Positions 1 through 30,996 of a DNA stretch of 30,996 bases are shown in pieces (position 1 is the first letter of the stretch; each line of letters opens with the position of its first letter). The notes below the pieces were generated by a model. That model saw only the letters and a list, made by a program, of their open reading frames with translations, was not told the DNA's origin and did not search any database. Origin of the DNA: Candidatus Methylomirabilota bacterium (lineage in GTDB: Bacteria; Methylomirabilota; Methylomirabilia; Rokubacteriales; CSP1-6). The stretch is from the NCBI GenBank assembly GCA_046726415.1, contig JBKPAK010000032.1, forward strand, positions 1 through 30,996, read 5' to 3'. The position numbers were made by a program, and so were the translations under genes.

Positions 1-522
1 GGCTTGGGACCGATGACGGATTCGGCGACCCGATAATATTTACCTTGGAACTCTACTGGATCGGTCGTCCAAATGGTCTTGAGGGCCTGGATAATCTCGT
101 CAGCGCGTTTGCCGCGCTCCTCCCACGGCACACCAGCCGCTTCGTATTCGTCCGGAGACCAACCCATGCCGAAGCCGATTCGCAGCCGACCCGCAGACAA
201 CACGTCAAGCGTGGTCAACCGTCGCGCCAAGAGCACGGGATTGTACAAGGGGAGGTCGAGGACGCTCGTGCCAAGCGCAACCCGCCGCGTGTGCGCAGCG
301 GCGAACGTTAACGTCTCCAGAGGATCGAGCACATTCTTATACTTGACTGGCAGAGAGCCATCGCCGATCGCGCTCGGGTGGACGTGGACTATGCTGCCAG
401 AGAATCCGTTCGATAACCCAAAGGCTGTCGAAGTCCAAAGCTTCAGCTCGTGTGGCACAGCGGGCTACGGTCTCCGGGCCAATCCCTGAACCTAACTGGG
501 GAAGTGTGAATCCTAACCGCAT
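1..522 (-). CDS. LLM-class (luciferase-like, probably F420-dependent) oxidoreductase; frameshift near 380; runs off the window edge
   Basis: The N-terminus MRLGFTLPQLG...AEALDFDSLWVIER continues in a shifted frame as GDGSLPVKYKNVLDPLETLTFAAAHTRRVALGTSVLDLPLYNPVLLARRLTTLDVLSAGRL, which are typical LLM motifs. Confidence 0.85.
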
Positions 523-636
523 TTTAACCTCCTAAATAATTCTCTGCGGATCATCCCGTGCTAATGAGTACTCGGCTTTACGCTTCCCAACGTAGATGGA
601 TGGTGTCGCCTTCCCATAGCTCTCGGGCGGACGCCC

Positions 637-1292
637 TTAAGAACCAAGCCCCATTGCCTTGACGGCTTCGTCCGTCGTCAACACCGCGTGCGCGAGATAG
701 GCGTAGTTGATGAGTACGGCAGTATAACCGTAGCCCCATTGGGATGCTTTGGCGCGGCCGTCGCATCTTTCGCGACGGCGACTTCGAACCCCTGCTCCAG
801 CAAGGCGCGTAAGTGCGACTCGACGCACAGGTTAGCGAACATGCCGCCGAGAATGACCGTACTCATCTTGCGTTTCCGCAGCTGGAGGACGAGGTCGTTG
901 GTCTCGGGCCCAAACACGCGATGGGGTGCAACCACAATGGTCTTGCCGTCCTGAATATACAACTTAAACCGCTCCAGCCAGTCGGCGCCGGAGCCGGCCA
1001 GACCTTCGAGAGTCAAGACTCCCGTGCGCGCGAACATACCGGAGTTCGCCTCATCGCTTTCGAGCGGTCCGTTGAATCTCCATCCTTTGTCCGTCGGGTA
1101 AAAATAGTGCGGAGAGATGAAGACCTCGAAACCGTGCGCCTTGGCCGCCTTGAAGAGGCGCTCCATGTTCTCAAGTGTCCTGTTTTCGTTAAGACTCTCA
1201 TGGACGAGGGGCCACGCGAGGCCTCGTTCACTTAAGACCTCATTCTGCGGGTCGATAAAGACAATGGCGGTGTCGCTCTTGTCGATGTTCAT
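637..1292 (-). CDS. Cysteine hydrolase (isochorismatase family); frameshift near 745
   Basis: Motifs VFIDPQNE and GMFANLCVESHLR. The natural C-terminus (WGYGYTAVLINYAYLAHAVLTTDEAVKAM) lies in the 637..828 frame. GGAGG RBS upstream. Confidence 0.88.
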
Positions 1293-1584
1293 CGTGCTCC
1301 TCCGTGGATGTGTATTCTTGGCATTCGTGGTCTCCTGTCGGGACTCTCGTCCGCGATCGTCTCTGGAGCATTAGTAGCAGTAACGGTAGGTTCCCGATCC
1401 TCTGCTGCACGGTCTCAAGCGGCCCCTGAATGACTCGCCCCGCCACCGATCGGTCGGAGGCCGCTGGTCGGCGTTCCATTCCCTGGCGTAAGTCACGACC
1501 GCCATCACTTGAGCCGTCGCGAATAGCGTGGTGAACATGACGACCGCTCTTTCCTTTTCGGCTTGGCCGAATCCGCGGGTCTTG

Positions 1585-1989
1585 TCACCTGGGATGATCC
1601 GACCCGCCGTCCCGTGGCGTCCGGGCGGGTCTTTCTGGCAAGATGCCGACATTCCGGCGCTGGTAGTTGCTCGGGGTGACTCCCATGGACCGGCGGAAGC
1701 GGTTCGTGAAGTGACTGCCGGTCCGGAAGCCCACCGCGAGCGCCACCTCGCCGATAGGCCGCTCCGGATCGTCGAGCAGCAGCCTGGCCGCTTCGATCCG
1801 GCGCCGGATCACGAACTGTCGCGGGGTAACGCCGGCGGCCCGATGGAAGAGCCGCGCGAAATGATAGGGGCTCATGTGCACCACCGCGCTCAGCTCCGCG
1901 AGGGCGAGCTTCCGGGTCAGGTTCGCCTCCACGTGCTCAGCGACTCGCCGGAGGCGGGACTGCGGCAAGCCACCCCGGTGCGCGTCCAT
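1585..1989 (-). CDS. AraC-family HTH protein (DNA-binding domain only, no sensor domain)
   Basis: GGLPQSRLRRVAEHVEANL...LAELSAVVHMSPYHFARLF...IGEVALAVGFRTGSHFTNRFRRSMGVTPS. The ATG at 1989 overlaps the upstream stop codon (TGATG). Confidence 0.88.
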   Translation of the reverse strand: MDAHRGGLPQSRLRRVAEHVEANLTRKLALAELSAVVHMSPYHFARLFHRAAGVTPRQFVIRRRIEAARLLLDDPERPIGEVALAVGFRTGSHFTNRFRRSMGVTPSNYQRRNVGILPERPARTPRDGGSDHPR

Positions 1990-2654
1990 CACGGCCGGCC
2001 GCAGCCGACCGCAGCGAGGCGGCACGCAACGCGCCGCCTGCGGGGGACGACTTCGCCCGCGGCCAGGTACCCGGCGAGCCGCTCGCGGAGCAGCAAGCGC
2101 GCCCGGTGGAGCCGCGTCTTGGAACTGGTGACGGTGATGCCAAGCAGCTCGGCGGTCTCCTGATGCGACAGCCCCTCGACGTCGTGCAGTACGACGACCG
2201 TGCGGTGGTCCGCCGGCAGCTCGTCGAGCGCAGTCGTCAAGACTCTCCGAAGCTCGCTCTGGACCGATGGGTCGTCCACGCGCGCGGACCAGTCAATCAC
2301 CGGCCTCACGTGCCGGCCGTGCTCATCGAAGGGCGGCAGCAGCTCATCCAGCGAGAGCTCTCCGTGCCGCCCGCGCAGGCTGCGGAGTTTCTGGAACGCA
2401 GCATTCGCGACGATCCGATACAGCCACGAGCCGAACCGGGAATCGCCGCGGAAGGCGTCGATCTTCCGGACGACGATCCAGAAGGCGTCCTGGACCGCCT
2501 CCTCGGCATCCAATGCGTTCCCGGTGATCCGTATGGCCAGGCGATACGCCCGGTCACCGTACGTGGAGACGAGGCGCTCGGCCGCGCTCGGCTCGCGCGC
2601 CCGGAGCGCCTCCACCAGATCCTGGTCGTGATCGATCCTCGCCTCGATAAGCAT
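1989..2654 (-). CDS. ECF-type sigma-70 factor
   Basis: Region 2: DAEEAVQDAFW...FRGDSRFGSWLYRIVAN. Region 4: LPADHRTVVVLHDVEGLSHQETAELLGITVTSSKTRLHRAR. GGAGG RBS before the ATG at 2654. Confidence 0.93.
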   Translation of the reverse strand: MLIEARIDHDQDLVEALRAREPSAAERLVSTYGDRAYRLAIRITGNALDAEEAVQDAFWIVVRKIDAFRGDSRFGSWLYRIVANAAFQKLRSLRGRHGELSLDELLPPFDEHGRHVRPVIDWSARVDDPSVQSELRRVLTTALDELPADHRTVVVLHDVEGLSHQETAELLGITVTSSKTRLHRARLLLRERLAGYLAAGEVVPRRRRVACRLAAVGCGRP

Positions 2655-2734
2655 GGCCCTGTGCCTCCCTGCGTTGGACGTGTTCGGTGTGCGTTCGGCT
2701 TCCCCGATCGCAACCGACCTGGCCACCTGACATA

Positions 2735-2751
2735 CGGCACAAGTTGTGCCG
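2735..2751. promoter_or_regulatory. Perfect palindrome that also fits sigma-54 -24/-12 spacing
   Basis: cggcacaa-g-ttgtgccg gives GG-N10-GC on both strands, about 80 nt upstream of the ECF gene. Confidence 0.5.
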
Positions 2752-2826
2752 GGCCGGGCCCGGAACGGGAACTGCCGAGCCGAAGCGGAGTTACGGGGTC
2801 CTTTCCCGCAAGCCAAGCAACGCCAC

Positions 2827-2862
2827 CACGAGATCTCGCTGCCGCGTTCACGAGATTTCGCT
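2827..2862. repeat. 14-bp direct repeat with 22-bp period; candidate activator binding sites
   Basis: cacgagatctcgct (2827-2840) and cacgagatttcgct (2849-2862). Confidence 0.55.
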
Positions 2863-2940
2863 AGACTCCCGCCATGTGCCCGGAGGCCCTGCGGCCGGTG
2901 GCCCTGTCCCGACCGGAGACGCTGCGGCGGGCGTTCTGCA

Positions 2941-3275
2941 CAGCACGAAAAAGGTCTCCACCTGCTTCACCCCGCGGTCTGCCGGGCGAGCCGTACAGCC
3001 TCCGGGCCGGCTGCAGATCCCCGTCGGGACGACGCCCCCGAGCACCATCACACCCTGTCGGCAGTACACGTCGATACGGCTGGTGCCGCGCACCGGCGAG
3101 GCCAGAAGAGAGCCGCCTTGAGCTGGACTTCGGCCGGCGTGTCGGTCTCCTGCGTGGACAGTGACCGAAGATCGGTGGCGGCCCCATAGGTTTCGTGGAC
3201 AACCGAGGTGGCGGCAACAATGGGATTACACGCCGCCAGGCTGATCACCAACATGAGGCCGCGTACCTGTCTCAT
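2941..3275 (-). pseudogene. BON-domain lipoprotein, N-terminal half (frameshifted, truncated)
   Basis: Lipobox LAAC. Continues as TDTPAEVQLKAAL / IDVYCRQGVMVLGGVVP / RGVKQVETFFV, a BON-like pattern. Confidence 0.7.
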
Positions 3276-3401
3276 GGGCTTCTCCTGCATCAAACGACTC
3301 ATCCGAGGGACACGTCGACGATGACCCTTCAGCCTGACGAAAGTCGGCCTGGTTCGCTCGTCACGGACGGCAGCATCGCCGGAGCGAACCGCGGTTGTCC
3401 T

Positions 3402-3439
3402 GAAGATCTCTCGAAATTTCGCGGAAAGTTCGCGGAAGG
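3402..3439. promoter_or_regulatory. Tandem 11-bp direct repeats (OmpR/wHTH-type operator candidate)
   Basis: gaagatctctc gaaatttcgcg gaaagttcgcg gaagg. A near-identical array occurs at 9375-9410. Confidence 0.65.
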
Positions 3440-3461
3440 ACGCGGGACGAGAAGACCGCGC

Positions 3462-6400
3462 CTAGATGCGGCCCGCTCGACGGCTGACTTCGGGATTTTT
3501 CAGCTGGCCCAGTAGCCTTCGCGCCTCCGTCAGATCAGCTGTTCCGATTCGCGGCCCGAACCATCCACAGATGCCGCCAAGCAATCGCCGCGCCTCGGCG
3601 GTGCGCCCGCGCGCGTGCCAGGCACGGGCCAGGCTGGTCGCCGCGCGGAGCTCCAGTGACTTTGCCCCCGATGAGCGCGCCAATTGCAGCGCGCGCCGGA
3701 AGCATCGCTCGGCTTCCACCGGGGAGCGCGCGAGGGATCCATGGTCAGCCGCCACGTCGCGTGCCCCGTGCGGCAAGGCGTCTCCTGGCCGCCGGCTTTC
3801 CACGCCAGATGGGCGGCCGGCGACTCCCAGCAGAAGCTCGCCCTTCAGGCGCCACAGCTCCGGCTCGTAGCCATGGTCGAGGGTGTCGCGCGCCAGCGCC
3901 AGCCCTGCGTCCGCTGCCTCCATCGCGTCGACGATGAGGCCGGCGCGCATGCGCCCTTCGGTCAGGAACGCATGGGCATAAGTCGAGAAGTGCGTCGCGC
4001 CTGTTGCGCGCATGGTGGAGAGCGCGCGCTCAATGACCCGGCTGCCTTCAGCGGCCTGGCCTTGCTGCACCAATGCCCAGCCGCTCAGCGAAGACGAAAC
4101 GCCGTGCCAGTAATCGAACTCGTACTCAGCGGACAACGCCACCGACTCCTCGGCCAGAGCGTAACCCTTCTCCGTATCGCGGCAGAGCAGACTGACGAGC
4201 GCGCTGTGCATGAGCACCGCGGTAAGCGTGAACACACGGCCCGATTCCCGCGCCCGGAGCACGGCGTCCTGGGCGCATGTCTGCGCGCGCTCAGGGTGGC
4301 CGAGGAACCAGAGCGCCATGGCGAAGTGCCCGGTCGCGGCAAGCACTGGGTCCGGCCCGTACGCGATCGGGTTAGCTGTGGTCTCTCTGCTCGCCTGTCG
4401 CAACAGGTAGCGCTGCATGGAGCGCTGAGCGTCGACGAAGCGGCCATCATAGAACATGGTCCGCACCATGACGGAGTCGGCCACCACTCGATTCTCGGCC
4501 GTACCCCGGCGTCGCGCGATCCTTGCCAGCTCCCCGGCGATCGCGAACGTCTCCTTCCGTTGCGCGCGCATGGCATGCACAAACCAGCGTGCGTAGAGGA
4601 TGCTCAGGCGCTGCGCCGCACTGCCCACTCGCGCGCACAGCTCCGAGGCTCGCTCGTAATTTGTCCGGACGTGCTCCGAGGCGTATCCGTGGGTCTCGGC
4701 CAGAGCCGCTCCGAGAGCCAGCCGCAGTTCCAGCTCCTGGAGGCGCCGTGCGCGCTCGTCGGGCTCCCGCGCGGCGGTCGCCAGTGCGGCCTCGAGGTAT
4801 CCGATCGCCTCTCGATTGGCGAATCGCTGGCGCGCGGCGGCCGCGGCGGCGGCCAGGTACTCGACGGCCCTCGCACCATCGCGCCCCTGCTCGAAGTGCA
4901 CTGCGAGCCGGGGGGCGACTTCCATTCGCCGGGCACCATACGCGGCCTCCAGCGCCCGGCCGATGCGCTGGTGGAGCTGAATGCATTGTCCCTCGGTGAT
5001 CTGCCCGTAGACGACCTGTCGGTACAGCTCGTGGCTGAAGGCATAGCGCGGGGATACGCGGCGGTCCGGCCATTCGACGTGCCCGGCGGGTCGCAGAAAG
5101 CCCCGCGCGCGCGCCAGGACGCCGCATCGCATTTCCGTGTCGGCGAGGTCCTGGCCGAGAGCAGCCGCCACGACGATCGGGCTGAAATCCTCTCCCGCGC
5201 AACTTGCCGCCTGCAGCACAGCGCGGTCGCCGGGGCTGAGGCTGTCGAGCTGGCTCTCGATGAGCAGCCTGACGTTGTCCGGTATGTTCAGCTCGATCAT
5301 CTGGAGTGGCACCGGCAGCGCCCACCCCGGCCCCGTGTTGAGGATGTGGCCGCGTGACAGCAAGGAGTCGACGACGCCGACCACAAAGAGCGGATGGCCG
5401 TCGGTGTTCCGATGGATCATCGGCGCGAGCCGTGACGGAAGGTCGCTTCCGGGAAAACGGGCCCGCAAGTAGTCCTGGACTCCCTCCACGGTCAGGTCCG
5501 ACAACGCAAGCTCGATGTACCCACGGCGCGCCTTCAGCGTCCGTGCGACGTGGAGCACAGGGTGTTCATGGACAACGGCCTCGGCCAGGCGATACGTGCC
5601 GATCACCAGCAATCGCGCGGTGTCGTCGCGCTCGCCGAGGACCGAGAGCAGATCGACGGTCGACGGGTCGCTCCAGTGCAGGTCCTCAAGAACGAGCACG
5701 AGTGGCGTTTCGTCCGTCAGCTCTTCCATGAAGGCGGCAAACTCCCGCAGCATGCGTTCGGGTCGGACGAATTGGAGGGTCCGCTCCAAGGTCTGCGCCT
5801 CGTCCTCACCGATCAACCATGGCGTCTGCGCCAACCACGTCGGCGCCACCCGGCGGAGCAGGCCGCCCACGCGGCCGGCGTCGAACCGGCGCGCCAGCCG
5901 CCCGAGCGCCTCGAGCACTGCCATGTACGGCTCGCGCAGTCCGATCTGCTCGACGCAGGATCCACGTGCGACCATGGCTGCTGCACGGACCTCTGGCGAG
6001 GCGAGAAAGGCCTCGACTAGGGCTGTCTTGCCGATGCCCGCCGGCCCGGTGATGAAGACGACCTGGCGTCGGCCCGTGCGCGCCTGCGCAAGCAGCTCTG
6101 CGAGCCGGCGCAGCTCCTCGGCGCGGCCGACGAACGGAGCGGGGGCAAGATCGCCAATGTCCGGTGACCGGCCACTGCCTACGGCCACCGACACCCCATG
6201 ATCGGCGGCCACTGATCCGAGCTCGCTGCTCGCCGGAGGCTGCTCACTGACCGGCGCGATGAAGCGGAATCCGCGCCGCTGCACCGTCTCGATGACACGC
6301 GGCGTTCTGAAGCTATCCCCGAGCGCCACGCGCAGCTCGCCGATCGACTTGCTCAGGACGGACTCGCTGACCACCGCATCCGCCCAGACGGCATCCAGCA

Positions 6401-6584
6401 ACTCCCGCTTGGCGACGAGCACACCGGGGCGCTCGGCCAGATAGCGCAGCACCGACCAGGTCTTTGGCCGCAACGGGATGGGCGTGCGCCCGCGCAGGAG
6501 GAGCCCCGCGCGGAGATCCACGCGAAAAGACCCGAAGGCGATTGCCTCGGTCCGAGAGACCAGCGGATCGATGCCTGGTGCCAT
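3462..6584 (-). CDS. Winged-helix (OmpR/Trans_reg_C) + AAA/STAND ATPase + TPR-like transcriptional regulator
   Basis: N-terminal LRPKTWSVLRYL...IETVQRRGFRF; Walker A GPAGIGKT; Walker B LVLEDLHW; C-terminal AKSLELRAATSLAR. Intact 1040 aa ORF. Confidence 0.92.
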   Translation of the reverse strand: MAPGIDPLVSRTEAIAFGSFRVDLRAGLLLRGRTPIPLRPKTWSVLRYLAERPGVLVAKRELLDAVWADAVVSESVLSKSIGELRVALGDSFRTPRVIETVQRRGFRFIAPVSEQPPASSELGSVAADHGVSVAVGSGRSPDIGDLAPAPFVGRAEELRRLAELLAQARTGRRQVVFITGPAGIGKTALVEAFLASPEVRAAAMVARGSCVEQIGLREPYMAVLEALGRLARRFDAGRVGGLLRRVAPTWLAQTPWLIGEDEAQTLERTLQFVRPERMLREFAAFMEELTDETPLVLVLEDLHWSDPSTVDLLSVLGERDDTARLLVIGTYRLAEAVVHEHPVLHVARTLKARRGYIELALSDLTVEGVQDYLRARFPGSDLPSRLAPMIHRNTDGHPLFVVGVVDSLLSRGHILNTGPGWALPVPLQMIELNIPDNVRLLIESQLDSLSPGDRAVLQAASCAGEDFSPIVVAAALGQDLADTEMRCGVLARARGFLRPAGHVEWPDRRVSPRYAFSHELYRQVVYGQITEGQCIQLHQRIGRALEAAYGARRMEVAPRLAVHFEQGRDGARAVEYLAAAAAAARQRFANREAIGYLEAALATAAREPDERARRLQELELRLALGAALAETHGYASEHVRTNYERASELCARVGSAAQRLSILYARWFVHAMRAQRKETFAIAGELARIARRRGTAENRVVADSVMVRTMFYDGRFVDAQRSMQRYLLRQASRETTANPIAYGPDPVLAATGHFAMALWFLGHPERAQTCAQDAVLRARESGRVFTLTAVLMHSALVSLLCRDTEKGYALAEESVALSAEYEFDYWHGVSSSLSGWALVQQGQAAEGSRVIERALSTMRATGATHFSTYAHAFLTEGRMRAGLIVDAMEAADAGLALARDTLDHGYEPELWRLKGELLLGVAGRPSGVESRRPGDALPHGARDVAADHGSLARSPVEAERCFRRALQLARSSGAKSLELRAATSLARAWHARGRTAEARRLLGGICGWFGPRIGTADLTEARRLLGQLKNPEVSRRAGRI

Positions 6585-6668
6585 CGGTTGGTCCCCGTTG
6601 ACGAATATACAAGAGTCTGTGGTGCCGCTCGACTGGCGCGGCTGGTACTGGGGTTGGTGTTGCGCAGG

Positions 6669-7497
6669 TCAATGCAGATCCAGCGGACGTCGTCCTCGTA
6701 CCGTTCCACCGGGTTGAAAAACGAGGCGGCTGCCAGGATCAGAGCTTCGAGAACCGATCGTTCTCGCGGGCGCCGCGACGGAGACGACGCGCGCTCCCGC
6801 CTTCTCGATGGCCCGCGCCACGAGGCCGAACTTCCTCGCGTCCTCGACCACGCGGCGGAGGTAGGCGAGGCCGGCGTCGGGACCGCGCGGCACGGCGATC
6901 GATTGCTGCACGCCCATGAACCGGCTTTCCACCAGTCGGGATCCCGGCAGCTTCCCGGCCAGGCCGAGCAGCCCCTGGGTCAAGCCGGCGAGCGCGTCCA
7001 CCTGGCCGGTCGCTAGCAAGTTGAAGGCAGCGTCGCCGCCGGGCGCCGACACCAGGCGCGCTCGCTTCAGGTTGCGGCTCAGGAACAGCTCGTAGTTCGC
7101 CCGGGACGGCGCGGCCACCCGCACGCCATCCCGGTCCACCTCCGCCGCCGTCCGCAGCGCCGAGCCCGCCGGGACCAGGTACGTCGCGTCGATCTCGAGG
7201 TAGGCCGCGGTGAAGCTCATCAGGGACTCGGGCGCGGGATCGGAGCCGAGGAACGCGATGTTCCAGACGCCCCGTGGGGGCGGCGTCGCCGATGACGGCG
7301 ACGCCGTCGTAGGGCACGATCTCCACGGGCACGCCGAGCCGCCGGCCCACCTCGTGGAGCACGTCGATGGCCACTCCGCGCGACTCCCCGGTCGCCCGAT
7401 CCTTGGTGGCGAGAATGAAGTTGCCGTAGTTGACCCCGGCGCGAACCTTGCCCGTGGGGGCGAGATCGGCGCGGACGGCCGGCGTGATGTCGCTCAT
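6669..7497 (-). CDS. ABC/polar amino-acid substrate-binding protein (family 3); frameshift near 7270; natural stop unclear
   Basis: MSDITPAVRADLAPTGKVRAGVNYGN...; FTAAYLEIDATYLVPAGS...EVDRDGVRVA...GLVARAIEKAG. Confidence 0.8.
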
Positions 7498-7505
7498 GGC
7501 GCTCC

Positions 7506-7763
7506 TCAGTCGATCATGTCGTAGCTGCGCAGGAGCTTGCCTGGCAAGGCCCCCGTGCAGGTGTTGCTCTCGAACGTGACGGCGCCGTTCACGAGGATGT
7601 AGCGCATGCCCGCGGGCTTCTGCATGCGGCGCCATTCGCCCCGGGGAAATCACTGGCGTACGTGGGCTTGTCGTAGATGTAGCCGAGCTCCTCGACGCTG
7701 AGGGCGGATTCACGTGCGCCGGCACGGATCGTAGACCATGATGTCGGCCCAGTCGCCGATGCG
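7506..7763 (-). pseudogene. C-terminal fragment of an N-acyl-D-amino-acid deacylase-like amidohydrolase
   Basis: RIGDWADIMVYD ... DFPGGEWRRMQKPAGMRYILVNGAVTFESNTCTGALPGKLLRSYDMID*, read across frames. Confidence 0.7.
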
Positions 7764-9059
7764 CACCGCGGACAGGTTGCCCTCGGTGAAATAGAAGACT
7801 TCGTTGCGCTTCGACGGGCCCTTCGCCGTGATGAGGCCCGTTTGATCGTAGCCGTCGAGATGGACCTTGTACGTGCGATCCCCGATCTGCTTGCCCTTCT
7901 TGAACTCTTCGACGATGCTCGGGTTGCCGGCCGCCGCCACGAGCGTCGGGAACCAGTCGAGGCCTGACATGACCTGGTTCTCGATCTTTCCGGCGGGCAC
8001 CCTTCCCGGCCAGCGCACGATCATCGGGGCGCGGAAGCCGCCCTCCAGGGCCGTGCCCTTGCCGCCGGCGAACGGCGTCTGGCCGCCGTCGGGCCAGGTG
8101 AAGTTCTCGGCGCCGTTGTCGGTGGTGAAGCCGAGGATCGTGTTGTTCTCGATGCCCAGGTCCCGGAGCTTCTGCATCACCGCACCGACGATGTCGTCGA
8201 TTTGCGCCATTCCGGCTTCCGAGATGCTCCAGCCGTTCTGCGGGGTCCGCGTCTTCTGGTACTTCTCGGAGAGGTGCGTCACCACGTGCATGCGCGTGGG
8301 GTTGAGCCAGACGAAGAACGGCTTGTTCTCGCGCTTGGCCTTGTCGATGAACGCCAGGGCGTGACTGAGGATTTCGTCGTCTACCGTCTCCATTCGTTTG
8401 GGACAGAGCTCTCGCGCGTCCTCGATCTCTGTTTTCCGACCTTGCTCCAGCGCGGCTGAACGGTAGGATCATCCACGCCGGTCGCCCAGGTATGCAGCAT
8501 GTGTCGCGGATCCACCGTCTCCTTCAGCGCGGGCGGGTAGTTTGGGTGACAGGGGTCCTCCATCGCGTCGAGGTGATAGAGATAGCCGAAGAATTCATCG
8601 AACCCGTGCACCGTGGGGAGGAAGCGGTTCAAGTCGCCCAGGTGGTTCTTGCCGAACTGGCCGGTGGCGTAACCCATCGATTTGAGCACGGTGGCGATGG
8701 TGGGTGCCTCGTCCGGGATGCCGAGCGGAGACCCAGCCTGGCCGACCGTGGTCAGCCCCGTGCGGATGGGAAGCTCGCCGGCGATGAAGTTCGCGCGGCC
8801 CGCCGTGCTGCTTGCCTCGGCGTAGTAGTCGGTGAACATCATGCCCTGAGATGCGAGCGTGTCGAGGTTCGGCGTCCGGCTAGCCATCATGCCCCGGTGA
8901 TAGGCGCTGATGTTGAACCAGCCGACGTCGTCGCCCATGATCATGATGATGTTGGGCCCTCGCGGGCGTCTGCGCGTGCGCGGTCGATGTGACCAGCAAG
9001 ACGGCCGCAAGCCCAGCGAGGACGTGCCACACGCAACGCTTCCCTGTTTCCTTGCTCAT
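7749..9059 (-). pseudogene. Arylsulfatase with signal peptide; frameshifts near 8960 and 8430; C-terminus missing
   Basis: PNIIMIMGDDVGW, TPNLDTLA, YAEASSTAGRANF, GKNHLGD, HGFDEFFG, FTTDNGAE, EGGFRAP, HLDGYDQ. Confidence 0.9.
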
Positions 9060-9098
9060 CGTCTGCCTCCTCCAGCACGTCAGGTGCTCGAGCTGCTC

Positions 9099-9281
9099 TC
9101 ACTGCTCTCCGAGCTCGCAGAGCAGCTTTCCCAGGACCGCCACGAGCTCGCGCGACGAGGCGAAGCGGGCGCGACGGCCCGAGCTCATGTGCTCCACACG
9201 CCCCGAGAACGTGCGCGCGCGCGGGTTGGTCTCGCGGCTGAACTGCACCACGAAGGCCTTCCACACCGGTAGCGTCTGCAT
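9099..9281 (-). CDS. Small (60 aa) conserved-looking hypothetical protein
   Basis: MQTLPVWKAFVVQFSRET...FSGRVEHMSSGRRARFASSRELVAVL. Lies directly downstream of the repeat array and upstream of the sulfatase. Confidence 0.7.
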   Translation of the reverse strand: MQTLPVWKAFVVQFSRETNPRARTFSGRVEHMSSGRRARFASSRELVAVLGKLLCELGEQ

Positions 9282-9374
9282 GTCTTCGCCGGCCGTCGTC
9301 GGTGGCCGGCGCGGACCACGGGCCCGTCTCGTCGTCACGGCCCGCAGGATCCCCGGAATGAACTCCGTCGTCTT

Positions 9375-9410
9375 GAAAGTCTGTGGAAATTTCTCGGAAA
9401 GTTGGCGGAT
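9375..9410. promoter_or_regulatory. Tandem 11-bp direct repeats, second copy
   Basis: gaaagtctgtg gaaatttctcg gaaagttggcg gat. The core is 22/24 identical to 3413-3436. Confidence 0.65.
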
Positions 9411-9535
9411 GCTTTCGGAGCGCACACTCCGGCTGCTTCTGCAGTTGGCCGGCCAGGGCTTCCGCCTCGATCGGATCACCGTCCGGGGCACGCTCCGCCC
9501 CATCCGCATCGCGGTCGGGCGAGGGCCGCCTGCAT

Positions 9536-10461
9536 CTACGGCCGAACCCAGCGCCGGCAGGTGGTAGCCGACGCTCAGCCGGACCTCATAAGTCCTTGGA
9601 GGGAGGTGACGTCCATCGCGGATACCCCATCACCTGCAAGCTGACATTCCAGCGACCCCCGAAGAGCTTACCCACGACGAAATTCACCGGAACCTGCTTG
9701 GACCATGCACGAAATCCAGGGTGATCACCGGCTGGGTTTGCACGTACCACGCGTCGGGCAGGAGCTTGGTCACGAATGGCTGCAGGGTGAGCTGGTTGAC
9801 GCGGGGCCGCTGCGGGTCACCGGCGAACGGGAAATACCGCTGGAGGAGAAAGACGAACTGCCACCCGGGACCCCGTCGTTCACGTAGTCGAGCGCTGGCC
9901 CGAGCTGATACTTGCCCTGTCCCATCTCCGTGTGCGACGCGGTAGGGAACACGAATACAGGCCCCGCCCCCGGCGTCCCCCAAGACTTCCGGCTGCCCAG
10001 GACGAACAGAGTCAGCCACGTGAGGTCGCCAACCCCGGCGTTCGTGGGGCCATTCTCGTCGTCGACCTCGGGAATCGGCCATTCGATGCGCGTGAAAAGG
10101 GGTCAGCCCGGATTCGACGACCAGGATCCCCTTGAACTTGATGTACGTGTTGAAGCTGCCGTCCGCTCTCTGCTCGTAGGTCGGCTCCTCGGTCACTGAC
10201 GAGGTCAGCGGAATGGGACCGATCACCTCCTCGACGGTGAAGCCTCTGCGTCCGGCGCCATCACGGGGAGGAGGGGAAAGGCCGGCGTCGCGGGCTGGGC
10301 TATCTTCCCCGCGCGTCTCTGTCAACGACAGGAACGGTGGTCAGCTCTGACAACGCTGCGGTCTCCTGTGCCACGCCGGCCACCGGCACGACAAGGAGGA
10401 GGTACAGCAGGAGATAGACCGACACGGTGACCTTGCGGCCGGGCTCCAGGATGCCTCGCAT
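9536..10461 (-). pseudogene. Exported, probably outer-membrane beta-barrel protein of the kind found next to arylsulfatases; several frameshifts
   Basis: Signal peptide MRGILEPGRKVTVSVYLLLYLLLVVPVAGVAQ. Later segments: FPTASHTEMGQGKYQLGPA, QLTLQPFVTKLLPDAWYVQTQPVITLDF, VPVNFVVGKLFG. The 3' end coordinate is approximate. Confidence 0.65.
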
Positions 10462-10648
10462 CAGTGGCGAAACGGCCGCACCGCTCTCCCGGTACCCGCC
10501 GAGCCCGTCGCGGTCTTCGAATTAGCCCCCCAAGCAAAACGAGCAGAGACGATCTGGCCAGCGAGCCGTCAGCAGGGCCGATGTCTGGAGACGGCGGATG
10601 CCGACGACTCCGGCCAGAGAGACTCTGTCGCCCTCGTTCGGAGACGTT

Positions 10649-11049
10649 TCAGTGCCCTGTTTCGATGGTCGAGTCCGAGAACTCCTGTGGCTCGAACTCG
10701 GCTTTTTCCTGCGCAGCGATCTCCGCCGCCTGCTCGGCGCTCACCAGCTGCCGGTACTGGGCGTATTGCTTCGGGCTACCCACGGAGACGCACCTGCAGC
10801 GATCGGTTCCGCGTAGGCGTAGACTGTCCCGCCGGTCTTCCGCTGCCACGGCACAACTTTGTACGGGATGAGCATGTTGAGCTTCGCGACCCGCTCCGGC
10901 GTACCAGCCTTGATGACTTTGAATCCGGCCTGGGTCAACAAGTTCGTGGTCTCGGCGGCTCGATCGCGGCGCATCGCCGTACAGCCGCCCAGCATCCTGG
11001 TGACCACCATCGCTGCTAGCGCCACTCCCATCGCAAATCGGGGCTCCAT
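10649..11049 (-). CDS. Hypothetical lipoprotein; frameshift near 10800
   Basis: Lipobox LGGC; NLLTQAGFK...VYAYAEP then VGSPKQYAQYRQL; GGAGG RBS. Confidence 0.7.
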
Positions 11050-11127
11050 CGGTCGCCCTCCTCTGGCCGATCCGACCGTGCCATCGCTCGTCAACGCCAA
11101 CGCTGTCGGAGACCGCAATCCGCTACA

Positions 11128-11349
11128 TCACTGCAAGAAGGACTTCACCGACACGACTCCGGAGACTGAGCGCGCGACTGCCTCGAACTGCTGGGCCTTC
11201 TGGGGCGAGCCGACCACGCCGACGAGCATCACCTGACTCGCGTACACGCCGACGTCGACCCGGCCCGAGACGAGATCCGGCTCCGCAATGAGCTTCGCCC
11301 TGATTTCCTCCTTGATCTCCAGATCGCTCGTCCAGGACGGCCGGGCAGC
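11128..11349 (-). pseudogene. BON-domain protein, C-terminal half with no start codon of its own
   Basis: [72 protein letters not shown]. Confidence 0.8.
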
Positions 11350-12037
11350 CCCGGCCTCTGAGGGCCGTGCAGCTGGGCGAGTACGAGCGGGTAGGTGAGG
11401 ACCGCACGCGTCACGTCGACGTGCGGCTCGTCGCGGCCACCAACCGCGATCTCGCGTGTGAGGTCGCGGCGGGCCTACGCTGCTCATGCGGTTGGTGGAC
11501 ATCTCGCGTCTCCCTCCGCTTTCGTGAGGACCTCTACTACCGGCTGAGCGTGTTCCTCATCGAGGTCCCTGCCTTCCGCGAGCGCAAGGAAGACATCGCG
11601 CTGCTGGCCGAGCATTTCTTGCGCCGGAGCGCGCGGGCGCTGAACCGGCGCGGCCTGCGGCGGACGCCAGGCACGTGAGTCAGCTCGAGCGGTATAACTG
11701 GCCCGGCAACGTGCGGGAGCTCCAGAACGTGATCGAGCGCGCGACTATCACCGCGAGCGCCGGCAACCTACGCTTCGATCTCTCGTCAGGGCGCGACCGC
11801 AGCGATCGACCCACGGCGGGCGGTGCGCCCCGGGTCCAGGCGGCCGAAGCCATCCGGTCCCCAGCGGAGATGAAGCAGCTGGAGCGAGACAACATCGCGG
11901 CCGCCCTCCGCCACGCCGGCGGCAAGATCTACGGGTCGGACGGCGCGGCGCGACTCCTCGGCATGAAGCCGACCACCCTCCTGTCGCGGCTCGTCAGGCT
12001 CGGACTCAAGCCGACCCGACACGCCCCGTCGGGGTAA
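11346..12037 (+). pseudogene. Sigma-54-dependent activator (NtrC/FhlA-like), C-terminal fragment with a 42-nt insertion and a frameshift
   Basis: [52 protein letters not shown] and the Fis-HTH GAARLLGMKPTTL. No Walker A or GAFTGA motif is present. Confidence 0.88.
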
Positions 12038-12208
12038 ACCCCCGCCGCGCGACACACTAGTCGACGGACGAGGGCCGGCCTGCCCATCGCCGGCCGGCCT
12101 GGCGTTGTCGGGATCTTGCGCAAAAGGATGCCGCCGAGCATTCGGGCTCGTGGACGAGCATCGAAAGCGGTGAAGAAGCAACCCCGCAGCCCGAAAGGAG
12201 GGCCGCCA

Positions 12209-13132
12209 ATGAGAAGTTCAGCGCGCGGACAGCTCAGACAGTCGTCTGCTTTCACCGGACCCCTACCCGTTGTCCATCATCGAAGCGCGAAGGTGGACGG
12301 GGTCAACATCTTTTATCGCGAGGCGGGCTCGCCCGATGCCCCGGCGGTGCTCTTACTGCACGGGTTCCCGACCTCGTCACACATGTTCCGCAACCTGATT
12401 CCGGCCCTGGCCGACCGCTACCACGTCGTCGCCCCGGACTACCCAGGCTTCGGGCAGAGCGACATGCCGGACCGCCGCGCATTCGCGTACACGTTCGAGC
12501 GGTTCGCTGGGCTCGTTGATGGCCTGCTCGATCACTTGGGCGTGACGCAGTACGCGATGTACGTCATGGACTACGGGGCTCCCGTGGGCTGGAGATTGGC
12601 TCTGAAACACCCCGACCGAGTCACGGCTCTCATCATCCAGAACGGCAACGCCTATGACGAAGGGCTCAAGGAGTTCTGGGATCCCATCAAGGCGTACTGG
12701 GCGGATGGTTCCGGCGACCATCGGCGAGCTCTGCGCGTGTTGGTGGCTCCAGAAACGACGAAGTTCCAGTACACGGACGGCGTAGCCGACGTGAGTCGCA
12801 TCGCGCCCGACAACTGGGTCCATGATCAGGCTCTGCTCGATCGGCCCGGCAACGCCGATATTCAGCTGGACGTCTTCTACGACTATCGGACCAATGTGCC
12901 GCTCTATCCGAAGGTGCAAGCGTATTTCCGCAAGCACACGCCACCCACGTTGATCGTCTGGGGCAAGAACGACAAGATATTCCCAGCCGAGGGTGCGTAC
13001 CCGTACACGCGCGACCTGCCGGACGCCGAGCTTCACCTCTTCGACACCGGCCACTTCGCCTTGGAGGACAAGGCGGACGAGATCGTTCCACTGATCCGCG
13101 ACTTCCTCGAGCGGACGGTTGCGCCGAAATGA
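12209..13132 (+). CDS. Alpha/beta hydrolase (epoxide hydrolase/haloalkane dehalogenase-like)
   Basis: [24 protein letters not shown], nucleophile DYGAP, TGHFALE. AAGGAGG RBS before the ATG at 12209. Confidence 0.92.
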
Positions 13133-14109
13133 GACAGAGTCCGCGCTGCCGCCCGGGAATCCCGCGCTGGGCTTCGCCCGTCCAAACGGGCGTGGGAGTG
13201 TTTCACGAGGGTGAACGGGCGGTTCAGAAGCGGGCTGGGGTAAGCGCCGAAGCGCAGGCCGTGGGACGGGGTATCGTTGCTGCGATTCCCGCCGGCGCCG
13301 GGCGCTTTCTGGGGGCCCAGCGCATCGCGATCCTAGCGGCCGCGGACGACACCGGGCGCCTCTGGGCGTCACTGATCACCGGAGAGCCCGGCTTCATCAC
13401 CACACCCGACGATCACACGCTGCGCTTGGCCGCCCGTCTACCCGACGCGGATCCCCTCCGCGGCAGTGTGGACGGCGATGCACCGGTCGGCGTTCTCGTG
13501 TTCGATCCGGAACGGCGCCGGCGGCTTCGTCTGAACGGCCGAGTTACCGGCGGGAGCCCCGACTGCATCGACATCCGCGTCGAGGAAGTCTTCGGCAACT
13601 GTCCGAAGTACATTCAGAGCCGGGCGCCGGGAGAGACGGCCATGCATGAGCGCGCGAGGACCAGCCATCGAAGCCCGGCGCTCACGGGGCCGCAGCGGCT
13701 CGTCGTCGAGCGGGCCGATACGTTCTTCATCGCGAGCGCTCATCGGGACGTCGGAGCCGACGCCTCGCATCGCGGCGGCTTGCCGGGCTTCGTACGCGTG
13801 CTGGACGAGCGACGACTGCGCTTCCCTGACTATCCGGGCAACAACATGTTCCAGACTCTCGGCAACATCTCGACGGACCCCCGGGTCGGTCTTCTATTCG
13901 TGGACTTCGACTCGGGTACCACCCTCCAGATCACGGGGCGGGCGCGGATCCTGTGGAATCGTGAGGACTTCGCCGAGCTCGCGGGCGCGGAGCGGGCGGT
14001 TGAGATCGAGATCGACGAGGTCGTGGAGACGGAAGGAGAGGGCCCGCTCGGCTGGCGTTTCCTCGGTTACTCGTCTTTCAACCCCCGACCGCGGGCCGGA
14101 CGGCGCTAG
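13129..14109 (+). CDS. Pyridoxamine 5'-phosphate oxidase family (tandem FMN-binding split barrel) protein
   Basis: [56 protein letters not shown] overlap with the hydrolase stop. Confidence 0.9.
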
Positions 14110-14133
14110 GCGGGGCGGAAGGCTCGTGATAAA

Positions 14134-14172
14134 TGGTGTCCCGGGGTGACTCGAACACCTGGCACGCAGTAG
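14134..14172 (-). tRNA. Degenerate tRNA 3' fragment (att scar); isotype not assignable
   Basis: The reverse complement CTACTGCGTGCCAGGTG-TTCGAGT-CACCCCGGGACA-CCA shows a T-arm, acceptor 3' strand and CCA. No 5' half is present. Confidence 0.65.
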
Positions 14173-14257
14173 TCGAGGGCCGAATGCCGGCGTCGCTATG
14201 CTTCGGCCATGACGATGCGTGCCTCCATCTGTCCCGTGAGTACAATCGCACAGAAAT

Positions 14258-14720
14258 TTACGCCAGCTCCTCCAGCAAGGCTTTGGCCTCCTGGAGATCG
14301 GCAGTGTCAAAGCCCTCGGTAAACCACGCGTAGACCACAGCCAGCAGGTCGTGCGCCTCCTGCCGTTTCCCTTCCTGGTGCCAGAGCCGACTCAGACTCA
14401 TCGCGGCCCGCAACTCCAGCGATTTCGCCTCCTGGCGGCGGGCCACGTCCAAGGCTCGCTGCAACCAGGTCTCCACCTCTGCCTGCGGTGTCCCCGTCTG
14501 CCGCAGGAGCAAGCTCGCCCGGAGGCGATACAGCTCCGCCTCCCCCCAGCGCTCTCCCGTGGCCTGCGCGGCCGCCAGCGCCTCGGCCAGGGTGGCAAGC
14601 CCTTCCTCGACCTGACCCTCTTGCGCGTAGACGTCGGCCAGCAGCGCCAGGAAATATGGCTCCCAGAGCGCGCTCCCAGTCTCCCGCACGGCCGCCAGGT
14701 CCTGCCGGATCTGGCCGATC
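14258..14720 (-). pseudogene. C-terminal TPR-like fragment of an adenylate cyclase/STAND ATPase protein
   Basis: EAELYRL...ARRQEAKSLELRAAMSLSRLW...WFTEGFDTADLQEAKALLEELA*. Similarity stops abruptly at about 14720. Confidence 0.88.
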
Positions 14721-14765
14721 TGTGCCGGGGGGGCGGAGCGGCGGCGGGGGGCGGGGGTGGGGGTG

Positions 14766-15098
14766 CCGAGAACGGCGGTTCCGTCAACTGGGCCTTTAAA
14801 CCGCCTACCGCGGCCTGGCGGCCGCAACCAAGCCGAGGCGACTCGGCTGCGCCGCTTCGCCTCGGACCGACTGGGCATCTCATCTGGTTGACGACGGGGA
14901 CCACGATCGAAGATCGGTGGGCGGCCTGGGACCGAGGCGGCTGATCCTGGGCGTGGCAATCAGCGGCCCCGCTGGCACCGCGCGTTTCGCCGAGTCCGTC
15001 CGGGGGGGAAGATCGGATCTCGTTCTCGATCGCGGATTCGAACCAGGGGGATTGGGCCGGCGGTTGCCCCCTCGCCGGAATTCGTGTGCGATGCGTGA
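14766..15098 (+). ncRNA. Candidate structured non-coding leader or element end
   Basis: Nested stems read by eye: agccgag-GCGA-ctcggct (14831-48), gcggcc-tggc-ggccgc (14810-25), cgcctcgg/ccgaggcg (14858-65/14932-39), gctgat/atcagc, aggggg/ccccct and cgagaacg/cgttctcg. Confidence 0.4.
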
Positions 15099-16530
15099 AT
15101 GGACCAGTTCATCGCCAAGCACGCCGACAAGCTCCAGGGCACCCTTTCGTGCTTCGATCGGGTCTTGTTCCGCGGCTACCTGCCGTTCTTCAGCGGCTAC
15201 GCCATGGCCAGGTTTCTGGAGACCCGCGGGGTCTATCGGCGCGACGTGAAGCGGTTCGTGTTGACGCAGGCGTATCGGCTCAAGGACCACGCGCGGCAGA
15301 CGGCGGCGCGCGAGGGGCGGCCCGCGGTCGAACCCTGCCGGACGTTTTCCTTGCGGTGGCGCGAGGGGGCGGCCTTCATCCAGTCGGCGCGGCGGAAGTG
15401 TCTCATCCTGTACTACTACTTCCTGGACCGAGACTTCGGTCTCATCCACGTGCGCCTGCAGACGTGGTTTCCCCTGCAGCCGCAGGTCTACGTGAACGGC
15501 CACGAGTGGCTGGCGCGCAAGCTGACGCAGCACGGGGTGCGGTACACCAAGCACGACAACGCGTTTCTGTGGCTCGAGGACTTCCCGCGGGCCCAGCGCT
15601 TTGCCGATCGGTTTGTCAGCCTGCCCTGGGTGGCGCTGCTCGACCGGTACGCGCGTCGAGTTAACCCCTTGCTGCGAGACGTGCTGACCCCGATGCAGTA
15701 CTACTGGGTGACGACCCAGTCCGAGTACGCCACCGACCTGGTGTTCAAGAGCCGCCAGCACTTGACGGAGTTCTTCCCCCGCCTGCTGGCGCACAGCACC
15801 CTGTGCTTTTCGGCCCGGGAGGTCATGAGTTTCTTGGGGCGGAAATGGCACGGGAAATTCGAGGGCGAGGTGGTCACGGACCAAGAAGACCTCCGGGGCC
15901 GGTTGCCGGGATGTCGGGTCAAACACCGCATGAAGCGGAACTGGCTGAAGATGTACGACAAGGCCGGGTGGATCCTCCGGGTGGAGACGGTGATCAACGA
16001 CCCGGAGGAGTTTCGCGTGGGCCGGCGGGTGCGCCGCCGCGGGCGCCGGCGCACCGAGTGGGTTCCTCTCAGGAAGAGTGTGGCCTACCTCTTCCGGTAC
16101 CGCGACGTGTCGCTCCAGAGCAACGCGCGGTATCTCAACGCGTTGGCCCAGGTCGAGGATCCGACGTCTGGGCCACGCGGCCTCGATGCCATCACCACCC
16201 GGAAGCGCTTGACCAAAGCCTTCAATCCCGTGGCTCGGCCCGACTGCCAGCTCTTTACCGCGCTCATGAGTGGTGAGTATGCAGTCCACGGCTTCGCGAA
16301 TCGCGATCTCCGCTCCAAGCTGGCGGCGACCGCCATCCGGCTTAGCGACGATCCGACGCGCCAGAGTGCCCAGGTCAGCCGCCTCTGCACCGGCTCCACG
16401 TCTACGGCCTGTGGCGAAGATCCCGCGGTCGCGCCGCTGGCGCGTCACCGCGTTCGGGCAGCGGATCATGAGCACCTCGGTCAAGCTCCGGCAGTGGCAG
16501 TTCCCCGACGAGTACGCTCGGGCTGCGTGA
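15099..16530 (+). CDS. Uncharacterised Rep_trans-like nickase/transposase candidate with C-terminal winged helix; frameshifts near 16385-16410
   Basis: FDRVLFRGYL, YYYFLDRDFG, VNGHEWL, DNAF, QSEYATD, KMYDK, LRVETVIN, GFANRDLR...VSRL..LHVYGLVAKIPRSRRWRVT...ARAA*. Confidence 0.65.
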
Positions 16531-16658
16531 ACTCCCAGAGACTTCTTCGAAAAAATCGGAGATCCAACGAAGGAAGAATCTATGCTCCTCCTCCGTGAGG
16601 AAGATAGTCCGGGACTTCCTAAGCCACCGCCACATCAGCGAGCCCCTCGTCTACAATA

Positions 16659-16728
16659 GCGTCGTCTACCCCGGGCACACCCGGGGGTGCGGAGTCCCGC
16701 TAGAGCGTTACGGGGTCGTAGACGACGC
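16659..16728. other. 70-nt multi-stem structure closed by a perfect 11-bp inverted repeat
   Basis: gcgtcgtctac (16659-69) pairs with gtagacgacgc (16718-28). It encloses ccccggg-caca-cccgggg and gcgg-agtc-ccgc. Confidence 0.6.
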
Positions 16729-17101
16729 AGGTGCCCTCGTGGGGCACGCCTCCTCGAGCCGATGAGCATGGCGGGCAACTCGCACGTCCTCCAGCTGAGC
16801 ATCGCTGCATATCCAGGGTTCGCAGGCCGCGGAAGCGGTAGGGCCTGATGACGGAGCTCCCGAGCCGGGTTCGCCGGAGCTCGCGGCGCTGTCCACGGTG
16901 CTGGCAGAACACGGCGCCCAACGAGACCTGGCCCGGCTCTCGGCAGTGGCTCGGCACGACCCATCCCGGATGGAGCTGACGGCGTGGCGCAACCGACACG
17001 CGCACGCAACCGCGCAGTATACTGCGATCCTCACGGCCGCTGGATGGAGTGGCGGGCCGACGATCATTGATCCCAGGCACGTGGCTGAACGGAGGCGCTG
17101 C

Positions 17102-17575
17102 ATGACACCCGAGCATCGCGCGATTCTCGAACGCATCGGGTCAGCGGGCGACGCTGTGCGCCGCGCCGTGGACGCGGCGCCTCCGGGCCGGTTCGCCCAG
17201 CCACCGCGCGCCGGCGAGTGGTCCGGGCTGGAAACGCTGACCCACCTGCGCGACGTCGTCGTCCACGTCCAGAGTCTCAGGATCCGGCGGCTCCTCTACG
17301 AGGATGGTCCGCTCTTCGCCGACTTCGACGAGGAGCGCTATCGCCCGGCCAGCCTGGCTCGTGGCGAGACGGTCACGGACCTCCGCGACACGATCGTCGC
17401 CGAGCACGAGCAGGTGGCGCGGCTGCTCCGGACGCTGCCCGACGACCAGTGGTCGCGCGAAGGTCGCCATCCCACGCTCGGCGCCATGTCGATCGAGCTC
17501 CTGGCCCGTCGGCTCGGCGAGCACACCGAGGAGCACGCCGCGCAGGTCGCCGCCGCGGTGGCGCACGCCGGCTGA
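17102..17575 (+). CDS. DinB-family protein
   Basis: GEWSGLETLTHLRD, FADFDEE, WSREGRHPTLG, EHTEEHAAQ (His triad). GGAGG RBS. Confidence 0.85.
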   Translation: MTPEHRAILERIGSAGDAVRRAVDAAPPGRFAQPPRAGEWSGLETLTHLRDVVVHVQSLRIRRLLYEDGPLFADFDEERYRPASLARGETVTDLRDTIVAEHEQVARLLRTLPDDQWSREGRHPTLGAMSIELLARRLGEHTEEHAAQVAAAVAHAG

Positions 17576-17701
17576 GCGAGGCGCGCACGGCCGGCGTCCA
17601 TCTCCGCCCGATCACCGCGGACAACGAGGCCGAGTGTCTCGCGCTGACGCCAGCGTGCCCATCACTCCCGTCGAGGTCTACGTGTGCCTGCTCGACGGGC
17701 C

Positions 17702-18150
17702 GTGAACCCCGACTGGACGACCGCGGCCGCGCTCGAGCGCGCCCGCGCCTGCACGCCCGAGGCCTGGATCGACGCCTATCTCGCCCCGGATCCTGGGCGC
17801 ACCCGGGGCTACGCGACGGCCTGCGCCGGCAGCGACGGTGGTGGCGCGGCCCGCCTGAAGTAGCCCTCGCGGATCTGCCCCGCGTCTGCGGTCCCGAGCC
17901 CGACGTGGAGTGTCCGCAAGACCCGGTCGCGCAGGAAGCCTCGATCATGACGATGCCGCGAGGGCTCGGCGAGCTGCTCCAGGTGGCGCCGCTCATCGTG
18001 GAGTATCGGCAGGGCGCGCTCAGCATTCGCGACGGCGGCAACCACCGTCACGAAACCATGCGCCGCCGCGGCTGGCGAACGTGCTGGATCGTGGTCTGGT
18101 ACAACACCGAGGCCGACTTCGCGCACCGCGGCCTCGCGATCGCGGAGTGA
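17702..18150 (+). pseudogene. ParB/Srx N-terminal-domain-like protein; frameshift near 17790
   Basis: AWIDAYL...GLRRQRRWWRGP..V.LADL.RVCGPE...PLIVEYRQGALSIRDG(G)NHRHE.MRRRGW. Confidence 0.65.
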
Positions 18151-18153
18151 CGG

Positions 18154-19446
18154 GTGCCGTTCGTCACGGCGCACGGCATCCGTCTCGCCTACGAGCTGTC
18201 GGGACCCGCAGGCGGCCCGGCGTGCGTGCTCATCCACGGCTGGACCGGCAGCATCGTCGAGTGGGCGGCGGTGATCCGACCCCTCAACGACCTGGGCTGG
18301 CGCACGCTCGCGATCGACGGCCCCGGCCACGGCCGCTCCGAGGCGCCGGCGGCCCGCGAGATGTACACGATGCACGCGCTCGCCGACCTCCATCACGAGG
18401 TCGCACGTGTGCTTGGGTACTCACCCGCGGTCGTCATGGGATTCTCGATGGGTGGCGCGATTGCCGAGGAGTACGCGCTCCGTCACCCGCGCTCCGTCCG
18501 TGGCCTCGTCCTGCTCGGCAGCGCGGGCGGCGACTGGATCGACGAGGAAGCGCAGGCAGAGATCGACGAGGCGCTGCCGGTGGCATTCTCCGAGAGGATG
18601 GGCGCGGTCTGGGAGCGACGTGCGCGCCGGCTGTACCCGGAAGAGCTGGACAGGATGAGCGTCGAGGAGCGTGCACGGCGGCGCGAGGCGTTTGCCGCCA
18701 CCTCGGCGGAAGGCTACGTCTACACGCTGCACGGACTTCAAGAGAAGCGGACCACGCTCGGCGCGCTCACGAAGCTCGCCCAGCCGACGCTGATTGTGCA
18801 CGGCGCCGCCGACGACGCGTCGATCATCGAGGCCGCCCGCCGTCTGCACGTGGCGATCCCAGGAAGCTGTTACGTCGTCGTTCCCGACGCGGGGCACTTC
18901 GCGCAGGACGACAATCCCGACGCGCTCAACCATGGGCTCGCGGATTTCCTGTGGGGAGCACGCGCCCCCGACATCTATGCGGCCGCCACCTACCTCAAGT
19001 CGCTTCCGTACATCGCAGGTGATGCCATCGCAGCGGTTGGCTTCTCCCACGGCGGCGGCACCGTGCTTTGGGCGGCCACCGCCGCGGGGGGATACCCGAG
19101 TACGCCGGTCCGGGCATTCGTGGCCTTCTATCCGCCATGTGGCGGCGGCCTGGGCGCGTATCGGGGCTCGGTCCCGGTGCTGCTGCTGCTGGGTGCCAAG
19201 GACGACTGGGCGCGGCCGGGGCCCTGCCAGGCCTGGGCGGAGGAGGCGAGACAGGCAGGGCAACTGGTCACGGCCATCGTGTATCCCGGGGCGCGGCACG
19301 CGTTCGACGCGCGAGGGATCCAGGGCGTAGTGACCGTGCCGGACGCACGAGGGGGTGCGGGCGCCACGATTGCCTACGATCCCCAGGCTCATGCAGACGC
19401 GGAGAAGCAGGTCCGCGAGCTCTTACGCTCGCAGCTTCTTCGTTGA
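18154..19446 (+). CDS. Alpha/beta hydrolase fused in frame to an N-truncated dienelactone-hydrolase-like domain
   Basis: Domain 1: LIHGW, GPGHGRS, GFSMGG, AGHF. Domain 2: GFSHGG, FYPPC, GAKDDW, YPGARHAFD. Confidence 0.8.
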   Translation: MPFVTAHGIRLAYELSGPAGGPACVLIHGWTGSIVEWAAVIRPLNDLGWRTLAIDGPGHGRSEAPAAREMYTMHALADLHHEVARVLGYSPAVVMGFSMGGAIAEEYALRHPRSVRGLVLLGSAGGDWIDEEAQAEIDEALPVAFSERMGAVWERRARRLYPEELDRMSVEERARRREAFAATSAEGYVYTLHGLQEKRTTLGALTKLAQPTLIVHGAADDASIIEAARRLHVAIPGSCYVVVPDAGHFAQDDNPDALNHGLADFLWGARAPDIYAAATYLKSLPYIAGDAIAAVGFSHGGGTVLWAATAAGGYPSTPVRAFVAFYPPCGGGLGAYRGSVPVLLLLGAKDDWARPGPCQAWAEEARQAGQLVTAIVYPGARHAFDARGIQGVVTVPDARGGAGATIAYDPQAHADAEKQVRELLRSQLLR

Positions 19447-19561
19447 GGGGCAATGTCTAAGTTGAACTGAGACTCCTGTCCCTCGCCAAACCCTCGGCCG
19501 GCGGGCCAGTGGTTGATCTCTCACCTCTGATCCGGAGACAATCCCGCGTTGATGATTACGC

Positions 19562-20335
19562 TGTCCTTCGCCGAAACTCCGTTCGGCCGACATCGCGACT
19601 AGCCCGGATGCTGAACGGGCGGCACGCCGCTGAACGAAGTCGGGCTTCACGGCACGCTATGCGACACGGTTGGGCGGGTGGCGACGTGTTCTCGAAACGC
19701 GACGTGGCTACGCCAATGGTGGGCAGATCACGAGGAGCGAGCATCACGTGGGAGTAATTGGAGAGGCGGCGGTGCGCTTGGCCGGCCGGGCGAGACGCAG
19801 CTGCCGCTCGCCGGACGTATCGATGATGCAGGCCACCGACTTCGCGGATTGGCACGACCTTGCCCAGCTCCGGCGGCTCGACCGGCCTCCGGTCCGGTGC
19901 ATCCTTGGTTAGGGAAAGGTGGGTTCGGGTGCGGTGGTAATACGCGAAATAGCCAGTCAGGACGTGACGCAGGTGGCGCGCGCTCAGGACGATGACGTGG
20001 TCGAGACAGTCGCGCCTGATCGATCCGATCAGGCGTTCGAAGGGATTCTGCCAAGGGCTCCGGGCGGCCGTGAGGACTTCTCGGATCTGCATGCCCTTCA
20101 CGCGCTGGCGGAACGCCTCTCCGTAAATCGCGTCGCGATCGCGGAGAAGGTAGGAAGGGGCGGTGTCGTCGCGCAAGGTGTCCACGATCTGCTGACACCC
20201 TGCCCACACCCGGGATAGGAAAACCCAAAAGAGTCGGTCGCTCGGATGTAGCTTCGGCCGCCGGAGCGTCTTCTTGTAGACAGCGAGCTAGCGCAAGGCG
20301 AGGTTCTCGAGGGCGAGGTGGCGGTGACTGCCGCA
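19562..20335 (-). mobile_element. IS remnant (rve/integrase-core transposase) with an in-frame stop, a large internal deletion and one terminal IR
   Basis: LALENLALR*LAV, YLLRDRDAIYG, SPWQNPFERLIGSIRRDCLDH, YYHRTRTHLSL, VGGLHHRY. Terminus TGTCCTTCGCCGAAACTC at 19562. Confidence 0.88.
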
Positions 20336-20428
20336 GAGGACTGGGTGCCAACGGAGCACTGGCCTCTGGAGTCACGATGATGAGGCCTGCCGCCACTGCT
20401 CGGTTGCGCGTGCTCTTCGTCCTGACGC

Positions 20429-20511
20429 TTCTCACGTTGTCGCCTTTGGGCCTCTTTGGCTCTCGTTGGAGCGACTTCCCGGGTAATTCCTGAGTGAAGT
20501 CTGGCTACCGC
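20429..20511. repeat. 83-nt imperfect direct repeat of 24603-24685 (att-adjacent sequence)
   Basis: Shared blocks ttctcacgt, ctctttggctctcgttgg, cttcccgg, ttcct..gtgaagt and ccgc. Confidence 0.8.
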
Positions 20512-20738
20512 GACGAAGCAATCGTGACTTTCTCGCTGTAAATGGCGTCGCCTAACTACCCGCGCAGCGTCCGTCGTCCGCATTCCGCTGGTGCCCGGCG
20601 CGGGCGCCTGCATGCTCCTCCTCGGCCTCCCCCTCGGGCTGCGCCACCCTTCGACCCCGACCGACCTGGCGGCGGTCGCCGCCGCCGGCGCGCGAGCGGT
20701 CCACCGAGGCAGGCGGGCAGGCATTATATGATGCGTCC

Positions 20739-21635
20739 GTGAGCGGCGAGCCGCGCATCCGCAAGGTCCGGCCGGACGAGCTCGAGGAGGTCTGGCGGGT
20801 GCACGTCGCCTCGAGCGGCGACCTCGCGGTGCGCAGAGGTCGGCCGGCGAGGCGGGCCGACGAACCGGTGTCAACCGATGCCCGGGCCGGGCTGGCCAGC
20901 GACCCGGACGGCTACTTCTGCGCCGTCGAGGAGGGGCGGATCCGTGGCATGGTCTCGGCCCTGGTCCGCGGCCGGGTGTGGTACCTGTCCATGTTCTTCG
21001 TGCTCCCCGGCGACCAGGGGCGGGGCCTGGGGCGGGCGTTGCTCGGGCGTGCGCTGGCGTACGGCGAGGCGCGCGGGGCCGAGGTGCGCTGCACCTGGGC
21101 CACACTCGACCCGCGCGCCCAGGCCCGCTACGTGATGGCCGGGATGGCGCCGCGCTGGCCGATCTACCGCCTAGATGGTGATGCGGCGGCGGCGGCGCGG
21201 CTCGAGGCGCGGGTCGGGCTCGACCGGCGGGAGCGGGAGCTGCCGTGCGGTCCAGGCGCCGCTGAGAAGCTGACCGCCGAGGTCTTCGGCCATGACCGCG
21301 CCGGCGACCTAGCCCACTGGCGGGGCGACGGCGGCGCGGCGGCGGTGGTCGAGCGCGGCGGCGAGCTCGCCGCCTTCGCCTACCGGCGGGGGGAGCGTAT
21401 CGGGCCGGCGGCGGGACGCGACGAGACGGCGCTCCTCCAGGCGGTGGCCGCCGCGGCGGCGGCAGGCGCGGGCGGCGGGGGAAGCGTGACGGTGCGCGTG
21501 CCCGGCGCCTGCGCTTCCCTGCTCGAGGCGCTAGTCAGCAGCGGCTTCCGCATCGGCGACCCGACGCTGTTCATGGCTTCGCGGCCGTTCGGCCGGCCAG
21601 AGCTCTACCTCCCCTCGGGGCCCATCCTCTACTAG
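20739..21635 (+). CDS. GNAT-family N-acetyltransferase
   Basis: Acetyl-CoA-binding motif FFVLPGDQGRGLGRALL. Intact 298 aa ORF. Confidence 0.85.
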   Translation: MSGEPRIRKVRPDELEEVWRVHVASSGDLAVRRGRPARRADEPVSTDARAGLASDPDGYFCAVEEGRIRGMVSALVRGRVWYLSMFFVLPGDQGRGLGRALLGRALAYGEARGAEVRCTWATLDPRAQARYVMAGMAPRWPIYRLDGDAAAAARLEARVGLDRRERELPCGPGAAEKLTAEVFGHDRAGDLAHWRGDGGAAAVVERGGELAAFAYRRGERIGPAAGRDETALLQAVAAAAAAGAGGGGSVTVRVPGACASLLEALVSSGFRIGDPTLFMASRPFGRPELYLPSGPILY

Positions 21636-21780
21636 AGAGGCGGTCGAGCGGCATGTACCGGCGGGCGCGCGAGGCGCTCGTCCTCCTGGCTCGGGGAGAA
21701 GGCGCCGGCGGCTGTGACGTGGGGATCCTCTTCGACTGGTTCAAGGGAAACGGCGCGAAGCTCCGCGCCATGATGGGAGC

Positions 21781-23187
21781 ATGAGCATGGCGGCGAACGG
21801 CGTCGTGCGGGAAGCGTTGGGCGACCTCGAAGCGCGGCTCGACCACTGGAAGCAGACGCTGGTGGAGCTGTGCCGCATCCCGAGCGTGTCGGCCTCGGGC
21901 TTTCCCCCGGAGGAGGTGCGCCGCTCCGCGCAGGCGGTGGCCCAGACGCTGCGCGACGCCGGCGTCGAGCACGGGGAGGTGCTGGAGATTCCCGGGGTCC
22001 ATCCCTACGTGTACGGCGACTGGCTGCACCGGCCGGGCGCACCCACCGTGCTGCTGTACGGACACCACGACGTCATGCCGCTGGGACGGCCGGAGAAGTG
22101 GCTCTCACCCGCCTTCGAGCCCACCGAGCGCGCGGGGCGCCTCTATGGCCGCGGCACCGCGGACGACAAGGGGGGCGTCATGGCGCACGTCGCCGCGGTC
22201 GGCTCCTACCTCCGTGCCGCCAAGACGCTGCCGCTCAACGTGAAGTTCATCATCGAGGGCGAGGAAGAGATCGGCTCCATGAACCTGGGCCGGTTCCTCG
22301 CCAAGTACCGGGCGAAGATGGCCGCCGACTTCATCGTGCTCACCGACACCCGCAACTACGACGTGGGCCACCCCGCGCTCGTCTATCAGCTCCGCGGCAT
22401 GTGCAAGGTGGACGTGGAGGTCCAGGGCCTGCGCCAGCCGCTCCACAGCGGCCTCAGCGGGCCCGTGCCCGACCCCGTGCAGATCCTCTGCGCGATGATC
22501 GCCGATCTCCGCAAGCCGAGCGGCGCGCTCAACGGCCCGGCCTCTACGCCAAGGTGGCGCGCCCCAGCGCCACGCAGCTCGCGCGCATCCGCAAGCTGCC
22601 GATGTCGGAGGCGAAGTTCAAGAAGGACTCCGGCATGCTGCCCGGCGTGCGGCTCTGGGGCGAGCGGGGCTTCTCGCTGCTGGAGCGCATGTGGACGCGG
22701 CCGGCTCTCACCGTGATCGCGCTGGAGGCGCGCCCGTTCCAGGGCTCCTCCAACCAGATCATCGAGACGGCACGGGCCCGGCTGTCGGTCCGGACGGTCC
22801 CCGGGATGGACGCGCGCGAGGCCGGCCGCCTCATCGTCAAGAAGCTCACCACCAGGCCGCCCTACGGCGTGAAGGTCACCGCGAAGGTCACCGGCACCAC
22901 GCCCTGGTGGACCACCGATCCCGAGGGCCCCGCCTTCGAGGCCGCGCGGCGCGCTGAAGGCCGGGTTCGGCAAGGAGACGGCGATGGTGGGCGCGGGCGG
23001 CACCATCGGCTTCGTGCAGCCCTTTGCCGATCTCCTCAAGGGCGCGCCCTGCATTCTCATGGGGGTCGCCGATCCGAACACCCGGGCCCACTCGGAGAAC
23101 GAGAGCCTGCATCTCGGCGACTGGGCGAAGGCGATGCGCTCGACCATCCACCTCTACGACGCGCTCGCGCGGCTGCCGCGGCGGTAG
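21781..23187 (+). CDS. M20/M25/M40 metallopeptidase (dipeptidase-like); frameshifts near 22535 and 22950
   Basis: LLYGHHDVMP, YGRGTADDKG, EGEEEIGS, LHSG, GAGGTIGF, AHSENESL. Confidence 0.9.
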
Positions 23188-23609
23188 GGGCGGGCATGGA
23201 CGTCCGACGCGCCCTGTCGCATCATGCGCTCGTGATGGAGCGTCGCCAGCGCGCCGCCTCGCTGTGGTGGTGGCCGCCGGACCCGGCGGCCCCGTAGCGC
23301 GTGATCTTCGTGGGGCTGCCTCGACGGGCGGCCCCTGGTCTCCGGAACCGCCGCGCGATTCGAGGCCGGCGGTTCTCGTGTTTTCAGGGGGGAGGCTGTG
23401 GCATCGGGCTCCTGGGCGACCAGTGTCTGAGTCTGGCAGATCACGTCACGGTGACAGGAACCAAGGGCGGGGCAACCGGGACTTCCGAGAGCGGGAGATA
23501 TGTCAATGGGCCTCATGCGTCGTGCGAATTGGACACTGCGCGATGATCGCGCTCGACGCGCGCGGACTCGGGTCGATGGCTTGAAGACCTTTGGCATCCG
23601 TTTCCTCCG

Positions 23610-24377
23610 TCACCGCTCGCTCGCCCGCCGGGTGTCATCGATGAATCGAAGCGTCTCGCCGAGATCCGGGGCGATGTCACTCGACCAAGCGAGCGCCGCC
23701 TGGATCAGCGGTGTCCACCTCGCGTCCAGCGCCGCTTGCGCCCAGCGCGCGGCGATCGCCTTCGACACCACCACGCCGTGCTGCAGCGTATAGCGCATGC
23801 GGCACATCGTAAGCACGGCGTACGACCGGTAGAACGGATTGTCGAGCCACCCGCGACACGTGGGCGCCGGTATCCACCAGCCATGCAGCAGACTCACGAC
23901 GGCGTCTCGCAGGTCTCCGGCATCAACCGGATCGATGACCGTGCGTGGATCGGGACCGGCAAGCGCCACTCCGTGCTCGCGGACGACGTGCCGGTGAATC
24001 ACCCAGGCGCGGTCGTGCTCCTCGGTGAGGAGCTGATCGCTGCCACGCTGGATACAGGGATGGCAATTGTCGTCGGGATCGAAGCGGCGCAGCGCACGGC
24101 GTGGGATGTACGAGACCTCGAGCTCTCGCGCCCACTTCGAGAGTCCGGTCGCGAGCCGCGCGTGCATCGTTCCGAGCGCGGCGACGACCTCGTCGGAGAG
24201 CGCGTCTTCCGTCACGACGAGGACGTCGATGTCGCTACTGTGCTCAGCGAAATCGCCGGTCGCGAGCGAACCGTCGAGATACACGCCGACGAGCTGCGGC
24301 CCGAGCGTGCCGCGCACGCCCGCGAGCAGCTCCGCGAGCAGAGCGTCGACGTCGGCGTAGCCGGTCGAATGACCCAT
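23610..24377 (-). CDS. Nucleotidyltransferase with DUF4111/AadA-like C-terminal domain
   Basis: VYLDGSLATGDF...SDIDVLVV, ELEVSYIP, GVALAGPDP, YAVLTMCR, SKAIAARWA. Confidence 0.85.
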   Translation of the reverse strand: MGHSTGYADVDALLAELLAGVRGTLGPQLVGVYLDGSLATGDFAEHSSDIDVLVVTEDALSDEVVAALGTMHARLATGLSKWARELEVSYIPRRALRRFDPDDNCHPCIQRGSDQLLTEEHDRAWVIHRHVVREHGVALAGPDPRTVIDPVDAGDLRDAVVSLLHGWWIPAPTCRGWLDNPFYRSYAVLTMCRMRYTLQHGVVVSKAIAARWAQAALDARWTPLIQAALAWSSDIAPDLGETLRFIDDTRRASER

Positions 24378-24492
24378 CGTTGCCACCGGGACCTTGGTCA
24401 CACCCGGGAGACGTCCAGGATGTCGTGTCGTCCCATTCCTGGGTGAAGAAAGGGGTCAGCGGCTTCAACGTCCGCTAACGCCTCGTCGATCA

Positions 24493-24545
24493 TGGTTGCG
24501 GGGGCTGGATTTGATTTGAACCAGCGACCTGTGGGTTAATGAGCC
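24493..24545 (-). tRNA. Degenerate 3' half of initiator tRNA-Met(CAT); att scar
   Basis: The reverse complement GGCTCAT(T)AACCCACAGGTCGCTGGTTCAAAT(CAAAT)CCAGCCCCCGCAACCA matches the tRNA-fMet 3' half, with a 5-nt duplication and a 1-nt insertion. Confidence 0.88.
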
Positions 24546-24559
24546 GTTTCCGATTCGAC

Positions 24560-24685
24560 ACGAGAGCCAACGCGCCACAAACAACACGTCGGAAATTAGC
24601 GGTTCTCACGTGCGTGACTCTGGCGCTCTTTGGCTCTCGTTGGGAACAGCTTCCCGGTAGTTCCTAGGTGAAGTTTGGGTGCCGC
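24560..24685. repeat. Att-adjacent inverted repeat and conserved block (candidate integrase arm sites)
   Basis: acgagagccaa (24560-70) and ttggctctcgt (24630-40) form a perfect 11-bp IR. 24603-24685 is repeated at 20429. Confidence 0.65.
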
Positions 24686-24695
24686 TCTTCGGGAA

Positions 24696-25262
24696 TCACG
24701 CGGCAGCGAAACGCCGAATGTCGTCTGTCAACCGAACAACCGCAGCTTTGTTCCCGACCGCGGCGAAGCAATCCCGTAGCTCGAGGGCATGATAGAGCTT
24801 GTACAGCTGGACTCGCTCTCGCCAGTTCATCGATAGCCGTCCGTACCCTGCGAGGAAGCCTTCCCGCTTAGCTTCATTTGCCTTGATCGCGTAGTAGTCA
24901 GTCTTCGCGAGATCGAGCAGTGGATCCGCGGACACCGCGTTTTCCACGTCAATGATTCCTGTCACGCGCCACTTGCCCTCCTCCTCGGCCACCAGGACAT
25001 TGCCTTCGTGGTAGTCATCGTGACAGAGGACGGGAATGCGAGCCTGCGTCAGGAGATCATTATGCGTTTCGACGTACTCCTCGACTGTGCGCCGAAGCGC
25101 TGGGTCGCCACCGTGCGCGTCGAACTCCACCAACTTCTTCTGGAACTGGGACCGCATGTAGGCCTCGTTCGTCGGGTGCGAGGCCATGACACCTGTGGTG
25201 ATATACCCGAACGCGTCGAGTGTTACGCCGTGAGCTTTCGCCAGCAGCGTGCCCATCCGGCC
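24696..25262 (-). pseudogene. Aminoglycoside phosphotransferase/choline kinase family, C-terminal part only
   Basis: Brenner-like LCHDDYHEGNVLV, IIDVENA, DPLLDLA. The N-lobe is absent. Confidence 0.8.
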
Positions 25263-25269
25263 GGTGTCA

Positions 25270-26097
25270 CGTCACCGTAAGTCACTTCGGCCACAAGACG
25301 CGGGTCGAGCCAGGTCACGCTGCGGACTGGTACGCGTTCCGAGAATGGTGATGTGGGGCGGACCAGCCCGTTGCTTGCGAGTGCGTCCGCGAGTCGCCTC
25401 CCTACTCTGAATTGGACAAGACCCCGATAGCTGAGGCCGCCTTTCTGAATCGTTCCCAGGAGGAGGCTCCACCCCTCGGTGCGCTCGACGACACCACCAA
25501 CGACGAAGCGGCCTTCGTGGCGCACCTTCGACTTGAGCCAGGATCGAGTCGGACCGCCGGACAGATGCGTGGAAGCCGGGTCTTTCGCCACGTACCCTTC
25601 GATCCCACGGGCGAGCACTTCCTCCCACGCTTGGTGTCGCCGCCTGTCAACCGACGCACGGGGAAGATGAGGTCGGCGCCATCCACGAGCCGTTCCAGCA
25701 CGTTACGGCGCTCCTCCAAAGGCCGTGCCCGGAGATCACGGCCGCGCGCGTAGAGGACGTCAAAGGCGATATAAACCGGACGCGTCGTAGCTGCGTCCGA
25801 CCCAGGGTCACCAAGCAGATCGAAGCGCGACACCAGCCGTTGGTCGAATACCGCGACCTCACCATCGAGCACGAGGGCCATGCCAGGCAGCGATGCGACG
25901 GCCTTGACCAAGTGGGGAAACCTGGCAGTGTGCTCGACACTCTTACGACTGATAAGACGCACGTTGCCGCCGGCCTTGTAGGCGACGATGCGCCAACCGT
26001 CGACCTTTTCCTCGTAGACCCACCCGGGGCGGTGGAAAGGCTTTACAAGTGTCGGCTGACGCGGCGTGAGTTCAAACGGGGGACTGAAACGAGCCAC
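25270..26097 (-). pseudogene. ATP-dependent DNA ligase (LigD ligase + OB domain type); frameshift near 25640; C-terminus clipped
   Basis: WVYEEKVDGWR (KxDG), LDGEVAV, AFDVLY, EGYVAK, WLKSK, WLDPRLVAEVTY. Confidence 0.88.
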
Positions 26098-26167
26098 CGA
26101 GTTAGTGTGCCGGGTGCGTCAAGCTCCGATGTGTCCCTTACCGACGCGTTCACGATAGCATCGTTCC

Positions 26168-26323
26168 ATGCTCGACGATCCGGAGGATGCGGTCATCTGC
26201 GAGTGGTGCGGCCAGCCGATCCAGGAAGGTGAGGGCCGGCTACGCTTCTTCGCCATCGCCTTCCATCTCAGGTGCTGGAACGCGAGCGTGGAAGCGCTGA
26301 TGGCGCCGAGGCGGTGGCGGTAG
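26168..26323 (+). CDS. Small (51 aa) zinc-finger protein, C-x2-C-x18-H-x2-C
   Basis: MLDDPEDAVICEWCGQPIQEGEGRLRFFAIAFHLRCWNASVEALMAPRRWR*. Translated manually; it is below the ORF-track cutoff. Confidence 0.6.
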   Translation: MLDDPEDAVICEWCGQPIQEGEGRLRFFAIAFHLRCWNASVEALMAPRRWR

Positions 26324-26444
26324 CTAGGGGAAGCCGTGCCGAGGGAAACCAATTGCTATTATGTACACGAGAGGCGGGATCGGTTGGTGATCTTACTCTT
26401 CGCGCGTCCCGGTGCACTTCGCCCGGCCATAGAGGCTCTCGGCG

Positions 26445-28061
26445 CTACTTGTCCAGCCAGACCTTCTTGTAGAGGACTTTCCACTCGGCGTTGTAGACGT
26501 AGTCCTTCATCCACGGTTGGGCGATCTCGTAGAACGGGGAACCGGAGATCGTGTTCCAGTAGAGCTTGTCGGTCATGAACTCCTGGAATTCCTTGGCAAT
26601 GGCCTTGCGCTTCGCCGGGTCGATCTCCCGAGCGTAGCGGGCGTAGTAGTCGTCGACTTTGGTGTCGGTATGGCGCGTGGTGTTCCACGACGCGGTGCTG
26701 CTCGAGATGAGGGTGTTCTGGTCCAGGGTGAACAGCGACGCGAGATCCTCGACGTACATGTCGAACGGCCCATCCTGCGTGATCACGTTCATCCAGCTCA
26801 CCTTGTCGACCAGCTTGATGTTCGCGGTCACGCCGAGCCGCGCGACCTGTTCCTTGATGACGGTCGCAATGACGTTGAACACGGACTTCTCGGTGTTCGT
26901 CATCAACTCGAACGTCAGGGGCTTCTGAGGGCCGTAGCCGGCCTCGGCCAGCAGGGCCTTGGCCTTGGCCGGATCGTAGGGGCACAGGTGCGTGACGTCT
27001 GCGGTGTCCGGAGTCCCTGGCGGGATGATTCCCACCCATGGGGTCGCCTGGCCCTTGAAGGCGATCTTCACGATCTCCTTGCGATCGATGCCGTAGCAGC
27101 CGATCGCCTTGCGGACCCTGATGTCGCTGAAGACCGGATGCGGCGCGCGGTCCTTGGACATGGGCTTCGCGTCCTTCGGGACCGTGATCTTCATCATCGC
27201 TACCATGGGCGTCGTCTCTTTCCCGGTCATGATCTGGGCGCGGGGATTCTGCGCCCTGAGGGTCTCAACGTGCTCCGGCGAAAAGTCGACGATGAAGTCG
27301 ATCTCTCCGGCCCTGAACGCGGCCATCTGCGTGACGGGGTCTTTGATCACCCGGATCACGACGCGATCCAGATAGGGGAACCCCTGATCGTAGTACTTGT
27401 CGAAGCGGTCCATGACCAGGTGGCTGCCCTTCACCCACTCGACGAGCCGGAAGGGACCGCATCCCACCACCGCCTCCGGCTTCCCGCTCTTTCGATCCTC
27501 AAGCGTGTACTTCTGCGTGGCGGTCGGCGAGTAGAACACGAGCCCCATGCGGTACGCGGCCAGCATGTGCAGCATGAAGCCGTACGGCTCTTTGAGCCGG
27601 ATCTGCACGGTGTACGGATCGAGCACCTCGACGGAGTGCACCGGTTCATAGTAGGTCCGCATGCTGGACCTGGTCGCCGGATCCATGATGCGATCGATGC
27701 TGAACTTGACGGCGGCCGCGTCGACCTTCGTGCCGTCGTGGAACAGGACGTTCTTCCTGAGCTTGAACGTGTAGAGGAGTCCATCGGGCGCGATCTGCCA
27801 CGATTCGGCGGCGTCCGGGACGAACTTGCCGTCTGGCGTGATGCCGAGAAGCCCGCAGCCGATATTCATGGCGACCCAGTTCAACTCGTAGCCGGGCGCG
27901 GTGTAGAAATCGAGGTGAGCGATCTCGTTGCCGTACGAGACGCGCAGCGTCCCGCCGCGCTTGGGCGCCTGCGCGTCGGTGAGGGCCGCCGGCGCGACGA
28001 TCGCCCAGGCGAATGCGACGAGTCCGACGATGGGACCGAGCACACGGTGTCGTGGACGCAT
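26445..28061 (-). CDS. ABC transporter substrate-binding protein, family 5 (peptide/nickel)
   Basis: Signal peptide; PKRGGTLRV, AESWQI...YTFKLRKNVLFHDGT, GCGPFRLVEW, YDPAKAKALLAEAGY. AGGAGG RBS. Confidence 0.93.
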   Translation of the reverse strand: MRPRHRVLGPIVGLVAFAWAIVAPAALTDAQAPKRGGTLRVSYGNEIAHLDFYTAPGYELNWVAMNIGCGLLGITPDGKFVPDAAESWQIAPDGLLYTFKLRKNVLFHDGTKVDAAAVKFSIDRIMDPATRSSMRTYYEPVHSVEVLDPYTVQIRLKEPYGFMLHMLAAYRMGLVFYSPTATQKYTLEDRKSGKPEAVVGCGPFRLVEWVKGSHLVMDRFDKYYDQGFPYLDRVVIRVIKDPVTQMAAFRAGEIDFIVDFSPEHVETLRAQNPRAQIMTGKETTPMVAMMKITVPKDAKPMSKDRAPHPVFSDIRVRKAIGCYGIDRKEIVKIAFKGQATPWVGIIPPGTPDTADVTHLCPYDPAKAKALLAEAGYGPQKPLTFELMTNTEKSVFNVIATVIKEQVARLGVTANIKLVDKVSWMNVITQDGPFDMYVEDLASLFTLDQNTLISSSTASWNTTRHTDTKVDDYYARYAREIDPAKRKAIAKEFQEFMTDKLYWNTISGSPFYEIAQPWMKDYVYNAEWKVLYKKVWLDK

Positions 28062-28401
28062 GGTGCCCTCCCTCCTTGTGCCGACCAGGACGGAGCGAAT
28101 CGGTAAATCAGCTTGGAAAGGATTGCCGCGTACTTTACAGGAAACATAGCCTGTCAACAACCGTCGCGGGACCGGTCCCGGCCTGAGCGACACCACGATC
28201 TCGAGCACGCTGACAAGGCCGCGCGCATGGTGACCCTGGTGCGCGCTGACGAGTCCGCTGACCAGGCTTGCCCCCCTGCCGCCACGCGATGACCGATGAC
28301 TGCCAGACACCTCCGAGGGTCACACCCGTCGATCACGGCAGGTGGCACGCTCAGGACACCCCATGAACAGATCTCTTCCTGACGGAGCGAGCATGCCCCC
28401 A

Positions 28402-28500
28402 CTAGCTTGGGGCCGGTTTCACCTTGCCCACGCCCGTGAGCTGGCCGATGTAGAACGTGTCGAGGCTGACCAACTCCCCCGGCTGCGCCGCGTGGAACAG
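28402..28500 (-). mobile_element. Short IS481-like transposase fragment
   Basis: FHAAQPGELVSLDTFYIGQLTGVGKV. Confidence 0.6.
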
Positions 28501-28988
28501 TCGAGTAGCCGGCACTGCGATCTCGCCGCTCGACGTCCGGATGAAGTCGACCACGGCGTCCCGCGTATCCGGGGGGACCCATCCGCCGCTCGGAGGTCCC
28601 CAAGTTCTTTTTTTGTCTTCACGAACTCCTCGGTCACCCTGGCGATGACCCGGTCCTTCTGCGTCAGCCGCTGGCGCAGCTCCGCCACCGTCCGCTCCAG
28701 CGTCCGCTGCTCGGTGCTGGTGTCTTTCGCGAACGCCGCCGCCCCCATTCTCGAAAAACTGCTTCTGCCAGGTGTAGAACAGGGCCGGGCTCATGTCGTG
28801 CTCCTCGCACACCGCCGACACCGCCTGCCCTCCAGCAGGACTTTCCTCAGGAGCGCTACCTTGTCCGCGGCGCTGTGCTGTCGATACCGCCGGGCGCGCT
28901 TGCTCCCCATGAGTCTCTTCTCCTCCTGTCTGCCGGATGATTACATTCCGGCTGGGTGAGGGACTCCAGTTTCAACTGAGGCAGGACA
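28500..28988 (-). mobile_element. IS3-family remnant: left IR, orfA, slippery site and start of orfB
   Basis: Terminus TGTCCTGCCTCAGTTGAAACTGG at 28988. orfA starts at 28910 (RQHSAADKVALLR...VSAVCEEH...FYTWQKQFFENG). A7G motif at about 28607-28614. orfB begins WVPPDTRDAVVDF. Confidence 0.88.
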
Positions 28989-29793
28989 GGCGTAGGCGGG
29001 ACAATTCCGGTTCCGTTCCCGAGCACGAGCGATCCTGGCGACGCCAGCTGGCACATCGATGGAAGTTACGATGTCGGCGGGCAGTGGTGGGTGAACGTGC
29101 AGAGTCTCGGGGAACATCAGGGACTCTCGAGCGCCGATCTTCTCGACGTGGACCGGACACTCGCACGCCGCGAACCAGTCCCCGCCGCTCGCCCGCTGAC
29201 TGCGCCGCCGCTGGTCCGGGCTATTCGCAGGGGGTTTCACATCGTGGTGGACCGATCACGATGGTGACGCCGGCGAGGGTGACGATGGCGCGCAGGACCG
29301 CCACCAGTTCACGGACTTTGGCCGGGCCTTCGTCCGTCTTGGCCGAGAGTCGGCGGGCCGCGTCGAGCACGAGCAGCTTGGCGCCTAGGCGTTGCAGGTC
29401 GGCGGTCAATTGGCCTGCCCAGACGGGGTCGTCCAGATTGACGCCCCGCCGGGCCACGATGTGTAACGTGTCGGGACACACCGCGCAACGCGCGGTGATG
29501 AGCGCCCGAAGCCGCAGGCGGGTCAGGGGCCGCGGATCTTCTTCCTGGATGTACAGGACCGTGACGGGTTCGACGGGGGTGAAGCGGTCTAGCCCAAAGG
29601 CGGCGGTGCCGGTGGCGGCCGCCAAGGCGATCTCAAGCGCGGCTCAGGACTTGCGGGCCCGGGGCTCGCCGTGGATCAGCATCACCATGCCGATCGGGAG
29701 CAGCTCGGGAATGAGGAACGGGACCGGAGGATCGTCCTCGGCGATGAAGGTGGCCGCCGTCTCGATGTAGTCCGCGGGGATCCCGTTTGACAT
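28989..29793 (-). pseudogene. RecA-like AAA ATPase (AAA_25 / RepA-helicase type); in-frame stop at 29644, frameshift near 29250, 3' end abuts the IS3 remnant
   Basis: Walker A IHGEPRARKS, VLYIQEED, Walker B LLVLDAARR, VHHDVKP, RASGGDWFAA. Confidence 0.8.
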
Positions 29794-29865
29794 GGCGGCC
29801 GCGCCATCACTAGGGGGTCCTGCCCCCGTCATCGCGGCAAGATCGACCCCCCCGCTGGCCCGTTT

Positions 29866-30730
29866 TCATCGCGTGCTCTCCATCCGCGCGCGAAAGTCGC
29901 GCCACGTCTGGCCTGCGCAGTGTGCGTGCAGGCACGTGAAATCGAGGGCGCCGCTGGCGTGGATCATGATGGCGGCGCCGCCGCTCCCCGTCGTGTGCTC
30001 CGAGGCCCAGGGGCAGGTGTCCAGCTCGACGAGATAGCCTCCCGCCCAGCGTTTGATGCGCTGGCCGGGAATCCCCCACGTGGCGAGCTTGGCGAGCAAC
30101 GCCCCAGCGAGATCATCCGGCGGCGGATGACGGGGCCCGTGTGCCGAGCGCGAGCGCTTGGTGACGAGCGACGCCGCCCGCGCCACGAGCCAGTCGAGGT
30201 AGTCCTGCCCGGGCCGCACCTCGTTCGGCGTGTCCGGCCATTGATGGCCGGTCAAACGTAATGACCCGGGCGGTGGAATAGATCTCGATTTGATCGCCGA
30301 CGATCGCCTTGGGGATCGCCCCCAGGATAAAGACGTGCAACCCGCGGCCGCCGGGCGACAGCTCGGTGAACGAGTGCGCGCGCCCGACGATGGTGTCGGC
30401 TCGGACGTCGAGCGTCCCGTGCTCGTCGATGACGCGGTCCAGGTCGATGCAGCTCGTCTCCCGGTCCTGGACGAGGATGCAGCCGACGCCGGCCACGGGG
30501 CCGCGTACCGGATCGTCCTGCCCGCGGAGCGCCGCGTAGGCTTCCACCGCATCGGCGAACAATCCCCAGGTCGCGGGATTGGTGCTGGAGGCTCGGCGGC
30601 GGGGCGCGCAGATCCGATAGGGCACCTTGGCGGGCTTGCCGTCCTTGCGGGGTTCGCCGCGCCACAGGACGGCCGGGAGGACGCGGAGCGCCGTCGGAGT
30701 GTTCTCCGGCCGGAGTTCGAGCCAGCTCAT
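29866..30730 (-). CDS. Phage/plasmid primase-polymerase-like protein with a C-terminal Zn-binding domain; frameshift near 30255
   Basis: WRGE...GKPAKVPY...ASSTNPATW, CIDLD, TELSPGGRGLHVF, IEIY, LTG; C-terminal CPW...H...FTCLHAHC...W. Confidence 0.8.
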
Positions 30731-30996
30731 CTAAAGGGATCCCAACCACCGACGGACTTGCTGCACGAGCCCTTCCCGGGCCTTGTTCAGTAGCGCCATG
30801 GCCTGCACCGATCCGCCGGCATGGTCCGGATGGAGTTTCAGGGCGACGGCCCGGAAGCCCGCAGTAATGACCATGTGGGCCAGCTCGCGCATCCGATCAA
30901 TTTCCGCTTCATCGCGGGGCCGCTTCGGGTGGATTTGGCGGCGCGTCGTCGGGTCGGCGTTGACGTCCCGAAAGGTGTAGTGGTAGTGGGCGTGGC
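30731..30996 (-). CDS. Partial protein with a C-terminal minimal J-domain (HPD motif)
   Basis: Manual translation: ...RELAHMVITAGFRAVALKLHPDHAGGSVQAMALLNKAREGL...GSL*. The stop codon abuts the primase ATG. Confidence 0.75.
   Translation of the reverse strand, partial: HAHYHYTFRDVNADPTTRRQIHPKRPRDEAEIDRMRELAHMVITAGFRAVALKLHPDHAGGSVQAMALLNKAREGLVQQVRRWLGSL

Follow-up and report, generated by a model that had tools for sequence, protein, structure and literature searches.

Elements of the IS200/IS605 family, such as IS608, transpose as single strands by a peel-and-paste route, carry subterminal hairpins within asymmetric ends, and insert 3' of a short specific sequence. In other mobile elements, the non-coding end beside the mobility gene is associated with an RNA, as in the bridge RNAs of IS110/IS1111 and the omega RNAs of IS605. 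In the plasmid pT181, the nick lies in the loop of a hairpin. To our knowledge, the Rep_trans-like TBP enzyme fold has so far been tied only to the replication of plasmids, phages, and archaeal viruses. As described in a 2026 paper (PMC13107129), the archaeal protein Rep-Arvir combines a TBP-fold nuclease with a MarR-like wHTH and acts at a hairpin origin, its residues E25, Y283, and E303 are essential by mutagenesis, its family (DUF7845) is a replication initiator reported to be exclusive to archaea, and origins of the pT181 type are laid out as a nick-site plus a bind-site.

Here, we describe positions 14766-15098 of a 30,996-nt stretch of DNA (the window) from a Candidatus Methylomirabilota bacterium. 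A first-pass annotation had taken this region as a single structured leader upstream of a nickase-like gene, possibly a guide or scaffold RNA or a folded single-stranded DNA origin. We consider it likely that the region is a junction rather than a single RNA, at which the end of a REP-like genomic repeat meets the left end of a mobile element, and that the element has a nicking enzyme and a cis-acting end. The first 42 nt (14766-14807) belong to the repeat and lie outside the element, while the remaining 291 nt (14808-15098) form the non-coding left end of the IS-like element (Table 1). In our reading, the leader is a cis-acting transposon end, comprising a single-strand nick and recognition site, followed by a spacer and a promoter region, and not a guide RNA. 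The element is unclassified and abundant, and its kind would be that of hairpin-ended single-strand or rolling-circle transposons. We give about an even chance to the broader proposal that the left end is the single-strand "origin" (hairpin plus inverted repeat) of an unrecognized class of bacterial transposons, spread over many phyla in thousands of copies, with a TBP-fold, Rep_trans-like tyrosine nickase joined to a winged helix, a target of ~25 bp, and no target duplication.

Table 1. Coordinates of the element, its parts, and its insertion site in the window.
Feature	Position	Strand	Basis or remark
REP-like genomic repeat, G-rich part followed by a core ending in CTA	14723..14807	+	Insertion target, outside the element
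Unclassified IS-like element, single decayed copy, 1775 bp	14808..16582	+	Copies in the same genome and ends of multi-copy relatives
Left-end terminal hairpin, GCGGCC-TGGC-GGCCGC	14810..14825	+	Family-wide conservation, covariation
Second inverted repeat (IR2), CCGAGGCGA ... TCGCCTCGG around CGGC/GCCG	14833..14865	+	Conserved within the subfamily
Rest of the 105-nt stretch, strongly conserved, with which the element begins	14866..14912	+	Identity to relatives
Poorly constrained, subfamily-specific spacer	14913..15063	+	Deletions and replacement in relatives, folding
Promoter-like block: TTGCCC (15064-69), 17 nt, TGCGAT (15087-92), 6 nt, ATG	15064..15098	+	Subfamily conservation
Transposase pseudogene	15099..16530	+	Alignment with 18 intact relatives, three-frame translation
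Right end: imperfect hairpin (16544-49/16557-62), then ~20 nt ending in GGAAGAATCTA	16531..16582	+	Right-end alignment of copies in the same genome

Element boundaries, relatives, and insertion target

The boundaries of the window element were placed from the base-exact ends of multi-copy relatives. One Planctomycetaceae MAG contains six copies of a 2085-bp unit with base-exact ends, two Gemmataceae MAGs contain multi-copy units of about 1680 and 1700 bp, and a Terriglobia MAG contains one of 1706 bp; terminal inverted repeats are missing from all of these units, and no duplication is evident. The window element is likewise without terminal inverted repeats and without a target duplication. 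Its left flank ends in CCGCCTA, the element opens with one variable base and then CGCGGCC, and its right end, which terminates in CTA, is followed by TGCTC in the flank. There is a hairpin at both ends, the two ends are asymmetric, and relatives repeat the right-end layout of a hairpin followed by a purine-rich tail with CTA at its end. Within the same genome, 14749-16590 is repeated as a full-length copy with 76% identity on contig C160 and as partial copies on five further contigs (C303, C306, C139, C27, and C133). At one locus in another genome (L054), two element copies are placed head to tail.

Protein relatives number more than 5170 among 8000 scored candidates; they are typically 513-520 aa long and almost all unnamed, and many of them sit on contigs of ~2 kb. 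A profile search gave 10046 clusters (50% identity) at E <= 0.001, and the relatives, in their thousands, are spread across phyla. In cultured bacteria, plasmid-borne homologues carry the annotation ArsR-family regulator or hypothetical protein; distant homologues occur on Paraburkholderia and Rhodococcus plasmids. Five intact relatives matched none of the NCBIfam IS-family transposase models at E up to 1, the ESM Atlas returned unnamed clusters only, and we found no description of the family in the literature searched. Base-exact ends and a target are now described for a highly abundant mobile element, which annotation pipelines fail to recognize and label as "hypothetical" or "ArsR regulator." Recognizing such elements should improve annotation and would explain many assembly breaks in soil metagenomes.

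The sequence immediately left of 14808 is a repeat of ~60-85 nt with 20 nhmmer hits in the same genome. In an alignment of 17 of its copies, 10 are unoccupied and run from CTA directly into YGCTC with no element, two are occupied, and five diverge or lie inside a tandem array. Because the unoccupied copies join CTA directly to YGCTC, the element must sit between these two parts of the repeat. Right flanks are known for eight members of the subfamily, and all eight begin with YGCKC. A T-rich motif and a final A are common to the left flanks at 19 distinct sites. One subgroup has ACA at the end of its left flank, yet the right end of the element is still CTA; thus, CTA is not a target duplication. 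Insertion is highly site-specific, with a composite target of ~25 bp, and subfamilies with unrelated leaders of 65 to 580 nt have similar target motifs. On the far side of the repeat, homology to a TPR paralogue stops at 14722. A left-flank search of 30 relatives recovered TPR-fragment paralogues and no orthologous empty site for the window locus, and the empty-site evidence therefore consists of paralogous unoccupied repeats only. Copies of the target repeat are clustered in the same orientation, which brought integron attC sites to mind; the attC core motifs could not be fitted to the repeat.

These properties recall IS200/IS605 elements such as IS608, which share the absence of terminal inverted repeats and duplication, the subterminal hairpins at both ends, the asymmetry of the ends, insertion directly 3' of a specific short sequence next to the left end, and a right end that finishes similarly. 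However, the Y1 HUH transposase of that family has ~150 aa (PF01797), whereas the protein here has ~515 aa, a TBP-like fold with a winged helix, and no PF01797 match. The element also differs in having its hairpin two bases from the putative cleavage point and a target preference that extends over ~25 bp.

Putative transposase gene and predicted protein fold

The gene in the window is a pseudogene. It has lost ~32 codons in frame near 15320 (after codon 74) and five codons further on, and two frameshifts, near 16383 and 16411, block reading of the conserved C-terminus. The true stop codon occupies 16528-16530, while the open reading frame as found encodes 499 aa (15099-16598). Neither this 499-aa product nor the intact relatives matched Pfam or NCBIfam families, and seven family members searched against Pfam at E up to 10 gave no hit, including to PF02486, PF25227, and PF01797. 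A profile of 118 sequences found no Rep chain in the PDB; hence, the Pfam and PDB searches gave no sequence-level link to Rep_trans or DUF7845. In PHROGs, the only match was a weak one to a transcription regulator, on the C-terminus.

A first structure model, which covered the whole protein and was built from a 19-sequence alignment (pLDDT 63), gave only winged-helix matches and was replaced. The second, an AF2 model made from an alignment of 118 sequences, covered the first 400 residues of the protein of an intact relative (pLDDT 94.2, pTM 0.91). With this model, Foldseek matched the Rep_trans initiator RepSTK1 (4cij_A; E 4.7e-4, probability 0.99) and RepDE (4cwe_A; probability 0.95), and the top row by E-value was an unrelated cyclase with a probability of 0.38. 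The best VIA-align match was a TATA-binding protein (1mp9_B; Z 8.4, rmsd 3.7, 179 aligned), and 4cij_A (rmsd 4.8, 189 aligned) and 4cwc_A (rmsd 6.7, 192 aligned) both reached Z 7.0; these matches cover residues of about 5-390. The fold match is middling, with TM-scores of 0.23/0.32 and Z of 7-8.4, where best VIA-align scores of 7-8 are common. Residues ~394-513 match a MarR/PadR-type winged helix at Z of about 9 in the first, poorer model.

Eight residues are invariant in the 118 sequences: D20, R21, Y136, N164, E240, Y319, R327, and E329. Y319 lies within K-M-Y-D-K and may correspond to the catalytic tyrosine of Rep_trans motif III (YxxK/YxxKY, with acidic metal ligands). Altogether, the model suggests that the protein of intact relatives resembles a Rep_trans-like tyrosine nicking enzyme of TBP fold, joined to a MarR-like winged helix, with nicking as its predicted activity, and the earlier label of the gene as nickase-like fits this fold. 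Judging from their order along the sequence, D20, Y319, and E329 may be the counterparts of Rep-Arvir E25, Y283, and E303.

The likeness to Rep_trans proteins (pT181 RepC/RepD, RepSTK1; PF02486) lies in the TBP-like saddle fold, at the middling scores given above, and perhaps in an invariant tyrosine that has lysines nearby, together with acidic residues that do not vary; it extends to the DNA, where the element has a hairpin beside a second inverted repeat, in the manner of the nick-site and bind-site of pT181-type origins. In contrast to Rep_trans proteins, the protein here has an added wHTH domain and is without a sequence-level match to them, and its gene stands alone in a chromosomal multi-copy unit of 1.7-2.1 kb with defined ends, not on a plasmid or phage. 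Rep-Arvir (DUF7845, PF25227) shares the N-terminal TBP-fold domain and the MarR-like wHTH, and it uses a DNA hairpin as cis site (PMC13107129). However, the element protein is bacterial, has no PF25227 match, and is found in a transposon-like unit. If the TBP-fold protein is the transposase, it would represent a third, unrelated nicking-enzyme fold beside the HUH enzymes in single-strand or rolling-circle transposition.

Terminal hairpin and conserved left end

The terminal hairpin lies two bases inside the element boundary, has 5-6 bp across the family, and is followed directly by AACCAAG (14826-14832). Together with AACCAA, it is the only leader feature conserved family-wide and across phyla, with AACCAA replaced by CGCCCC or ACCCCA in two planctomycete subfamilies. 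The idea that AACCAA is a DNA guide that pairs with the T-rich flank was dropped, as the CGCCCC and ACCCCA subfamilies have no matching flanks. By a strict pattern, the hairpin is perfect in 29 of the 39 loci whose gene start is complete; of the remaining 10, two have a perfect hairpin with another flank, five carry one mismatch, one is truncated by its contig end, and two have nothing. The stem shows compensatory changes at three of its six pairs (11 cells; 29 distinct sequences, including mismatched ones), and its covariation score was reached by none of 500 shuffles. In the 29 sequences, 97.1% of hairpin cells are paired vs 89.2% in shuffles, a figure that leans toward the hairpin because the sequence set was gathered around it; the stem variants are real despite this bias. 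All of the changes are Watson-Crick, with no one-sided G-U change, and this lack of wobble pairs fits, if weakly, a role of the hairpin as DNA.

From the comparison of sequences, the terminal hairpin is the only part of the leader with real evidence of function, apparently as DNA. The earlier proposal of a folded single-stranded DNA substrate or origin thus stands for this hairpin and AACCAA, and for no other part of the region, although the hairpin was absent from the stems listed at the time. We propose that it is a candidate recognition and nick-site hairpin. Because the loop varies freely, the nick is unlikely to lie within it, unlike in pT181.

The second inverted repeat, IR2, is paired in 98.6% of cells in 16 leaders of the subfamily, with no double changes, and other subfamilies have unrelated hairpins at its position. 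It may be a protein-binding repeat adjoining the nick hairpin. Of the 16 leaders, four come from the same genome, two were found via the protein, and a pattern scan of metagenomes supplied 10; of the 61 matches in that scan, 21 were real leader homologues. Identity to relatives is 87-92% in the element's first 105 nt, 63-76% over the remainder of the leader, and 70-92% over the first 240 nt of the open reading frame; the high value for the first 105 nt is partly a matter of ascertainment because the metagenome loci were fetched by an exact 19-base pattern inside it. In two copies from the same genome, the left end is not clearly above the open reading frame (87% vs 92% and 88% vs 81%). The first 105 nt fold at z -2.1 in the window and from -0.35 to -3.25 in ten relatives, with values of about -2 to -3 in eight of the 11 sequences, and this below-shuffle folding is due to the two hairpins. 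Since these 105 nt exceed the conservation that a 16-nt hairpin needs and fold somewhat better than shuffles, there is room for an extra function.

We suggest the following course of transposition. The terminal hairpin and AACCAA would be the site that the enzyme recognizes, with the nick adjacent to it, after CTA, on one strand. The enzyme would bind the left-end hairpin, probably via the winged helix, as has been proposed for Rep-Arvir. One strand would then be cut after CTA at both ends and carried into a new CTA site, so that the element would move as single-stranded DNA, either by peel-and-paste or by a rolling-circle route. In the window subfamily, IR2 and ~50 more conserved bases may extend the binding region, like the bind-site repeat of pT181-type origins; after these would come a loosely constrained spacer and a promoter-like block that abuts the ATG. 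The 16-nt hairpin plus CTA would make a simple test substrate for the enzyme.

Remainder of the leader and alternative readings

Downstream of the conserved 105 nt, the leader tolerates much change. About 70 nt (equivalent to 14930-15005) are deleted in four of the 16 leaders, and the contig of one relative joins 14832 to 15084 via 25 other letters, a 251-nt replacement that leaves a leader of ~65 nt. Among relatives, leaders range from ~65 to 580 nt; the distance from the hairpin to the ATG is 85-123 nt in most loci and otherwise 188, 291 (window), 327, 482-504, or 581 nt. The long leaders of other subfamilies share no homology beyond the hairpin and AACCAAG. Among related elements, the leader region is conserved. 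Direct repeats offset by 99 nt raised the idea that the leader arose by tandem duplication, which was rejected: the units are only ~50% identical, and Tandem Repeats Finder returned nothing.

At the 3' end of the leader, TTGC-N-N, 17-18 nt, TGCGAT, 6 nt, and ATG are common to the window subfamily and its nearest relatives, and the same arrangement occurs with different intervening sequence in the short-leader loci L011 and L085. A consensus promoter and terminator scan of 14600-15300 found nothing, and in the promoter-like block the second position of the -10 hexamer is not the A that the scan requires. If the block is a real promoter, it would give a leaderless or near-leaderless mRNA. Contigs from RNA-library run X20 lie over the repeat, the left-end tip, and the open reading frame, with none over 14854-15057, and nothing was recovered from run X22; as assembled contigs, these are uninformative on transcription and can show neither its presence nor its absence.

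The first-pass annotation had listed a set of stems and concluded that the region is densely structured, with no open reading frame or Shine-Dalgarno sequence. The stems are in the sequence, each at or within one base of the position it was assigned (among them inverted repeats I1, I4, and I6): AGCCGAG-GCGA-CTCGGCT at 14831-14848, CGCCTCGG (14858-65) pairing with CCGAGGCG (14932-39), cgatc-gaa-gatcg at 14904-16, CGAGAACG (14767-74) pairing with CGTTCTCG (15021-28), cgtcaactgg with ctggttgacg, and cgcggattc with gaattcgtg (start 15031). We also agree on the lack of coding sequence, as indels among copies are not multiples of three and no Shine-Dalgarno-like run precedes the ATG. The density of structure did not hold up: 14766-15098 has an MFE of -156.4 kcal/mol vs -157.4 +/- 5.3 for dinucleotide shuffles (z +0.19), 54 of 100 shuffles match or exceed it in stability, and the element-only leader (14808-15107) folds at z +0.29. 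Because the element starts at 14808, two of the listed helices (14767-74/15021-28 and 14783-92/14885-94) join the flank to the element, with their 5' arms inside a separate genomic repeat; the 15021-28 arm is specific to the window copy, and relatives read differently there.

The expected covariation among homologous leaders is likewise absent from these stems. None of their 29 internal pairs (four helices, 16 leaders) has a compensatory change, the helices are paired in 84.0% of cells vs 84.3% in shuffles, and individual pairs are broken in nine of 16, 14 of 16, and 13 of 14 sequences. A switch had been proposed in which one motif alternates between partners; it depends on the motif CCGAGGCG occurring a second time, and four of the 16 leaders have lost this copy. 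The RNAalifold consensus has an unfavorable covariation term (+1.11), and its structure contains four double-change pairs, where shuffles give 1.5 +/- 1.0 and slid controls 2-4. An Rfam scan of 14000-17000 at E <= 1 gave only CsrC, on the minus strand and outside the region, at 13.4 bits vs a gathering score of 61 (E 0.53).

Three other explanations bear on these results. We regard it as unlikely that the leader is chiefly a 5' UTR controlling transposase translation, in which an upstream arm sequesters the ribosome-binding site and start codon and thereby silences read-through transcripts. Such an arrangement does appear elsewhere in the family, where 13 of 24 short-leader relatives fold at z <= -3 (down to -7.75) and have a long hairpin whose 3' arm includes GGAG and ends at the start codon, and whose arms differ between subfamilies yet stay complementary. 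In these relatives, the hairpin is a genuine structure of the leader and most simply a translational fold-back. However, it is absent from the window subfamily and from its nearest short-leader relatives (L011, L085, L028, and L037; z -1.2 to +0.3), no Shine-Dalgarno sequence precedes the ATG of the window copy, and in the listed helix closest to that ATG (15031-39/15078-86), one pair is disrupted in 13 of 14 sequences and a second pair in six of 14. The 13 relatives with the fold-back come from other phyla.

We judge it quite improbable that, beyond the terminal hairpin, the pairings are simply chance in DNA of 68% G+C and the middle of the leader is functionless in a decayed copy. The folding of the leader at shuffle level speaks for this, as do the z of +0.9 for 14913-15107 (195 nt), the state of the element as a pseudogene copy, the deletion and replacement tolerated in relatives, and the fact that the window copy breaks pairs that relatives keep, such as a C-C at alignment columns 74/224. 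On the other side, elements with ~70% protein identity have leaders that can be aligned over their full length, at 63-76% identity beyond the first 105 nt; thus, the leader is not free of constraint in active relatives.

A cis-acting transposon end, our preferred reading, also has to be set against an RNA encoded by the leader or by its first ~105 nt, which would act as guide or scaffold and choose the target with the nickase, in the way of IS110 bridge RNAs or TnpB omega RNAs. The likeness to IS110/IS1111 bridge (seek) RNAs and IS605 omega RNAs consists of a non-coding end beside a mobility gene, site-specific insertion into repeats, and the absence of terminal inverted repeats. In favor of such an RNA are the highly site-specific insertion into the composite target, the 87-92% identity of the first 105 nt where the open reading frame has 70-84% together with their z of about -2 to -3, a candidate long-range helix (columns 66-78/220-237) that keeps its pairing through an A-U to C-G change in a single lineage, and an RNA-library contig that covers the left-end tip into the open reading frame of a relative, though this is not proof of transcription. 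However, the element has no DEDD (RuvC-like)/Tnp recombinase (PF01548/PF02371) as in IS110 and no TnpB/IscB-type RuvC nuclease, its leader is conserved family-wide in neither length nor sequence, and it lies 5' of the gene, whereas omega RNA overlaps the 3' end of its gene. A guide should have loops matching the target or donor, yet the longest matches between flank and leader, direct or complementary, are within shuffle expectation at 15 of 15 sites. Given the shuffle-level fold, the lack of compensatory changes in the listed stems, the near-control count of double changes, the Rfam result, the Watson-Crick-only changes in the hairpin, the loss or replacement of most of the leader in relatives, the similar targets of elements with unrelated leaders, and a promoter-like block that would leave most of the leader untranscribed, we consider a guide or scaffold RNA very unlikely.

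The target repeat and neighbouring genes

The element, an unclassified IS-like unit, inserts into a REP-like repeat, which is its target; a REP, a miniature element and a recombination site are all candidate identities for this repeat. Within the window's own genome, copies of the repeat lie on contigs C192, C255, C303, C18 and C160, often in clusters with a spacing of 1-3 kb and in a single orientation, and C160 also carries a threefold tandem array (C160:384-595).

The TPR ORF fragment to the left of the repeat is a truncated paralogue, 91% identical to an intact gene present both on contig C147 of the same genome and in a congener, and its homology to the paralogue ends precisely at the start of the REP-like repeat. 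Its match to TOMM-type kinase/cyclase regulators is limited to their last ~108 residues. For the 430-aa ORF, the dienelactone-hydrolase match falls in the C-terminal part.

Table. Target repeat and other features of the window
Feature	Position in window	Strand	Size	Matches
TPR ORF fragment	14253-14722	minus		TOMM-type kinase/cyclase regulators
REP-like repeat, target of the element	14723-14807		~60-85 nt	20 matches in own genome
ORF	18154-19446	plus	430 aa	alpha/beta-hydrolase (Abhydrolase_1); dienelactone-hydrolase

Remnants, right ends and head-to-tail copies

Solo left-end remnants without the gene occur at five loci. The one in the window's own genome (L008, C133:6564-6750) keeps ~190 nt of the leader, the non-coding part 5' of the putative transposase gene. 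The remaining four (L106, L109, L114 and L121) end at ~nt 105 of the left end and have one left flank in common, which is identical in three of them and differs in L121. The element copy at another locus of the window's genome (L007, C27:1-340) ends on the right with two closely spaced occurrences of the right-end tail motif.

In a Gemmataceae MAG, two element copies lie head to tail, with the junction CCTAA common to both (L054:2391-5744). Read-through rolling-circle transposition would be expected to give such an arrangement, as would insertion adjoining a right end.

Leaders of short-leader relatives

Short-leader subfamilies (L031, L034, L052, L057, L063, L076 and others) have a strongly structured leader hairpin, with folding z-scores against shuffled sequence down to -7.75. 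The 3' arm of this hairpin adjoins the start codon and covers the Shine-Dalgarno sequence, and the arms covary between subfamilies.
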